Shown: positions 1 to 64,000 of the stretch, piece after piece
Layout: every line of letters begins with the position of its first letter
Position numbering within the stretch: position 1 is the stretch's first letter
From: Minisyncoccota bacterium
GTDB lineage: Bacteria; Patescibacteriota; Minisyncoccia; Phycocordibacterales; UBA1550
DNA length: 64,000 nucleotides
NCBI GenBank assembly: GCA_023229865.1
Contig: JALNYL010000006.1
Span: 5,597-69,596, forward strand
Direction of reading: 5' to 3'
Notes under the pieces: model-generated
The model's input: only the letters and a program-made list of their open reading frames with translations
Told to the model about the DNA's origin: nothing
Databases searched by the model: none
Program-made: the position numbers and the translations under genes

Positions 1-126
1 AAATGCAAATCAATCGAGTAACCGAGACAATGTCCAGTTTTGTAGGCGAGCTACAAGCTATCGCTCAAAATGCGCTACCGCTACTGAATAATATCGAACA
101 ATTGGAATTGCCTAAAGATGAGCTCT
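1..126 (+). CDS. 3' end of an upstream ORF (frame 3, ...SFVGELQAIAQNALPLLNNIEQLELPKDEL*), truncated by window start; stop 18 nt before next gene (operon partner of ATPase)
   Basis: open frame from window edge to TGA at 124-126, tight spacing to ATG at 144. Confidence 0.3.
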
Positions 127-143
127 GATTCAATTGTGAATAA

Positions 144-2345
144 ATGCCGGGTAGTAGAAAGAAGTGGGGCGTAGAAATGAAGACTCTGAAAGTTAGGTTG
201 GAAAATTGCTATGGGATTGCTAAATTAGACGAGGAGTTCAAGTTTGAAAAGTCTTATGCAACTTTGATTTACGCGCCCAACGGCGTAATGAAAACATCTT
301 TTGCAAAGACATTCTATGCGATATCAAAAGGCAAGCAACCTGAAGAAAAGATGTTCAACAAAACACCTAGTTTTGATATCAAAGCGGATGGTGTAGACAT
401 TCTTCAAGACGACATATTAGTCATCAATCCATTTGATAAGAACTTTGAATCAGTCAATATTTCAACTCTATTAGTAAACTTAGACAAGAAATTGCAATAC
501 GATGGTATTTTCAAAGATATCCTGAATGCAAAAAAGAAGCTTGTCATCGAACTTAACAAGATATCTAAAATACCAAAGGAAAGTATTGAATCGCAGCTAG
601 CAAAAGATTTAGGTTGTGATGATATTTTTTCTGCGATTAGAACACTTCAACAACTCGGCCTGGGCAATGAAGCTTATTTCTCGCTTCAGTATCAGACAGT
701 TTTTGATCCTAAAGTAGTCGAGTTGCTTGGTAATGAGGAGGTTAGGAATAACATTGCCGAATATGCTGAGAAATACAACTCACTATTTGAAGAATCGACT
801 GTTTTCAAGAGAGGGATATTCAATCCAGCAAAAGCGAGCTCTGTTTCTACAGAGCTTAAAAAGCAGATGTTTTTTGAAGCAAAGCACAAAGTAATTCTTG
901 ATGGCAAAGTCGATCCTATCGATGAACACAAGGTACTAGAACAATCCTTCGAAGCAGAAAAGGAGAAAATTCTTGGCAATGGCAGTTTGCAAGAAATATC
1001 AAAGAAAATCATTGGTGGCGTTGCGTCTATCAAGGCATTTCAAGATGTGCTTGAGAGTTGCCCGGAAATTGCGGCCGAACTTGCCAATGTAGACAATTTA
1101 AGAAAGATTGTTTGGTGCTCGTATTATGAAACCAACAAGGTTCTGTTTGATGACTTGCTGGCTATTTACGAGAAACACAAACAGCAGCTCATCGATATTG
1201 AAAATGCGGCAAATTTAGAATCCACCTTGTGGCACAAAGCACATAGAATTTTCAAAGAGAGATTCCAAGTTCCATTCTCAATGGAGATAGCAAATCACAC
1301 TAATGCCATTCTTGGTACAACCAAGCCGGTCGTCGTTTTTACTTTTAATAGTGAAGATGGAACGCCCATAAAGTTTAATAGAGGCGAGCTTGATTCACTC
1401 GACTTCTTATCTATGGGTGAGCGTAGGGCTATGTATCTTCTCTATGTGATTTTTGAATTGCTTGCTAAGCAAGCAAGCCAAAAGCAAGCGGTTATTATCA
1501 TCGACGACATCGCCGATTCATTCGATTACAAAAATAAGTACGCAATTATTGAATATCTTAAGGAGCTTGCGCATCAAGATTTATTCCGGCTAATTGTTCT
1601 AACGCACAATTTTGACTTCTATCGCACGTTTCAAGGCCGAGTTCTAGATAATGCACAATGGGAAAATTCATTTATCGCTCAGAAAACTGAAGGCAGTATC
1701 AAGCTGTTAAGGGGTGGGGACAAAGATGTTTCAAATCCATTTACATTGTGGAAAAAGAACTATCATAAAAATGGAGTAATGCTGATTTCCATGATTCCTT
1801 TTGTGAGAAATCTAATAGAGTACAGAGATGGGACAAAGTGTGATGAGTATAAGAGACTGACGTCGATGCTCCATATAAAGGATGACACATCAACTCTTAA
1901 GCTGTCAGATCTCGAGAGTCTAATTAGTGGCGTCGTAAAGGGCGAAGCACTAGATGCGACATTTGATCAAAATCTTTGTGTGCTTAATCATATATACAAT
2001 ACAGCTGACGAACTCTGCAATATCGCCAAAGAAGATGAGATATGTTTAGAAAACAAAATTGCACTTTCAATTGCCGCCAGATTGAAAGCTGAGGAATATA
2101 TGTGGTCAGTCATAAAGGACAAATCGTCAATTAGTGGATCACAAACTGGCAGGTTATATGATCGATGGATTAGTGAGAATGATCCGAACGACGTGAATTT
2201 TGTTGCGCTTAGAGGTACGCTAAGTCAGGTTATTTTAATGACCCCTGAAAATATCCATTTGAACTCATTTATGTATGAGCCGTTAATGGATATGTCTAGC
2301 CACCATTTAGTTAAGCTATATCAGGAATTGATACTATTGCACTGA
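144..2345 (+). CDS. ABC/AAA_13-type ATPase with long insert between Walker A and signature motif and a ~230-aa C-terminal domain (RloC/PrrC-like architecture); candidate defense/abortive-infection protein
   Basis: degenerate P-loop YAPNGVMKTSFAKTF; ABC signature LSMGERRAMYLL; Walker B/D-loop IIIDDIADSFD; H-loop LTHNFDF; C-terminal Rx5H (RLTSMLH) HEPN-like motif; low GC like flanking region. Confidence 0.5.
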   Translation: MPGSRKKWGVEMKTLKVRLENCYGIAKLDEEFKFEKSYATLIYAPNGVMKTSFAKTFYAISKGKQPEEKMFNKTPSFDIKADGVDILQDDILVINPFDKNFESVNISTLLVNLDKKLQYDGIFKDILNAKKKLVIELNKISKIPKESIESQLAKDLGCDDIFSAIRTLQQLGLGNEAYFSLQYQTVFDPKVVELLGNEEVRNNIAEYAEKYNSLFEESTVFKRGIFNPAKASSVSTELKKQMFFEAKHKVILDGKVDPIDEHKVLEQSFEAEKEKILGNGSLQEISKKIIGGVASIKAFQDVLESCPEIAAELANVDNLRKIVWCSYYETNKVLFDDLLAIYEKHKQQLIDIENAANLESTLWHKAHRIFKERFQVPFSMEIANHTNAILGTTKPVVVFTFNSEDGTPIKFNRGELDSLDFLSMGERRAMYLLYVIFELLAKQASQKQAVIIIDDIADSFDYKNKYAIIEYLKELAHQDLFRLIVLTHNFDFYRTFQGRVLDNAQWENSFIAQKTEGSIKLLRGGDKDVSNPFTLWKKNYHKNGVMLISMIPFVRNLIEYRDGTKCDEYKRLTSMLHIKDDTSTLKLSDLESLISGVVKGEALDATFDQNLCVLNHIYNTADELCNIAKEDEICLENKIALSIAARLKAEEYMWSVIKDKSSISGSQTGRLYDRWISENDPNDVNFVALRGTLSQVILMTPENIHLNSFMYEPLMDMSSHHLVKLYQELILLH

Positions 2346-2409
2346 ATTGCTACTGGGATTTTATTTCTTTATTCTGTGCCCCTACCTTCGCTTGACCAGA
2401 ACTACCCCG

Positions 2410-2643
2410 TTACCCCAACGACCTCTCCACAATCTCAAACACATCCCGCGACAGCCCCTTGTGGTTGCGCAGCATTTCAGGCGCGGCACGCGCATGTGCC
2501 TGGCGCGTGGCTTCAAGCCTGCGCCAGCGGTCAAAGCAGCGTGCCAGGCGCGCCGCGACTTGGGGGTTGATGCCGTCGGGGTGATATGGGGTCAGCATCG
2601 CAATAGTTTTGGGCAACGACCGGTTTGTATCGGTTGCAGACAT
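2410..2643 (-). CDS. small hypothetical protein (77 aa) downstream of XRE regulator, GC-rich
   Basis: ATG-initiated ORF co-directional with HTH gene; no SD seen. Confidence 0.3.
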   Translation of the reverse strand: MSATDTNRSLPKTIAMLTPYHPDGINPQVAARLARCFDRWRRLEATRQAHARAAPEMLRNHKGLSRDVFEIVERSLG

Positions 2644-2745
2644 CTAGCCAGTGTAGTTCGAATATCCGCTTCGGCCGAGCATCAGACACTATCTGTCTGA
2701 TAAAGATACCGTAGTTTGCACCTTGGTAAGGTCGAGCGAGTCCCC

Positions 2746-3117
2746 CTATTTGCTTGCCAGTAGCGCAACCAAAATGCCCAGCCCGATCAATAACGCGGCC
2801 TTTGCAGCATCGTTATCGTCGGTTGGTTTCTCATTAGGAACCTGAACGCCTTTTCTTGCGAGTTGCTTCGCTAGGTTATCTGCTTCGGACAGGATGCTTT
2901 CGGGAGAATCCCCGAGTGCGTGAGCCAACGAGCGAAGATGTGAGACCGTCAAGGCGGTTTGGCCGGACTCAATGCGCGAGTATGCTGATTGGGTTAACCC
3001 AAGCGCTAGGGCTATCTCCCCCTGACTCTTCTTGCGAAGATCGCGGCGCTTTTGAATAACTTGCCCAATAAGCGCGTTATAGGGAAGAACAGCGGTTGGC
3101 ATTTTAGGGGTTGACAT
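2746..3117 (-). CDS. XRE-family (Cro/CI-type) HTH transcriptional regulator with C-terminal transmembrane tail
   Basis: SQGEIALALGLTQSAYSRIESGQ HTH motif; C-terminal hydrophobic AAKAALLIGLGILVALLASK. Confidence 0.8.
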   Translation of the reverse strand: MSTPKMPTAVLPYNALIGQVIQKRRDLRKKSQGEIALALGLTQSAYSRIESGQTALTVSHLRSLAHALGDSPESILSEADNLAKQLARKGVQVPNEKPTDDNDAAKAALLIGLGILVALLASK

Positions 3118-3162
3118 AATTTACATGTATGCGTATCTTGCATATTCGTCAATTACGAATAT
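3111..3162. promoter_or_regulatory. divergent promoter/operator region: TTGACA(3111-3116)-17bp-TATCTT and perfect 8-bp inverted repeat ATATTCGT-N5-ACGAATAT (3142-3162) immediately upstream of NC-domain gene
   Basis: read directly from sequence; palindrome sits between divergent XRE and NC-domain genes. Confidence 0.45.
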
Positions 3163-3573
3163 ATGCTTATGATACCCAATAACTCCTCTGCCATCAATCC
3201 AATCTCACACCGTGCAGGTACGGTTCTATCTACAAGCCGCTTCCTGTACAGACACCTTGGAATCCTTACTGGTCGTTTCATTAATGGTTTCCCGACCGTC
3301 ATTTCAAACTCCGGGGATGGCGGCATGGTCATAGAAGAATCCCTGTCGCAATTCCAAGGAACAGGAGACCTTCAAGTGGTCGGCTATCTTGGCACACTAC
3401 CTCAAGACGTGGTACTCGCAAGAGCGCAGGCAAAACTCGGAAGCAAATATTCCCTGTTAACTTGGAACTGTGAGCATTTTGTGCGACATGCACACGGCCT
3501 CAAACAAGAAAGCCCGCAGGTGGTTGCGGCGGTGTCATTGTTTGCGCTACTGTTGGTCGTTTCTCGCCTTTAA
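3163..3573 (+). CDS. NC-domain (LRAT/H-rev107, NlpC/P60 superfamily) protein with C-terminal hydrophobic tail
   Basis: catalytic motif YSLLTWNCEHFVRHAHG (NCEHF Cys/His) typical of LRAT-like acyltransferase/papain-fold family. Confidence 0.65.
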   Translation: MLMIPNNSSAINPISHRAGTVLSTSRFLYRHLGILTGRFINGFPTVISNSGDGGMVIEESLSQFQGTGDLQVVGYLGTLPQDVVLARAQAKLGSKYSLLTWNCEHFVRHAHGLKQESPQVVAAVSLFALLLVVSRL

Positions 3574-3623
3574 GTAAGCTCACAGTTCTGGCTGGAACTA
3601 TCTGAGCGCAGACGGAGGACTCA

Positions 3624-5444
3624 ATGAACGCACAAAAAAGTGTTTCAAAGGATTCTAAACGTGTCGGTATCTGGATTCGCGTCTCCACAGAAGACCAGGT
3701 GAGAGGGGAGAGCCCCGAGACGCACGAACGCCGTGCGCGCCTCTACGCAGAAGCCAAAGGCTGGGATGTGGTCGAGGTGTACCGCCTTGACGCTCTCTCG
3801 GGCAAGACCGTCAAGGAATACCCTGAAACAAAGCGCATGCTTGCCGACATCGCCAGCGAACACATCACCGGACTCATCTTCTCCAAGCTAGCCCGACTCG
3901 CTCGAAATACCAAAGAGCTTCTCGATTTCGCTGAGATATTCCGCGACTGCAATGCAGACCTCATTTCACTTGCAGAGTCGATAGATACCTCGACCCCCGC
4001 AGGACGTCTCTTCTACACCATGATCGCAGCTATGGCCCAGTGGGAGCGCGAGGAGATAGCGTCCCGTGTTGCTGCATCAGTCCCCATCCGCGCCAAGATG
4101 GGCAAGCCCTTGGGTGGTCAATCTCCGTTTGGGTATCAATGGAAGGAAGGCAAGCTCATTCCCGATGACGCCGAAGCACCCGTCCGCAAACTCATGTATG
4201 AGCTCTTCCGCGAGAATGAAAGAAAGAAGACCGTAGCGCGACTACTCAACGAACGCGGATATCGCACGCGGAACGGTTCTCTGTTCACCGATACGACCAT
4301 CACCCGTCTCCTTCGTGATCCCACCGCTAAAGGTGTCCGCCGTGCGAACTACACCGTCTCCAAAGACAGCAAGAAATCATGGGGCCTAAAACCTGAAAAT
4401 GAATGGGTGCTTCATGAGGTAGAAGCGATCATTTCCGAAGACCTCTGGAATGAGGTCAATGCAATTCTTGATGCTCAACAAAAAAAGGGAAAGCGTGTTG
4501 CGCGTCAGGTCATCCACCTGTTTGCAGGACTCACGTATTGTGGCTGCGGGCAAAAAATGTATGTGCCATCGAACACTCCAAAGTACGTTTGCTACGACTG
4601 CCGCAACAAGATTCCTGTCGTTGATCTAGAGGGAGTATTTCACGAGCAGATCAAAAACTTTTTCTTCTCTTCGGAGGAAATTGCCGAACATCTATGCAAG
4701 GCAAACGCAACTATTCACGAGAAAGAAGAACTGCTCCAGGTTCTTCTCAACGAACAGAAGAAGCTCACTGCCGAGGTGGACAAGTTGTACGACCTCTACC
4801 AAGGGGGAGCGATTGATAAGGCGGGATTCGGGGCGAAATACTACCCGCTTGCAGAACGAGGGCGTCAGCTTGATGATGAAGTTCCTCAGGCGCAGGCAGA
4901 GCTCGATGTACTGAAAATCTCGCAGCTTTCTCAGGAAGAGATCATCACCGGCGCACGCGATCTTTACTCTCGCTGGCCGGAACTCCCCCAGGAAGAGAAA
5001 CGTCGCATCGTAGAGGCCATCACCGACCGAATCGTCATCCATCCCGACGAAGTAGAGATCAACCTCTTCTATGCGCCGGGAACCTCTACACCATCAGCGG
5101 GAACCCCGTTCACCCCAGAATCCTCAGGGGGCTCATCTACACCCCCTGTAACCCCGTCTTTAAATGGTGGCAGGAAGGCAACGGAACTTCATAGACGCGT
5201 TGCCTTTTTACCATACGTCCGCGTGTGCCTCAAATCCCTGAGAAAGAAGGATTTTGACTTTGAGCCGCGTACCCTGGGCGAGCAAATCAAGCGGCGGCGT
5301 CTGGAACTCTGCCTGTCACAAAAGGAGGTAGGGGAGATGCTGGGTGTAAGCTCGTTTACTGTGCTGAATTGGGAAAAGGGGAAGACAATGCCAAACGAGG
5401 AGGCCATGCCGCGCATTGCATCCTTTTTAAGTGGTGGTGCATAA
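3624..5444 (+). CDS. large serine recombinase (resolvase/invertase catalytic domain + recombinase domain + zinc ribbon + coiled coil) with extra C-terminal XRE-type HTH
   Basis: [12 protein letters not shown]...[10 protein letters not shown] catalytic Ser region, [23 protein letters not shown]...CYDCRNK zinc ribbon; strong SD GGAGGA 5 nt upstream; C-term [31 protein letters not shown]. Confidence 0.9.
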
Positions 5445-5469
5445 AGCACTACCGCTTGCAGAACCTGCA

Positions 5470-5781
5470 CTAGAACTCCGGCAAATTGTCGAGATTGTCA
5501 GCGGCCTTCCCGTTATCAACAGTTTTTAAGTACTCCACGCCGTTTACTTTGATGATGTATATGGACTGCCCTTTGATCCACTTCCCCTCACTGCTTTTGG
5601 TGATAGTGACGAAGGTCGTTCCCTTTTTGATAGCGGCGACGATATCTGCGCGCGCGTAGTCGGTTGAAGCACCTATCGTCTCCCCGTTATCTGGGTGAAC
5701 CCTGAGTTTGTCTATGTGCGTATGCGCACTGTTGAACCTAACTGCTGATACACAATAATCTGCCCACTTAGCCATTCCCAC
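5470..5781 (-). CDS. DUF3892-family small protein
   Basis: MAKWADYCVSAVRFNSAHTHIDKLRVHPDNGE...GTTFVT pattern typical of DUF3892 (phage/MGE associated). Confidence 0.55.
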   Translation of the reverse strand: MGMAKWADYCVSAVRFNSAHTHIDKLRVHPDNGETIGASTDYARADIVAAIKKGTTFVTITKSSEGKWIKGQSIYIIKVNGVEYLKTVDNGKAADNLDNLPEF

Positions 5782-5838
5782 TCTCCCTTTGGAAAAATAT
5801 CAGCGATAGCGATTCAATTTTGATTCGGATTAAATATT

Positions 5839-7008
5839 TCATCTTCCAATGGTCGTAACTACTCCTACAGAAGGCGGGAAGTCACTACCTGATTGCTGTT
5901 TGGAAATAAGTAAAGAAACGAGCGAGAGAGTATGCATCGATCTGTTGGGGCAAGGCTCACTAGTCCCTGTTTTCAATCGAGGGATTACATACGATTCACC
6001 TTCGTAATTAATCTCCACATATGGTTTGCCGTAGGTCTCAGAATCAGATTTCTTGGAACGCGCAAAGAATAATGTTTCGTCCTTGCAGTTTTCGTTTCCA
6101 ATAGCTAGCACTTTGTTTTCTTCTGCAGCACGCAGAATTTCACCGAGATAATAAATTACTCCTTCGGGCGATCGTAAAATAATTCTCGTTGATTTCTCGG
6201 GAATGGATGTGCCTATGGAATTATCAACAACCTCCATCAACTTTGCGACTCCATCCTCATTGGCGCACGACAGAACATATTTGCCTTTACGTTTTGAAGC
6301 AAGCTGCCATTTCCCATTACCAACCTCTTTTAAAAGCATCCCAGCCTTTTGGATTTCAATAAGACTGTTCAGTTGGTCTGGATTAGCAGTACGCATTTCA
6401 ATCTGGGGTCCAATATTGTCTTCGCCGCCCCCCGACTCACTCAATTTGCATTCATGACCACCAATTATCTCTTTTACCTTCTTTTGGAAATCTGAAAATT
6501 GATTAGAGTTTGGATAATTCAGATATGAAGTTGTCTTGCCGTTCGCATTGATTTCTTCAATTTTTGAAACAATGAGGTAAAGGAGCATTTCTTTCGGCCA
6601 CCCTTGCTCCCAAAAGTAAGCAAGGGTTTCCGGCTTGATGGGCGCCAACATTCCTTGGATGAAATCCTTCGAAGTTAGCGGTGCAACTGTATAGACTGGT
6701 GACAGCGAGAAATTTGCTTTAGGTGTGAGTGAATATGCGCCGTTATATCCATTGCCAACCTTTCCGAAAGGCAGTACTAGGTCTCCTGACATTCCATAAG
6801 TTTGGGTCTCTTTCATGTCACTGAGGGTCGTGAAATACATAGGATACCGTTTGCTTGCGCGTACAATATTCAGCAAGAGCATTTCGTTCTGAGCTTTTTC
6901 AAGGGTCTGGTTGTACTCAGTAGCCCCTAAAGCAACCTGCTCTTTGGGGAGCGTTGCACAACCTGTAAGTGCAACGATACTAAGGGACAGCATTGATAGT
7001 TTTATCAT
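5839..7008 (-). CDS. lipoprotein of unknown function (ATG at 7008, SD GAGGA; translationally coupled 9 nt after nuclease stop)
   Basis: signal peptide + lipobox MIKLSMLSLSIVALTGC; track start at 7020 is GTG, ATG at 7008 preferred. Confidence 0.6.
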   Translation of the reverse strand: MIKLSMLSLSIVALTGCATLPKEQVALGATEYNQTLEKAQNEMLLLNIVRASKRYPMYFTTLSDMKETQTYGMSGDLVLPFGKVGNGYNGAYSLTPKANFSLSPVYTVAPLTSKDFIQGMLAPIKPETLAYFWEQGWPKEMLLYLIVSKIEEINANGKTTSYLNYPNSNQFSDFQKKVKEIIGGHECKLSESGGGEDNIGPQIEMRTANPDQLNSLIEIQKAGMLLKEVGNGKWQLASKRKGKYVLSCANEDGVAKLMEVVDNSIGTSIPEKSTRIILRSPEGVIYYLGEILRAAEENKVLAIGNENCKDETLFFARSKKSDSETYGKPYVEINYEGESYVIPRLKTGTSEPCPNRSMHTLSLVSLLISKQQSGSDFPPSVGVVTTIGR

Positions 7009-7016
7009 TTCAATCC

Positions 7017-8075
7017 TCACTCCCTTCTAATAGGCTTATCTACACATGTTGGTCTTGGGGCTCCTGCGAAATTTGAATTCAACTTGGTACTAAGCTCCCA
7101 GCTGTCATCGGAAGTACGACTGCTCTCGACCTGGTTTTCAATGTCATCGGGAAGTTCAGAAAGGAAATCGATTTCCGTACGCCGTTCAATTTCATCAACA
7201 GTCGTGACAAGCTTTGAAAGCTCTGTGCCTGGCTTTGTTTGTTGTGTAAATATGACTGCAAGTACATTGGGTTTCCCGTCGGTCTCTTTTACGATGATCT
7301 TGTAAAACGCGACGGGCAACTCGACACCAGAACAAAGACGGTTGAGCCACACAGGATCAAAGATGGGGCCAGCAGTTACCCATATATTACCGACTTGTTC
7401 CGCGTATGAAGCCTCAAGCATTTCCAGCCCTAGCCACGACTTTTGGTTAAGTGAGGGAAGTTGTGGGGTGATGTTCGACATGAAGTAGGTCTCATTCTGC
7501 GAATCACATCCATGCCGTGAGCCTATGTTATCGCTTGGAGCCATGTGCCCACGGTCGTATCCCGAGCTGTTGTAGCTATCATGAGTGGTGCGAATGAGGG
7601 TGCGATCATCAGTGAGGAATCGAGATAGCCGAGGGCAATCATGCCCTTGATCTGTACCAATCTGATATGCAGACCATAGAGGGTTCGCCTTTGTTTCTGA
7701 ATACCCGACAGCGTACGCCGCGTTTTTGATGTGCGATATTTGATCGCTCACTTTGGAATCATTGGGGAGGCCACCAAAGAACACACTCCGCTCAACCCCA
7801 GGGGGATCGCCGCTGAACAAGCGAACTCGTGATTTGTATACCCACCCAGTCCCCGAACCATTGAGGAGCCGAATCTTATGGTAGCCATTTTGCAGTTTGT
7901 CACTTACGGTAAGCAGATAGATTTGCTGACTGAGCTTCTCCGGATGGACTGACTCAAGGATTGTTGCATTGCGGTCGGGGGATGCGTAGATGTTAGCGCT
8001 ACGCTTGACCTCAACATAGTTTGCCCAGGCGCAGGCTGGGAATATACACATCAGGATAAGCAGTGCCCGTCGCAT
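7017..8075 (-). CDS. secreted DNA/RNA non-specific endonuclease (Serratia NucA/Endonuclease_NS family) with N-terminal signal peptide and extra N-terminal domain
   Basis: SGYDRGHMAPSDN active-site (DRGH) motif, downstream N..TPQ region; signal peptide MRRALLILMCIFPACAWA; SD AGGAG before ATG 8075 (track start 8081 is GTG). Confidence 0.85.
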   Translation of the reverse strand: MRRALLILMCIFPACAWANYVEVKRSANIYASPDRNATILESVHPEKLSQQIYLLTVSDKLQNGYHKIRLLNGSGTGWVYKSRVRLFSGDPPGVERSVFFGGLPNDSKVSDQISHIKNAAYAVGYSETKANPLWSAYQIGTDQGHDCPRLSRFLTDDRTLIRTTHDSYNSSGYDRGHMAPSDNIGSRHGCDSQNETYFMSNITPQLPSLNQKSWLGLEMLEASYAEQVGNIWVTAGPIFDPVWLNRLCSGVELPVAFYKIIVKETDGKPNVLAVIFTQQTKPGTELSKLVTTVDEIERRTEIDFLSELPDDIENQVESSRTSDDSWELSTKLNSNFAGAPRPTCVDKPIRRE

Positions 8076-8130
8076 AACCACTCCTTCTATCTATGCTCGA
8101 TATACAAAGTTGAGTGATGCCGTGCCTGAC

Positions 8131-8550
8131 CTAAATTGTTTTTTCTAAATCCAGTTTCATCTTTGCGCTTTTAATCTCTCGTTCAGCCTTTGAGAAATCT
8201 TCATGTTCTTGCTGAGCCGAACTTTTCCAGTTCAGGAAATCCCGGAATAGCTTGATTGATCCTTTGCTTCCACCAGACACAACCCCTGCTGTAATGAGGT
8301 AACCCACGAGTGTGTTTTTCTCCTGGCTGAAGATCACCGCCATGGCATCGAATTGGTACAGGTACACAATTACAAGAGATGTGATGATGACAATGGGCTC
8401 CTTGAAGCCCTTGTTCTTCATTTTATCCAAAACCAAACGTGACTCGAATATTGGGGACAGGGCGCGTTCGACGAAGAGCGAGAGCAAAACGATTGTCCCG
8501 AGTACCTCTAAGACAACATCTCCCTTGATTCCAAAAAGTAGCGGGTCCAT
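8131..8550 (-). CDS. small membrane protein, unknown function (downstream of rSAM maturase; possible export/immunity role)
   Basis: ATG with SD GGGAGA; three hydrophobic segments. Confidence 0.5.
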   Translation of the reverse strand: MDPLLFGIKGDVVLEVLGTIVLLSLFVERALSPIFESRLVLDKMKNKGFKEPIVIITSLVIVYLYQFDAMAVIFSQEKNTLVGYLITAGVVSGGSKGSIKLFRDFLNWKSSAQQEHEDFSKAEREIKSAKMKLDLEKTI

Positions 8551-8652
8551 TCAGTATCTCCCTGTCGTGTTTTAGATTCTTCACTTTACTACAGCGTTTT
8601 AGAGCCCGTAAACAAGCCCCTCAATATACTGTCAATGTAATGTGTTCCCGAA

Positions 8653-10029
8653 TTAGCGCCCATCTGATGAATTAATTAATGCAGCCTCGGCATCTGAAAT
8701 CAGAATCGCGCGGCCAATCTTGCCCACATATTTTTCTATGTTGAATCGCACAGCATCACAGGGAGTCAGCGACTGATCCATGAAAATTCTAGGGTGAGCA
8801 CATCCCCCCATACAAAGAGGCAAAACATTGCAACTCTTGCATCGCTCATTTTCAAACGGAGAATAATCTGCCCATTGCTTATCGATATTGGAAGCAGACG
8901 AGGGCAATGGTTTATAACCCTCTGAAATATGCCCTGACTGCTCAGTAACAGCCCCTACGCTATGCCAGCAGCGACTGATTGACCCATCTGGCCCGATGAC
9001 AATCATCCTGTGCGCAGAGGCTGAACATGCTGCGGATTTAGGAGTTAACTTCCGCGCCAACATTTGCATGCCGTTATCGCTTACTGATAGTGCAAGATTT
9101 TCAAGTGTCGCGTATTCGCTCCGCCCCAGGCTGCATCCATGACCACAAGGGCCATCAGAAGGATTCCGCTTGCCGTCTGAGTTGGTTGCATACCCAGCAT
9201 CTCCCTCGTAATCATAGACGTGGGACAACACAACGGTTGGCACAGAGTTGGCGCGAAGATCATCCAAAATATTTTCAACTTCGTGCGCATTCTTGTTCGT
9301 TACATTAATCCGCACTTGAATATCCAGGTGATCTTTGGATTCCAGAAGATTCTTGTATATCCTGGAAGGCTCACCGGTGCTTGTTCGCATCCCCCGCAAC
9401 CCAGTTTGCTCTTGAAGGGAGTCAAAGCATATCTGAACATTTCTCATGCCAAGCTTGTCCAGTTCCTTCGCGGTGTCTTGGTCGAGCAGTGCTCCATTGG
9501 TGACCATAGTAACGTCGAGTTTACCGCGAGCACTTCTGACAACCTTGCGGATATCCTCAGTCAATTTGATTATTTGCGCCTTACGCAATAATGGCTCTCC
9601 GCCAAACCAGGTAACCAAGAAGCGCCGCCAGCCAAACTGGATGCACGATTCAATGTACTGCAACAATTGCTCCTCCACCTCTGGGCGCATTATGGCACTC
9701 GTGCGATACGACGCTTGAAAGCAATATTCACACGAATAATTGCAGGCGAGTGTGGGAACAAGGGTCAGGTGGAGCGTGTCTCCTCCGCGCGAAGCAAGAA
9801 AGGTTTTCTTGATGAGCTCGATTTCGTCGTCTTTGTGAAGGAATCCCATGCGGCGCAATTGTCGCGGATCGATAGCCTTTTTTAGATCACCATCCCCACG
9901 AAGAATTTCTGCATTTTCTGACGAGAGAAGAGCGAAGGTTCCTGTGCGTGCGTTATATCCAATAACACCCTCATCTCGCTCAATGAAATAATTGTAGCGC
10001 GAACGAACATAGTCGAATCGCTTAGACAT
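8653..10029 (-). CDS. radical SAM / SPASM-domain peptide-modifying enzyme (anSME/ranthipeptide-sactipeptide maturase-like)
   Basis: CNYSCEYC (CxxxCxxC) cluster; C-terminal SPASM cysteines C...CWH and CKSCNVLPLCMGGCAH; N-terminal ~100-aa peptide-recognition-like extension. Confidence 0.85.
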   Translation of the reverse strand: MSKRFDYVRSRYNYFIERDEGVIGYNARTGTFALLSSENAEILRGDGDLKKAIDPRQLRRMGFLHKDDEIELIKKTFLASRGGDTLHLTLVPTLACNYSCEYCFQASYRTSAIMRPEVEEQLLQYIESCIQFGWRRFLVTWFGGEPLLRKAQIIKLTEDIRKVVRSARGKLDVTMVTNGALLDQDTAKELDKLGMRNVQICFDSLQEQTGLRGMRTSTGEPSRIYKNLLESKDHLDIQVRINVTNKNAHEVENILDDLRANSVPTVVLSHVYDYEGDAGYATNSDGKRNPSDGPCGHGCSLGRSEYATLENLALSVSDNGMQMLARKLTPKSAACSASAHRMIVIGPDGSISRCWHSVGAVTEQSGHISEGYKPLPSSASNIDKQWADYSPFENERCKSCNVLPLCMGGCAHPRIFMDQSLTPCDAVRFNIEKYVGKIGRAILISDAEAALINSSDGR

Positions 10030-10064
10030 GGATCGCCCCCGCTACCGTATTACTGACTTGCTGA

Positions 10065-10244
10065 TTACTTGACACTGCAACTGAGAACGTCGCAGCAGAT
10101 GGATACCAAACCGCCAGGACGCGGAATTTTGGTAGTTATTCTTGAACTGAATGAACCAGTGTTAATCGCGGGGATTTTTACGACCATTTCTTTGGTCCCC
10201 GTAGCAAGTAATTTTATTGCTCCTGTCTTTGCGGTAGTAGCCAT
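10065..10244 (-). CDS. candidate RiPP precursor peptide, 59 aa: MATTAKTGAIKLLATGTKEMVVKIPAINTGSFSSRITTKIPRPGGLVSICCDVLSCSVK (not in ORF track, <60 aa)
   Basis: ATG preceded by GAGAGGAG SD at 6-nt spacing; 35 nt upstream of and co-oriented with rSAM/SPASM gene; Gly-Gly motif followed by 14-aa Cys-rich C-terminal core (3 Cys). Confidence 0.55.
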   Translation of the reverse strand: MATTAKTGAIKLLATGTKEMVVKIPAINTGSFSSRITTKIPRPGGLVSICCDVLSCSVK

Positions 10245-10592
10245 GCTGCACTCCTCTCATAAGTTGGAAAAACAATAAAGCCTTCGTACCCATTGTGGGC
10301 AGCGTGAATGGTAGGTCAAAAACAAATTTTGCGGCGCGGCTTGTCGGACTAGGCGAAGAACTAGACCAACCTGCGTCGAGGTCTATAACTTGGTCTATAT
10401 ATTCATAGCGCTGTGCAGGACACTGTGGGGGGGCTGTGTTCCGTACAACCTGGCCCCGGCAATTATTTGCCCATTGCCGGAAAAGTAATGACGCCCGACA
10501 AAGTGATTGATGGAAGAGGCGTATTGGTTGGACCCCCTCGTAACGATGGTTGAAACTGGGTTAGGCTTCCGCCTCAACTAGGAAATACGTGG

Positions 10593-11075
10593 CTAATTCT
10601 CAATGCAACCATTACTAGCTGCGAAACCACATACTCCATCAAGTAGAAGTCCCCCTGCCTGTTTTTCTCGAGTTTTTATATCGAACATCATCAAACCACG
10701 ATGAGTTGACCAGAGATACCAGATTTTCGGGCTCCCATTCTTCTCAATGACTAGTGCTGGGCGTTCTCCCCGCAATCGAATTCTTTGGATTACCTTATAT
10801 ATCGATCCATTAAATTCCCATTTGTTTTGAAGAATCGAATTTCTTGGGACAGCAAATTCAAATACTTTTGAGACAACGCAATGAAATTCATTTTCTGCAT
10901 CACAAAATTTTGCGTCATATCCAACGTCTCCAACAATGACAGAGTTTGTTGTTCTGTCAATGGCGAAGCCGGGACCCTTTGATGGTATACGGATATATTC
11001 CGCAATTTGTTCAGCAAAACAGCACGTGGTAATAGTCCACGTAAAGAAGATAATTGGTATTGTTTTTACTTGCAT
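10593..11075 (-). CDS. exported hypothetical protein; candidate immunity protein for upstream Rhs-CT toxin (overlaps toxin stop by ~10 nt)
   Basis: N-terminal hydrophobic signal-like segment; position immediately downstream of toxin cassette; track start 11081 is TTG, ATG at 11075. Confidence 0.4.
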   Translation of the reverse strand: MQVKTIPIIFFTWTITTCCFAEQIAEYIRIPSKGPGFAIDRTTNSVIVGDVGYDAKFCDAENEFHCVVSKVFEFAVPRNSILQNKWEFNGSIYKVIQRIRLRGERPALVIEKNGSPKIWYLWSTHRGLMMFDIKTREKQAGGLLLDGVCGFAASNGCIEN

Positions 11076-11683
11076 GAGCAATCCCCTGAAAGGAATTTTC
11101 TAGCCCAAGCATCGGCGTCATTTTCGCCAGGTGCCTCTTTGCCAACAAGCGCGCGAGAATTATCCAAGCTATGATTTTCATTCATGAGGTGGCGGAACTC
11201 GTGCGTAAAGATTAGTGAAGGTCCGGGATCATGGGATGTGAGGTTGAAAAAGTCCCAATTAAATCGCGTTTCCTGGGTCGAATACCATGTGTCAGCAAAA
11301 CCAGTTCTAGCTCGATGAAATATATCATCTGCCTTTGGGTCAACGTAAACTTTCCAGTTATCAAATTTTGATTGGAGCGCTGCGCGATTCTTCTTGCATG
11401 TTGTATTTATCTGCGCTTGCATCAGACTGCCAAGATGCCACAAAAACGCCTCGCGCTTTCTTAATTCCGCTTCTGCGGCATCGCTAGATGGCTGCCCACG
11501 TCGTATAACATCATACAACCCATATGGGTCTGAATTGACTAACGGGTTGCTCCTTACATAGGCATACGTATTAACGCCACCTTCTAGTCCGACAGGATCG
11601 GATTGGATATATCTCGCAAGCGCATTCTCCTCATAACAAGCAAGCGCAAGAAATAGCACCACAACGTTTCTGAATCTGATCAT
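11066..11683 (-). CDS. orphan Rhs/YD-repeat C-terminal toxin module: signal peptide + Rhs core terminal junction + ~150-aa toxin domain with HExxH (putative zinc metallopeptidase toxin)
   Basis: ARYIQSDPVGLEGGVNTYAYVRSNPLVNSDPYGL matches RHS-core end motif (DPxGL...NxYxYxxNPxxxxDPxGL); toxin region contains THEFRHL; SD GGGAG before ATG 11683 (MIRFRNVVVLFLALACYEENALA). Confidence 0.7.
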   Translation of the reverse strand: MIRFRNVVVLFLALACYEENALARYIQSDPVGLEGGVNTYAYVRSNPLVNSDPYGLYDVIRRGQPSSDAAEAELRKREAFLWHLGSLMQAQINTTCKKNRAALQSKFDNWKVYVDPKADDIFHRARTGFADTWYSTQETRFNWDFFNLTSHDPGPSLIFTHEFRHLMNENHSLDNSRALVGKEAPGENDADAWARKFLSGDCSCK

Positions 11684-11693
11684 TGCCATCTCC

Positions 11694-12671
11694 CTATTGA
11701 GCCAATCTCGCACGCTCCACGACTTGCTTGTACTGTGCCTTGTAGACCTCCGTTGGCATTCTCCAACCGAGCGCTTCTGCCTTGTCGTACCAAAGTCGAC
11801 TGTTACGATCCAAGAAAGCGTAATTCGACCGCTCTTCCAGCGGAATCAAGTCTGGTCTGGGATATTTGTTGATGAAACGGTCTTTGATCAACCTCGCGTA
11901 GGATGCGCCTTTGTGAAGCATGGCATTAACTGCTTTTGGCGAATACTCCAGCACCATATCAGAAGCCTCAATGGCCTTTTCGTATTGGTGCTTGTGCATG
12001 TAATGCTCGATCAGCGTATCTGTCATTAAAGCAACAGTTTCTTTTTTGCTTAGGGGGCGGAGATAGACGCCATTTGCGATGGCTTCGTCAGTCATGGGCA
12101 TTTGCTGCCTAAGCCACACATCTCGTGCCGTGTTTGCCCCGCTGGTCGCTTCGAGATTAATCCAGCCCTCATTGTTGGCTTTGTACTTCACGAATATGTG
12201 TTCGGGCGCAGTAGCGGCAGTCACTTCGAGGCCAAGCCGTTGCCCAAGGATGATGAAGAGGAAGGGCATGGAGACGCAATTGCCTTTTCTGGACTCCAAA
12301 TAGCTGGGCAGCAATTTATGGCTTATGTCTTCCCCATAAGGATCTGCCAAGTCGTACTGGTAGGGGCGCTGTCCATTCCATGGGTTGGCGGTATAAAGAT
12401 ACGTTCTTAAAACCTGTAGTTTTTCTGGGCTGGATGCATTGAATAGAAGCCCCATTTGGATGTTTGCCACCATCGAATCAATTTTTTTGAGGTTGGCCAT
12501 AATATCAATACTTGGGTCGATCATTTTGTCGATGGTCAGTTTTGCTTTGCCAAGATCAATCTGGTTTTCCGGCAGTCTTAGCATTGCTTGAATTGGACTG
12601 AGATCGTTGGCGAACGCAGCACTGCTTGGGACGGCCATAATCAGCAACAGAATCAGAAAAATACACCGCAT
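11694..12671 (-). CDS. secreted transglutaminase-like (papain-fold Cys-His-Asp) superfamily protein
   Basis: signal peptide MRCIFLILLLIMAVPSSAAFA; RKGNCVSMPFLFIILGQRLGLEV ... PEHIFVKY ... WINLEAT motifs resembling transglutaminase-like core; track start 12827 is TTG. Confidence 0.5.
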   Translation of the reverse strand: MRCIFLILLLIMAVPSSAAFANDLSPIQAMLRLPENQIDLGKAKLTIDKMIDPSIDIMANLKKIDSMVANIQMGLLFNASSPEKLQVLRTYLYTANPWNGQRPYQYDLADPYGEDISHKLLPSYLESRKGNCVSMPFLFIILGQRLGLEVTAATAPEHIFVKYKANNEGWINLEATSGANTARDVWLRQQMPMTDEAIANGVYLRPLSKKETVALMTDTLIEHYMHKHQYEKAIEASDMVLEYSPKAVNAMLHKGASYARLIKDRFINKYPRPDLIPLEERSNYAFLDRNSRLWYDKAEALGWRMPTEVYKAQYKQVVERARLAQ

Positions 12672-12844
12672 GCCTTGCCTGTCCAAAATGCAAACCAGAA
12701 GAACCCTACAGCAAGAACTGTTTTTCGACAATATGCCATTGGGCGCATTAAGGGGAAGCTTTCTCTCGGAGGCCATCGCAGGGATTGAAGCTGGTAAATG
12801 GAGATTTAATGTCTCCACGAGGTGCAACCAGATGTGCCCATGCT

Positions 12845-13129
12845 TTAGCCAAAGCGCTTCCAGTTATCAATGAGCCACTTCTTCACATTGGCGTGACTCC
12901 GCGTATCACCTGGTAGATGCTTCTTTATCAAGCGCTCTACCTTTACTCCAGAGTCTTTTTGTTTTAAATCACATGCGGTTGCGAAGCTATTAATAAATGC
13001 CAAGACCTCGTAACCTTCATTCCGATTCAGGAACGTACTATCCGGTTTGCCGGTGACCTTGGGATCATCTGGAGCAATGGCCGTCCATGAGTAGTCGAAT
13101 TCCAAATCGCTTTTTTGAAGAAGTGGCAT
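12845..13129 (-). CDS. hypothetical protein (94 aa)
   Basis: ATG with strong SD AGAGGA; no recognisable motif. Confidence 0.4.
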   Translation of the reverse strand: MPLLQKSDLEFDYSWTAIAPDDPKVTGKPDSTFLNRNEGYEVLAFINSFATACDLKQKDSGVKVERLIKKHLPGDTRSHANVKKWLIDNWKRFG

Positions 13130-13263
13130 ATTGTCCTCTCGGTGAAAATATTGCTGAACGGCGCATGACTCTACTTCTGAAATCCAGATAAGACAATATG
13201 CCGAACTATCTAGATATCTACGCGAAAGATATAGATACCTCCATATTCCTTGCTTGGATTTGA

Positions 13264-15993
13264 TTACTGCTTCTCAGCTTTTGAGAGCGACCGCGCAATT
13301 ACCTGCGCTACCGCGCTACGTCGTTCGGCGATGTCAGAAGGGGAGAGTGCCTGACTCGTCACCTTGACCTTGTACCCACGCACGGTACTTTCTGTCGTCG
13401 TTGGCGTCGTTGAAACAACTTGGTCGAGGTGTTCGATCAAATCCTCTGGGCTGAAATACCGCACCTTGTCTCGCACTGCTTCATCCAGGTTCGCGGGAAT
13501 GAACCGTGCAAGCGATTTCAAGTGGCGCGCATTCGTGCTGACAACCAATACCTCTTCGTATCCAGCTGAAAGACACTTCTCAACGTTCTGGAGCTCCCAG
13601 TCTCGTCCCGTGGTCACGGATATTTCCACGGCGATCTTGCGTTCTCCCTGCGAGAGGTGAACATCCACCCGTCCCGCACCATCAAGGATGGGTTCTTCGA
13701 TGGATGCCTTGAATGCGCGTTCTTCTGCAAGCTGCTTTACGAGTTGCGCAAGGTACTTGTGCTGCTTCCCACCACCCCCTTGTTCCTTCACCTCATATTT
13801 CGGGCTGGGGGTAGTGGTACGGAATACACGCGGCGCGGGTAGCTCAGGGTAGGGGGAAGAGCCTGCGCCGAGGTCTTCGTGTACAGGCTCCCCCTGGGGC
13901 GCTGGTGCAATCCCTTTCGGTGCCACCATCTCCTTCTTCTCAATCCGCCTGGCTACTGGTGGGACGATCTCAATCTGCGGAATCCGTGCCTCCACGCCAT
14001 ACACTACGCGATTCCTCTCGATGAGCTCTGCATACTGGATATCGTCAAGCACTGGCTCCCGTTCTACCACCCCGAGAGGAATGGAAACGGAAAGCGCTCT
14101 GGCCGTGAAGTTCTTCACATAGCAGGCGAACTCCGTATGGTTCCCGTATTTCTTTTGCTGCAATAGGAAATTAGCATCAGTACGGAACTCTGCATCAAGT
14201 GAGTTTGCATCCTTACTACTTACGCCACCGGCGAATTTAATGGAGGTACTAGCAAGGACACTTGCGCGAAGCGCTGGGCTCAGTTGGTCGAGGTTCTGGT
14301 GACTAAAGACCAGGCCAATCTTGTATTTCCGCGTCTGGTTCACCATGCGGTCGATATTCTCGTCAAAATAGTCCTCAGCCTCGTCGATATATGCAAAGGT
14401 GGGGGTTCGCTCGTGTGCGGGCAATATCGCGCGTTGTATGGCCGCCTGCGCGATCAGGGACACGATGAATCGGCCAAATATTGAAGAACCTTCGTGCCCC
14501 AAGAAATCCTTGGCCGTATTTACTAAAATGATCTTGCCCTCCTGGGTCAGCTTGAATAGGTCAACCTTGTTCTTGGGGTGGCTGAGCATTCGTTCGAGGG
14601 TCGTGTTACTGAGTACGCCCCAGAGTCGTGCCGTGATCTGTTTTTTGTTCTCGGCGAACTGCCGATCAAAAAACTGCGTCGCAAAGAATGTGTGGGCAGT
14701 ACCTGTGAGCTTTTCCATGTAGGGGCGGTACTTCTCTCCGTTCATCATGAGCTCAAGGAGTGTATGAATGGTGGCATTAGGGATTTCCATCATGAGGCGG
14801 GCAAGGTAGCGGAATATCACCCCCTGCCTTTGGGTGAGCTCTGCGCCAAGGAGTGCCCCGAAGAAGTACTCGTAGGTCTCGACTGTTGCGTTGAGAATCA
14901 TTTCTCTGTCTTGCGCTGAAAGCGTACCCATCCGCGCCCGGTCGAAGTCGAACATATTGAGTCCAACAGGATGCTCTACATCAGTCGGGTCGATGAGGAC
15001 AAACCGATCCGCAAGACTGTTTCCCTCACTTGGGTCAAAGAGCTTCAGGTGTGCAATGGTGCGGATCATGTCTCCCTGGCTATCCATCACGATGATCGAC
15101 CTCCCATCCTCCTGTGCCTTCACGAGGTCATGATGAATGAGGAACTGGAGTAGTTGTGTTTTGCCGTGCCCTGATCCCGCAACGATATGCGTGTGTTCAA
15201 ATCGCGCCGGGAAGGGGATAGCAAAGGGAAGTGTGTAGTAGAAAAAAGAGCGAAGCGGTGTTCCCTGAAGATACCCGTCTATGAGGTACTCAGGTGCGGT
15301 GCTCTTGTTGTCGCCCGGCATGATGATCTTCTGCGCCGTACCGTGCCGCCCGCCCGGCGGAACCCCCGACATGAGCCCTACGTTTCCTTCAAGTCTTTCC
15401 CGGAGGGGATCGAAGAGATGCGCATTCACCACGTCAGCATCGTAGAACGTGAGGATGAGCCGGTCGAGTACTTCGGGCAGATTATCGCAAAGGTCCCCTA
15501 TGTGCGCCTCGGGAAGGGTAACGGCGTTGTCAGAAGCAACTCCGTTTGCTCCGATGTCGGTAAAAGCCGAGAGCGGAAAATATTCGAGCATCCCCGAGAA
15601 CAGCCATACCAGCTTATCCCGCCAGATGACGGTCAGTCGTTCGTGGTCGTGGAGGTAATGCAGGTGCCGTTTCCAAATTGCACGAAGTTGAATTCCTTCC
15701 TCAATCGTGAGTTTGGGGATTGTGGAGCGCGGGGGAAGTTCAATAATGAGCCCATCGAAGGACAGGAGACTCCTCACGGTATCGTAGAGCGCATTCCCGA
15801 GAGGAGTCGAGGGGGTGACCCCGCGCCGTTCGCAGACCTCAAAGATGATTTCAAGAATGAAGTCACCGATCTTATCTTCATCTGAAAACGGCGCGCAAGC
15901 CTGAGCATCAACTACCTGCTCATAGAGGGTAGTCATGTCTTTGATCTCGCGGCTACGCGCCGAACCACGAAACCAGTTCTTCCAGTTCGACAT
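13264..15993 (-). CDS. large FtsK/HerA-superfamily P-loop ATPase, TraG/TraD/VirD4 coupling-protein-like core (no obvious TM helices) with ~270-aa N-terminal and ~200-aa C-terminal extra domains
   Basis: Walker A AGSGHGKTQLL, DSQGD after P-loop, Walker B AYIDEAEDYF, FSHQNLDQL; translationally coupled to upstream small gene. Confidence 0.65.
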   Translation of the reverse strand: MSNWKNWFRGSARSREIKDMTTLYEQVVDAQACAPFSDEDKIGDFILEIIFEVCERRGVTPSTPLGNALYDTVRSLLSFDGLIIELPPRSTIPKLTIEEGIQLRAIWKRHLHYLHDHERLTVIWRDKLVWLFSGMLEYFPLSAFTDIGANGVASDNAVTLPEAHIGDLCDNLPEVLDRLILTFYDADVVNAHLFDPLRERLEGNVGLMSGVPPGGRHGTAQKIIMPGDNKSTAPEYLIDGYLQGTPLRSFFYYTLPFAIPFPARFEHTHIVAGSGHGKTQLLQFLIHHDLVKAQEDGRSIIVMDSQGDMIRTIAHLKLFDPSEGNSLADRFVLIDPTDVEHPVGLNMFDFDRARMGTLSAQDREMILNATVETYEYFFGALLGAELTQRQGVIFRYLARLMMEIPNATIHTLLELMMNGEKYRPYMEKLTGTAHTFFATQFFDRQFAENKKQITARLWGVLSNTTLERMLSHPKNKVDLFKLTQEGKIILVNTAKDFLGHEGSSIFGRFIVSLIAQAAIQRAILPAHERTPTFAYIDEAEDYFDENIDRMVNQTRKYKIGLVFSHQNLDQLSPALRASVLASTSIKFAGGVSSKDANSLDAEFRTDANFLLQQKKYGNHTEFACYVKNFTARALSVSIPLGVVEREPVLDDIQYAELIERNRVVYGVEARIPQIEIVPPVARRIEKKEMVAPKGIAPAPQGEPVHEDLGAGSSPYPELPAPRVFRTTTPSPKYEVKEQGGGGKQHKYLAQLVKQLAEERAFKASIEEPILDGAGRVDVHLSQGERKIAVEISVTTGRDWELQNVEKCLSAGYEEVLVVSTNARHLKSLARFIPANLDEAVRDKVRYFSPEDLIEHLDQVVSTTPTTTESTVRGYKVKVTSQALSPSDIAERRSAVAQVIARSLSKAEKQ

Positions 15994-16002
15994 GGGGACG
16001 CG

Positions 16003-16386
16003 CTAGTATTCGAGAGCTTCCTCGCCTCCAAACTGGGATGCTGCCGTGAGTACAGCCTTGAAGGTTTTGCAGGCTTCCTTGATCTGATCTTCTACGGCGA
16101 GCATTTCGACAATGTCTTTGCACTCGATCTGCTTACCCTTCGAGAGGTCATTCACCGAAAGGGAGATATTGAGAGCCTTGAGAGCGAAACGGCTTGCTGC
16201 ACCAAGGAGGCCGCTGCCAGGATCAATAACCTTGTCCCGCTCGTAGAGCATGGTTTCGCCAAGTTTGTATTTCTTGATGTGTTCTTGTTCTTCGTCGGAT
16301 AGCTCGGCACGTACATCAAGGATGAATGAGACTTTGCCCATCCCCATCATTCCGGCTTTTTGATCCCTGCGCAGCAATACTTTCAT
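16003..16386 (-). CDS. hypothetical protein (127 aa), first gene of the ATPase operon
   Basis: ATG with SD AGGAGA; stop 9 nt before the ATPase start. Confidence 0.5.
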   Translation of the reverse strand: MKVLLRRDQKAGMMGMGKVSFILDVRAELSDEEQEHIKKYKLGETMLYERDKVIDPGSGLLGAASRFALKALNISLSVNDLSKGKQIECKDIVEMLAVEDQIKEACKTFKAVLTAASQFGGEEALEY

Positions 16387-16622
16387 GGAGTTTCTCCTGT
16401 AAGGTTAGTTGAGAACTGCACAACATATGCGTTTCCTCCTAACCCAGGAAGGTCTCCATCAAGAGATGCTTCGGGTGACTCCACCTGCATCCGGTAATCG
16501 GTGTGGCGGTATTGGTATTTGTGGAGCGCTCACGAGGAGAACTCCGCCCTGCATTATGCGCTTGCTTCTTAGGTCCACTCAAGAGGAAGTCAGGGATTCA
16601 AAAATATGCGTAGAAAATGAAA

Positions 16623-16653
16623 CAGGGTTCTCGTCGTAATGACGAGAACCCTG
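16623..16653 (-). terminator. perfect 13-bp stem / 5-nt loop hairpin (CAGGGTTCTCGTC-GTAAT-GACGAGAACCCTG); T-rich tract follows on minus strand
   Basis: seen in sequence; lies in ~1-kb non-coding stretch between the two ATPase operons. Confidence 0.4.
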
Positions 16654-17359
16654 CCTATTCCGAAATGACCTAGTCATACATCGAGCGCCATGCCCAGCCT
16701 CCCGTCGGCTCACGAACTTCTGTTCGTCGTCGCCGGTCTTTCCCTGATCGCCGATTACAACATGGCATGTTGAAATTGTCGCATCTGCAGATACGTGCTT
16801 CTGCTGCGATGTCCCCAGGTGTTTTTTTCGTGTCCATAACTATCTCCTTATCCGCTCTCGCGGGTTAGATTTAGAAACCGAAAGGAACTGAATTCATGAG
16901 GGTCGCAGATCGGATTTAGTGCCATCTCTTGCAAAAGATTTGCGGAAATGCTTTACTAATCCAGTCCAGCATTACGACCATCGCTTTACTACGCTTTGAA
17001 GCAGGGAGCCTCCTTTCTTGGCTCATCAGTAGGTTGGACACTGGGACCTGTTAGCGCAGGTTCCACCAAAGCCCGCCAAAACATCGGCGGGTTTTTCTTT
17101 GCATATTCAAACTGTTCCATAAATTTCTTTCGTTTCCGATGGCAAAGAAAATGCCCGCAATAATCGCAATTTTTAAAATTCGCAATTGTGGCGGGCATTA
17201 TCGCGGCCTCAAATGGCCTTCGATCTACTCCGCTTACTTCAACCGGTGCTGCTCATCTGCGTATGTTGCATCCTGTAATTGATTGCCCCGCTTCTGCGGG
17301 TGAATGTGCTGATCGAATATTAGCCAACTTCCTGCAAACATACAACCCATGCATGGGTA

Positions 17360-18520
17360 TTAATTCCTCACCGTCGTCGCACTAAACGGCTTACTCGGTG
17401 CGCCGTCGATCATGAGCTTGAGATATATGTCATGGTTCGGAATGTTCACCAAGTCCTCAGGTGAAAACACCGGCTCGAATTCCCGTGCAAGCGTCCGCGC
17501 ATCCTCTGCTCCTACGCGAAAGGCAATGAGCGTACCGACATTGCCCAGGACTGCATGCATCACCTCTCCTTCAAGTTGGTGAAGGTGCTGATTGGCAAGC
17601 ACGAGCCCAAGTTTGAATTTGCGAAGTTCCGACACAGTGTTCGCCACAGAAAGCGTCGTGAAGTTCTGGAATTCATCGAGGTGAAGATAAAACGGCCGAC
17701 GTGAATGTTCAGGTAGTTCGCTTCTGCTGAAGGCAGCAAGGTTGAGTGTGGTTACCAAGAGCGCCCCCAAGAGATTTGCGCTGTCGTCTCCCAATCGCCC
17801 CTTGGCGAGATTCACGATGAGGATCTTCCCTGAGTCCATGATGCGGCGAAAGCTGAGATCAATTGGTGGATTCGTAAGGATGCGGAAAAGCCTTGGGTCA
17901 GCAAGGAACGCGCCGATCTTGTTCTGGATAGGGGAGATCATCTCCTGGCGGTAGCGAGGGTTGTAGTCTTTGAACTCGTGTTCCCAAAATTCGCGCACCT
18001 GCACGTTGGAAATATTTTTCACTACGTTGTGTCGATACGCAGTGTCGCTAAACATGCGCAAAATGTCGGGGAGCGTCGCATCGCCGTACTCAATCAGAGC
18101 GTAGAGCGTGTTCCTGAGCACATGCTCCATGCGCACACCCCAAGCATCATCAAAGAGTTTCTTGAGCGCCTCCATGAGTCCTGAGACGGCAAGTGGCACC
18201 TTGTCCTTCCGCACCTGTCTGAGGGGGTTGTAGCCATACGGCTGATCGATATCAGCGGCATCCAGGTAGACGAGGTCGTCAGATCGCTCCTGGGGAATCC
18301 TGGCTATGAGACGCTCCGCCATATCGCCGTGCGGATCAATGACACACACTCCGTGCCCGTGTGCAATGTCCTGCTCTGCCAATGTCTCCATGAGCGTCGT
18401 CTTGCCGGTGCCGGTTTTTCCGATGACGTACAGGTGAAACAAGCGATCATCACTCTTGATGCCGAACCGCACCTTCTTTCTTCCGTTGGTCTCCGCAAAA
18501 TAGCTGATGTTGTTCTTCAT
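17360..18520 (-). CDS. HerA/DUF87/TrwB-like P-loop ATPase (386 aa)
   Basis: Walker A VIGKTGTGKTTL followed by VIDPHGD; Walker B YLHLDEFQNF. Confidence 0.65.
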   Translation of the reverse strand: MKNNISYFAETNGRKKVRFGIKSDDRLFHLYVIGKTGTGKTTLMETLAEQDIAHGHGVCVIDPHGDMAERLIARIPQERSDDLVYLDAADIDQPYGYNPLRQVRKDKVPLAVSGLMEALKKLFDDAWGVRMEHVLRNTLYALIEYGDATLPDILRMFSDTAYRHNVVKNISNVQVREFWEHEFKDYNPRYRQEMISPIQNKIGAFLADPRLFRILTNPPIDLSFRRIMDSGKILIVNLAKGRLGDDSANLLGALLVTTLNLAAFSRSELPEHSRRPFYLHLDEFQNFTTLSVANTVSELRKFKLGLVLANQHLHQLEGEVMHAVLGNVGTLIAFRVGAEDARTLAREFEPVFSPEDLVNIPNHDIYLKLMIDGAPSKPFSATTVRN

Positions 18521-18657
18521 GCAGAGAGCCTACCCAGCCTTGCGCAATATCACACGGCGCGGATACGTGCCGTCTTGGCACATTCTCCCGTCGTGAGATT
18601 TTGTTTCGTATGGTGAACTATATAGGTCGGCTTGTTCTTTATCGAAAGGAAACCGAC

Positions 18658-19224
18658 ATGACCATGAAACGATTATCAAACCAAGAGCTACTCACCATGC
18701 TTATCGGCGAAGGGAAAGCTAAGCAGTTTTGTCGTACCGAACTCGTATCGCTTGTATTTGCAGAAGAGGGGAGCGAGGACTATGTACAAGAACTCGGTGT
18801 AGCACGCGAGCTCGTCAAGCGCTCCCTTGAAGAAACGCTTTGCAGGGGGAATGCTCTTTTGTCTCCCCAGATTGTTGCCGACTATCTCAAGGTCATCTTG
18901 AATGGCCTCGGACATGAAGTGTTTGTAGCACTCTTTCTGGATGCTCAGCATCGCCTCATTGCCGCTGAAGAGCTCTTTCGGGGAACGCTCACACAAACAT
19001 CGGTGTATCCACGCGAGGTGGTGAAACGGGCGCTCTATCACAATGCTGCAGCCGTGATCTTTGCTCACAACCACCCCTCGGGAGTTTCCGAACCAAGCAC
19101 TTCGGACGTGATGCTCACTGGGGCACTAAAGCAGGCCCTCTCGCTTGTGGACGTAAAAGCGCTCGATCATCTTGTGGTAGCAGGGAGTGACGTAGTGAGC
19201 CTTGCAGAAAGAGGGCAAGTGTGA
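18658..19224 (+). CDS. radC: RadC-like JAB/MPN domain protein (UPF0758)
   Basis: JAMM motif HNHPSGVSEPSTSD; helix-hairpin-helix-like N-terminus; SD AAGGAAA before ATG 18658 (track start 18601 is TTG). Confidence 0.85.
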   Translation: MTMKRLSNQELLTMLIGEGKAKQFCRTELVSLVFAEEGSEDYVQELGVARELVKRSLEETLCRGNALLSPQIVADYLKVILNGLGHEVFVALFLDAQHRLIAAEELFRGTLTQTSVYPREVVKRALYHNAAAVIFAHNHPSGVSEPSTSDVMLTGALKQALSLVDVKALDHLVVAGSDVVSLAERGQV

Positions 19225-19283
19225 GGGAAGGGAACATTGATAGCCGTGAAGAAATTCACGGCTATTTTCTTTGGGCGTTCTTA

Positions 19284-19299
19284 GTATAATCTGCGAATG
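19284..19299 (+). promoter_or_regulatory. perfect TATAAT (19284-19289) 7 nt upstream of the IHF-like ATG with no SD: probable leaderless transcript
   Basis: seen in sequence. Confidence 0.35.
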
Positions 19300-19614
19300 A
19301 CTCGCTCTGACCTCATCGCCCGCTTAGCCGAACTGCACCCTCGATTGCTTGCCAAGGATGCAGAACTCGCGGTCAAAGTAATCATTGATTCCATCTCTGA
19401 CTCACTAGCACATGGTGGTCGGGCAGAGATTCGTGGCTTCGGTAGTTTTGGGTTGAATTACCGACCGCCGCGCAAAGGTCGGAATCCGAAAACAGGGGCA
19501 GGTGTAAATATTCCCGCGAAGTATTCGCCGCATTTCCGGGCAGGGAAGGAATTGAGGGAGCGGGTGAATCCTTTAGACGATCAGACTAAATCCCCAGTGA
19601 ATGGGGAAAAGTAA
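19297..19614 (+). CDS. integration host factor beta / HU-family DNA-binding protein
   Basis: [15 protein letters not shown]...[47 protein letters not shown] is the classic IHF-beta/HU arm signature. Confidence 0.85.
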
Positions 19615-19785
19615 AACACTGAAGAAGCCTCAGCAAAAGCTAGGACTCAATTCTAATTTGGAAAGTATATTTTTAATCAAACATGGGAGTTAATCTAAAA
19701 TATGGCAACAACTGAATATTTATAGTATATATATACCACATATTTAGTCAAGTTAATCAAGTATTGAAACGATTGCCTGTTTGCC

Positions 19786-20583
19786 TTACTCGACCCACCT
19801 TACCTCGTAGTAATGTAAGAGTCCTGGCTTGGGAATAATCCACTTTGCCAAGCCATTTTTATCAATTTGTTTTACTTCAGAGCCAAAAGATGTTTTCGCT
19901 CCAAAATCCCCATAATGTTCACAAACAGCCTCTTTCGATGTATATGTTAAAGGTAGCTTAAGCTCCAAATGCAGCACATCTGTTGGCTCATGTATTGTTG
20001 CAGAAAATGATCGCAGTGCTTTTTGTTGTGGGTCGACAAAATCCCACACTACTTCCGCCGTGACAGTTTCGTTTTTTTGTAAATTCCTTGAAAAACGAAT
20101 ATCAAAAAAGGTCCACACGTTCCTTTGAAATGCGGTTTGTACGCACTGCCCAGGAATGGCGCTACTGATGCTAATAGATCCTTGCCCAGTCCATTGATAA
20201 CGATCTCTGTAGGCGTCAAGGCCATTTCGGAGAGCTTTCAGCTTATATCGCCTTCTGTGTTGAATCTCTGTTGCGGAACGGTACTCATGATAAATATGTT
20301 TTTCTATAAGATGAAAATCAGGTTCAAGCCGTGGAAAGGTTGGTCGATGGCGACGGAAAGCGTTGTATGCCCAATTGATTGTCAAAGTAGATATTATAAA
20401 AAATAAGGCAAAAAGAGGTAACACATATTCATTAAGGAAATTCTGAGTCTTGCCAATTGAATCTGCGCCAATAAAGGAAACTGACGATGCAGCTACGATT
20501 ACTCCAGCACCCTTGATAATTTCAATTAGTAGATTCGAACCAATATCTACAGAAAATTTTCGTTTGAAACTTTCTAGGTTCAT
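19786..20583 (-). CDS. hypothetical 2-TM membrane protein with ~190-aa soluble C-terminal domain
   Basis: ATG 20583 with SD GAGGGGA (track start is GTG); two N-terminal hydrophobic helices. Confidence 0.5.
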   Translation of the reverse strand: MNLESFKRKFSVDIGSNLLIEIIKGAGVIVAASSVSFIGADSIGKTQNFLNEYVLPLFALFFIISTLTINWAYNAFRRHRPTFPRLEPDFHLIEKHIYHEYRSATEIQHRRRYKLKALRNGLDAYRDRYQWTGQGSISISSAIPGQCVQTAFQRNVWTFFDIRFSRNLQKNETVTAEVVWDFVDPQQKALRSFSATIHEPTDVLHLELKLPLTYTSKEAVCEHYGDFGAKTSFGSEVKQIDKNGLAKWIIPKPGLLHYYEVRWVE

Positions 20584-20657
20584 TATGTCCCCTCGTTTCA
20601 GATACAGTTTGATTGGCACTCACAAGTGATTCGAATTGTGGCCGCCTGAATAATAAC

Positions 20658-21185
20658 CTAACTGTTATCTTCTCCAAACATCGTCTCTGTGAAGCCCTCA
20701 AAATATGCATGAACGCATGCTATGTGCCCAGCGACTTCATCCCTCAATTCCTTCTCTGTTGTCGAGGGAGGGAGGGCGAGCCATCGCCGCGCTTGTCTTT
20801 CAATACTCATTGAATTGGCATGTCGATCTAATACGCTTGGATGTATGCAGGCGAGTATCTCAATGGTGGCCTGGGTACGCAATTCATTGAGTGAGAATAT
20901 GTACCCGAGCATCTCTTCAGCGATTCTGTAGTACGCGTCATCACAGCCATCCTCGGCGCACCATGCCGGCAGATCAATATCGGAAAGTACGAGTTCAAGC
21001 TTCTGGTCGAATGTGAGGTGCTCAACACGGAGAACATGCCGATTTGGAACAAGATTGCGAACATATTCTTCGAGCAAAATTTCCATGCGATGATGCCCAA
21101 CGAGAATTATTTCCGTCAGGTCGTGTGCCCTTTGGAGAGCAACGTATATTGATGTCTGTTCAAAATCTTCGTCGCGGATGTTCAT
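20658..21185 (-). CDS. hypothetical all-alpha protein (175 aa) with C-terminal Rx5H motif (LRDEVAGH) - weak HEPN-like hint
   Basis: ATG start; operon with downstream 2-TM protein; motif seen, family not recognised. Confidence 0.45.
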   Translation of the reverse strand: MNIRDEDFEQTSIYVALQRAHDLTEIILVGHHRMEILLEEYVRNLVPNRHVLRVEHLTFDQKLELVLSDIDLPAWCAEDGCDDAYYRIAEEMLGYIFSLNELRTQATIEILACIHPSVLDRHANSMSIERQARRWLALPPSTTEKELRDEVAGHIACVHAYFEGFTETMFGEDNS

Positions 21186-21279
21186 TGTTGTTCTGTGCCG
21201 AAGCAGTCAGTAAAACACGTCTGCTCAATCGCAGAGTATCTCCATAGGAATTTTACGTAAAATGCTGGTGGAATTTTAA

Positions 21280-22653
21280 ATGTTTTCAGGCGCGGAGTAT
21301 CCTTCTATGACGATTATTGCTGAGCTCCTAAAGCCCTATGTGCTGTTCCTGCAAGGAGCTGCCTATAGCATTGGACAGACATTGGATGGCTTGGGAGTCC
21401 TCTCGTCAAACATAGTCGAGACAGATGTCAATGGACAGATCATAGGAAGCTATTTGTCGCCATCTGAGGCTTACATTTCTATCCTGCTTGGTTTGTTGTT
21501 GCTCTACTTAATGCTTCTAGTTGGAGCACTCTTTCTTTCTGGTTATGTTTTAGGGAAATGGAGAGGAGCCTTAATTGCCACATTCATAATTTCCCTCCCT
21601 GGAATCGCCTCACTTCTCGGGATCTTTCCAAACATAAATTACTTGCCGGATAAATTTGTAATACACGGAACAGGGACCCTTGGGAGTGTTGGGGGGATGT
21701 TCCCTCTTGTGTTGATTGGATTATTGACAGGATGGAGTCTTGTACTCCTTCTGAGTGACTTATTTGATCTGGGTGATAGATTCCGACATTACTTCGATCA
21801 CTTCTGGTACTCCATGGCAGTGCTTGCAGGAATTTTCTTTGTTGCCGACACGGGAAATTCTGATGTGTTGCGTGAACTTGACGAGGCAAATCAACTTTCC
21901 AAGCAAGCGAGCATTTATCTCCTTCGGGAAGTAAGAGCATATGACGCTCAGTGCAATAGAACGCCATCCATTGGAAAAGTGTCTTGCTCTTGGGCCTCAG
22001 ATGTGCAACAAGAGCTGAGTGATTACGTGGTGGTAAGTCCACAGTCCTTTGCTAACTGGGGACCTAAATCTGCTTCTGACATTTACGACCCCTACAGGGG
22101 AAATATCTCGTCTGATCAAATCCAGCAAATTAGGCACGAGCTTAAGGCATACAACAGCACACACTGCCCTGTGAAGGACATCGGAAGGGGTTGGTCCCAG
22201 CAGTCGCGCTCATCAAGTGTTTGCCTCAGACCCCCAAGCGCCTTCTGCACTGCGTTTCCGGAACCTCTTGATGGGGTGTCTCAGAACAATACCATATTCC
22301 GAACTGTTGCCATTTCTAACGAGTGCGTTGTCGCATCACTAGTAGCCTTGCGCGCAAGACAGGAGAAGCTCGTTAACAAGGTTTCTGAGATCGAAGAATC
22401 TAAGCACTCCCGGTGGCTCTTCTTTGCACTTTTTTCTGTAGTCGCGGGTGGCAAAGTTGCAAATGCATCTGCAAGAGTCGCGGAGCTTGATAGAAGGAAT
22501 CAGCTTGAAAAGCGGCGTCTGCTTAAGTTAGTCCGCAATCTTTTGTCCATTGCCTGGAAACTAATTCAGCGCTCAGCCTCCACCGGACGGCGGATTTTGT
22601 CTTCCTCTTTAAGATTAGTGGGCCGAGTTATTGCTGCTAGTTGGAAGCGCTAA
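21280..22653 (+). CDS. hypothetical polytopic membrane protein (457 aa) with Cys-containing loop domain and basic C-terminal tail
   Basis: multiple hydrophobic helices; no recognised motif. Confidence 0.5.
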   Translation: MFSGAEYPSMTIIAELLKPYVLFLQGAAYSIGQTLDGLGVLSSNIVETDVNGQIIGSYLSPSEAYISILLGLLLLYLMLLVGALFLSGYVLGKWRGALIATFIISLPGIASLLGIFPNINYLPDKFVIHGTGTLGSVGGMFPLVLIGLLTGWSLVLLLSDLFDLGDRFRHYFDHFWYSMAVLAGIFFVADTGNSDVLRELDEANQLSKQASIYLLREVRAYDAQCNRTPSIGKVSCSWASDVQQELSDYVVVSPQSFANWGPKSASDIYDPYRGNISSDQIQQIRHELKAYNSTHCPVKDIGRGWSQQSRSSSVCLRPPSAFCTAFPEPLDGVSQNNTIFRTVAISNECVVASLVALRARQEKLVNKVSEIEESKHSRWLFFALFSVVAGGKVANASARVAELDRRNQLEKRRLLKLVRNLLSIAWKLIQRSASTGRRILSSSLRLVGRVIAASWKR

Positions 22654-22671
22654 TTCTTCCCCATAGTTCGC

Positions 22672-23523
22672 TCACTTTGACGTAGGGGAGTTGCTATTGA
22701 GTGTTAGGTTCCCCAAGAAAGTATTCCACTCCTTTTTGCTATCTTCTTTGAGCGATCTAATGCAAGGTTGTCCTGGCTTGAACATCCACTTTGAGCTTCT
22801 GATCAAGACTCCCACGACTTTGGGAACATCATTCTTGGGTGATTCCTTTGCAATATGCACTCCAATAATTCCACGTATTGCATTCCCTTCGACTTTGAAA
22901 GTTACGATGAAAGGCTCGTTCGACATGAGCCGTACGCATCCATCAATTTGGGGATCACAGGACCACCAATATATTTCCAGTTTTGTGAGATCGAGAATCA
23001 GGTGGAGGCATATATGCAGCCACCTCCCAAATTCTGATGGGTTGATGGTCTCGTCAATTTCTTTTGCTTCGTTTGGTAGTAATTTCCTATCGATATGAGA
23101 CGATAGTTTGTTCCGCGCAATGCTCACAGGAGCCTTGAAATCATGTGGGAGCATTGCGCTGAACTGTTTGCTTATGGCCTTGATTTGCTCGTACTGCTCA
23201 TCGCTTTTCAATAACTTTGCAGTGTCCTTGTTACACAAAATATCGTTAAGAAGATCATCGATGGACATTATGAGTGAATGGAGGGGCGTTATGGCAATCT
23301 TGAGACGGCGCTTCTTCTTCGTCGCGTTCTTCTGGTGAACCGCTTCCTCTAATAGTTCCTCAAGGTCTCGCAAGCACTCAAGACATCGCCATAATTTGTG
23401 TGCCGACGAGTTTGATGGGTGCCAAGCATTTACCTCAGCTTCGCCTTCCGCAAGCGAGCTCACAACTTCTCGGTCAATGGTGTCGAGATATACTGGTATC
23501 CCTCTGTTTTCTTCTTCAGACAT
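22672..23523 (-). CDS. hypothetical soluble protein (~283 aa)
   Basis: ATG 23523 preceded by GGAGAGG (track start 23562 is TTG); no recognised motif. Confidence 0.45.
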   Translation of the reverse strand: MSEEENRGIPVYLDTIDREVVSSLAEGEAEVNAWHPSNSSAHKLWRCLECLRDLEELLEEAVHQKNATKKKRRLKIAITPLHSLIMSIDDLLNDILCNKDTAKLLKSDEQYEQIKAISKQFSAMLPHDFKAPVSIARNKLSSHIDRKLLPNEAKEIDETINPSEFGRWLHICLHLILDLTKLEIYWWSCDPQIDGCVRLMSNEPFIVTFKVEGNAIRGIIGVHIAKESPKNDVPKVVGVLIRSSKWMFKPGQPCIRSLKEDSKKEWNTFLGNLTLNSNSPTSK

Positions 23524-23966
23524 TACCTCTCCGCTCATATTGAACCGCATCACTAGTTTCAACCACTTCTATTGCCAAACCGGAACATTTCCACTTCTAC
23601 ATATCAACACTCACAGCAAGTAGCATTGTCACATGCAATATAGCAACGAAGTCATACAGAAGTTTATCGCTGCCTACGAACGCGCGCATGGAGAAACACT
23701 CACGCGTGAGGAAGCGATAGTCATGTTTGGAAGACTTGTTCGACTCTATCGCGTATTGCTAATACCTCTGCCTGATGACGATGATCAGTCTACAGGGCTT
23801 CTTCTGTAGTATCTGGCTCCAGTGCTTCGAGCACTTGTTTTTGCAGTACTCGGATATTGTGTAAGACGTGTTCTGTTTCAGTGTCTCCAGTTTCAATTAA
23901 TGTGCGAACGTACTTCATGTACCCGCACAAAACGTAAAGAAAAACAGTGCCTGCGCACTGTTTTTT

Positions 23967-24080
23967 AGTTTTGTGAACCGCAGTGATGTTTTGCGAGCAC
24001 GCAAAACCACGAGGTGGGGCCGGCAAACACTTACGTCTGTGAGGATGTAATCATCCGAAGAGACTTAGTGATTTGTGGAC
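23967..24080 (+). repeat. copy A of ~110-nt conserved intergenic element (terminator hairpin, then TAGTTTTGTG..CCGCAG, hairpin with AGCA loop, CACGAGGTGGGG, CACTTACG, CTTAGTGA)
   Basis: aligned by eye with copies at 26244 and 28227. Confidence 0.5.
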
Positions 24081-24150
24081 AAGCAAACTTTGTGCGCGTA
24101 GCGCTCGACTCCTGTCTTGTTCGTGACCGAGAGCGGTCCCCCTGCCATTA

Positions 24151-24182
24151 TAAAACAAAACCCCCCGACCTTGGTCGGGGGG
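24151..24182 (-). terminator. rho-independent terminator of exonuclease gene (CCCCCCGAC-CTTG-GTCGGGGGG + T-tract on minus strand)
   Basis: seen in sequence. Confidence 0.6.
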
Positions 24183-24189
24183 TTGGGGA

Positions 24190-24735
24190 TTACATCTGCA
24201 TCAAGCGTTTCAGGATTCGGTACGAGCTCATCGCCCCATTGAAGCCTTTGTGAGGCATCGATTCAACAGGGAGTCCGAGCCATTTGGCAACCTCGTCTTT
24301 GTTGAGCTTATCAATGCCGGAAGTCCTGAGTTTTGTCCAGCCGATAGTGAAGAGTTCAAGACGATGATAGTCCATATTGTCCGTGACCGCAGTTCTTCGG
24401 AAGGCTTCTGCAATAAAGGACCAGTCGTACGCCATGTTGTGAGCAGCAAAGAGGGCGCCTTGTGTCTTCTTCGCATATTGAGACATTGCAATACTGAGAG
24501 GGGGTGCGTCCACCCAGTCAGCTTCGTTGTAACCAGTGTGTGTGATACACTTCGCACTCGCTGTTTCGGGGTGCTCTGGTTTTACTCGCGTATCCATGGT
24601 GTCGATGATATCGAAAGTCCGTTGGTCAATGAGTACAAGTCCAATGTCGATAATTTCGTTGGTTATCGGGGAGTGTCCCGTGGTCTCGACATCAGTAATT
24701 GCGATCGGCCTATCAAGAATGCATACGTCATTCAT
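24190..24735 (-). CDS. DnaQ-like 3'-5' exonuclease (DEDDh family)
   Basis: Exo I ITDVETTG, Exo II HNMAYDWSFI, Exo III H...region; SD GAGGA. Confidence 0.8.
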   Translation of the reverse strand: MNDVCILDRPIAITDVETTGHSPITNEIIDIGLVLIDQRTFDIIDTMDTRVKPEHPETASAKCITHTGYNEADWVDAPPLSIAMSQYAKKTQGALFAAHNMAYDWSFIAEAFRRTAVTDNMDYHRLELFTIGWTKLRTSGIDKLNKDEVAKWLGLPVESMPHKGFNGAMSSYRILKRLMQM

Positions 24736-24860
24736 TTTGGAATCCTCTTCGTTTGTTTAAAGATCAGGTACTGCTTTTGATACACTCTCAAAAAGCGGGC
24801 CAAAAGTCAAACAAATAAAAACTGCCCGACTTGTGGTCGGGCAGTAGTAGTGAGGTTGAA

Positions 24861-25283
24861 TCAGTAGGGTTTCGGCTTGCCATCTTCTGTACGAATACGC
24901 ATGCGCGTTTCCGATACCGACAAGACCTTGATCAAGTTGATGTCAGGACTTGAGACGGAGCCGCTGGGAGAAATTTCCCAGACGGGCTGTTGCGCGTCTG
25001 CGAAATGGAGAGCCTCGCGGAATACTCCCGCCCCCCAGGTGCCATCACGGAAACCAAGGAAGATACCGGCGCTACAGCTCGGAAGGACGACTTCGGTGTA
25101 GTAGTCCATCCCATTACCCGTCTCGTTCTTGTACTTTTCGTAGCCCCCCGCGTGGTGACGTTGATTGGGGTTCTCGATTTCCCAGCCGGGGAAGATTTCC
25201 GCGATTTTTTCGAGAAGCTCTTGTTCAAGGGGAGTGTTGTAAACATTCACCGGGTGTCCGAAATACAATTTGCGTCCGCTCAT
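24861..25283 (-). CDS. hypothetical protein (140 aa; MSGRKLYFGHPVNVYNTPLEQELL...)
   Basis: ATG with SD AGGAGG 8 nt upstream; upstream part of track ORF unlikely translated. Confidence 0.5.
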   Translation of the reverse strand: MSGRKLYFGHPVNVYNTPLEQELLEKIAEIFPGWEIENPNQRHHAGGYEKYKNETGNGMDYYTEVVLPSCSAGIFLGFRDGTWGAGVFREALHFADAQQPVWEISPSGSVSSPDINLIKVLSVSETRMRIRTEDGKPKPY

Positions 25284-25324
25284 TTGATTGCCTCCTTGTC
25301 GTTTAAAGATCGAGATATTGCTAT

Positions 25325-25582
25325 TTGATAGCCTCTCAAAAAGGGGTGGAAAAGTCAATGCGCGGGGGGTATACTGTTTATATGATTAAATTTCCTCGGG
25401 CTGAATTTTGGGATATTTTTGGAGTTGGTGTTTTTGCCGCGATTACGCTTCTGAGCGGATGGGCCATCACGACAGGGGAGCCTATCCCTACGTGGGGGCT
25501 CGCGTTCCTGTTTTTTGTGGGGATTTTTGGGATTTTTGTTGACGGGACGATTGTAAATAAGACCTTTTTGAGGAAGAAATAG
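25325..25582 (+). CDS. small membrane protein, hypothetical
   Basis: two hydrophobic helices; start uncertain. Confidence 0.35.
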   Translation: MIASQKGVEKSMRGGYTVYMIKFPRAEFWDIFGVGVFAAITLLSGWAITTGEPIPTWGLAFLFFVGIFGIFVDGTIVNKTFLRKK

Positions 25583-25683
25583 TTTCCCTTCGGTGACTAG
25601 TTGTTGCCCGCCTTTTATGATAAAATATTAGGGTTCCTGGGGAATCCCCATTTGATAGAATTTTTAATTTCAAGATAGATACT

Positions 25684-25917
25684 ATGAAAGAAGTAACAAT
25701 TTACACAACTCCAACGTGCGGTTATTGCAAGATGGCAAAGGAGTTTTTTGTGTCGAACAATGTTCAGTTTAGCGAATACGATGTCGCAGCTGACCTTGAG
25801 AAGCGCAAGGAGATGATTGAAAAGAGTGGGCAGATGGGGGTTCCTGTTATCTTTGTTGATAACGAAATGACTGTTGGTTTTGATAAAAACCGCCTCTCAT
25901 CACTCCTTGGTTTGTAG
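25684..25917 (+). CDS. glutaredoxin-like protein (NrdH/YruB-like thioredoxin fold)
   Basis: TIYTTPTCGYCKMAKEFF CxxC motif, size 77 aa. Confidence 0.8.
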   Translation: MKEVTIYTTPTCGYCKMAKEFFVSNNVQFSEYDVAADLEKRKEMIEKSGQMGVPVIFVDNEMTVGFDKNRLSSLLGL

Positions 25918-25980
25918 TTTGATTTTAGAATAAATCTCTGTACGAAAGGCGGCCATGGCCGCCTTTCGTACAGAGAAAAT

Positions 25981-26055
25981 GCCCCTGTAGTTCAATGGAT
26001 AGAACAGTTCCGTCCTAAGGAATAGATGTAAGTTCGATTCTTACCAGAGGCACCA
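25981..26055 (+). tRNA. tRNA-Arg (anticodon CCT), CCA encoded; one C-A mismatch in acceptor stem
   Basis: cloverleaf folded by hand: D-arm TAGTTCAATGGATAGAACA, anticodon loop GTCCTAA, T-arm GTAAGTTCGATTCTTAC. Confidence 0.75.
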
Positions 26056-26056
26056 G

Positions 26057-26085
26057 AAAAATCTCTACGTTTGTAGAGATTTTTT
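26057..26085 (+). terminator. terminator hairpin after tRNA-Arg (AAAATCTCTAC-GTTT-GTAGAGATTTTTT)
   Basis: seen in sequence. Confidence 0.6.
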
Positions 26086-26243
26086 GTGCCCCTGGTAAGA
26101 ATCGAACAAGAAGGGGGCCAGGGAAACATTTGTTTCCCTGTGGAGGAAGGATTGGGAAAACCGTGGGTTTCCCAAGGGTGAGATAGTGAAGCGTCTTACC
26201 AGAGGCACAAAGCGTTAAGAAAACCTGCTCTTCTGCAGGTTTT

Positions 26244-26362
26244 TAGCTTTGTGCGACCGCAGCCATATTTCGTCAGCAGATGAAATGGCGAGGTGGGGTA
26301 GCGAGCACTTATGTAGATTGCGAGCAGGGCGAAGCAATATACTTAGTGACTCGTGACACAAG
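26244..26362 (+). repeat. copy B of conserved intergenic element (hairpin ATTTCGTC-AGCA-GATGAAAT, CGAGGTGGGG, CACTTATG, GATTGCGAGC, CTTAGTGAC)
   Basis: ~85% identical to copy C over ~105 nt. Confidence 0.55.
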
Positions 26363-26487
26363 ATAATTTAGTCGAGCTTGCTCGTCCATATTTATAGGGG
26401 TACCTTCCTCCTTGCCCTATTTCGTATTTTCTGGCAGTATGACCGAGGAAAGTTGTTTCTAATTAACATACGTAAAGGGAGATTGAT

Positions 26488-27081
26488 ATGAATCCACCTG
26501 TGTGGTGTATTGGCATTACTGGCTTCAATGGGGCAGGGAAGTCAACTGTTGCGGAATTCCTCCGCGTCCACTATTCCGTGGGCTATTACGAGGCGGACGC
26601 ATTTCTCGAGGATGAACGCATCCGTCGTGAAATGCCAAAGGGAAGTGAGTCTCTCGCGTATGTCGCAAATGATTTGCGCGAAAAACACGGCCCCGAGCAC
26701 ATCATGAAAAGCCTCTCTGAAAAGGCAATCACGATTCGTGGACGCACACCGTTCATTATTGAGTCGGTGCGCTGTGTTGGGGAGGTCCAGTATCTCGCGC
26801 GGGAGTTTGGAGATAAATTTGCCCTTATCGGCGTGGATGCTCCAATCGAAGAGAGACATCGGCGTGTGATAGGACGAAAAAACCACACAGACTCCGTTGG
26901 CTTCAGGAAGTTTCTCGAACAAGAAACGCTTGAGATGGAGCAGCGGGATCCGTGGAAGCAAAATCTCCGCGGGTGCATGGATCTCGTGCGCAAAGAATTT
27001 CTCGTATGGAATGCGAGTACGGAATCGCAACTTGCTCGCGATCTCCGTATTATTGCGCGCGCTATGAGGCTTCCGTGTTGA
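26488..27081 (+). CDS. P-loop nucleotide/nucleoside kinase-like protein (dephospho-CoA kinase / dNK-like)
   Basis: IGITGFNGAGKSTVAEFL Walker A at N-terminus; SD AAGGGAG. Confidence 0.55.
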   Translation: MNPPVWCIGITGFNGAGKSTVAEFLRVHYSVGYYEADAFLEDERIRREMPKGSESLAYVANDLREKHGPEHIMKSLSEKAITIRGRTPFIIESVRCVGEVQYLAREFGDKFALIGVDAPIEERHRRVIGRKNHTDSVGFRKFLEQETLEMEQRDPWKQNLRGCMDLVRKEFLVWNASTESQLARDLRIIARAMRLPC

Positions 27082-27249
27082 TGTATGTTTTTCAAACCAG
27101 GGCGATTTGTCGTCCTGGTTTTTTGTTGAATCGCGGATAAGCACCGAATCATGAGGGGGTTGACATCTCTGTTCCTGGTGGTATTATTATACCTAGGAAC
27201 TTCGTTCCTGAAGTCGTTCTTTTTCACAAAATTTTCGAAAGGAAAACCT

Positions 27250-27600
27250 ATGGCACAAAATGCCAAAGCAGCAAAACCCACCCTCGGCCGGAATTTCCTG
27301 AACGTCACAGCGTTCTCGAACTTTCTTAATCAACCGTCAATGGAAGCCGCCATCGGCGCCAAGGGTTACGCCAAGTCCAAAAGCTGCCTCGATCTCTGCC
27401 TGAAAGGCCAGAAGATCCAGGAAGTCATGGTCGTCGGCGTTTCCGAAGGTGGTTTGGCCACCTGTGAGTTCTATGCACGTGGTGGCCGCAAAGAGGTGTT
27501 GTTTGCCTCGGCGGGTTGTCTCTCGGCAATCAAGCCAGTGGTCGCCAAACCCGCAGTCTCCAATGTGTACCAGGAGCTTGATCGTCTGGCCTTCGCTTAA
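27250..27600 (+). CDS. hypothetical protein (116 aa, locally GC-rich)
   Basis: ATG with GGAAAA upstream; followed by tandem hairpins/terminator 27611-27656. Confidence 0.4.
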   Translation: MAQNAKAAKPTLGRNFLNVTAFSNFLNQPSMEAAIGAKGYAKSKSCLDLCLKGQKIQEVMVVGVSEGGLATCEFYARGGRKEVLFASAGCLSAIKPVVAKPAVSNVYQELDRLAFA

Positions 27601-27667
27601 GGCTCAAAACGGTGGCATTTCGCCACCAAAAGCCCGTTCTTTGTGACGGGCTTTTTCATTGGAAAAC

Positions 27668-27705
27668 TTGGAATTTTCGCCAAATCTGCTATAGTATGCG
27701 ATATG
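27668..27705 (+). promoter_or_regulatory. TTGGAA-18bp-TATAGT with ATG 6 nt after the -10: probable leaderless promoter for small membrane protein gene
   Basis: seen in sequence. Confidence 0.3.
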
Positions 27706-27990
27706 GAATTGAATGACCGCAAGATCGATGAACTCCTCGAGCTTACCCGCGAGAATAACAAGATTCTTACGGGGATGCGTCGCGCACAGCGTTGGGGCTC
27801 GTTTTTGAAGCTCATGTATTGGATGGTTATCCTTGGTTCCATTTTTGGGGTGTATTACTACTTCCAGCCAACGATTCAGAAGTATACGAAGACTCTCCAG
27901 ACATCAATCGGAATCATTCAAAATTTTGAAAAGGCAGCCGGTTCAATTCCTACTGACACACAGGCTCTCAAGAATCTGTTGAATCGATAG
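27703..27990 (+). CDS. small membrane protein, hypothetical (MELNDRKIDELLEL...)
   Basis: ATG at 27703; one TM helix. Confidence 0.4.
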   Translation: MELNDRKIDELLELTRENNKILTGMRRAQRWGSFLKLMYWMVILGSIFGVYYYFQPTIQKYTKTLQTSIGIIQNFEKAAGSIPTDTQALKNLLNR

Positions 27991-28114
27991 TAAAATTAGT
28001 CGAAAGTTAAAAGTGACAAGTCGAAAGTATTTGCCGAGGTAGCTGTTTTGGTAGGCCCAGAAGAGGGAAACAAAACAAAGTACCATGAAGGATAGGTAAG
28101 AGAAAAAAGTATAT

Positions 28115-28187
28115 GCCGAGGTAGCTCAGTTGGTAGAGCATTCGCCTGAAGAGCGAGGGGTCACCAGTTCAACCCTGGTCCTCGGCA
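28115..28187 (+). tRNA. tRNA-Phe (anticodon GAA), CCA not encoded
   Basis: GCCGAGGTAGCTCAGTTGGTAGAGC...anticodon loop CTGAAGA...GGTTCAACCC...CCTCGGCA. Confidence 0.85.
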
Positions 28188-28195
28188 CAAAATAC

Positions 28196-28227
28196 AAAAA
28201 CCGCACAACGTCGTTGTGCGGTTTTTG
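28196..28227 (+). terminator. terminator hairpin after tRNA-Phe (CCGCACAACG-T-CGTTGTGCGG + TTTTT)
   Basis: seen in sequence. Confidence 0.6.
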
Positions 28228-28390
28228 TATTTTGTGCCGAGGAAGTAAGCGGAGCTTGCGTCCAGGGTTGAAGGCCGCAGCTATATTTCGTCAACAGACG
28301 AAATAGCGAGGCGGGGGCGCAAGCACTTACGCAGATTGCGAGCTTTGCGAGGCAATATGCTTAGTGACTTGTGTCCGCCCTGATCCTCGG
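28227..28390 (+). repeat. copy C of conserved intergenic element (hairpin ATTTCGTC-AACA-GACGAAAT, CGAGGCGGGG, CACTTACG, GATTGCGAGC, CTTAGTGAC), closed by CCGAGGA...TCCTCGG long-range pairing
   Basis: aligned with copy B. Confidence 0.55.
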
Positions 28391-28402
28391 ATAAGTAGTA
28401 AA

Positions 28403-28457
28403 AGAAAAAGGACCGACTTTTGAATCATCTGATTCAAAAGTCGGTCCTTTTTCTTTT
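28403..28457. terminator. long bidirectional hairpin terminator (AAAAAGGACCGACTTTTGAATCA-TCT-GATTCAAAAGTCGGTCCTTTTT) after hsp20
   Basis: seen in sequence. Confidence 0.6.
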
Positions 28458-28465
28458 ACAATTTC

Positions 28466-28930
28466 CTACAGCGACTTAATCTTAATAGTCTGCTTGCGAT
28501 CCTTATCAATCTTTGGAAGCTTGATCGTGAGGAGACCGTGCTTTTCCGTTGCCTCTACATCCTCGGTCTCTACTTCAGCAGGGAGGAGGATCGTGCGAGA
28601 AAATGCGCCCCAGTAGAGCTCCTGATAAAAATAGTTTTCTGCGGCAACCCCTTTTGGTGCTTCGCGCTTGCCTTTGATGGTTACCATCTCGCGCGTTACT
28701 GATACGGAGAGATCTTCTGATGCGACTCCTGCGACCATTGCTTGGATTACGATAGCGTCGTTTGTCTGGTATACGTCGACAGCGAGCTCTCCCTCGGGAG
28801 CTTCTGTGGGTTCCCATGAACCAGCGTTCTCTTCTGGCATCTGCTCAACCTCAATATCTTCTTCAAAATCTGAAGAGCGATTTTTGAGCGCAATAGTCCC
28901 CGTGAGTCGTTCGAAAAAAGATCGTTTCAT
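28466..28930 (-). CDS. Hsp20/alpha-crystallin family small heat-shock protein
   Basis: alpha-crystallin domain; ...GLLTIKLPK C-terminal motif. Confidence 0.85.
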   Translation of the reverse strand: MKRSFFERLTGTIALKNRSSDFEEDIEVEQMPEENAGSWEPTEAPEGELAVDVYQTNDAIVIQAMVAGVASEDLSVSVTREMVTIKGKREAPKGVAAENYFYQELYWGAFSRTILLPAEVETEDVEATEKHGLLTIKLPKIDKDRKQTIKIKSL

Positions 28931-28943
28931 AATGGTAATGTGA

Positions 28944-29717
28944 TTAGTAAATTCTATTTGTTTTAGTGGAGAATCGTTTGATGACTGCGATCATAACGAT
29001 GATCCCCACGATTGCTGCCCAGAATTGAGAGAATACCAAAAGGGTTTTTAGTGTTCCGTCATTCTCCATTATAGATAAATTAAAGTATGCGTGCAAGAGA
29101 GTTGCGATCAAAATTCCCAGCCCGACCATGATAAATTTGATGTACTTCGGGGTATTGAAGGCGAAAGCCATGGCGATACCAATAAATGCGGAAGATACAA
29201 TGTGTACAATCGTCGCGCCAATAAAACGCATATTGCCGTTTCCAAAAACTTCCATCACCCCTCCGTGCGCGAGATCTTTTACGATGTAGAGAATATTTTC
29301 CATCGCTGCAAAGCCGAGCGCAGCCGTGATGAGGTACATGATTGCATCCATCGGCTCGTCAAAAAATTTACTTTTATATGCGATGAGAAATACGGTTGCA
29401 TATTTAGCTACTTCTTCAATAAATGCCCAGAGGGTTATTTTCGTTTCTTGCTCGGTTGGGGGAACTATTGCAAATTGCTCCGCAAGAGCGCCGACCGTAT
29501 CCATGATGGGAGAGATGGATGCAGCGACGAGTTTCTGGAGGGGGAGGACGAAGTATACAACCGCCATTCCTGCGAAGAATGAAATCGCGATAAGACCTTT
29601 CGGTTCAGGAGACTCTCTGTCTTGTCGGAGCCAAAACCAAAGCCACACAAGCGACGGGAGGATTCCTCCAAGAATCGCGTACAGGTATGACTGCCAGGTT
29701 AAAATGGTTTCGGCCAT
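28944..29717 (-). CDS. PrsW-family intramembrane protease
   Basis: multi-TM; conserved EEVAKY and FAAMENILY motifs. Confidence 0.65.
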   Translation of the reverse strand: MAETILTWQSYLYAILGGILPSLVWLWFWLRQDRESPEPKGLIAISFFAGMAVVYFVLPLQKLVAASISPIMDTVGALAEQFAIVPPTEQETKITLWAFIEEVAKYATVFLIAYKSKFFDEPMDAIMYLITAALGFAAMENILYIVKDLAHGGVMEVFGNGNMRFIGATIVHIVSSAFIGIAMAFAFNTPKYIKFIMVGLGILIATLLHAYFNLSIMENDGTLKTLLVFSQFWAAIVGIIVMIAVIKRFSTKTNRIY

Positions 29718-31843
29718 GGTTCAATAATAAGAAGCGAAGAATCCTTTTTAGGAAGAAGACTCCAGAGCTCTTCGGTCACGAACGGAATGAAAGGATGAAG
29801 CATTTTGATATTCGCCGCGAGAATCTGGAGGAGCACCCACTGCGCTGCGTCTTTTGATGCAGTGTCATCTCCCGCGAGACGAGGCTTCATTTCTTCGATG
29901 ATGGTGTCAGCAAATGTGTTCCAGAAATAGTGATAGAGTTCTTCTCCTGCGAGATGGAAGCGGAAGTTTTCATAATGATTCGTGATACTCTCGATTGCAA
30001 CATTGAGTTCGCGCAAAATTTCTTCATCGCGTTCGGTGAGTGTTGGGCGTGGTGTGTCGAGTGTCGTATCACCGATGTTTGAAAGCGTGAAGCGTGCACC
30101 GTTCCACATTTTGTTACAGAAATGTTTGTAGCCTTTGATCTTGTCTTCGGCGAGTGCGATGTCGTTGCCAGGAGTATTGCCGATGACGAGGCCAATGCGG
30201 AGCGCGTCGGCGCCGTATTTGTCGGTGAGCTCAATAGGGGAGACGACGTTACCCTTACTCTTGGACATCTTTTTGCCATGCTTGTCGTTGACCATACCGT
30301 GGAGATATACCGTGCGGAAAGGCACCTCTTTTGCGAGATAAAGCCCAAAAATGACCATACGCGGAATCCACTTAAAAATGAGGTCGCGGCCGGTTTCCAT
30401 GACGTCCGTAGGGTAGAAGCTCAAATCACGCTTCTCAGGGTATCCTAGGGCCAAAAGAGGCCATTGGCCAGATGAGAACCAGGTGTCAAAAGTGTCTGAT
30501 TCTGCCACGAGGGGCGCTCCGCAGGAAGGGCAGGCGTCGCCCGCTTTGTGGTCGGTATCGAGGGCGCCGTTATTGCATCCAGTGCAGACAAGAGCAGGGA
30601 TTTTGATACCCCAAACGATCTGGCGGGAAATGTTCCAGTCCATCGTGTTGTCCATCCAGTACAAAAAGATTTTTTCGAAATTGTCGGGAATGAATTTCAC
30701 TTTTCCTTCGCGCACAGCATCAGCTGCCATCTTTGCGAGGGGTGCCATCTTTACAAACCACTGCGGCATCACGCGTGGTTCAATAGTTGTGGCGCACTTG
30801 TAGCAGGTCGGTACTGCGTGGGTGTAGTCCTCGATTTTTTCGATGAGCCCAAGTGCCTGCAAATCTTCAACAACTTTTGTACGCGCCTCGGCGATTTTCA
30901 TCCCTTCATACTTGCCGGTTCCTTCACTTAATTTTCCAAATTGATCGATTACTTCGACGCGAGGGAGGTTGTGCCTCTCAGACATTCTGAAGTCATTGTG
31001 GTCGTGTGCAGGAGTAATCTTGAGCGCCCCAGTACCAAACTCCATATCTACTTCCTCATCACCAATAACCACGAGCGAAAGTTTCCCTTCGGGGTGCTGT
31101 ACTTCGATTGTCTGTCCGATGAATGACTTGTAGCGTGCATCGTTGGGATTCACCGCTACTGCAACGTCACCAAAGATTGTTTCAGGGCGCACCGTTGCAA
31201 CGGTAAAAGGCCCGTACTTGATGTAGTACAGCTTGTCACTCTTTTCGGCTGTCTCAGTCTCCACGTCAGAGAGGGAAGTCTGGTGTTTGGTGCACCAGTT
31301 CACCGTGCGATAACCGCGATACACGAGTCCGTCGCGATAGAGCTTGCGGAATGTTTCTTGCACCTCGGCGACGACGCTCGGGTCGAGAGTAAATTTCTCA
31401 CGTGACCAATCACATGATGCGCCGAGTGCTTTCACATCGGCTTCCATGTGCTGTTTGCTGTCGAGGGTGAATGCCATAATCTCATTGTAGAGTTCTTGGC
31501 GATCCATTTTGAAACGTGAGCGACCTTCCTTCTCGAGTTTCTTCTCGTACACCACTTGTGTCTCAAATCCCGCGTGATCGGCACCGGGGACCCAGAGAGC
31601 CTTTTTCCCCTGCATGCGCTGGTAGCGCGTCATTATGTCCTCAAGCGCAATAGTGAGTCCGTGCCCTGCGTGCAAGCGGCCGTTTGCGTTTGGTGGAGGC
31701 ATAATGATCGTGAAAGGCTCCTTATGACGCTCAGGGAGATTGTCGGGATTGAAAAAGCCACTGTCTTCCCAGAGTTTGTAAATACGCGCTTCGGTGGAAG
31801 CAGGGTCGTAAGGTTTCGTAAGTTTTTCGGGGATATCGGTCAT
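29699..31843 (-). CDS. valS: valine--tRNA ligase (short form, 714 aa)
   Basis: class I aaRS HIGH (PNANGRLHAGHGL) and KMSKS (KMSKSKGN); N-terminal KPYDPASTEARIYKLWEDSGFF typical of ValRS. Confidence 0.75.
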   Translation of the reverse strand: MTDIPEKLTKPYDPASTEARIYKLWEDSGFFNPDNLPERHKEPFTIIMPPPNANGRLHAGHGLTIALEDIMTRYQRMQGKKALWVPGADHAGFETQVVYEKKLEKEGRSRFKMDRQELYNEIMAFTLDSKQHMEADVKALGASCDWSREKFTLDPSVVAEVQETFRKLYRDGLVYRGYRTVNWCTKHQTSLSDVETETAEKSDKLYYIKYGPFTVATVRPETIFGDVAVAVNPNDARYKSFIGQTIEVQHPEGKLSLVVIGDEEVDMEFGTGALKITPAHDHNDFRMSERHNLPRVEVIDQFGKLSEGTGKYEGMKIAEARTKVVEDLQALGLIEKIEDYTHAVPTCYKCATTIEPRVMPQWFVKMAPLAKMAADAVREGKVKFIPDNFEKIFLYWMDNTMDWNISRQIVWGIKIPALVCTGCNNGALDTDHKAGDACPSCGAPLVAESDTFDTWFSSGQWPLLALGYPEKRDLSFYPTDVMETGRDLIFKWIPRMVIFGLYLAKEVPFRTVYLHGMVNDKHGKKMSKSKGNVVSPIELTDKYGADALRIGLVIGNTPGNDIALAEDKIKGYKHFCNKMWNGARFTLSNIGDTTLDTPRPTLTERDEEILRELNVAIESITNHYENFRFHLAGEELYHYFWNTFADTIIEEMKPRLAGDDTASKDAAQWVLLQILAANIKMLHPFIPFVTEELWSLLPKKDSSLLIIEPWPKPF

Positions 31844-31972
31844 AGTAGGTAGATTTTATCATAATTTTGTGGCATTTCGTAGACATTGACATTTACGCTA
31901 AAATATGCTACTCTGGTCTTAGACTGAAGTTAGGTTATGTCCTTTGTAAATCCTTAGGGAAGGAGCATTAAA

Positions 31973-32332
31973 ATGAGTAAATTTATTTTGTGGGGCTTCG
32001 CTTTGACTGTCTTTGCCCTCTTCTCAACCTTGGGTTATTCAGTTGGTGATTATGCTCTTGCAAAAGAGACAACAGGAAAAGGTGCCGTCATCGGTAAAAA
32101 ATACACAGAGGATAAGGGTTCGATAATCATAGTTAACGATATGGTCGTCCCTCTTTCTCCCCAAGGTAAATGGGGGTTGTATATCAAACGAAGTGGCTCT
32201 ACTGATTCTGGATATGTTGAAGTGCCGCAGGAAATTTACAATTCCGTTACGGATGGAACACAAGTTATCATCTCATATTCCGTGGGCCGTTGGTCAAAGG
32301 AATTGCATATTAGCGCTGTCCATATTCACTAA
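31973..32332 (+). CDS. small secreted/membrane-anchored hypothetical protein
   Basis: N-terminal hydrophobic segment; SD GGGAAGGAG upstream. Confidence 0.45.
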   Translation: MSKFILWGFALTVFALFSTLGYSVGDYALAKETTGKGAVIGKKYTEDKGSIIIVNDMVVPLSPQGKWGLYIKRSGSTDSGYVEVPQEIYNSVTDGTQVIISYSVGRWSKELHISAVHIH

Positions 32333-32406
32333 GTTTCATTTGTAGTATTCGAAGCCGCTCAATCTGAGCGGCTTTTTTCTTGACTTCGGTATTTTGAGAG
32401 GACATA

Positions 32407-32847
32407 ATGCAAAGAGAACTGAATCTTTTAAAAAGGGGGACGAATATGAATCATCCAAATTGTTATTTAACGAGAGGCAAGGATTCTATTGCATCTGCTC
32501 GCAAGAATTTGGAGCGCGTAAGGTTTATTTTTTGTCGTGACTCAAATTCATCATCACTTGATTATGCGACACTCTATTACTTTTGGGCACAACTCGAAAA
32601 GTTTTGGTGGTGGTTCAAACAGTTTAACCGGGGTGGTTGGACGCGCGAAGAAGAAGAGCTTCGTGCGGCGATGACGGTGGTCACCCTTCGACACTATCCT
32701 GATATGTCTCGGCAGCAAATCGAGGATGAAATCAAAACAGTCTTCGCCACGTTCCTTGTTGAAAGAGGGGATTTGTCCAAGATTGACGAGGAACGTCGCG
32801 TGCGCTTCCGCAGATATATCCAAAGTCTCCTTGTTTCTCTCGGATAA
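32407..32847 (+). CDS. hypothetical protein (Trp-rich FWWWFKQF segment)
   Basis: ORF followed by terminator 32855-32888. Confidence 0.4.
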   Translation: MQRELNLLKRGTNMNHPNCYLTRGKDSIASARKNLERVRFIFCRDSNSSSLDYATLYYFWAQLEKFWWWFKQFNRGGWTREEEELRAAMTVVTLRHYPDMSRQQIEDEIKTVFATFLVERGDLSKIDEERRVRFRRYIQSLLVSLG

Positions 32848-32854
32848 CAAAAAG

Positions 32855-32888
32855 AAAAGCCACCCGCGCGCGGGTGGCTTTGTTTTTT
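32855..32888 (+). terminator. rho-independent terminator (AAAGCCACCCGCG/CGCGGGTGGCTTT + T-tract)
   Basis: seen in sequence. Confidence 0.65.
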
Positions 32889-33279
32889 ACAGTAACTTAT
32901 TGAACCTGCTGACGAAACGCTGGTAGCGTTTTCCGACATCAGGGAAGGAGAGGATCTTCTTGCGACTGCGTGTTGTTGATTTAAGCTTTGGAAGCTTTTC
33001 CTTGAATTGCTCAATCGTGAAGTCGATGTGCTGCCCGCCGGGAAGTTTGTTCCAGTAGTGTGACCGCACCGCTTCGAGCCCGGGGATGTTTTCCAGCGAG
33101 CCGCGCAGAATCACCCCACCGAAATGGTCTTGGGCGAGAAGTGCGACGATCGCGCAGTGTCCCCAGAGCGGATTTTCTTTGCTCCAGCCTGCGCGGTCAT
33201 AGCTCGTGTCTTTCCTCGCTGCCTTTCTGATGAGAGCCAAAAAACGTTCAACCGTCATTTCCTCTTGCTCTTTTTGCAT
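32887..33279 (-). CDS. hypothetical protein (130 aa; start MQKEQEEM with SD AGGAGG)
   Basis: ATG 33279 with canonical SD; upstream basic part of track ORF unlikely translated. Confidence 0.45.
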   Translation of the reverse strand: MQKEQEEMTVERFLALIRKAARKDTSYDRAGWSKENPLWGHCAIVALLAQDHFGGVILRGSLENIPGLEAVRSHYWNKLPGGQHIDFTIEQFKEKLPKLKSTTRSRKKILSFPDVGKRYQRFVSRFNKLL

Positions 33280-33325
33280 AGCTGCCTCCTTGTAAGTGAA
33301 CTTGCCTCGGATGACACTATCACAA

Positions 33326-34543
33326 TTATTTCTTTTTGCGAAGCTCCGCAAGCGTTTTTGTAACGGGCTTTGCGAGGTGGAGGGTGCCCTGCGCTTTGAT
33401 GTGCTTTTTTGTCTTTCTACGGAGGAGTGCTGCGACGCCAATCATAAGTCCGTTGTCTCCTGAGAGATGAACGTCGGGGATAAAAAGGGAAGTTCCTGAA
33501 AGCTCGCGTGCAACAGTCGTCTCAAATGTTTTTCGAATTTTTTTGTTGGCCGTTACGCCACCGCCAAGAATAATTTCTTTCACTTTGTATTGTTTTGCAG
33601 CGCGAAGAGTTTTTGCGACAAGCACCTCGGTCACTGAGTCTTCAAAATCTTTTGCGATGAGTTCGCGGTCGCGGTCATCGAGTGATTCAAATTTCTTGAT
33701 GGCATACAGCACAGACGTCTTGAGTCCTGAAAAAGAAAAATCGTAGTCATCAGACTTGAGCATGGGGCGGGGGAGCGGTGCGGAAAGTTTTTGTCCCTCG
33801 GGCGCTTTTTCTGCAAGGCGAGAAACCTCGGGTCCGCCAGGGTATGCGAGCCCAAGCATGCGCGCCACCTTATCAAATGCTTCGCCGACAGCGTCGTCGC
33901 GGGTTTGTCCAAGCATCTTGTATTTACCAGCACTCGGCATGAGGACGAGCTCTGTGTGTCCACCCGAGATGAGAAGCGCAAGCGAAGGATATTGAGTGGG
34001 CTTCAACGTGTAAGCACTCTTCTTTTTTGGGACGAGTGCCATAAGGGCGGCGACGATATGTCCCTCCATGTGGTTTACGGGAATGACTGGTACACCCCAG
34101 AGTGCACCGAGGCCTTCGGCCGTGTTGATACCAACCCAGAGCGCAGGCTCGAGTCCTGGACCTGAGGTCACCGCGATAGCATCAATCTTTGGGATTCGGG
34201 AAGAAAGAAGAGACTCTTTCAAAACAGTAAAAAGCTCAGCTTCTTTGTTGAAAATCTTTGCGAGTTGACGCTCTTCTTTTTTGTCGAGCTTGCGCGGGGT
34301 CTTGAGCTTTTTGAGCATCTTTGCCTCTTTGAGTGCGTGAACAAGGAGAGGAATAATATTTTTGCCGTGCTCACGACGAGCGACACTTGGGAAGACGCCA
34401 CCAAACTGCGCGTGAAGAGCAGCCTGAGAAACAAGCGCATTCGAAAGGACGTTTATTTGTTTTGGGAGTGTACGAGTAAGTTTCGCTTCAACGATGGCGA
34501 TACCTGTTTCATCACAACTGGTCTCAATAGCGAGGATGCGCAT
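33326..34543 (-). CDS. tsaD: tRNA N6-adenosine threonylcarbamoyltransferase TsaD (Kae1/Gcp) with basic C-terminal extension
   Basis: MRILAIETSCDETGIAIVE, HMEGH..., GGVTAN motifs. Confidence 0.9.
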   Translation of the reverse strand: MRILAIETSCDETGIAIVEAKLTRTLPKQINVLSNALVSQAALHAQFGGVFPSVARREHGKNIIPLLVHALKEAKMLKKLKTPRKLDKKEERQLAKIFNKEAELFTVLKESLLSSRIPKIDAIAVTSGPGLEPALWVGINTAEGLGALWGVPVIPVNHMEGHIVAALMALVPKKKSAYTLKPTQYPSLALLISGGHTELVLMPSAGKYKMLGQTRDDAVGEAFDKVARMLGLAYPGGPEVSRLAEKAPEGQKLSAPLPRPMLKSDDYDFSFSGLKTSVLYAIKKFESLDDRDRELIAKDFEDSVTEVLVAKTLRAAKQYKVKEIILGGGVTANKKIRKTFETTVARELSGTSLFIPDVHLSGDNGLMIGVAALLRRKTKKHIKAQGTLHLAKPVTKTLAELRKKK

Positions 34544-34547
34544 AATA

Positions 34548-35147
34548 TTAGTCTTTTTTAATAAAGAGGGTTGGGTTGCCTCTTAGGACTTCGACGATGA
34601 GTACGAAGTATTCGAGGACAATAGGATCTTCTGCAATCTTGTGATGCTTACCTTCGTAAAGTTTTTCAAGACTTACGTCATTTGTTTGCCATGAACGACC
34701 CTCGTCGAGGAGGATGTTCATAATGGGGAGAAGCTTGTCGAGTGCGTAAATAAATTTACTCTCGGGGTCAGCCTTTTCATCGTAGGCACGTAGGGTTGAG
34801 ATAAGAGAAGGGAAGTCCGCGTATTTTTCTGCGAGGGTCTCGGTAGCTGCGCGCTCGAGGTCAGCCTTCTTCTGCTCCTCCTCCGCAGTGCGATGGAAAA
34901 ACATATCGCCTGCAAACACCTCTACGATGTCGTGGCAGAGTGCATATTGAATCGCTTTTTCTTTATTGAGGTCGAGTCCTTCTTTGTCGATGATGTACCA
35001 AGCGATAAATGCGAGTTGGAAACTATGCTCAGCGTCGTTTTCCATGCGGTCTTCGCCTGTTGCATAGATGCGACGGCGAATCTGCTGAAAACTATGAGTG
35101 AGTCCCACGACACTCATCAAACTCTCCAAATTGGACGTTTTTGTCAT
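34548..35147 (-). CDS. HD-domain phosphohydrolase (YfbR-like 5'-deoxynucleotidase)
   Basis: HSFQLAFIAWY...CHDIVEVFAGD HD motif. Confidence 0.75.
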   Translation of the reverse strand: MTKTSNLESLMSVVGLTHSFQQIRRRIYATGEDRMENDAEHSFQLAFIAWYIIDKEGLDLNKEKAIQYALCHDIVEVFAGDMFFHRTAEEEQKKADLERAATETLAEKYADFPSLISTLRAYDEKADPESKFIYALDKLLPIMNILLDEGRSWQTNDVSLEKLYEGKHHKIAEDPIVLEYFVLIVEVLRGNPTLFIKKD

Positions 35148-35462
35148 ACTCTGAAATCATAGCAAACTGGGACAGGGATGCCAATTAACCTTGGAATACA
35201 GCTTATTTCTCTGACTGTGTCAAAGTCTCTGGCGTTGCGTTTGGGTAATACTTGCAGTCTGCGTGAGGGAAGCAGTGACAACATCTTGCTTGAAATCCTT
35301 CTTGCTTGATGCGGTTATTGCAGGAGGTGTGAATGTTGTGAGGGAGAGCCTCTGGAGTTTTTTGTTCGTTGGTCATGTGTACAGTATATACCTTTTAAAA
35401 AAGAAATTAAGGGTCACAAAAAACAAAAGAGCGCCCTGGGTGGTGCGCTCTTTTGTTTTTTG

Positions 35463-35534
35463 TGACCCTACGGGGAATCGAACCCCGGTTACCGGCTTGA
35501 AAAGCCGATGTCCTAACCGTTAGACGATAGGGCC
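35463..35534 (-). tRNA. tRNA-Glu (anticodon TTC), CCA not encoded
   Basis: minus-strand GGCCCTATCGTCTAACGGTTAGGACATCGGCTTTTCAAGCCGG...GGGGTTCGATTCCCCGTAGGGTCA. Confidence 0.8.
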
Positions 35535-35620
35535 AAAACTGACTGGGGTAGTATATCAAATTTTGCCAAAAATGCAAAAAAATGCTACTTTATTAAGGCT
35601 CAATTGAAGCAGTTTCATCT

Positions 35621-35707
35621 GGAGATGTGGCTGAGCGGTTGAAGGCACCGCACTCGAAATGCGGCATATGGGAAACCGTATCGTGAGTTCAAATCTCACC
35701 ATCTCCG
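35621..35707 (+). tRNA. tRNA-Ser (anticodon CGA), long variable arm, CCA not encoded
   Basis: GGAGATGTGGCTGAGCGGTTGAAGGC...anticodon loop CTCGAAA...long variable arm...GTGAGTTCAAATCTCAC. Confidence 0.8.
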
Positions 35708-35757
35708 CTGTTTGAAAACAAAATAAACATTTCGCAGTTTTAAATAAATTGCAAAAT

Positions 35758-35831
35758 GGGCGATTAGCTCAGATGGTTAGAGTGCTACATTGACATTGTA
35801 GAGGTCGGAGGTTCGATTCCCCCATCGCCCA
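35758..35831 (+). tRNA. tRNA-Val (anticodon GAC), CCA not encoded
   Basis: GGGCGATTAGCTCAGATGGTTAGAGTGCTACATTGACATTGTAG...GGTTCGATTCCCCCATCGCCCA. Confidence 0.85.
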
Positions 35832-35840
35832 CAAAATCTT

Positions 35841-35878
35841 AAATCCCAAAATGAACATTTTGGGATTTCTTGATTTTG
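35841..35878 (+). terminator. terminator hairpin after tRNA-Val (AAATCCCAAAATG...CATTTTGGGATTT)
   Basis: seen in sequence. Confidence 0.55.
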
Positions 35879-36151
35879 TAAGTCGATGGGGGAATCGAAA
35901 GCGAGGGCGGGTACCCGTTCAGCAGAACGGGTCGCACGAGCAGGGTCGAGAAATTTTTACAAGCGACGGCGAGGAAAAATGTTCTTGACCGATTTTCGCC
36001 CAAGACGCGAATTTGCTAATTCGCCATCGCCCGCTGGTAAAAACATTAACACTCGCCTAGAGTGTTTTTTGTTTTGTGGGGGATGGCAGTTTTTTTGACT
36101 TCTTTTTCAAAAGTGCTAGCCTTAGAAAAGATAACCACTACGGGGGTTCAA

Positions 36152-36679
36152 ATGAAAAACTTAGTCCTTTTTATTGCCGCTTTTTCGATCGTCGCATTTT
36201 CTGGGGGAATCGAGCTTGCGCTCGCCTTTACGCTTGCGGTCGCCGCTATTGTCTACGTGATGTACACGAGGCTTACAGTAGACTTGTCGGAGTTTTACCG
36301 CAAGCTCCCGACGTCTTGGCAGGACATTTCAGAAACACTTGAGCTTGCAAACGACAGCAAGTTTTTTGAAGACGGTATTGATTCTGGCGCCATCTTTAGT
36401 TTTTACGAAATGCTTTCTGAGGAAACGGCACTCTTCGATCTTCGTGTTGATTTTGCCACGATGAATGTTTTTGAAAAAAAGTATGATGCGGCGCTTTTCA
36501 AATACCACACGGTTTCGCCGATGTTGCGTGCGAGTATCCATTACGGCATGTCGCTCGAGAAAAACCCCGAACGACTACCCGACATCGCGGGGGCACTGCT
36601 TATCCGCAAACGTCCTCAAGGACGCCTCATGAGAGTCAAGGATTTTCTTTTGTCCCTTACGAAGCCCGTGTTCAATTAA
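36152..36679 (+). CDS. membrane-anchored hypothetical protein (175 aa)
   Basis: ATG with GGGGG upstream; 2 N-terminal TM helices; terminator 36683-36712 follows. Confidence 0.45.
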   Translation: MKNLVLFIAAFSIVAFSGGIELALAFTLAVAAIVYVMYTRLTVDLSEFYRKLPTSWQDISETLELANDSKFFEDGIDSGAIFSFYEMLSEETALFDLRVDFATMNVFEKKYDAALFKYHTVSPMLRASIHYGMSLEKNPERLPDIAGALLIRKRPQGRLMRVKDFLLSLTKPVFN

Positions 36680-36682
36680 TCA

Positions 36683-36712
36683 ACAGCGTCGCCGCAAGGT
36701 GGCGCTGTTTTT
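36683..36712 (+). terminator. rho-independent terminator (CAGCGTCGCC-GCAA-GGTGGCGCTG + TTTTT)
   Basis: seen in sequence. Confidence 0.6.
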
Positions 36713-36746
36713 CCTTTATGATTTTTGTGCTAAACTCATTTTCGCA

Positions 36747-37505
36747 ATGATTAATTACGAGCTTGCCGAAAATACCGAGCGCATACTTAAGGAAAAGTAT
36801 AACGGCGTTGAGACGCCTGAGTTTTTTGCTGATATTGAAAGGCTAAAAGCAGGGGAGCCTGTTGCGTATATTCTCGGCTACGAGGATTTCTTGGGGGTGC
36901 GCGTCGACTTGTCGCATCGTCCCATGATCCCGCGCCCAGAGTCAGCACACTGGACACTACGCGCTATCGACGAGCTCAAGACGCGTGGAGATGAGCCTAT
37001 CCGTGTCATCGATCTCTTTTCTGGTTCGGGGAATATTGGCCTCGCACTTTTGAAGCATCTCTCGAATGCACAGGTTGAATTTTCTGAGCTTGATCCTGAT
37101 CTCAGTGAGCAGATCGCAAAAAGTATTCGTCTCAACAATCTCGATATGGCGCGTGCAAAAATTTTTGCAGGAGATGCGCTCGAAGGGATGGAGGGAAAGT
37201 ATGACGCAATCCTTGGTAATCCTCCCTATATCGCTCCTGAAGCAAAAGATGAGCTCGACCCCGAGATGTCATATGAACCATCACTTGCGTTCTTTGGTGA
37301 CAATCACGGCCTCTATCATCACAAGCTTGTCATCGATACCGCATGGGACTTTTTGAAAGACGGTGGCGTGGTGTATATGGAAGCGGATGAAGACCAACGA
37401 CCCCATATCGAGAAGATGCTCGAGGGCACGCCGTGGACGTATGAATTTTGGGAGGATCAGTACGGGCAAGTGAGATTCCCCGTACTTAGGAAAATAGTGA
37501 AGTAG
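36747..37505 (+). CDS. prmC: release-factor glutamine N5-methyltransferase PrmC/HemK
   Basis: GNPPYIAPEA (NPPY) motif, SAM-binding DLFSGSGNIGLAL; track start 36699 is GTG inside the terminator. Confidence 0.8.
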   Translation: MINYELAENTERILKEKYNGVETPEFFADIERLKAGEPVAYILGYEDFLGVRVDLSHRPMIPRPESAHWTLRAIDELKTRGDEPIRVIDLFSGSGNIGLALLKHLSNAQVEFSELDPDLSEQIAKSIRLNNLDMARAKIFAGDALEGMEGKYDAILGNPPYIAPEAKDELDPEMSYEPSLAFFGDNHGLYHHKLVIDTAWDFLKDGGVVYMEADEDQRPHIEKMLEGTPWTYEFWEDQYGQVRFPVLRKIVK

Positions 37506-37558
37506 CCAATTTAAAAAAACGCGCGACCATTTGGTCGCGCGTTTTTTTAAATTGGCTA
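37504..37558. terminator. long bidirectional palindrome/terminator (AGCCAATTTAAAAAAACGCGCGACCA-TTT-TGGTCGCGCGTTTTTTTAAATTGGCT)
   Basis: seen in sequence. Confidence 0.65.
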
Positions 37559-38485
37559 CTTTGAATGTAAATACTGGAAGATGTCTTCGAGTGCGCGCAC
37601 GGCATCACCTGCGGCGATGTTGTTTTGGTGATAGAGGACGTCGGTGCAGTCTCCTGCGGCCCAGATCCCTGGCACGCTCGTCTTTTGCGTGCGGGGGTCG
37701 GTGACGACATTTTTGCTCTCGTTCAAATCAACGACACCCTCGAGGAATCCTGTGTTGGGGAGCTGTCCAATTTCTATAAAGATACCACCAACAGAGAGTT
37801 CCTTTGTCTCTCCCGTTATTCTGTCGCGGATAACGATACCGTTTACAAATTGCTCGCCTTTTACTTCGAGTATTTCTACGTTTGTCGCTGCGCGCATGTT
37901 GGGGTGTGAAAGTACTTTCTCCACCGTGACGGCGTCGGCGCGATTGAACGAAGGGCTGCGATTGATGATGGTAACAGATTTTGCATACGAGAGGAGTTGG
38001 GCAGCTGTCTCAAAAGCAGCATTGCCTGCGCCGATGACCGCGAGATCTTGATCGGCAAACATTGGACCGTCGCATGATGCGCAGTAGGTGAGACCTTTGT
38101 GTTCGTATTTGTCAGCACCGAGGGCTTCGAGCTTGCGGCGATGACTTCCTGTTGATACCAGTATTGTGCGCGCGGTGTATGAGCCTTTCTCTGTGGTTAC
38201 GACAAAATTATCACCTTGTTTTTCGAGCTTCTGTACACGCTCTTCTTTCATCGTGAGCACATCAGCAGCGTATGCCTCAACGTGCGCCTTAAGTGAAGCA
38301 GCAAGCTGGGGCCCCGAGATGGCGATGGTGCCAATCCAGTTTTGGACCTCAGCTGAGTCTGTTGATTGTCCTGCGTAGACCTCAGCGAGCATGAGAGTCT
38401 TCACGCGTTTGCGCGCTGCGTATACTCCAGCAGCGGCTCCTGCGGGGCCACCACCAATAATAATAAGGTCGTAAATATCTTCCAT
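37556..38485 (-). CDS. trxB: thioredoxin-disulfide reductase
   Basis: FAD GGGPAG, redox CASCDG, NADPH GAGNAAFE motifs; coupled to ftsZ stop (TAAATG). Confidence 0.85.
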   Translation of the reverse strand: MEDIYDLIIIGGGPAGAAAGVYAARKRVKTLMLAEVYAGQSTDSAEVQNWIGTIAISGPQLAASLKAHVEAYAADVLTMKEERVQKLEKQGDNFVVTTEKGSYTARTILVSTGSHRRKLEALGADKYEHKGLTYCASCDGPMFADQDLAVIGAGNAAFETAAQLLSYAKSVTIINRSPSFNRADAVTVEKVLSHPNMRAATNVEILEVKGEQFVNGIVIRDRITGETKELSVGGIFIEIGQLPNTGFLEGVVDLNESKNVVTDPRTQKTSVPGIWAAGDCTDVLYHQNNIAAGDAVRALEDIFQYLHSK

Positions 38486-39688
38486 TTAGATTTTCTTAGG
38501 GCGACGAAGAAATGCAGGAACAGCGCTCCAGTCTTCAGCTTCTTCTGCGTCGAGGTCAATAATGGCAACAGGTTCTTTTTCGAGAATCTTTTTTGCGGGC
38601 TCGCGAGACTCTTCTTTTTTTGCAGGCTGCTCTACGAAACTATTGTTGATCTCTCCGCGCTTCTCGCGAGTTTCCTGACGCTCGATAGGCTGCTGCTTTG
38701 CGCCACCTGAAAAAAGATTGCGCTTCTCAACTCCTTCAGGGAAACCTGCGGCGATAACGGTAATCTTAATCTCATTCTTCTTGAGACGTTCATCGATGAT
38801 AGCACCAAAGATAACGCGAGCATCTGGATCGATAGCCTCGGTAATTATCTTTGCAGCTTCGTTGATCTCGTGCATGCGGAGATCTGCGCCACCAGCGATC
38901 GCAAAGAGAACTCCCTTTGCGCCAGAAATCGAGAGGTCGAGGAGGGGAGAGTTGATTGCGGCGAGTGCTGCTTCTTGTGCGCGATTTTCGCCTGTCGATG
39001 AGCCAATACCAAGGAGTGCTGAGCCTGCATTTGAAAGGACTGAACGAATATCAGCAAAGTCTACATTGATGATGCCTGGCGTGGTAATGAGGTCAGAGAT
39101 ACCCTCAACCGCCTGGCGGAGAACCTCGTCACTCATGGTGAATGCTGACTTGAACGTAGTATCCTTGTCGGCAACGCTCATGATGCGGTCGTTAGGAACA
39201 ACAATAAGTGCGTCGACATTTTTGCGGAGCTCCTCAAGTCCTTGCTCTGCGATGCGACCACGGTGTGAACCTTCAAACGTAAAGGGACGTGTCACGACAC
39301 CAATCGTGAGTGCGCCTTGCTCTTTTGCGATAGCTGCAACAACGGGAGCAGCACCAGTACCTGTGCCACCACCCATGCCACCTGAGATGAAGACCATGTC
39401 AGAGCCTTTGATGACACCCTGAATCTCTTCCTTTGTTTCTTCTGCAGCCTTGCGACCAATCTCTGGGTTCATGCCCGTACCAAGTCCACGCGTAAGATTC
39501 TTGCCGATGTGAATTTTTTTCTGCGCGAGTGAATGATGCAAATCTTGTGCATCAGTGTTCATCACAATAAATTCAACTCCTTTGATTTTTGAGTTGACCA
39601 TGTGGTTGACCGCGTTCTTTCCTGATCCACCAACACCGATAACTTTAATACGTGCGAATGCTTCTACTTCTGGTTGTACTTTTGGCAT
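38486..39688 (-). CDS. ftsZ: cell division GTPase FtsZ
   Basis: [23 protein letters not shown] tubulin signature. Confidence 0.95.
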
Positions 39689-39864
39689 GACTGATTGTCT
39701 GATTTATTATTGCTAATTACTAGTAGAATACCAAGAAGCAAGACAATTGACAACTGACACCGCTTCGCGGACATTTGACAGAAAACGTCCATTTGCCTTT
39801 GGTAGATGGACGTTTTGTTGGATCCAAGTCAAATGTCACAGGTTAATTGTTAAATGTTTTTATT

Positions 39865-41028
39865 TTATGGCAAAAACGGTTTTACCCAGCTCTTGAGCGT
39901 CTCCCAGAGATCACCAAAACCAGTATCCATACCCTCTGATGGCTTCTGGAGGGCGTATACAGCGAGTCCGTAGGCCACGAGCCATGACGAGTCTTTTACC
40001 GGGTGCTTGCCTCCGTTTGCGACGGCAGTGCTTGCGATAGCAGAAGGAAGCTTGAGGACGGCCTTTGCGAGGTCGGCGATGGTCGCGATACCCACACCAC
40101 CTCCGGTAAGAATGACTCCCGCAGGAAGGAGTCCGCTACGCCCAATTTTTTTCAAATGCGCATCGATGAGTTCAAAGATGTCATACAAACGTGCCTCAAT
40201 AATTTCTTCGAGTTTCTTTTTTGAATAAATTCCTTCGGGTCCGCCAACTTTAATTTTTTCTGCTTCTTGAAGAGGGATCTTGAGACCGAGCGCGATGTCG
40301 TTGGTAATATCTGTCGAACCAATCGGGAAGATTTGTAATGAAATAGGAATGTCGTTTTCAAAGACGGCGATAGATACGGTTTCTGCCCCGATGTTTACGA
40401 GGGCACAACCAACAGAGCGTTGCTTCTTATTGAGGGCGACTTGCCCCGCAGCAATAGGCGAAGGGAGGACTTCATCGACTTCCACACCGAGTTCTTCAAT
40501 GGTCCTAATGATGTCGTTGAGATGTTGCTCAAGGCAAGTGACGAACAACATTTTTACATCAAGCTTTGAGCCAGTCATTCCCAAAGGATTTCCAAGTACT
40601 TCTTTGTTGTCGAGTTTGTAGCGAAGAGCGGTGCGATAAATGATGCGCTTGTTAGTAAGGTGAGTGAGATTATCCTCTGCTTCAGTTTCTGCTTTTCTGA
40701 TGTCGAGCTCGCTTACTTCTCCTGATGCGCGTGAGATGATTGCGGTGCCATGTGAGATGGTTGATTCAAGTCCGATACCACCAACAGAGAGGATGGCATT
40801 TTTGACTTTGAACCCTGCCATTTTTTCTGCGGCAGCAATTGCGGTGCTGGTACTACGAATCGCCTCGGATTTGTTGATGATGTACCCGTGGCGCAATCCG
40901 CGCGTCTCGGCGACACCCGTTCCGATAATGACAGGAGCCTCGCCTTGAGTGTGTTCAACGATAACAACGCGTGTGGCGTGCGTGCCGACATCAATACCTG
41001 TTGCTATGCGTTTCGTGCGAGGATTCAT
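39865..41028 (-). CDS. ftsA: cell division protein FtsA (actin-like ATPase)
   Basis: N-terminal IATGIDVGTHATRVVIVE actin fold; position upstream of ftsZ. Confidence 0.9.
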   Translation of the reverse strand: MNPRTKRIATGIDVGTHATRVVIVEHTQGEAPVIIGTGVAETRGLRHGYIINKSEAIRSTSTAIAAAEKMAGFKVKNAILSVGGIGLESTISHGTAIISRASGEVSELDIRKAETEAEDNLTHLTNKRIIYRTALRYKLDNKEVLGNPLGMTGSKLDVKMLFVTCLEQHLNDIIRTIEELGVEVDEVLPSPIAAGQVALNKKQRSVGCALVNIGAETVSIAVFENDIPISLQIFPIGSTDITNDIALGLKIPLQEAEKIKVGGPEGIYSKKKLEEIIEARLYDIFELIDAHLKKIGRSGLLPAGVILTGGGVGIATIADLAKAVLKLPSAIASTAVANGGKHPVKDSSWLVAYGLAVYALQKPSEGMDTGFGDLWETLKSWVKPFLP

Positions 41029-41152
41029 AATAATGTTAAAGGTGCCCCTATTGTACCAAAAAAATCTTTAGTATCAAACCTTTTTAAGCACTACGACCGC
41101 TTTTGTCGTGGAGACAAAAGCGGTCGTAGTGAAGCACGAACACTCGTTGGTG

Positions 41153-41530
41153 TTAAATTTTGAACATTGCACGGATTTTCTTTTCCGCGTTTTCCATCTT
41201 GGTGCCATGGTCGAGACCTTTGAGATGAAGGAGTCCGTGTATAAAAAGGAAGCCGACGAAGTTTGTGTATGAGCGATCAAAGAGAGGTGCCTCGGTCCGA
41301 GCTTTCGCAAGGTCGATAAAAATTTCTCCTTCGTCATCGCTCAAAGGGAACGAAAGAATGTTGGTCGAATTGTCCTTCTCGCGATAAGCGAGATTGAGCT
41401 CGCGAGATTTTTTGGGGCTCACGATGACAAGCGAACACTCGTACTCTTTACCAAGTACGGCTTCGGTCATTTTAGCAAAAGGCAAGCGGGGAAGCTTGCC
41501 TTTTGTGGTGTTGGTTATCGATAGCGACAT
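41153..41530 (-). CDS. ybeY: rRNA maturation endoribonuclease YbeY
   Basis: HGLLHLKGLDH zinc-binding HxxxHxxxxxH motif. Confidence 0.85.
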   Translation of the reverse strand: MSLSITNTTKGKLPRLPFAKMTEAVLGKEYECSLVIVSPKKSRELNLAYREKDNSTNILSFPLSDDEGEIFIDLAKARTEAPLFDRSYTNFVGFLFIHGLLHLKGLDHGTKMENAEKKIRAMFKI

Positions 41531-41551
41531 TTGAGGGGGAACAAAGGTGAA

Positions 41552-41809
41552 TTAACGACGCTTTGTTTTCTTCTCAGGGAGCTTGCCGAGCTTTTCGAGG
41601 AGCTCGTACTCCTTGCGCATACCGAGAACAACGAGCGCATCCTTCTTCATTCTTGCCTGATTAGGCTTGCGCTGACTGTAGCGGATTGAACGAACACGAG
41701 GGATAATCCCTGAACCCTGAACGCGCTTGGTAAAGCGACGAATAAGGCTGATTGCGTTTTCGTTTGGGTTCTTCTTAACTTCTGCGTTTACGGTTGACAT
41801 GTGGGCCAT
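41552..41809 (-). CDS. rpsU: probable 30S ribosomal protein S21
   Basis: LIRRFTKRVQGSGIIPRVRSIRYSQRKPNQARMKK resembles S21 consensus (RRF.R....G...E.R.R..Y.KP...RK); start among ATGs 41809/41800. Confidence 0.5.
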   Translation of the reverse strand: MAHMSTVNAEVKKNPNENAISLIRRFTKRVQGSGIIPRVRSIRYSQRKPNQARMKKDALVVLGMRKEYELLEKLGKLPEKKTKRR

Positions 41810-41883
41810 TCTAGCACAAACAGTTTTGCGACGCAAGCCTCTCTTGTCGGCTTTTAAACCTTATTTCTAAAGGGTTTTTTAAA

Positions 41884-43209
41884 CTATCGCAACTCGTCTT
41901 TTAAATGTTTTACAAAGTCGGGGAGGTCGGCGAGCTTCACGGTCTCTTGAGAGCGGGTTTCCATATTGCGGGCGATGATGGTGTTGTCGAGGGCTTCTTT
42001 CTGTCCAAAGATGATGGTGTACGGTGCGCCACTTCGCTCTGCGATAGCGAGCTGCTGTCCGAGTCCGTCTTTTGAGAGTGATTGTGCGATAGGGATGTGT
42101 GCCTTGCGAAGTGTCTCGATAATACCAAAGCTCTTAAGCTTAGCTTCGTTGCCGAGCTGAATGAAATATACTTTTGGCTTTTTCAAAATGCGCGGATTGA
42201 GCGGCTTGTGCGAAGGAGACATGATCACACGGTCAACACCGATACCACCTCCGACAGCGGGCACATCTTTTTTGCTACCGAGTGCGCGCGCGAGGAGATC
42301 GTAACGTCCACCAGAAGCAACCGTCATTGGTTCATTCATTCCTTCTGCGTTTACATAATCGAGGTCGATGATTTCAAACACGGTTCGTGTGTAGTAGTCG
42401 AGTCCGCGCACAAGGTTATTGTTGATACGATAAGGAATACCCATCTCTTCGAGATACTCAATAACTTCTTTGAAGTGATGACGGCAGTCGTTGCAGAGTG
42501 CCTCAATAGGTGTCGGACTGCCTGCTTTCAAATCTTGGCAACGCTTGTCTTTGCAGTCGAGAAGACGAAGAGGATTTGTCTTTAAACGCTCTTTACAGTG
42601 AGGGCAGAGCTCCTCAACGTGTTTCTTGTAGTAATTGGTAAGGTCTTTGATATAACCGCTGCGACATTCTTTGTCGCCGATACTGTTGACCTCTACGGAA
42701 ATATTTTTTATACCCGCTTCTTCGAGTGAAAGCGTCATTGTGCGGATGATGAGTGCGTCCGCAATACTCTTTGGTGTGCCGAGGATTTCAAAACCAAACT
42801 GACGAAACTCGCGCAAGCGTCCACGCTGAGGATTCTCGTGGCGGAAAAACGGTCCGTAGTAGTAGAGCATTACTGGCTGTGGAAGTGCCTGCATGCCTTG
42901 TTCGATGTATGCGCGCATTACGGCCGCAGTACCCTCGGGGCGCATCGCGAGATGGTCGCCACCTTTGGTCTTGAGGCTATACATTTCCTTGTCGCGGATG
43001 TCGGTACCTACGCCGAGGCTTGAGGTGAATACTGCTTCGCGTTCGAGAATAGGCGTCTCGATAGGGCGGAACCCGTAATACGTAGCAACCTCAGCTGCTT
43101 TTTCGAAAAACCCTTGATATGCATAGTACTCACTATCCTGAATATCGCGCATCCCTTTAGGGCTCGCAATATCTTCCGCACTTATTTTTTTTGGTTTTTC
43201 TGTACTCAT
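41884..43209 (-). CDS. hisS: histidine--tRNA ligase
   Basis: class II motifs: GMRDI, HLAMRPEGTA, YYYGPFFRHENPQRGRLREFRQFGFE. Confidence 0.9.
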   Translation of the reverse strand: MSTEKPKKISAEDIASPKGMRDIQDSEYYAYQGFFEKAAEVATYYGFRPIETPILEREAVFTSSLGVGTDIRDKEMYSLKTKGGDHLAMRPEGTAAVMRAYIEQGMQALPQPVMLYYYGPFFRHENPQRGRLREFRQFGFEILGTPKSIADALIIRTMTLSLEEAGIKNISVEVNSIGDKECRSGYIKDLTNYYKKHVEELCPHCKERLKTNPLRLLDCKDKRCQDLKAGSPTPIEALCNDCRHHFKEVIEYLEEMGIPYRINNNLVRGLDYYTRTVFEIIDLDYVNAEGMNEPMTVASGGRYDLLARALGSKKDVPAVGGGIGVDRVIMSPSHKPLNPRILKKPKVYFIQLGNEAKLKSFGIIETLRKAHIPIAQSLSKDGLGQQLAIAERSGAPYTIIFGQKEALDNTIIARNMETRSQETVKLADLPDFVKHLKDELR

Positions 43210-43220
43210 AATATTATTAA

Positions 43221-43814
43221 TTATTGCCTATATTCTCCCGGGAGAAAATCAATGGCGGTCACCGGGAAGAGGCGTAAAAATGCTCTTCCTACAATGAGGT
43301 CACGATCGACAGGTCCCCACGCACGAGAGTCGAAGCTCCCTGCGCGATTGTCGCCCATCATAAAATATTCTCCTTCGCCAAGAGTGCGCTCTACGGTGTC
43401 GTTTTTTGTGTAAGTTACGTAGGGCTCATCAAGGGTGAGGATGGTATCTCCATTTTTGTTTTTTATAGATACCTTCCCTTCGATGTCAGTGACGGTTTCT
43501 CCAGGGAGTCCGATGACGCGCTTGATAAAATACTGCTTGGGGTTTTTGGGATATTTAAAAATCACAACATCGCCACGTACGGGGTCACCGAGGTGATAGG
43601 AGAGTTCGTCAACGATGAGATACTGCTTGTCTTGGAAGGTAGGATCCATTGATGCGCCTGATACAATGAACGGTTGCGCGATAAACATACGGACAGGGAT
43701 GACAATAAGAAGTGCTACGCAAAGAAAACGAAATGTCTCCCACGCCTCTTCGCGGAATGAATGATTTTTTTCTGGATTAGCAACGGGAGTAGGTGTTGTG
43801 AAATCTTCGTTCAT
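43221..43814 (-). CDS. lepB: signal peptidase I
   Basis: GASMDPTF (Ser box), VVIFKYP, GDNRAGSFDSRAWG boxes. Confidence 0.9.
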   Translation of the reverse strand: MNEDFTTPTPVANPEKNHSFREEAWETFRFLCVALLIVIPVRMFIAQPFIVSGASMDPTFQDKQYLIVDELSYHLGDPVRGDVVIFKYPKNPKQYFIKRVIGLPGETVTDIEGKVSIKNKNGDTILTLDEPYVTYTKNDTVERTLGEGEYFMMGDNRAGSFDSRAWGPVDRDLIVGRAFLRLFPVTAIDFLPGEYRQ

Positions 43815-43880
43815 GTGTTGTCAATATATTAAAACACAAGAGGACTTGCTGCAAAGCCTGAATGCGTGGTGTAATTAAAT

Positions 43881-44729
43881 TTATTTGAAAGCGGAAAGAG
43901 ATTCTTTGATTGCCAAAAATACTTTGTCACCGCGGAGCTCTCCGATGTCGATGGGACCTTGCTTGCGAATGATGTCTTCAAGGATTTGAATATCTTTTTC
44001 GTAAATAGGAACAAGGTGTGGACGCTTTGTTTTGTCCGCATAGTTTTTGAAAGTATAAAGCTGAAGAAGTATTTCAGAAAGGAGCAGTCGTCTGATGGGG
44101 TGTTCATCGAGTGTTGTTGCAAGTTCTGGGTGTTCGTTTTTGTCCATCCAAAGATTTGCGAGTTTAACAACGGTGTCTTTTTCTACCCCCATAACAACCT
44201 GAGGAACATGAGAAATTTCGCCTTTTAATGTTGAGCGACTTGAACGGAAATAATTAATCTTACCAAGGTCGCCACTGTCGATATTTTCTTTAATCTTTGC
44301 AAATTTATCAGCTTCTGTGGTTGTCCCAAAAGTAACATCAACAGAAAGAGAAAGGTGAGTAAGTGCGCGTGCGGTGTCTTCGATTTCCAAAATCAAATCG
44401 CTGCCGTTTATATAGTCATCAAAAGTAGAAGTTTTAATTGCGTGAGTTTGCTCGCCGAACCATTTTCCGTTTCCGCACTGGTCAAAGATGACCGCTTCGA
44501 GGACGTCAGAGTATTCCTTGTGCGCCTCGTGGCTAAATCGTGCTTCCTTTTTTGCAACCATTGAGCGATGGAGGGCGAGTTTCTTCTCGTCGTAAAAACC
44601 ATCAAACTCGTCGATACTAATCGCGTTTTCCTTGAGAGTTTTGATTGCTTGTGGATATGCTCGTTCAATAACGGGATTTGTCTGCTCCTTTTTGTTTTCT
44701 GGAGCTCTGTTGAAGAAGTCTAATTGCAT
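43881..44729 (-). CDS. hypothetical protein (282 aa)
   Basis: ATG at 44729 (MQLDFFN...), upstream part of track ORF unlikely translated; no recognised motif. Confidence 0.45.
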   Translation of the reverse strand: MQLDFFNRAPENKKEQTNPVIERAYPQAIKTLKENAISIDEFDGFYDEKKLALHRSMVAKKEARFSHEAHKEYSDVLEAVIFDQCGNGKWFGEQTHAIKTSTFDDYINGSDLILEIEDTARALTHLSLSVDVTFGTTTEADKFAKIKENIDSGDLGKINYFRSSRSTLKGEISHVPQVVMGVEKDTVVKLANLWMDKNEHPELATTLDEHPIRRLLLSEILLQLYTFKNYADKTKRPHLVPIYEKDIQILEDIIRKQGPIDIGELRGDKVFLAIKESLSAFK

Positions 44730-44770
44730 GGTGTTTGTTCTTATTGTGGTTTCATTGTACCATATCATGT

Positions 44771-45361
44771 ATGCAGTATCTAATAGTCGGACTCGGGAAC
44801 CCAGGGGAAGAATATGAGAACACGCGGCACAACGCGGGGCGTATGGTAGTGGAAGCTTTTCGTAAAAAAAATGACTTTCCCGAGTGGACAGCCGACAAGA
44901 GTTTGAAAGCGCTCGTGTCAAAAGGCTCGCGGGGGAAGGATAAAGTAGTTCTCCTTATGCCTGACAACTTTATGAATGTCTCGGGGAAAAGCGTGGCGCC
45001 GTTCGTAAAGAATGCAAAGGATGCCGAGCGTACTATTGTGGTGTATGACGATCTTGATTTGCCACTTGGGGGGATGAAGATGTCTTTCAATAGAAGCTCA
45101 GGCGGGCACAAGGGGGTGGAGTCTATTATTAAGGCCATCAAAACAAAAGCTTTTGCACGACTCCGTGTGGGGATTTGTCCTACGACACCGACTGGTAAGC
45201 CTCGCAAGCCAAAAGGAGAGGAAGCGTTTCTTGACTTCATTGTCGGTCCATTTAAAAAAGCAGAACTCGACGAAATAAAAAAGACTGCAAAAAAGGGGGC
45301 GGAGGCACTCGGATATTTCCTTGAGGACGGAAGAGAAATCGCGACGGGAAAGGTAAACTAG
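44771..45361 (+). CDS. pth: peptidyl-tRNA hydrolase
   Basis: MQYLIVGLGNPGEEYENTRHNAG N-terminal signature. Confidence 0.9.
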   Translation: MQYLIVGLGNPGEEYENTRHNAGRMVVEAFRKKNDFPEWTADKSLKALVSKGSRGKDKVVLLMPDNFMNVSGKSVAPFVKNAKDAERTIVVYDDLDLPLGGMKMSFNRSSGGHKGVESIIKAIKTKAFARLRVGICPTTPTGKPRKPKGEEAFLDFIVGPFKKAELDEIKKTAKKGAEALGYFLEDGREIATGKVN

Positions 45362-45399
45362 GTATTAGGGTTTAGCCACTAGCCACTAGGGTTTAGCTT

Positions 45400-45436
45400 A
45401 AAAGCGGGTTTGCGCTTTGCGCAAACCCGCTTTTTC
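45400..45436. terminator. bidirectional terminator (AAAAGCGGGTTTGCGC-TTT-GCGCAAACCCGCTTTTT), flanked by GCCACTAG / CTATTGGCTA direct repeats
   Basis: seen in sequence. Confidence 0.65.
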
Positions 45437-45470
45437 TATTGGCTATTCACTATTGGCTAACCACTAATAC

Positions 45471-46655
45471 CTACTTCGTATCTTTAATCGTAAGACTAAA
45501 CCAAACTGCGGTAAACATCAGAATTCCTAAAATAAGGAAAAGGTAACGGAAGTCAATAAAGAGAAGGAGGATCGAACCGATGATCGGCGCAATGATGTAT
45601 GAAGTCGCGCGCATAGTACGCATAAAGGTAATGAGGTGCGCATCCTCGGGTCCAACTTTTTTGTAGAAATAACTCTCCGTCATTGCCTCTACACCACTCG
45701 CTCCGAAGCGGGTAATAAAGAGAAGCCCTGCCCAAAGATATATATTACTGGTGGTCATCCAAGATATTGCAGCAGTAGAAATACCCATTATGATGAATCC
45801 AATAGTAAGCATCTCTTTTTCTCCATATTTTGTGTCTGCGAGTCTTCCAAAAAAAACTTCAAAGAGCACAAAGGGGAGTAGGGCAATAGGAATAATCGTG
45901 CTCAAAATTTCATTCATCGGTATCCCTACGTAGGTGTTGAGATAGATGGGAGTATAAATAACCATCCACACAAAGAAAAACGAGAGCAGGAAATGCATGA
46001 GAATAATAGAATGCAGATCATGACTGTCGCGTACGATACGAAACGTCGCTCTAAATGGATGCACAAGATAGTGGGGGTCCTCGTAATTTTTAAAATACTT
46101 TGCAATAACAAAAAACCCAAGCGCCATAACGACTGCTGCTGCTGTCCATATCTTCCAGTAGTCATGATCAGTAAGCATAAGACCCGCAATGAAAGGAGCC
46201 ACCGCAACCGCGATGTTGAGCACGGTCATAAAGACCCCGCGCATACTCCCTGTTTTTTCGTTGTCGGTAAAATTTTCTACAAAGTAATCAAGATTGAGGA
46301 AGATAACACTACTTGTTACCAAAAATACAATAAATGCGATTATTGCAAGGATTGGACTCACTGAGGGGTCAGAACAAAGGGCAAGCGTGACAAGAGCAAT
46401 AATCTCGACGCCCATTGCGCCGAGGGTTGCCCAGTAGTTGCCAAAGCGTTTAAGGATACGAGGAAGGAGAAACGTGTAGGTGACGGTAAAGATTGCCGCA
46501 AAAGAAAAAATGAGGCCCACAACCTTCTCGCTTGTTAAAAATTGAGAAATAAAAGACGATTCAATATAGAGTGGAAGCGCATATTGAAATGAATACAAAA
46601 AACTCGTGAGGTACACGAGGAGAAACAGTGTCTTTTTTGATGCTACTTGGGTCAT
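45471..46655 (-). CDS. MFS-type transporter (12 predicted TM helices)
   Basis: hydrophobicity pattern, 394 aa. Confidence 0.75.
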   Translation of the reverse strand: MTQVASKKTLFLLVYLTSFLYSFQYALPLYIESSFISQFLTSEKVVGLIFSFAAIFTVTYTFLLPRILKRFGNYWATLGAMGVEIIALVTLALCSDPSVSPILAIIAFIVFLVTSSVIFLNLDYFVENFTDNEKTGSMRGVFMTVLNIAVAVAPFIAGLMLTDHDYWKIWTAAAVVMALGFFVIAKYFKNYEDPHYLVHPFRATFRIVRDSHDLHSIILMHFLLSFFFVWMVIYTPIYLNTYVGIPMNEILSTIIPIALLPFVLFEVFFGRLADTKYGEKEMLTIGFIIMGISTAAISWMTTSNIYLWAGLLFITRFGASGVEAMTESYFYKKVGPEDAHLITFMRTMRATSYIIAPIIGSILLLFIDFRYLFLILGILMFTAVWFSLTIKDTK

Positions 46656-46749
46656 AATCTTTTAATTGTATCACAATTGAAAGGCTCCGCCATATCGATT
46701 GAATGGCCTAAATATCTTGATAAAATAGCAATACTCGTGCATACTGAAA

Positions 46750-47409
46750 ATGTTAGTAATAATTTATAATAACATGTTTGAAAACCCTACTACCGCACAT
46801 AATACAACTGAAAAAGAAAGGATCCGTGAGATCGAGACTGAAACCATTAAGTCTCTATATAGCCCGTTTCTTCTTGACACCTTAAATAGGTGGGGTAGTA
46901 AAGAGGACGCTGAAAAGCTTGCTGGTGAAAGGCTTGATATTAAATTAGTACCACCAACTGATGTTGATTGGAAAAATTTACAAGAGCGAGGGGTGCGTGG
47001 AAGGGGTGGGGAGGTTGTGTTCAATCCCGAAACGCTTTCGATTGACTGGGAAAATACACCCGTCCAAAAGTTTAAAGCTATTGAACTAAAAGAAATGGAA
47101 GGGAAGTCCGTTGCGGAGGTTGCTAAATATGTAGTTACTACGTACGGCGATACGCACTATATCCCCGGTATTGAATATTTGAACTTTATTGTTCAAAACC
47201 CAGAAAAAGCGTCACCACTACTTCTTCTTGAGGATGGAAACACGTACTACTTTTTTGGCTCCACGATCGCAACCTTCGAGAATGTTCTTATTCCTGGAGT
47301 GGACTGTCATCCTTCTGAATACACGGATAGTCCAAAGTTTCGTCGAGCAGCGATTAGGCCGAACGATACTTGGGTGGCTAATACAAGAGTCTTCTTACTG
47401 GAGAAATAA
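46750..47409 (+). CDS. hypothetical protein (start 46750 or 46774)
   Basis: ORF with TATAAT at 46765-46770; no recognised motif. Confidence 0.4.
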   Translation: MLVIIYNNMFENPTTAHNTTEKERIREIETETIKSLYSPFLLDTLNRWGSKEDAEKLAGERLDIKLVPPTDVDWKNLQERGVRGRGGEVVFNPETLSIDWENTPVQKFKAIELKEMEGKSVAEVAKYVVTTYGDTHYIPGIEYLNFIVQNPEKASPLLLLEDGNTYYFFGSTIATFENVLIPGVDCHPSEYTDSPKFRRAAIRPNDTWVANTRVFLLEK

Positions 47410-47415
47410 CTATTT

Positions 47416-47460
47416 AAAAATCTAGCCCACTGTTTATGAAAACAGTGGGCTAGATTTTTG
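47416..47460. terminator. bidirectional terminator (AAAAATCTAGCCCACTGTTT...AAACAGTGGGCTAGATTTTT)
   Basis: seen in sequence. Confidence 0.65.
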
Positions 47461-47479
47461 TTATTATGGTTTAAATATT

Positions 47480-49564
47480 TTACACCGTAAGAATCACGGG
47501 AATCACAATTGGGCGCTTTGCGGTCTCTTGGAAGAGAAGGCGGGCGACGGCATCAGTGACATGGTCTTTCACATAGTCGAAGTCGATTTGCTTTGAACCA
47601 CCCACCATGTCCTCGACGGTCTTCTTGGTGAGGAAACGTGCTTGGCGAAGAAGGTCCTGTGATTCACGGAGGTATACGAACCCACGTGAGATAACATCAG
47701 GAGACTTAGTCACCTTACCTGTTGCGACATCAAGTGTGGTGATGACCACAAAGATACCATCTTGTGAAAGCATCTGACGATCGCGGAGGACAACTTCCTG
47801 CATATCGCCGACAGAGAATCCATCTACGAGGATGAGACCCTTTGGTGCCATTTCCTTGAGTGAGACAATCTTCTTGCCACCGTCTTGGATTTCAATAATC
47901 ATACCGTTGTCAGGAATGATGATGTTCTCATCGGGGAGTCCTGCTTCGCGCGCGATGTCAGCATGACAGCGGAGCATGTAGTGATATCCGTGCACCGGCA
48001 TAAAGAAACGTGACTTGAGTCTGTTGTGAATCCAGAGTGACTCGTCGTGGTGCGCGTGACCTGATGAGTGAACCTTTGCATTCTCGTAGTGAATGAGGTG
48101 TGCGCCCTGACGTGAGAGATTGTCTTTGAGCTTCTGAACGCTACGTTCATTGCCCGGCACAACCGATGACGAAAGAAGAATCGTGTCGCGCTTATTGATC
48201 TTCAAGTACTTGTGCGCCTTGTTTGCTGCGCGCATAAGGGATGCAAATTCGTCACCCTGTGCACCGGTCACTAAGAGAATTACGCGATCGGGTGGATACT
48301 TCTCCATATCTTCGATAGGGATGAAGGTCTCAAGCTTTGCCTTGAGGAGTCCTGACTGGCGTGCGATGTCCACGTTGTTCTTCATACTACGTCCATCGAG
48401 TACGATTTTCTTGCCGAGGATTTCTGCAACATCGATAATCTTTACGAGACGCTCAAGGAGTGATGCAAATGTCGCGACGATAATACGTCCTTCGGTGGTG
48501 CGGATAATTTCTTCAATGTTTGCAAGTACGGTGCGCTCAGGGAATGAGTATCCAGGACGCTCAACGTTGGTCGAGTCGGCCATAAGAAGAAGTGTCGGTG
48601 CGCTTTTTACAATGTTATCAAACTCATCCTCTTCTTCCATGGTAGGGACACCGTCCACGTGGTCGAGCTTGAGGTCGCCAGTGTGGATAATGTTGCCGTA
48701 GGGAGTTTCAAGAATGATACCCATCGCATCAGGAATGGTGTGGGTGACGGCAAAAAACTTCGCCTTAAAATCTCCGACCGTAATACGATCGTTCTTTTCA
48801 ATGATACGCATATCGAGCGCTGGAAGATGTGAAAATTCCTCCTGACGCTTTTGGATCATGAGTCCCGTGAGGGCGCGTGTGTAAAGTGGTGGGTTGCCGA
48901 TTTTGCCCATAAGGTAGGGGATACCACCCGTGTGGTCGAGGTGACCATGCGTAATCATAACCGCTTTTACTTTGTGCTTGCGATCCTCGAGATACTTGGT
49001 GTTTGCAAGAATGTAGTCAACACCGGGAGTGTTTTCTTCTTTAAACTGAAGACCGGCATCGATAACCACGATTGAATCTTTGTATTCAATCATAGTCATG
49101 TTGCGGCCGATTTCTTCTACACCACCGAGCGCGATGATGCGTACATCACCGTCCTTAAGAGGAGGGATAACGACATTGTCCTGATCCTTTGGATAAGGGG
49201 CCATCATGCGACGAGCGTCTGCTTTCTCACGACCTGTTGAGTGCTTCATGCGTGTTGAAGTACGAGGAGTGCTGTGAGAGTGTCCTCCGTGTGAAGCTCC
49301 TCCGCGGTTGCCGCGGAATGCGCCACCAGCGTTGCCACCTTCTCTGCGGGGCTGTGCGCTGCCAGTAGCTACTGCTCCTCCTTGGGGCTGCTGTGCTGCT
49401 CCCTGGGGGCGAGTACCATTTCGGTATGCGTTGCGATTAGCAGAGCGATTTACCGCGCTTCTTGGTCCACGAGCATTGCTGTCTTTGCGCACGAAACGGC
49501 GCGCGCTGTATCCGCCCGCTCTGTCTCCTGCACCTTCTGTTTTCTTAGGTTGTTCTTCTGTCAT
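47480..49564 (-). CDS. rnj: ribonuclease J (metallo-beta-lactamase/beta-CASP) with ~150-aa Arg/Gly-rich disordered N-terminal extension
   Basis: HxHxDH motif ITHGHLDHTGG; beta-CASP and RNase J C-terminal regions; N-terminal RGG-like low-complexity segment. Confidence 0.9.
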   Translation of the reverse strand: MTEEQPKKTEGAGDRAGGYSARRFVRKDSNARGPRSAVNRSANRNAYRNGTRPQGAAQQPQGGAVATGSAQPRREGGNAGGAFRGNRGGASHGGHSHSTPRTSTRMKHSTGREKADARRMMAPYPKDQDNVVIPPLKDGDVRIIALGGVEEIGRNMTMIEYKDSIVVIDAGLQFKEENTPGVDYILANTKYLEDRKHKVKAVMITHGHLDHTGGIPYLMGKIGNPPLYTRALTGLMIQKRQEEFSHLPALDMRIIEKNDRITVGDFKAKFFAVTHTIPDAMGIILETPYGNIIHTGDLKLDHVDGVPTMEEEDEFDNIVKSAPTLLLMADSTNVERPGYSFPERTVLANIEEIIRTTEGRIIVATFASLLERLVKIIDVAEILGKKIVLDGRSMKNNVDIARQSGLLKAKLETFIPIEDMEKYPPDRVILLVTGAQGDEFASLMRAANKAHKYLKINKRDTILLSSSVVPGNERSVQKLKDNLSRQGAHLIHYENAKVHSSGHAHHDESLWIHNRLKSRFFMPVHGYHYMLRCHADIAREAGLPDENIIIPDNGMIIEIQDGGKKIVSLKEMAPKGLILVDGFSVGDMQEVVLRDRQMLSQDGIFVVITTLDVATGKVTKSPDVISRGFVYLRESQDLLRQARFLTKKTVEDMVGGSKQIDFDYVKDHVTDAVARLLFQETAKRPIVIPVILTV

Positions 49565-49677
49565 TATAATTTTTTAATTGATTGTTAACGTGTTTTTTGT
49601 GAGAACTTATCTCAAGGATGATGACGACGGGTAGACATACTCCGTGCATCCTCATTTTTGAAACAAGTTCCTTTTGT

Positions 49678-51468
49678 TTATTTCTTTTCTTCCGCGAATA
49701 TTTTCCACACGCTATCAGTGTTGATGTACCATTCGTGAATATTCAAGAAGCGTTCAGCGGGAACAGAAATTGCCCCAAGTGCGAGACCGTGCACACTCTC
49801 AGGAAGTACATACAAGAATTCTGGTGCGTACATAAAGATCGCAGGAGTATCCTTCATCACTTCGCTGCTGAAGTTTTTGTATGCAGTTGCGCGCTTGTCG
49901 TTGTTTGCCTCGGTGCGTGCCTCGTCGAGGATTTTATCAACTTTTGTATTTGCGTATGAGGTGATGTTGAGGCCGGGGTCAAGGCGCTGACTCGAGTGCC
50001 AGAAAGGATATGGATCACTGCCTTGTCCAAGCACTTGCCCAAAGAAGAGCGCTTCAAACTTGCGTGGTCGCACGATAGTTTCCTTGAGGTCGCCCGTTGC
50101 AAATACACGCACCGTGACAGGGATACCGAGTTCTTCCCAGTTTGCTTTGAGCTCCTGCGCGACCGTTTTGAGCTCGGTTGCTTCTGACGTTGCGAGTTCA
50201 AAGTGAAGCGTCTGTGTTTCTTTCTTTACCTTTTTTGTCCAAAGTTTTTGTGTGTCGTCAAACTTCCATCCAGCCTTTTCAAGAAGTGCGCGCGCTGCAG
50301 TGAGTCGCTCAGCGCGATCCTTTTCGTCCGCATTTGCTTCATAACCAACTGCTCCTGGAGGAAGTGGGGAATTGAGAGAGACCCCATATCCAAAGAGAAC
50401 TTTGTCGATGATTGGCTGTTTGTCGGTGGCGAGGGTGAGCGCCTTGCGTACTGATGAGTCAGTAAAAAGTGGCTGCTCGTTTTGATTGAAGAAAACCGCA
50501 AGCACGCGAGGGAGAGGTGTGTGTTCAATGCGGAACCCTTCTTGAGAAAGCTTCTGCGCGTTTTCGGCGGAGATGGAATTGATTGCTTCCACACTGCCGT
50601 CAGCAAGCGCCTGAAGAAGTGATTCTTCGTTGCCAAAGAATACAAACTTCATTGTCTCAATGCGAGGCTTGCCGAGGGCAAAAGATTTGAATGCTTTGAG
50701 TGTGTATGATACAGGGATTTCATCACCGTCTTTTGTCACGGTTTCAATCTTTGAAAATTTGTACGGACCAGAACCGATTGGTTCACGATTGTATTTATTG
50801 GTATCAAAGCGATTGTAGTCGATTGTCTTCCAGATGTGCTCAGGGAGAATACCCATCGTTGTGTTTTCAAGGAATGGACCATAAGGTTTTTTGAGGGTGA
50901 AGCGTACCGTGAGGTCATCGATCTGCTCAACACCCACGCCGTCCCAATTGGCGCGCTTGGGGCTCTTCATGCGACCATCTTGTGCGGTCTTCACCGTGAA
51001 GACTACATCAGACGCGGTGATCTTTTCTCCGTCGTGCCAGACGAGATTTGGTTTTAGGGTAAAGGTATACTCGAGTCCGTTTTTTGAGATCTCATATTTT
51101 TCAGCAAGATCAGGAACAAAACCACTTTCGGCGCTTCCACGCAAAAGTCCTGAATAGATGAGCGCAGTGATATCACGATCTGCTTCGGTGCCCACTTCGC
51201 TTGTGGCAAGAAGAGGATTGATGTGCGCAGGGGTGTTGAGTACTCCCTCAACGAGAGTTCCGCCTATTGTTGGCACTTCTATAGTATACGCACGGCTCAC
51301 GCTGAGGAGCATAACAATCACTGTTCCCACAAGAACCCCCATCGCCGTAAAGAAGATTTGATTCTCGCGGTGTGAAAATGCTTTAACCGCAAGGGCAAAA
51401 CGCCCTTCAAGGGGAAAGGCGAAACGAGAATTCAAATTTTGAGAGAGTTGTGAAAGAAATTGCTTCAC
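49678..51468 (-). CDS. ABC transporter substrate-binding protein, family 5 (oligopeptide/nickel type), N-terminal membrane anchor
   Basis: length and conserved SBP_bac_5 core (…LVWHDGEK…, …RANWDG…). Confidence 0.7.
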   Translation of the reverse strand: MKQFLSQLSQNLNSRFAFPLEGRFALAVKAFSHRENQIFFTAMGVLVGTVIVMLLSVSRAYTIEVPTIGGTLVEGVLNTPAHINPLLATSEVGTEADRDITALIYSGLLRGSAESGFVPDLAEKYEISKNGLEYTFTLKPNLVWHDGEKITASDVVFTVKTAQDGRMKSPKRANWDGVGVEQIDDLTVRFTLKKPYGPFLENTTMGILPEHIWKTIDYNRFDTNKYNREPIGSGPYKFSKIETVTKDGDEIPVSYTLKAFKSFALGKPRIETMKFVFFGNEESLLQALADGSVEAINSISAENAQKLSQEGFRIEHTPLPRVLAVFFNQNEQPLFTDSSVRKALTLATDKQPIIDKVLFGYGVSLNSPLPPGAVGYEANADEKDRAERLTAARALLEKAGWKFDDTQKLWTKKVKKETQTLHFELATSEATELKTVAQELKANWEELGIPVTVRVFATGDLKETIVRPRKFEALFFGQVLGQGSDPYPFWHSSQRLDPGLNITSYANTKVDKILDEARTEANNDKRATAYKNFSSEVMKDTPAIFMYAPEFLYVLPESVHGLALGAISVPAERFLNIHEWYINTDSVWKIFAEEKK

Positions 51469-51537
51469 GAAAAAAAGTTTTTAGAGTTGAAGAATCTCAA
51501 AAGCTACGGACGGCGTATCTTGGGCGCTTAAGAAAAC

Positions 51538-51771
51538 TTACGCGCGGAGAAGAAGCATTGCGAATGCTGAAAGAGCGAACAAAATCGCAACGACAATAGA
51601 GAGGTAGAAAAGCACCTTCTCCATTCCTCGGCGTGTATAACGAATAGAATCGTCACCGCCACCAAACGCACCACCCACGCCTGCTCCAGTCTGCTGGAGG
51701 AGGATTGCTGCGGTGAGAATGATTGAGAGGATAATCTGCATCCAAGGCAGAACCGTAACCAGAAATTCCAT
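51538..51771 (-). CDS. secG: preprotein translocase subunit SecG
   Basis: MEFLVTVLPWMQIILSIILTAAILLQQTGAGVGGAFGGG...RRGMEKVLFYLSIVVAILF typical SecG. Confidence 0.75.
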   Translation of the reverse strand: MEFLVTVLPWMQIILSIILTAAILLQQTGAGVGGAFGGGDDSIRYTRRGMEKVLFYLSIVVAILFALSAFAMLLLRA

Positions 51772-51911
51772 ACTCCGTACTATAGCAGAAAACGAAAAAG
51801 GATGCAAAGGGGAGGGGACAGAATATGGAATATTGAATGTCGAATGAGGGGAAAAGAAAATGGGGGCGCAAGCTTCGCTTGCGCCCCCATACAATATGTA
51901 TAACACCCTCA

Positions 51912-52487
51912 TCAACCTTTTTGCGCCCACTTGTTTTGCTCGTCGGCAGTGGGGGCAATCGTTGGCGCTGTTTGATTGTTTGAGTGAACTTGCTGAACAG
52001 CTTTTGCGAGCGTCTCATCAATCAGATATTTCGGCGGCTCATATCCCTCGATGACTTGCGCCCATTTCTCATGAGACGAACAGCCGGTGAATTCGCAATA
52101 TGTCGAGAAGTGGTTCCCTCTGCGTTGAGTGAGACTGCACTCGCTGCAAATGATTGACCCGCCAAGGAGCCCTGGATCGCGAGCTCGCAAATGTGGCCCG
52201 AGATACCAGTAAAGCAGTTGGATCGTTTCGATAAATGAGCTCAAGAACACATCGTTCATGAAGCTTGGGCAAGGGTCGATAGCATAATTCTGATCCTTGC
52301 GCGACAAGAGGAAATGCTTCTCCTTGTATTCAACTTCGCTTACGCCCTTTTCGCTCAGTTGAGCAACTTCGTTTATTACCCTTGCACGAAGCTTTTCGGG
52401 GAGATTTGCGATTGTCCTACATTCTTCGTTGTTAAAGGTGAGTTCTGAGCCTGCGATGTTGTTCGCAATGATTTTAATCTTCAACAT
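51912..52487 (-). CDS. hypothetical Cys-rich protein
   Basis: ATG MLKIKII...; CSECS...C..TGC cluster. Confidence 0.4.
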   Translation of the reverse strand: MLKIKIIANNIAGSELTFNNEECRTIANLPEKLRARVINEVAQLSEKGVSEVEYKEKHFLLSRKDQNYAIDPCPSFMNDVFLSSFIETIQLLYWYLGPHLRARDPGLLGGSIICSECSLTQRRGNHFSTYCEFTGCSSHEKWAQVIEGYEPPKYLIDETLAKAVQQVHSNNQTAPTIAPTADEQNKWAQKG

Positions 52488-52665
52488 GATACACCCCCGT
52501 TTGGTTGATGTTTTGAGAAAGTACTCCTGTTGCCACTCTACATTATGAATAGAAAAGAGGCAATGTGTGGTAGTTATCCACACAACACCATTACTATTTC
52601 ACAAACACAATGATATACTTACCACATATCAAGTGCACGTAATTTAATAATTCAATAACAACAAC

Positions 52666-53265
52666 ATGGACCAATCAGACACACAGCCCCTTGTTTGCCC
52701 TTCACACACCACCCACTACGCCGCGATGGTCATCCTCGGTATGATCATTGGTGCCACAGCCCTTGGTGCTTACATTAAGTTCGCTCCCGTCGACGAAGCA
52801 AACACCTACCAAGCAGGCTTCGACGCAGCAAAGAAGCTCGTAGAACAAAGCAGCATTGCTCCCATGCTCCAGACGGCAGAAGACATCCGTTCTCTCTCAG
52901 GCTCTGTCACCAGTGTAGAAGGGAACCGCATCACCCTCCATACTGCTTCAATGAACCCATTTGAAGACAAAAATCTCGCTGATCGTATCGTTGTTGTTAC
53001 CGCTGATACCAAGATTCTCAAACTCACCCAAAAGGATCCCAAGACCTTCCAGTCTGAGATGGATGCATTCATAAAGAACACCCAGAAGAACACCACTGTA
53101 GCTATGAACCCCCCAGCTCCTGTAAACCAGACAGAGGGAACCGTAGCAGATATTACCTCAGGTGACTTCTTGAGTATCACTACAGCAGAGAACATTAAGA
53201 CCCTCAAAGAGTTCTCTGCATCAGAGATCAGAATCCAGCCACGCCTAACCGCAGCTATTAATTAA
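52666..53265 (+). CDS. membrane-anchored hypothetical protein
   Basis: N-terminal TM helix. Confidence 0.45.
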   Translation: MDQSDTQPLVCPSHTTHYAAMVILGMIIGATALGAYIKFAPVDEANTYQAGFDAAKKLVEQSSIAPMLQTAEDIRSLSGSVTSVEGNRITLHTASMNPFEDKNLADRIVVVTADTKILKLTQKDPKTFQSEMDAFIKNTQKNTTVAMNPPAPVNQTEGTVADITSGDFLSITTAENIKTLKEFSASEIRIQPRLTAAIN

Positions 53266-53276
53266 CCATTACCATC

Positions 53277-54344
53277 ATGCTCAAACAAATCCTTTCTGCC
53301 ACCAAGATCGTTTCCCTCGCCATCGTCCTTTCCTTCGGACTTTCTTATGCCCTCGCGTGGACAGCTCCCGCAGCAAACCCACCAGCAGGAAATGTATCTG
53401 CTCCGATTAACGCAAGTAACACCGCACAAGAAAAACTTGGTGGACTCACGGTTGGTTCACTAACAACAGCAGGGGCGGTGACGGCAGGTACTCTCCGTGT
53501 CACCACCGGCGCCGCAGCATCTCGTGTCCTCACTTCAGATGCAAGCGGTAACGCTACTTGGCAGGCAGCAGCAGGAGGCTCTGACAACCTTGGTAACCAC
53601 ACGGCTACTCAGGCACTCAATATGGCCGGGAATAATATTACGAGTGCGGGGGCCATTACAGCTTCTGGGGAAGTAGATGCAACTGGCGGTACGGGAACCG
53701 GTTATAGTACTGCACCTATTGAAGTTCGTACCACATTAACACCTCGTATCTCATTCCATTGGCCTGGCGTAGTTGCTTCACAGCTTGGAATGGACAGCGC
53801 AGGAACTATTAGAACCTATGACAACCCAGGAACAGGATATGCAAACTTTACTGCTGGAACTATCAATGCTACGAACCGCCTGAACGTCTCCGAAGCAGCT
53901 GGCGCATACTCATATATCAGTATGGCCGACGACACCTCAACAGGTGGTCCAAAGTTTGTTCATGCAAACAGCAACGTTATTGGATTTTTGAATGGGGCTG
54001 GTTCGTGGCTCTCCTACTGGAACAATGCTGGGAATCAGGTAAATACAGGAAGTGTGACAGTTGGTGGTGCTGTGGTTGCGGCAGGTACTGTCTATTCAAA
54101 TTCGGTAGCAGTGTGTCAGTCTAACGGAGTGAATTGTCCAGCTGCTGGAAACTATAATAGTTTGCCGTCTGGGGCAGCTGGGGGGAGGTGCTACACAACA
54201 GGCGGTTATCCTCTTTGTACTACTGCAGCACAGGCACCAGCCGCAGGGTGTACTGCCGCCAGTGGCTATACTTGTACGGGGACATATATTTCATCGTGTG
54301 TAGCAGGATGGTCATTGTATAACGGTATGTGCATTAAAAACTAA
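53277..54344 (+). CDS. secreted Gly/Ala/Thr-rich repeat protein with Cys-rich C-terminus (fibre/adhesin-like)
   Basis: signal peptide; GTLRVTTG...LTSDASGNATWQ...repeats; C-terminal CxxC-rich domain. Confidence 0.5.
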   Translation: MLKQILSATKIVSLAIVLSFGLSYALAWTAPAANPPAGNVSAPINASNTAQEKLGGLTVGSLTTAGAVTAGTLRVTTGAAASRVLTSDASGNATWQAAAGGSDNLGNHTATQALNMAGNNITSAGAITASGEVDATGGTGTGYSTAPIEVRTTLTPRISFHWPGVVASQLGMDSAGTIRTYDNPGTGYANFTAGTINATNRLNVSEAAGAYSYISMADDTSTGGPKFVHANSNVIGFLNGAGSWLSYWNNAGNQVNTGSVTVGGAVVAAGTVYSNSVAVCQSNGVNCPAAGNYNSLPSGAAGGRCYTTGGYPLCTTAAQAPAAGCTAASGYTCTGTYISSCVAGWSLYNGMCIKN

Positions 54345-54415
54345 GAGAAGATCCCCTTATCGTTTGTAGTACTGGCTTCGTCCTCGTCGAATGATAAAAA
54401 ACTAAATTAAATCTC

Positions 54416-54454
54416 AACCCCCGCGATTCGGCTGAATCGCGGGGGTTTCGTTTT
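54416..54454 (+). terminator. rho-independent terminator (CCCCCGCGATTC-GGCT-GAATCGCGGGGG + T-tract)
   Basis: seen in sequence. Confidence 0.65.
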
Positions 54455-54567
54455 GTTAGTTTATGATATACTATCGTAGTAATTATTAATTAAAAAACTA
54501 GTTTTTAATTGGCATGGATTGGTTGATTCCTAAAATCTAAAACCTGTCAGCTAAAACCTATTAAATC

Positions 54568-55152
54568 ATGACACCAACATACATTATTTTAGCGGTTCTC
54601 GCAGTTATTGTTTTGTGGGCCATTACGGCTTACAACGGTTTTGTTCGTCTCGTAAATCGCACCAAGGAAGCGTGGGCAGATATCGACGTTCAGCTCAAGC
54701 GTCGCTATGACCTTATCCCCAATCTCGTGGAAGCGGTCAAGGGTTATGCAACACACGAGCGTGCAACCCTCGAAGAGGTGCTCGAAGCTCGCTCAAAGGC
54801 GACACAGGTTCACATTGATCCTACCAATATTACTCCCGCACAGATCGCTGCGATGTCTGGGGTAGAAGCATCTCTTGGTCAGTCTCTCGGTAAGCTCCTT
54901 GCTGTCGCAGAGGCATACCCAGACCTCAAGGCAAACCAAAACTTCCTCTCACTTCAGGCAGAACTCGCAGACACTGAGAATAAAATTCAGGCAGCGCGTC
55001 GTTTCTATAACGGCAATGTGCGTGACTTGAGTATTGCGATTGAGTCATTCCCGGGGAACCTCATTGCAAAAATGTTTGGCTTCGTTAAGCAGGAATTCTT
55101 TGAGCTTGGCCAGGATTCTGCAGAGCGCGAGCCAGTAGCGGTAAAGTTTTAG
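54568..55152 (+). CDS. lemA: LemA family protein
   Basis: N-terminal TM + YNGFVRLVNRTKEAWADIDVQLKRRYDLIPNLVE signature. Confidence 0.85.
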   Translation: MTPTYIILAVLAVIVLWAITAYNGFVRLVNRTKEAWADIDVQLKRRYDLIPNLVEAVKGYATHERATLEEVLEARSKATQVHIDPTNITPAQIAAMSGVEASLGQSLGKLLAVAEAYPDLKANQNFLSLQAELADTENKIQAARRFYNGNVRDLSIAIESFPGNLIAKMFGFVKQEFFELGQDSAEREPVAVKF

Positions 55153-55214
55153 TGGAAATTAACGAGCGCAGCGATTATAATTTCCCTAACCCCGTTAAAT
55201 GATTTCAAATTTGT

Positions 55215-55475
55215 ATGAAATTTTACTACGTCTACGTTTTGCGTTCAGACAAAGATAAAAAGTTCTACGTTGGTTATACAGAAAATTTGAAATCACGATT
55301 TGAGCAACATCAAAAAGGACAAGTAGAGTCTACAAAAGACCGCCGTCCACTGAAAGTTGTTTACTCAGAAGCGTGTCTTGATAAACATGATGCTATGCAT
55401 CGCGAGAAATACCTAAAAACAACTTGGGGTAATCGGTTTATTCAAAACAGGCTCAAATCGTATTTAACAGGGTGA
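55215..55475 (+). CDS. GIY-YIG nuclease family small protein (UPF0213)
   Basis: FYYVYVLRSDKDKKFYVGYTENLKSRFEQH. Confidence 0.8.
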   Translation: MKFYYVYVLRSDKDKKFYVGYTENLKSRFEQHQKGQVESTKDRRPLKVVYSEACLDKHDAMHREKYLKTTWGNRFIQNRLKSYLTG

Positions 55476-55512
55476 TGGTTTTTATAGTCGTTACTCTCCT
55501 TAAAAATCAATC

Positions 55513-56418
55513 ATGGTATCACTTTATACACACCAGGCCCAAAACGTACGCAAGACATGGTTCCTCATGACTATGTTTTTCGTTGTGGTTATTGGTATTG
55601 CGTGGGCGTTTAGTTATATTCTTCAAAATCCAGCGATACTCTATATTGGTGTCATCTTTAGTATTGGAATGAACATTTGGAGCTATTGGTATTCAGATAC
55701 GTTGGTTATCAAAATGTCAGGAGCCGTGCCCATCACGCGTGAACAATATTTTGATCTCTGGAATGCGGTTGAAAATCTCTCTATTACGGCAGGGCTCCCC
55801 ATGCCCAAGGTGTACATCATCAACGATGCTTCGCCCAACGCTTTTGCAACAGGGCGCGACAAGGATCATGCTGCTGTGGCGGTGACGACAGGGCTCCTCA
55901 GTCTGCTTAATAAAAATGAGCTTGAGGGTGTCATTGCACACGAGCTCTCGCATATCGGCAATCGTGATATTCTCCTCGGTACGGTCGTTGTGGTACTCGT
56001 TGGTTTCATCGCCATTTTGTCGGACATGTTTATGAGGTCAATGTTTTTGGGTGGAGACAATCGCAATCGTGGTGACGGTCGTCTCATGATTATTCTTATG
56101 ATTGTGGGAGTTGTCCTCGCTATCCTCGCGCCTATTATTGCAAAGCTCATTCAGCTCGCCATCTCGCGCAAGCGTGAGTTTCTTGCGGACGCATCGGGAG
56201 CACTCCTTACGCGTTACCCCGAAGGACTCGCCTCCGCGCTCGAAAAGATTTCTGGATATCCACACGGACTTCAAAAGGTAAGCACTGCGACGGCACATCT
56301 CTACATTGCAAATCCGCTCAAGGACGGCAAGGCAGTGTCATTTTTGAGTAAGCTCTTTGCGACACATCCCGCCGCGGAAGATCGCATTGCGGCGCTCCGA
56401 GGAATGGAACGCAATTAG
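55513..56418 (+). CDS. htpX: HtpX-like M48 zinc metalloprotease
   Basis: HELSHIGNRD (HExxH), TM helices. Confidence 0.85.
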   Translation: MVSLYTHQAQNVRKTWFLMTMFFVVVIGIAWAFSYILQNPAILYIGVIFSIGMNIWSYWYSDTLVIKMSGAVPITREQYFDLWNAVENLSITAGLPMPKVYIINDASPNAFATGRDKDHAAVAVTTGLLSLLNKNELEGVIAHELSHIGNRDILLGTVVVVLVGFIAILSDMFMRSMFLGGDNRNRGDGRLMIILMIVGVVLAILAPIIAKLIQLAISRKREFLADASGALLTRYPEGLASALEKISGYPHGLQKVSTATAHLYIANPLKDGKAVSFLSKLFATHPAAEDRIAALRGMERN

Positions 56419-56474
56419 TTCCTCGTGTGGTTATCCGTGGACAAAGTATCCTATATTCTCTACAATACTAATAT

Positions 56475-56855
56475 ATGAACGAAAACAAAAAAATCATTCT
56501 GGTGGTGGAAGACGAAGAGCCTCTTCAACTTGTGCTTCGCGACATCCTTACAACCGAAGGATACAAAGTGTTTGAAGCGAAAAACGGAGTCGAAGGACTT
56601 GAAATTGCGCTCCATGAACACCCACATTTGATTCTCCTTGATATTCTTATGCCAAAGATGGACGGTCTTGAAATGCTCAAGAAACTCCGCGAGGATGCAT
56701 GGGGCAAGACAGCGTCGGTTATCGTACTTACTAATTTGAGTGACAATGAAGATGTGGCAAAGGCGGTAGAGAGTGATGTTTTCGAATACTTTGTAAAATC
56801 TGACATTAAGATTGATGAAGTGATTGCGCGTATCCGCGAGAAGATAGGGAAGTAG
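56475..56855 (+). CDS. single-domain response regulator (CheY-like receiver)
   Basis: KIILVVEDEE...LILLDILMPKMDG. Confidence 0.8.
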   Translation: MNENKKIILVVEDEEPLQLVLRDILTTEGYKVFEAKNGVEGLEIALHEHPHLILLDILMPKMDGLEMLKKLREDAWGKTASVIVLTNLSDNEDVAKAVESDVFEYFVKSDIKIDEVIARIREKIGK

Positions 56856-56867
56856 AAGGTGGTGACT

Positions 56868-56912
56868 AAAAACAGCGCCCGCGATTCGACCGAATCGCGG
56901 GCGCTGTTTTTA
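56868..56912. terminator. terminator hairpin (AAAACAGCGCCCGCGATTCG-AC-CGAATCGCGGGCGCTGTTTT) sharing core with the 54416 terminator
   Basis: seen in sequence. Confidence 0.65.
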
Positions 56913-56931
56913 ATACCCGACACCTGCATCA

Positions 56932-57504
56932 CTACGCCAATTTCTTTCCGAGCAAATATACTTTGTTTAAGAATTTTTTTCTTTGGTCTTCGGTTGAGTC
57001 GATGATTGGTCCGACGTAGGTAACACAACTTGTTTTGATACCGCAGAATCCGAGAACTCTGTCTTTGAGTTGGCGAACACTTGGTGAACCAAATACAAAA
57101 CGGTAAACCAAGAGGGGAGTGTTGAGGGTGAGAATGATGTGCGCAGTCTTGCCTTTCAAAAGTTTTTTCTGGAATGGATTTTTTGGAGTAAATTTGTACG
57201 CAAATCCTGGGGTGAAAATCATATCAACAAAAATCTTGAAGAGGGCAGGGAAGCTCGCCCACCAAACAGGGTGAAAGAAGACGAGGTGGTCTGCCCATGA
57301 AATATCCGCTTGCGCATTTTTAATATCGTCGCCAATCGGCCCTCTTCCGCAACAGCGCAAATAGTTTTCAAGCGCCATGTCGGTGACGTGGATAGTGCGC
57401 ACCTCTGCGCCACTTTCCTGCGCCCCTCGAACGTAGTTCTCGAGAAGTGCACTATTAAAACTATTTTTGTTGGGATGCCCGTTGATTGCCAATATTTTTT
57501 TCAT
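56932..57504 (-). CDS. flavodoxin-like NAD(P)H dehydrogenase (quinone) family protein
   Basis: MKKILAINGHPNKNSFNSAL N-terminal flavodoxin_2 signature. Confidence 0.7.
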   Translation of the reverse strand: MKKILAINGHPNKNSFNSALLENYVRGAQESGAEVRTIHVTDMALENYLRCCGRGPIGDDIKNAQADISWADHLVFFHPVWWASFPALFKIFVDMIFTPGFAYKFTPKNPFQKKLLKGKTAHIILTLNTPLLVYRFVFGSPSVRQLKDRVLGFCGIKTSCVTYVGPIIDSTEDQRKKFLNKVYLLGKKLA

Positions 57505-57576
57505 ATGCGTTCTATAATATAGAAGAGTGCGGCTCGGGTCAATGATTTTTGGGCTGCATTTGGTATTATTAGCAGT

Positions 57577-58101
57577 ATGAAATATGTCGCACTTCTCCGA
57601 GGAATAAATGTTGGGGGAAATAATAAAGTTGAGATGTCGAAGCTCAAGAAAGTATTTAAGGATTTGGGTTACGAAAATGTTTTGACTTATATAAACTCAG
57701 GCAATGTTATTTTTGACGCCGATAAAACAGATGTTTCTGTGATTGAACGAGCACTCAAAAAGAATTTCAAATTTGATATCAAGGTAGTTGTACGTGACTT
57801 AAAAAACATCCAGAAGCTTTGTAAGGCAATTCCAAAAGAGTGGGTGAATGACCCTGAGCAAAAAACAGACGTCCTCTTTTTGTGGGAGGAGTACGACAAT
57901 AAGAAATCTTTGGACCTAATCAATATCAACAAAGATGTTGATAACCTACTATACGTCTCTGGTGCTATCGTGTGGAACGTACAAAGAAAAGACTACAAAA
58001 AAAGCGGCATGAACAAATTAATCGGCACGCCAGTGTATAAACATATGACGTCGAGGAATGTAAACACAACGAGGAAGTTGCTGGAGCTGGTGGGGAAGTA
58101 A
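57577..58101 (+). CDS. DUF1697 family protein
   Basis: MKYVALLRGINVGGNNKV N-terminal signature. Confidence 0.75.
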   Translation: MKYVALLRGINVGGNNKVEMSKLKKVFKDLGYENVLTYINSGNVIFDADKTDVSVIERALKKNFKFDIKVVVRDLKNIQKLCKAIPKEWVNDPEQKTDVLFLWEEYDNKKSLDLININKDVDNLLYVSGAIVWNVQRKDYKKSGMNKLIGTPVYKHMTSRNVNTTRKLLELVGK

Positions 58102-58106
58102 TGGGA

Positions 58107-58808
58107 TTAAAAGTAATGGCTCAATAAGTAGTCAATATCATTCTTCTCGTCCCACAACTTTTTCATTCTTGGAAACATTCTTTTGTGCACAGGGTCATAA
58201 GGCTCACTTTTTGTTTTCAATATTTTTTGATAAGGTTTCCATGCTTCAATTACGAGGTTGAATGTTTCGGAAATATTCCATACATATTTTGGATTCTTGC
58301 CTTCGAATTCATCATCTTCGCTTATTCCGTATTTTGTCTTCAAATAATCGAAAAACATGAAATGAAGCATTTCGTGAGATATTGTCTGAACTCCTAGACG
58401 CGAGCTTGTGTGCAGACCGGGGAAATAAAAAATTTTATCCTGCACGTTCCTTGGGTACATGTTGAATACACTCGCATAACCAATATATTTTCCTTTTGGC
58501 CAAGGGTGATTTTTGAAAATAATGTTCACCAAATCAAAATACTTATTTTCTGCCAGTTCCCAGCCTTTTTTTATGCTCTCGGTGTCCTGAGTAATCTTTC
58601 TTTTTTCAGTTTTAAATCTCTCCTTAACGTATTTTGAGACTTCATTCTCCGCTTCTTTTTTGGAGTAATCTTTATTTAAAATATAATGCAACTTAGTTGG
58701 TAGAAACATGTCCAAGAGTTTTGTCCACGAGTACTTTCGAAAAAGGATATAATTTTTTATATCTTGACTAGCACTTATTAGAAGTCTAACTTTTGGGTTT
58801 TTCTTCAT
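58107..58808 (-). CDS. hypothetical protein with HExxH (SHEMLHF) motif; N-terminus of track ORF (to 59015) overlaps tRNA-Ser and is not translated
   Basis: ATG at 58808 just downstream of tRNA; possible metallopeptidase motif. Confidence 0.45.
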   Translation of the reverse strand: MKKNPKVRLLISASQDIKNYILFRKYSWTKLLDMFLPTKLHYILNKDYSKKEAENEVSKYVKERFKTEKRKITQDTESIKKGWELAENKYFDLVNIIFKNHPWPKGKYIGYASVFNMYPRNVQDKIFYFPGLHTSSRLGVQTISHEMLHFMFFDYLKTKYGISEDDEFEGKNPKYVWNISETFNLVIEAWKPYQKILKTKSEPYDPVHKRMFPRMKKLWDEKNDIDYLLSHYF

Positions 58809-58818
58809 AGAATTTTTG

Positions 58819-58905
58819 CGGAGGATGAGGGATTTGAACCCTCGAACGAGTTGCCCCGTTGCCACCTTTCCAAGATGGTGCACTAGACCGCTATGCGAAT
58901 CCTCC
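58819..58905 (-). tRNA. tRNA-Ser (anticodon GGA), long variable arm, CCA not encoded
   Basis: minus-strand GGAGGATTCGCATAGCGGTCTAGTGCACCATCTTGGAAAGGTGG...GAGGGTTCAAATCCCTCATCCTCCG. Confidence 0.8.
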
Positions 58906-59001
58906 CGGTACGCATGTAACTGTAACAAAAAGGGGAATAAACAGCAAAATAGGTGGGGGAGGGTTGCAAAAAACGCGCCAATCTGGTAATCTTTGCCCAT
59001 T

Positions 59002-59211
59002 ATGAAGAAAGACATCCACCCAGCATATCATCAGGAATCGGCAGTTACTTGCTCTTGTGGCGAGAAATTCACCGTTGGCTCAACAATGCCAAAGATTGAC
59101 GTTGAAATCTGTAGCTCATGTCACCCATTCTTTACGGGAGAGGAAAAGGTTCTCGACCAGGGTGGACGCGTAGAGCGTTTTAAGAAGCGCGCAGCTGCGA
59201 CAAAGAAGTAG
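59002..59211 (+). CDS. rpmE: 50S ribosomal protein L31
   Basis: [10 protein letters not shown]...CSCG...[10 protein letters not shown]. Confidence 0.85.
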
Positions 59212-59289
59212 CGAAGCAGAGAAACCCACAAGAGTTATTTCTTAGTGGGTTTTTCTTTTGCGTATAGAAATCATGCTAAACTAATCAAT

Positions 59290-60255
59290 ATGGATCCCGA
59301 AACTTTTAAAGCAAATCACAAGACAAAATATCTCGCCGATGAGTACGAGCGTCTTTTGACTGCGGAGACAGAGGTCAAAGAAATGATTGTCGCCGACCCA
59401 GCGTTTGCCGAACTTGGAGCAGAAGAGCAAACAAATCTTCGTACACAAATCGATACGCTCGAAAAGCAGATGACAGAAATCATTGAGAGAGACAAAGAGG
59501 AAGAAGTAAAACCAAAAGAAATTATTCTTGAGGTACGTGCGGGTGCAGGTGGCGAAGAAGCAGCTATTTTTGCGCAGGATCTCGCGATGATGTACGAGCG
59601 CTTTGCTGAGAAAAAAGGATGGGAATTCAAAAAGCTCGATGAACACCAGAGCGAAATGGGTGGTTACAAAGAAGCATCATTTGAAATCAAAAACAAAGAT
59701 GCCTACGAGATGCTCCGTTGGGAGACTGGCGTACATCGCGTGCAGCGCATCCCTGCTACTGAAAAGATGGGACGTGTGCATACTTCAACCGCATCAGTAG
59801 TAGTGCTTCCTATTTACCCTGTGACGAAATACGAAATAAACCCAGCAGATATTGAAATGGAGTTTTGTCGTGCGGGTGGTGCTGGTGGGCAAAACGTGAA
59901 CAAAGTTGAGACCGCCGTCCGCCTCATTCACAAGCCTACGGGTCTCGCGGTACGTTGTTCCAACGAACGCAGTCAACTCAAGAACCGCGAAACGGCGATG
60001 TCGATGCTCATCGCGCGCCTCGAGGATATCGACCGCGCAAAAAAGGAGAGTGATGTGTCCGCAGACCGTAAGGGGCAAATCGGCACCGGCGACCGCTCGG
60101 AGAAGATTCGTACCTACAACATTCTTCAGGACCGCATCACTGACCATCGCATCAAGCAGTCATGGAGCAACATTGAGAAAATTTTTGCCGGCAATATCGA
60201 ACCCATCCTTGAAGCCTGCGCCGCAGGGACAGTGGGAGATGCGGAGGAGGAGTAA
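59290..60255 (+). CDS. prfA: peptide chain release factor 1 (start 59290 or 59245)
   Basis: GGQ motif [24 protein letters not shown]; PxT-type region. Confidence 0.9.
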
Positions 60256-60340
60256 AAATTTGTAAAAAAAAAACAATAGTGTGCTACAGTGGCAAAACCT
60301 TTGCAATTTTGCATAGGCAACTGTTCTTTTGGAGGTTTAC

Positions 60341-60889
60341 ATGAAAAAGTTTCTCACTGCTGGCAAATTTTTCTTTGCCGTCTTCTGCGCTATCTTTTTG
60401 ATGGCGGGTAAAAGTTATGCTGGCTGGCATGAATTGGCTCAATCTGACAGGAATCAACGTATTGTTGCTCAAGCGCAACACGACCTCTACTTGGTTGGGG
60501 GTGAGTGCAAGGTGTGGGCTTATGATGTGGTGCGCGTAGCTTCGAATCAGGCTGGTGGTTCAGGGGTGCCGGTTCCCCTCCCTGCTACGGATAACGGGGG
60601 GTACGGCTACGCTTGGCTCTATAGCAGTAACGTTTTTTCGTACGGAGCCCTCAATCCTAGCCAGATGGTCCCCGGCATGATCGTTCAGATGCGAGTTCGT
60701 TACGCCAATGGCACCTATGGGCCACATACGGCCATTGTGTTTGCGAATTCAGCGTCTGCGCACCAGCTCACCTTTATCGAGAGTAATTATCAAGGTGACT
60801 ACACGGTGCGAATGCGAAATGTTTACTGGACTGATTTCACGGCGTCAGTAGAGCCAACGAGTCACTATACGGTGTACACCATAAAATAA
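60341..60889 (+). CDS. secreted CHAP/NlpC-P60-like putative peptidoglycan hydrolase
   Basis: signal peptide; GGECKVWAYDVV (Cys) ... PGMIVQM...YGPHTAIVF (His) CHAP-like spacing; perfect SD GGAGG. Confidence 0.5.
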   Translation: MKKFLTAGKFFFAVFCAIFLMAGKSYAGWHELAQSDRNQRIVAQAQHDLYLVGGECKVWAYDVVRVASNQAGGSGVPVPLPATDNGGYGYAWLYSSNVFSYGALNPSQMVPGMIVQMRVRYANGTYGPHTAIVFANSASAHQLTFIESNYQGDYTVRMRNVYWTDFTASVEPTSHYTVYTIK

Positions 60890-60965
60890 AGCATCCAAGC
60901 TTATTTGTATCTTTGTGATACAATGGACAGTGTAGAAACTGTCCATTTTTTATTTTTAAATTTTT

Positions 60966-61538
60966 ATGAAAAAGTATTCTCAGCTCCTAATTTTAATAAC
61001 AGCATTATTGTTCGCGTTTTCTTTATTTTTTTTATATAACAATATTAAAACAACAAAGAGAGTAGATACTGGCTGGGCGCGATATGCTAATACAGAGCTT
61101 GGCTTCTCGTTTGAGTATCCTTTTAATGAGATTAGTCCAACCCCTGATCAATCTTATGGAAACTTTGTCGTGCGGTTGGATAGTAACTCTCGCAATCCAG
61201 AGAAAAGCCTCCCAGCCGTTAGTTCTAAAATTGTTGTTATTAGCCCGATACCAGATGTCCCAGTAGGGGTGGTGTCTGTGGATGATTGGATTAATCTGAT
61301 TTCAGAAAGGAGCAAGACTAGTGTTGGGGGTAATCCATTTACTAATTTAAGATATGAAGTAATGGGCAAAAAAAGAGTAGCAATTTTTTCCCCTTCAGAA
61401 AGAGGAGCTTCTTCAGACGTGTCCATCTTGTTTTTTTACAATAAACAGCTGTATTCTTTTGTGATTAGTAATTTCCCAGTAGAAGAAACTGAGCGGATTT
61501 GGAAAAGTTTTAAATTTTTGAACAATAGTGATTTGTAA
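60966..61538 (+). CDS. secreted hypothetical protein
   Basis: signal peptide/TM anchor. Confidence 0.45.
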   Translation: MKKYSQLLILITALLFAFSLFFLYNNIKTTKRVDTGWARYANTELGFSFEYPFNEISPTPDQSYGNFVVRLDSNSRNPEKSLPAVSSKIVVISPIPDVPVGVVSVDDWINLISERSKTSVGGNPFTNLRYEVMGKKRVAIFSPSERGASSDVSILFFYNKQLYSFVISNFPVEETERIWKSFKFLNNSDL

Positions 61539-61600
61539 TTCATTTAAACATCTAGTAATATCATCGCCAGTATATTGATAGATGTGTCCAGGAGGTAATA

Positions 61601-62044
61601 ATGTTCTTTAGAATTTTTATTGTATTTGCAATTCTTCTTTTTGTTTTTAGCGGTGTTAATTTGGTGACAGATGAAGATGAACCCCCGATTTCTTTTAAGC
61701 AAGAAATAGTTCAAGTTGCGCCACGGCAGAACGAGCTGGCAAAAGTAAAAGATGAATGTAAAAGTTTCATGGCGACCCGCTCTGGTAAAGTTTGTGTTTC
61801 GTCTGGTGTGAGCCCACAAAACGAAAAGGACCTTCCCGCTAATTCTTCAACTGCAGGAATCGTACCTAGTGGAAGCGAACCTCTTTTGCAGGGGTCCTCC
61901 GAGAATCCTACTATTGATAGTACCTCTTTTAAGGAAGGGGTTGAGCCAGAAACTATTACCGAGAGAGAAAATCCAAAGATTGAACCCGGGACAATTTTTA
62001 TTCCATTTTATTACAAAAACTGCGGTTTGTTTTGCAAGCAATAA
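61601..62044 (+). CDS. secreted hypothetical protein
   Basis: signal peptide; SD GGAGG. Confidence 0.45.
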   Translation: MFFRIFIVFAILLFVFSGVNLVTDEDEPPISFKQEIVQVAPRQNELAKVKDECKSFMATRSGKVCVSSGVSPQNEKDLPANSSTAGIVPSGSEPLLQGSSENPTIDSTSFKEGVEPETITERENPKIEPGTIFIPFYYKNCGLFCKQ

Positions 62045-62252
62045 AACATTTAACCCTTGATGGCCTTAGAAAGACGTCGAGGGTTTATTTTTTGGGTCGG
62101 GGACGGTGGGGGATGCCGCAGACGAGGAATAATCTTGCCTTTTGAGGCACTTTCTGGTAAACTCAACATCTAAATAAGGAACAAGTAGATAAGGCTATGA
62201 GTGTCTTCTTGTACTTTTTAAACATTTAAAACCTAGCCAAAATAATATAATA

Positions 62253-62948
62253 ATGACAAAAACAGTAGACAACCAGCTTATTACCGAAATGTTTGCCGCA
62301 GGCGCGCATTTCGGCTACACACGTTCACGCCGTCACCCATCAGTAAAGCCATTTATTTTCGGTACCAAAAACGGTATTGAGATTATGGATCTCGAGAAGA
62401 CAAGCGTTGAACTCGAGAAGGCGAAGGAGTTTGTAAAGACACTCGCCAAGGGTGGGAAGCAGATTCTTTTTGTAGGAACGAAGAGTGAATCAAAAAAGGT
62501 TGTTGAAGACGGCGCCGCATCTATCGATATGCCGTTCGTTGTAGAGCGTTGGGTAGGTGGTGTCCTCACCAACTTCCCTGAGATCAAGAAGCGCGTCGCA
62601 CTCCTTGAGGACCTCCGCGCCAAGAAGGAAAAAGGCGAGCTCGCTATGTACACCAAGAAAGAGCGTTCACTTATCGACAAGGATATTGAGCGCCTTGAGA
62701 GAAACTTCGCCGGCGTTGTTTCAATGAAGGATGTTCCTGCTGCTCTCTTTGTTATCGACCCTCGTAAAGAAGCTATCGCTATCAAAGAAGCACAGTTCCT
62801 CAATATTCCTATTATCGCTCTTGCAAGTTCAGACTGTAATTTGAAGGAAGTTGACTTTGCCATCCCTGGCAACGACTCAGCTGTTTCAAGTGTTAGTTTC
62901 TTTGTGAATCAGATTACAAAGGCTTTCAAGGATGGACGTAACGCGTAA
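62253..62948 (+). CDS. rpsB: 30S ribosomal protein S2
   Basis: LITEMFAAGAHFGYTRSRRHPSVKPFIFGTKNGIEIMDLEKT. Confidence 0.9.
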   Translation: MTKTVDNQLITEMFAAGAHFGYTRSRRHPSVKPFIFGTKNGIEIMDLEKTSVELEKAKEFVKTLAKGGKQILFVGTKSESKKVVEDGAASIDMPFVVERWVGGVLTNFPEIKKRVALLEDLRAKKEKGELAMYTKKERSLIDKDIERLERNFAGVVSMKDVPAALFVIDPRKEAIAIKEAQFLNIPIIALASSDCNLKEVDFAIPGNDSAVSSVSFFVNQITKAFKDGRNA

Positions 62949-62981
62949 GTTTGCTTTTAACCTTTAGACTATATATTTACT

Positions 62982-63443
62982 ATGGCTACTATTACTACAG
63001 AACAAATCAAAGAATTGCGTGAATTGACGGGTATCTCTGTTATGCAGTGTAAGAAGGCGCTCGAAGAAGCCGACGGCGACAAAGAGAAGGCGCTTCTTGT
63101 TCTCCGTGAGAGAAGTGAGGCTATTGCAGAAAAGAAAGGCGACCGTGAACTCGGCGCGGGTGTTGTCGATGCATATATCCACAGCACAAAGATGATGGGA
63201 TCTCTCATCGAGCTTTCTTGTGAGACTGACTTCGTTGCACGCAACGAGGAATTCATTGGAATCGCACGTGATATTGCTATGCATATTACCGCGGTTGGGC
63301 CTGCTGATGTTGCAGAGCTCCTCGAGCAGCCATTCATCAAGAATCCAGAGATCACTATCAAGCAGGTTCTTGACGGTGGTGTACAGAAGTTTGGTGAGAA
63401 GATCGCTGTTTCTCGCTTCACACGTTTCGCAGTAGGGGAATAG
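62982..63443 (+). CDS. tsf: elongation factor Ts (short form)
   Basis: ITTEQIKELRELTGISVMQCKKALEEADGD UBA-like N-terminus; position after rpsB. Confidence 0.85.
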   Translation: MATITTEQIKELRELTGISVMQCKKALEEADGDKEKALLVLRERSEAIAEKKGDRELGAGVVDAYIHSTKMMGSLIELSCETDFVARNEEFIGIARDIAMHITAVGPADVAELLEQPFIKNPEITIKQVLDGGVQKFGEKIAVSRFTRFAVGE

Positions 63444-63522
63444 TGGAATAGTAGTTAGTCACGAGCGATTAGGACGCAAATGGGTTCCTATTAGCTATTG
63501 GCTAGCAACTAACATCTAGTCT

Positions 63523-63915
63523 ATGACTGTCATCATTACATTATTTTATCTTTCCCTTGTAACCATTATCGGAATGGTCGCGTGGAAACTTGTGTCTCTG
63601 CGCAACCTCAAGCTCTCGCTTGTGGAAGGTGTTGAGAAAGAGCTCCATGGTAAGCTCTATGAAAATATTCACCGTGCGTGGTATTTGTTTAAGGAGAAGG
63701 TGTGGGCAAGGGTAAAATATTTTTCATTGGCACTTTTCTTTACGATCGCTCACGAAGTCCTTCATTATGTAGGGGTGTGGGGGATGAAGCTCAAGCAGCG
63801 CCACGGGAAGTGGTTTGATATGGTGGAGGGCAAGGGGGTGCTTCGCAAAAAGGGTTCCGTTTCATTTTTCCTTCAAGATGTGGCGGAATACAAAAAGACG
63901 TTGAAAAGGAAATAA
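63523..63915 (+). CDS. hypothetical membrane protein
   Basis: two TM helices. Confidence 0.4.
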   Translation: MTVIITLFYLSLVTIIGMVAWKLVSLRNLKLSLVEGVEKELHGKLYENIHRAWYLFKEKVWARVKYFSLALFFTIAHEVLHYVGVWGMKLKQRHGKWFDMVEGKGVLRKKGSVSFFLQDVAEYKKTLKRK

Positions 63916-63982
63916 AAAGGGGACTGGCAGAAAAAGTTTGAGTATGCTATCTTATTAAAACTGTTTGAAGGTTAAACAGTGT

Positions 63983-64000
63983 GCCAGAATAGCTCAGTTG
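63983..64000 (+). tRNA. 5' end of a tRNA gene (GCCAGAATAGCTCAGTTG...), truncated by window end
   Basis: acceptor + D-arm consensus TAGCTCAGTTGG. Confidence 0.45.

Follow-up and report, generated by a model that had tools for sequence, protein, structure and literature searches.

Duplicated and inverted tRNA 3'-end fragments as marks of a family of small gene-less cassettes in Paceibacteria

Introduction

The tRNA-Arg gene within a 64,000-nt stretch of contig JALNYL010000006.1 from a Minisyncoccota bacterium, hereafter called the window, is followed by pieces of its own 3' end, one inverted and one direct, and similar pieces lie behind tRNA-Phe and tRNA-Val, raising the question of what produced them. 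An interpretation made from the letters of the window, referred to here as the sequence-only reading, took the direct duplication for the scar of site-specific integration into a tRNA gene and suggested the inverted segment to be the terminal inverted repeat of an element. Our analyses support well that the duplicated and inverted fragments are the marks of a widespread family of small gene-less cassettes in Paceibacteria, which are candidate-phyla-radiation bacteria. The scar interpretation is right in part, and the interpretation as terminal inverted repeat is wrong. For the complete explanation, i.e. a tRNA-3'-end cassette family entering its targets as a folded strand, we regard the chances as even.

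Results

Inverted and direct tRNA fragments at three genes

At tRNA-Arg, the inverted fragment (26088-26107) equals the reverse complement of 26032-26051 at 19 of 20 positions and lies within a 33-nt inverted repeat (26032-26064 / 26075-26107) being 85% complementary. The direct copy CTTACCAGAGGCACA (26195-26209 vs 26040-26054) exists as well, with 14 of 15 matching positions instead of the 15 implied before. The order of tRNA, terminator hairpin and inverted fragment recurs at tRNA-Val and tRNA-Phe as had been proposed, and the coordinates of the sequence-only reading hold: at tRNA-Val, 35812-35829 matches the reverse complement of 35882-35899 at 17 of 18 positions, and at tRNA-Phe the pair 28179-28189 / 28233-28243 lies outermost in a perfect 32-nt inverted repeat (28179-28210 / 28212-28243). 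The partial 5' duplicate of tRNA-Phe described upstream of this gene was likewise recovered (28024-28054 vs 28106-28136, 87% identical).

The inverted and direct matches at these three genes are reached in 0-3.5% of 200 shuffles. An origin by chance, to which the conserved and nearly palindromic tRNA T-arms could contribute (TTCGAA is its own reverse complement, so that a few matched bases cost nothing), is of negligible probability, since the matches reach 15-43 nt into the tRNA-specific stem, none of 200 shuffles attains the observed inverted or direct matches at most related loci and the reversed-sequence control yields about 1% compared to 24-38% observed.

A significant direct repeat is present in only 65 of the 138 copies collected (see below) and a significant inverted copy in only 80 of the 138. 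Significant direct repeats are 11-100 nt long, those of tRNA type I copies measuring about 18-21 nt. Type II copies have a trailer repeat, CACAAA, of only 5-8 nt, or no detectable repeat. An intrinsic-terminator scan called the hairpin of the type II copy termed copy A and the first hairpin (H1) behind tRNA-Val; H1 of tRNA-Arg, with too few G-C pairs, and H1 of tRNA-Phe, with a 1-nt loop, fail a simple scan of this type, and a T-run follows each of them.

Architecture of the cassettes in the window

The cassettes are about 150-250 nt long, contain no ORF and are located at the 3' end of a tRNA gene or, occasionally, of a protein gene, e.g. rpsI. We term the target segment reaching from C56 of the T-loop to the discriminator U, and its inverted copy U'. 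On the tRNA strand the order is U, terminator-like hairpin, U', a structured core of ~105 nt and a second, direct U. The proximal U is a fresh copy completing the live tRNA and is followed by the terminator-like hairpin; U' is often interrupted, ~11 nt from its end, by a CUGC-looped side hairpin; the conserved core folds on the tRNA-sense strand; and the distal U is the displaced original, a decaying direct repeat ahead of the original terminator. About half of the tRNA genes in the window bear at least one cassette, with two stacked cassettes at tRNA-Arg, the proximal one of core family X and the distal one of the main family, CCGCAG, and with one each at tRNA-Phe and tRNA-Val (Table 1). The cores start right after the inverted fragments, as the sequence-only reading had noticed for its repeat family, i.e. 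at 26255, 28273 and about 35900.

The segment between the inverted and the direct fragment of tRNA-Arg, thought to be possibly a miniature element, is indeed a conserved family X core (26108-26194). Its identity with the core behind tRNA-Arg(ccg) in locus L017 is about 95% over ~70 nt; it is related to the core behind tRNA-Tyr in L019 and has a fold z-score of -9.1. At tRNA-Phe, a further 11 nt antisense to the T-arm (U'b), overlooked before, lie beyond the 18-nt side hairpin. The tRNA-Phe direct repeat pairs 28168-28188 with 28378-28390, the latter being a decayed copy which had been missed, as had the two decayed direct copies behind tRNA-Val. To judge from its sequence, 35900-35989 behind tRNA-Val is a putative diverged core scoring below the covariance-model threshold. 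Ahead of copy A only the last nucleotides of a tRNA-Gly are left; at L009 and L020, the orthologous loci, the tRNA-Gly(ccc) before the corresponding cassette is intact. There, TTCGTGAC is followed by CGATTC...TACCCGCAC, on which the comparison of the right end of copy A is based. The hairpin of copy A is identical throughout the Gly subfamily (L005, L009, L013, L017 and L020).

Table 1. Positions of tRNA genes, cassette parts and associated features in the window
Feature	Positions	Strand	Remarks
tRNA-Gly 3'-end remnant TACCCGCA ahead of copy A	23920-23927	+	remainder of tRNA gone
Copy A (type II) hairpin, CUGC loop	23928-23975	+	self-complementary A/T arms CACAAAAC...GTTTTGTG
Copy A CCGCAG-family structured core	23976-24080	+	covariance-model match, 95.6 bits
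Copy A second right-end motif TTCGTGAC, then decayed tRNA-Gly 3' segment	24120-24146	+
tRNA-Arg(cct)	25981-26055	+	tRNA call; U = last ~20 nt, 26032-26054
Arg cassette 1, hairpin H1 with T-run	26056-26085	+	terminator-like
Arg cassette 1, U'	26086-26107	+	complements tRNA T54 to first C of CCA, 21/22
Arg cassette 1, family X core	26108-26194	+	two hairpins; right end ...GAGATAGTGAAGCGT
Direct tRNA-Arg 3'-end copy	26195-26209	+	cassette 1/cassette 2 boundary; 14/15
Arg cassette 2 (type II), hairpin	26205-26254	+	arms GCACAAAGC...GCTTTGTGC
Arg cassette 2, CCGCAG-family core	26255-26358	+	covariance-model match, 100 bits
Partial 5' duplicate of tRNA-Phe, leader and first 22 nt	28024-28054	+	absent in L009, L020
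tRNA-Phe(gaa)	28115-28188	+	tRNA call
Phe palindrome, perfect 32-nt arms: tRNA-Phe 3' end, trailer, H1, U'a (TGCCGAGGA)	28179-28243	+	100% complementary
Phe cassette, side hairpin H2 splitting the inverted copy	28244-28261	+	18 nt
Phe cassette, U'b CCAGGGTTGAA	28262-28272	+	complementary to tRNA-Phe positions 54-64
Phe cassette, CCGCAG-family core	28273-28376	+	covariance-model match, 97.8 bits
Decayed direct tRNA-Phe 3' copy CCCTGaTCCTCGG	28378-28390	+	displaced original end
Bidirectional terminator common to hsp20	28393-28464	.	T-tract and downstream flank orthologous to empty-site terminator of L009/L020
tRNA-Glu terminator palindrome, perfect 25-nt arms	35410-35434 / 35445-35469	-	distal arm = inverted last 7-8 nt of tRNA
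tRNA-Val(gac)	35758-35832	+	tRNA call
Val cassette, hairpin H1	35841-35868	+
Val cassette, U'	35882-35899	+	17/18
Val cassette, putative diverged core	35900-35989	+	AGCA-loop hairpin, CGAGCAGGG, long hairpin, right end TTGAC
Two decayed direct tRNA-Val 3' copies, CGATTTTCGCCCA and ATTCGCCATCGCCCGC	35990-36002 and 36019-36034	+

Distribution and core families

Genome and metagenome scans yielded at least 138 unique copies of the CCGCAG core, almost all of them in Paceibacteria, in MAGs of related Patescibacteria and in groundwater metagenomes; the genome scan contributed 20 loci, nearly all from Paceibacteria, and the metagenome scan at least 120. For 79 of the 138 listed cores a tRNA on the same strand lies no more than 160 nt upstream; these tRNAs represent 16 isotypes, and the gap between tRNA and core is bimodal (45-48 nt or 63-89 nt). 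The cores are invariably on the same strand as, and directly 3' of, the upstream tRNA or r-protein gene, and small genomes carry ten or more copies. Searching Rfam 15 with gathering and permissive thresholds, the window and ten loci returned only tRNAs and spurious matches of hairpins to miRNA models; the core matched no family, including group I/II introns, known ribozymes, omega RNA/HEARO and tmRNA. A full-text literature search retrieved no description of such cassettes.

By its compensatory changes the core is a structured, RNA-like fold. In an alignment of 113 sequences 91.2% of the positions concerned are paired, compared to 77.3% for shuffles and 32-46% for slid controls, and compensatory changes occur at 17 of the 22 core pairs (340 cells), a result reached in none of 500 shuffles. 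One core pair is kept as G-U on the tRNA strand in 106 of 111 sequences, and the conserved G-U pairs suggest folding as RNA rather than DNA. No sigma-70-like promoter was found at the cores, which sit behind the terminator-like hairpins.

At least three further core families (X, Y and Z) occupy the same U/hairpin/U'/core/U frame, showing the frame to be independent of the core. The same architecture is found behind protein genes, where the inverted copy spans the stop codon, examples being a perfect palindrome of 29 nt (L108) and direct repeats of 18 nt (L131) and 46 nt (L044). Within one genome, cores at different tRNAs can rank among the top 1-5% in similarity, with U and U' being locus-specific, which argues for cores having spread between tRNAs.

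Junctions, stacking and the behaviour of U'

The junctions of type I copies are fixed, T54 being the last position of U' and C56 the first of the direct repeat, which gives the junction string ...GGATTCGAA-AG/core/GTGAC-C/GAATCC, with slashes marking the boundaries. A closing stem of at least 8 bp is present in 33 of the 138 copies (24%, compared to 4.6% in controls), 26 of which use one shared register. U' is closer to the live tRNA than to the downstream relic in 35 of 46 copies and the reverse applies to 4; a stem between U' and the downstream U with at least 10 of 12 pairs exists in only 4 of the 46. Of 16 long hairpins reaching into the tRNA 11 are perfect, and the mismatches show no wobble bias, a comparison resting on 13 mismatches in all, too few to be decisive. 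Hairpin stems of orthologous loci are wholly different and still perfect. Behind tRNA-Ala, U'a carries an A opposite U70 (A3-U70) and thus complements the tRNA exactly instead of repeating its 5' strand.

Up to three cassettes are stacked behind one tRNA, with one U copy per boundary and the most distal U decayed. L024 holds three cassettes and four direct U copies, the distal one decayed, and L100 three stacked cassettes with different cores. Stacked neighbours are diverged (identity 0.48-0.74), and the array in L048 is an exact tandem duplication.

Occupancy of orthologous sites

Comparison of orthologous tRNA loci, proposed as a way to tell insertion from a fixed processing structure, shows occupancy not being identical across genomes. 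A cassette occupies the tRNA-Phe site of the window; in the syntenic Yonathbacteria loci L009 and L020 this site is empty despite an identical tRNA-Phe, and the tRNA-Arg of L020 has no cassette. As orthologous tRNAs do not share an identical arrangement, insertion is favoured over a fixed processing structure. The tRNA-Phe sites lacking a cassette could also owe this to precise loss via the direct repeats instead of a recent gain in the window. Downstream of tRNA-Arg, the window, L009 and L020 carry variable cargo genes.

The direct duplications are hence the junction repeats of inserted DNA, as indicated by the empty tRNA-Phe sites, the cassette-free tRNA-Arg and the stacking with decayed distal U copies; classic integration of a phage or island is not supported, as no recombinase gene is associated with the cassettes. 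An origin of the inverted segment as terminal inverted repeat is contradicted by its sequence being locus-specific, complementing the local tRNA or, at a few loci, the end of a protein gene, by U' being absent or reduced to a trailer repeat in type II copies such as copy A, and by U' tracking the live tRNA.

Neither a recombinase nor a reverse transcriptase nor an HUH nuclease was found inside or consistently near the cassettes in loci of 8-14 kb. All-against-all clustering of the ORFs of 140 loci revealed only syntenic housekeeping genes to recur, Pfam assigned no recombinase, reverse transcriptase or transposase among 20 ORFs tested from the window, and an exact-pattern scan for the core in 2.9 million viral contigs gave no match. 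A ~225-aa helix-turn-helix protein recurring near some tRNAs was dismissed as a candidate, having no homologue in the window and no fixed position relative to the cassettes.

Discussion

By analogy with CTX phage and integron attC, the layout of the cassettes is the one expected if a folded single strand were integrated. According to such a model, which we hold to be the most likely one, an enzyme acting in trans would permit entry at one fixed point of the T-loop (55/56), and the incoming form would be a folded single strand or a small circle in which U' is paired with U. In the U/U' stem, with the core for a loop, the target would be recreated as a duplex; exchange inside U would result in the order U, hairpin, U', core, U, and repeated entry would result in stacked cassettes. 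Hairpin-templated copying might keep the tRNA-proximal palindrome (U, hairpin, U') perfect, which would account for U' following the live tRNA alongside a decaying distal U. What such a folded-strand model predicts is homing to one and the same target; the origin of a perfect U/U' for at least 16 isotypes and for protein-gene ends is not covered by it, and the fact that no circular or excised form was seen counts against it.

A different and doubtful reading sees a self-propagating non-coding element whose core, as RNA or single-stranded DNA, uses the U' arm, split around the CUGC hairpin, to pick the target and to cut it or insert where the guide-target helix ends (T-loop 55/56), the arm being rewritten for each target. 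With cutting or insertion at the helix end, the duplicated segment would equal the guided segment. If true, this would be a programmable mobile module free of protein genes, possibly ribozyme-assisted, that parasitises ultra-small bacteria at their tRNA genes.

If a tyrosine integrase crossing over in the T-loop carried out ordinary double-stranded attP x attB integration, the cassettes would be decayed or minimal, integrase-less (CIME-like) relics of phages or islands, with the core as the arm region of an att site and U' as incidental. Williams, in 2002, reportedly defined a class of integrases with the T-loop as sublocation, and the span of the direct repeats (T-loop to tRNA 3' end), the restoration of the tRNA, the tandem accretion of cassettes and the variable cargo that the window, L009 and L020 carry behind tRNA-Arg would all suit such an enzyme. 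Fragments of tRNA genes are a known by-product of integration (PMC9897764). We nonetheless consider this origin unlikely: no integrase is found in the cassettes, the 8-14 kb loci or the 20 window ORFs tested, and the viral contigs do not contain the exact core pattern. RNA-type covariation with strand-specific G-U pairs is not expected of a duplex protein-binding arm, one core serves many tRNAs, each with a locus-specific U, and a 20-nt inverted copy kept matched to the tRNA is left unexplained. A fairly unlikely alternative are host or selfish RNA genes riding on tRNA transcription, in which U' and the downstream U would form an acceptor/T-arm mimic cut by RNase P/RNase Z or U' would be antisense to the tRNA 3' half. 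Strong covariation with conserved G-U on the tRNA-sense strand, the constant position of promoterless cores directly behind a tRNA or r-protein gene on its strand and a U' kept complementary to the live tRNA argue for RNA genes, and the arms flanking H2 would make a three-way junction with U. The mimic version fails on the stem between U' and the downstream U, which is kept in so few copies; the cores lie behind terminator-like hairpins with T-runs, and the hairpin arms are perfect or randomly mismatched, showing no G-U tolerance. A spreading element accords better with the ten or more copies found in a small genome, with stacking and with the differences in presence/absence, and RNA genes give no account of the making of the repeats.

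It is highly unlikely that no mobile element is involved at all and that template switching at terminator hairpins together with unequal crossing-over generated direct-inverted-direct micro-triplications, with the cores being conserved local sequence. Such a process would be in line with the long perfect palindromes entering flanking genes with no core (35410-35469; 37500-37561), the 11 of 16 long hairpins being perfect with no wobble bias, the orthologous stems being entirely different yet perfect and the exact tandem duplication of L048. It does not account for sharp-ended cores of ~105 nt at 16 or more isotypes in many genomes, for a constant H2 ~11 nt from the core and the fixed 55/56 junction or for stacked neighbours from different core families. 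Template switching probably does explain the upkeep of a perfect U'.

Like the tRNA-targeting integrative elements (tyrosine-integrase phages and islands, tycheposons and CIMEs), the cassettes insert in the 3' part of tRNA genes, have direct repeats from the T-loop to the 3' end, restore the tRNA and accrete in tandem with older relics distal, and non-autonomous members exist among these elements. Of the features by which cis-mobilizable elements using an integrase in trans are recognised, flanking att-type repeats and a lack of recombination genes are seen, and a partner element with a cognate integrase in the same genome would have to complete them. In contrast to such elements, the cassettes measure 150-250 nt, are gene-free and absent from the viral contigs scanned, have a covarying single-strand fold with one core family serving many tRNAs and hold a ~20-nt inverted target copy matched to the live tRNA. 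The linear order of repeat, payload, inverted repeat, structured loop and repeat is identical to that of CTX-phage attP(+) and integron attC, with which the cassettes share a strand-specific fold, conserved non-Watson-Crick positions and units entering at one end of an array, and the imperfect inverted repeats folding on one strand at cassette boundaries in arrays are present as in attC. The stem of the cassettes, however, is host-derived and locus-specific where dif and R-box stems follow a fixed consensus; the cassettes have been tied to no enzyme of Xer or IntI type, and the conserved G-U pairs point to RNA. They have no R''/R' consensus (RYYYAAC / GTTRRRY) as for attC, their junctions being ...TTCGAA-AG and GTGAC/CGAAT, and no IntI integrase with attI was found. 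IMEX of the CTX type are elements integrating via host Xer recombinases, XerCD acting at dif, and differ from the cassettes, which target tRNA T-loops and gene ends and not dif.

REP/REPIN, MITEs and terminator-targeting elements such as group IIC introns are likewise small, non-coding, multicopy, intergenic, hairpin-rich and located right after terminators, and their mobilisation in trans is presumed for the cassettes too. Unlike MITEs, the cassettes have no terminal inverted repeats of their own (the left arm is locus-specific and missing in type II) and no short target duplication of fixed size (11-100 nt; 5-8 nt in type II), and unlike group IIC introns they have no group II domain structure and no Rfam match, their flanking arms being target-derived. 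With tRNA-linked ncRNAs, i.e. 3' external transcribed spacer sponges, tRNA-snoRNA dicistrons, viral tRNA-miRNA units and theta ribozymes behind phage tRNAs, they share a promoterless structured RNA directly after the tRNA on its strand; the cassette core differs in being separated from the tRNA by a terminator hairpin, flanked by target duplications, stacked, polymorphic and unmatched in Rfam 15. Template-switch mutagenesis at quasi-palindromes creates inverted repeats around hairpins and renders them perfect, which fits the perfection of the cassette arms and the absent wobble bias, but cannot deliver a conserved sharp-ended core to many loci. None of the insertion systems compared has a target-derived U' that stays matched to the live tRNA as the direct relic decays.

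Several more specific identities were discarded. A tRNA scaffold or mimic processed by RNase P/RNase Z is at odds with the closing stem with the relic not being maintained, and an aminoacylatable mimic with U'a being the exact complement behind tRNA-Ala (A3-U70). The primer-binding site of a tRNA-primed retroelement disagrees with the protein-gene targets and with no reverse transcriptase being found, and a hammerhead-like arm-hairpin-arm arrangement with the missing catalytic consensus. An IS110 bridge RNA is contradicted by both arms pairing with one and the same strand and by the search for a recombinase, which gave none; IS200/IS605 and TnpB omega RNA do not agree with the target duplication of the cassettes and the lack of an Rfam match, the IS91 GTTC target with the varying junction tetranucleotide, and VR/TR pairs of DGRs with the order of parts and the lack of adenine-specific divergence.

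The CCGCAG core adds one strongly supported class of structured RNA, families X, Y and Z being provisional. Genomes of Patescibacteria are tiny, with little spare DNA, yet about half of the tRNA genes of the window bear cassettes and public data contain more than 130 distinct copies of the main core alone, and the 3' flanks of tRNAs in Patescibacteria are built by repeated insertion, which bears on the reading of terminators and on the use of tRNA flanks as strain markers. The fragments and anti-fragments of tRNAs will confuse gene callers and thus bear on tRNA annotation. The behaviour of U' poses a testable choice between folded-strand recombination, a guide-like arm and hairpin-templated copying.

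Because perfect palindromes also occur with no core, a different process acting throughout the genome may account for part of the inverted-copy signal. The terminator palindrome of tRNA-Glu (35410-35469), absent from the sequence-only reading, is not followed by a core, and a palindromic terminator of the same kind lies at 37500-37561.

tRNA-end copies in the window

Behind tRNA-Arg(cct), the T-loop, the T-stem and the acceptor 3' strand recur as their reverse complement at 26086-26107 (GTGCCCCTGGTAAGAATCGAAC; 21/22), closing a 33-nt inverted repeat that encloses a T-run hairpin, and CTTACCAGAGGCACA at 26195-26209 repeats the tRNA 3' end directly (14/15). This confirms the direct copy and the 20-nt inverted copy (19/20 complementary) reported in the sequence-only reading, as well as its inverted fragments behind tRNA-Val (35882-35899; 17/18) and tRNA-Phe, where a perfect palindrome with 32-nt arms (28179-28243) has the tRNA 3' end in its outer part and 11 further antisense nucleotides lie at 28262-28272, beyond an 18-nt hairpin. 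We add a palindrome at tRNA-Glu with perfect 25-nt arms extending 7-8 nt into the tRNA, and decayed direct copies behind tRNA-Phe (28378-28390) and tRNA-Val (35990-36002 and 36019-36034). A chance origin is excluded by shuffle controls.

Coordinates of tRNA genes, cores, cassettes and neighbouring genes (window positions unless preceded by the L-number of a compared locus)
Feature	Position	Strand	Remark
tRNA-Arg(cct)	25981-26055		ARAGORN and Rfam
tRNA-Phe	28115-28188		ARAGORN and Rfam
tRNA-Glu	35462-35534	minus	ARAGORN and Rfam
tRNA-Ser and tRNA-Val	35621-35832		ARAGORN and Rfam
Second tRNA-Ser	58818-58905		ARAGORN and Rfam
CCGCAG-family cores, ~105 nt	23976-24080; 26255-26358; 28273-28376		
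Family X core	26108-26194; L017; L019		same frame
Family Y core	L061 3957-4130; L063 2150-2316; L076; L130		same U'-core-U frame behind tRNAs
Family Z core	L018 2170-2330; L073; L014 1137-1260 (second unit)		same U'-core-U frame behind tRNAs
tRNA-Arg cassette 1, X type	26056-26194		then repeat 26195-26209
tRNA-Arg cassette 2, type II CCGCAG	26205-26358		
RNase T/DnaQ-like exonuclease	24190-24735	minus	within 24190-25358
HTH_23 protein, ~225 aa	L063 2431-3117; L082 5080-5760; L088 2282-2968; L081 8035-8709; L021 1-923		

Structured cores in a common cassette frame

The three CCGCAG-family cores of the window share the motifs CCGCAG, CGAGGYGGGG, CACTTA and TTAGTGAYTCGTGAC. Scanning one genome per species for this pattern returned 20 loci, nearly all in Paceibacteria (including Yonathbacteria, Lloydbacteria and Campbellbacteria MAGs), with a same-strand tRNA of any isotype 48-104 nt upstream of the core in 17 of them; metagenomes contributed at least 120 further loci, and the pattern scan of viral contigs gave zero matches. 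A covariance model built on 17 copies recovered 138 unique copies among the matches listed. Across 113 aligned copies 91.2% of the cells pair, compared to 77.3% after shuffling and 32-46% with partners slid, and 17 of the 22 pairs show compensatory changes. At several pairs G-U is conserved, reaching 106 of 111 sequences at one of these, and therefore the tRNA-sense strand is the folding strand of the core. Rfam 15 contains no family matching this core and neither of the families Y and Z, whose cores are conserved and structured.

Along the tRNA strand the cassette order is U, hairpin, U', core, U and original terminator, U being the target segment in the tRNA 3' part (T-loop C56 to discriminator) and U' its inverted copy. 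In type I cassettes 63-89 nt separate the tRNA from the core, U' stops on the complement of T54, 2-4 nt short of the core, and the direct repeat starts with C56, 0-1 nt past the core's GTGAC end, giving the junction consensus ...GGATTCGAA-AG/core/GTGAC-C/GAATCC; a side hairpin with a CUGC loop often splits U' ~11 nt from its end. Type II cassettes have a gap of 45-48 nt, a CUGC hairpin with mutually paired arms directly after the tRNA, and a repeat comprising the trailer CACAAA only. Among the matches listed, a tRNA lies at most 160 nt upstream in 79 of the 138 copies, covering 16 isotypes, a significant inverted copy abuts the core in 80 and a significant direct repeat is present in 65. The frame also occurs behind protein genes, with a 29-nt perfect palindrome containing the stop codon at the rpsI 3' end (L108), an 18-nt repeat spanning the last codons (L131) and a 46-nt repeat (L044).

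The same cassette is found at the rpsI 3' end in L078, L091, L108 and L128. The last rpsI codons, TGG TCG AAG CGT TAA, resemble the tRNA T-loop (GGTTCGAATC), and a TCGAA-like motif may determine target choice.

Insertion, stacking and spread

In two Yonathbacteria genomes (L009 and L020) the tRNA genes Gly(ccc), Arg(cct) and Phe follow one another as they do in the window, and tRNA-Phe is identical. Comparing orthologous loci for presence or absence, as the sequence-only reading had proposed, reveals tRNA-Phe as filled in the window and empty in L009 and L020, in which a simple terminator and then hsp20 directly follow, the window being ~200 nt longer there. The tRNA-Arg of L020 is without a cassette, and that of L009 has the X-type left part with U' altered in step with its own tRNA.

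The window tRNA-Arg locus consists of two stacked cassettes, X type followed by CCGCAG type II, because the segment between the inverted and direct tRNA-Arg copies is an X core in the same frame. L024 has three stacked cassettes with four direct U copies, the last decayed, and L100 has three with differing cores. Stacked neighbours have diverged (identity 0.48-0.74), indicating that they stem from successive events and not from recent tandem duplication; L048 is the single exact duplicate among stacked arrays. Cores at different tRNAs of the same genome can be unusually alike (window Arg/Phe 0.82, L076 Gly/Arg 0.81, L070 0.77; between-contig 95th percentile 0.77), with hairpin, U and U' staying locus-specific.

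The inverted copy is matched to the live tRNA

U' complements the tRNA 3' strand exactly and does not replicate the 5' strand, as is seen behind tRNA-Ala from its A opposite U70. The long hairpins reaching into the tRNA are perfect in 11 of 16 cases, the few mismatches showing no G-T bias, and at orthologous loci stems wholly different in sequence are still perfect. In 35 of 46 type I copies the 12 nt preceding the core fit the live tRNA more closely than they fit the downstream relic, i.e. the decayed distal copy of U; 4 copies show the reverse. U' is therefore maintained, through copying or selection, and the distal U is a decaying scar. Contrary to the proposal of the sequence-only reading, U' is not the element's own terminal inverted repeat; it is complementary to the live tRNA and kept matched to it.

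Mechanism and alternatives

The cassettes, which have no coding capacity, insert at a fixed T-loop position, duplicate their target, stack and fold in a strand-specific manner. The best current model for the insertion step, which we regard as tentative, posits a folded single strand, or a small circle, recombining inside U, which would yield exactly the order U, hairpin, U', core, U; the stem U':U would mimic the target duplex with the core as its loop. CTX phage integrates by the same folded-strand logic, to which this order can be likened, and integron attC cassettes resemble it formally. No enzyme for the insertion was found by ORF clustering near 140 loci or by Pfam among 20 window ORFs. 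The model would leave the origin of the U/U' pair at new targets unaccounted for, and a free cassette form was not seen.

As a further gap of the model, the conserved G-U pairs hint at RNA, although the cores are placed behind terminator-like hairpins and have no promoters. For ordinary integrase relics, neither an integrase nor a viral copy was found, and the core covariation is of RNA type. A tRNA-linked functional RNA would accord with the fold and the strand; the tRNA-mimic stem is not conserved, however, and the repeats would be left unexplained. Pure by-products of template switching would probably account for the perfection of U' but not for sharp-ended cores delivered to many loci. Insertion scars at tRNA 3' ends are classical. 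Neither Rfam 15 nor the full-text literature searched yielded the combination of gene-less cassettes in several families, a core with strong covariation, a T-loop junction at a fixed position and a target-derived inverted arm that stays matched to the live tRNA. That the cassettes represent a new, guide-like insertion mode has a minority chance.

Palindromes, 5' duplicates and variable flanks

Long perfect palindromic terminators without a core are also present, at tRNA-Glu and at 37500-37561, the latter spanning two stop codons; hairpin-templated copying probably acts genome-wide. The intergenic terminators at 37500-37561 (reaching over the stop codon and final codon of each convergent gene, AAGTAG...CTACTT), 25933-25978 and 28393-28464 form long palindromes, perfect or nearly so, whose arms measure 20-35 nt, suggesting a genome-wide process building or perfecting palindromes at terminators independently of cassette cores. 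Two terminator-like hairpins 2.4 kb apart (54415-54456 and 56865-56906) have the common stem CCCGCGATTCG..CGAATCGCGGG and may form a small repeated family.

Partial tRNA 5' duplicates, comprising the leader and the first 13-22 nt of the gene, lie upstream of the window tRNA-Phe (one, 28024-28054) and of the L009 tRNA-Arg (three, 3760-3875, adjoining an AGCA-loop hairpin); they may reflect a mirror-image event on the tRNA 5' side.

Of tRNA-Gly(ccc), which is whole in L009 and L020, only the final 8 nt precede copy A, the type II cassette with its core at 23976-24080. Upstream, window 1-23930 (e.g. 17360-18520 and 7017-8081) holds genes for a TrwB/VirD4-like type IV coupling protein and a non-specific DNA/RNA endonuclease as well as several ORFs without Pfam match. 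This region may be a larger island by which tRNA-Gly was disrupted or displaced. The ~1.2 kb between copy A and a conserved 85-aa membrane protein gene (24190-25358), which hold the RNase T/DnaQ-like exonuclease gene and a 165-aa ORF, are absent in L009 and L020. Between tRNA-Arg and a conserved 115-aa gene (26488-27600; here a P-loop kinase-like and a 149-aa ORF) the genes differ in all three related genomes; this flank is a variable hotspot. In several loci the gene of a recurrent protein directly adjoins tRNA genes, and in L021 it lies directly behind a cassette; the protein carries a helix-turn-helix at its N terminus (Pfam HTH_23), has LYWAEG as a conserved motif and is without homologue in the window. 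The CCA of tRNA-Phe is encoded in L009 (GGCACCA; 4918-4922) and not in the window (28185-28190) or L020 (GGCACAAAA); cassette insertion or flank turnover alters the genome-encoded status of CCA.
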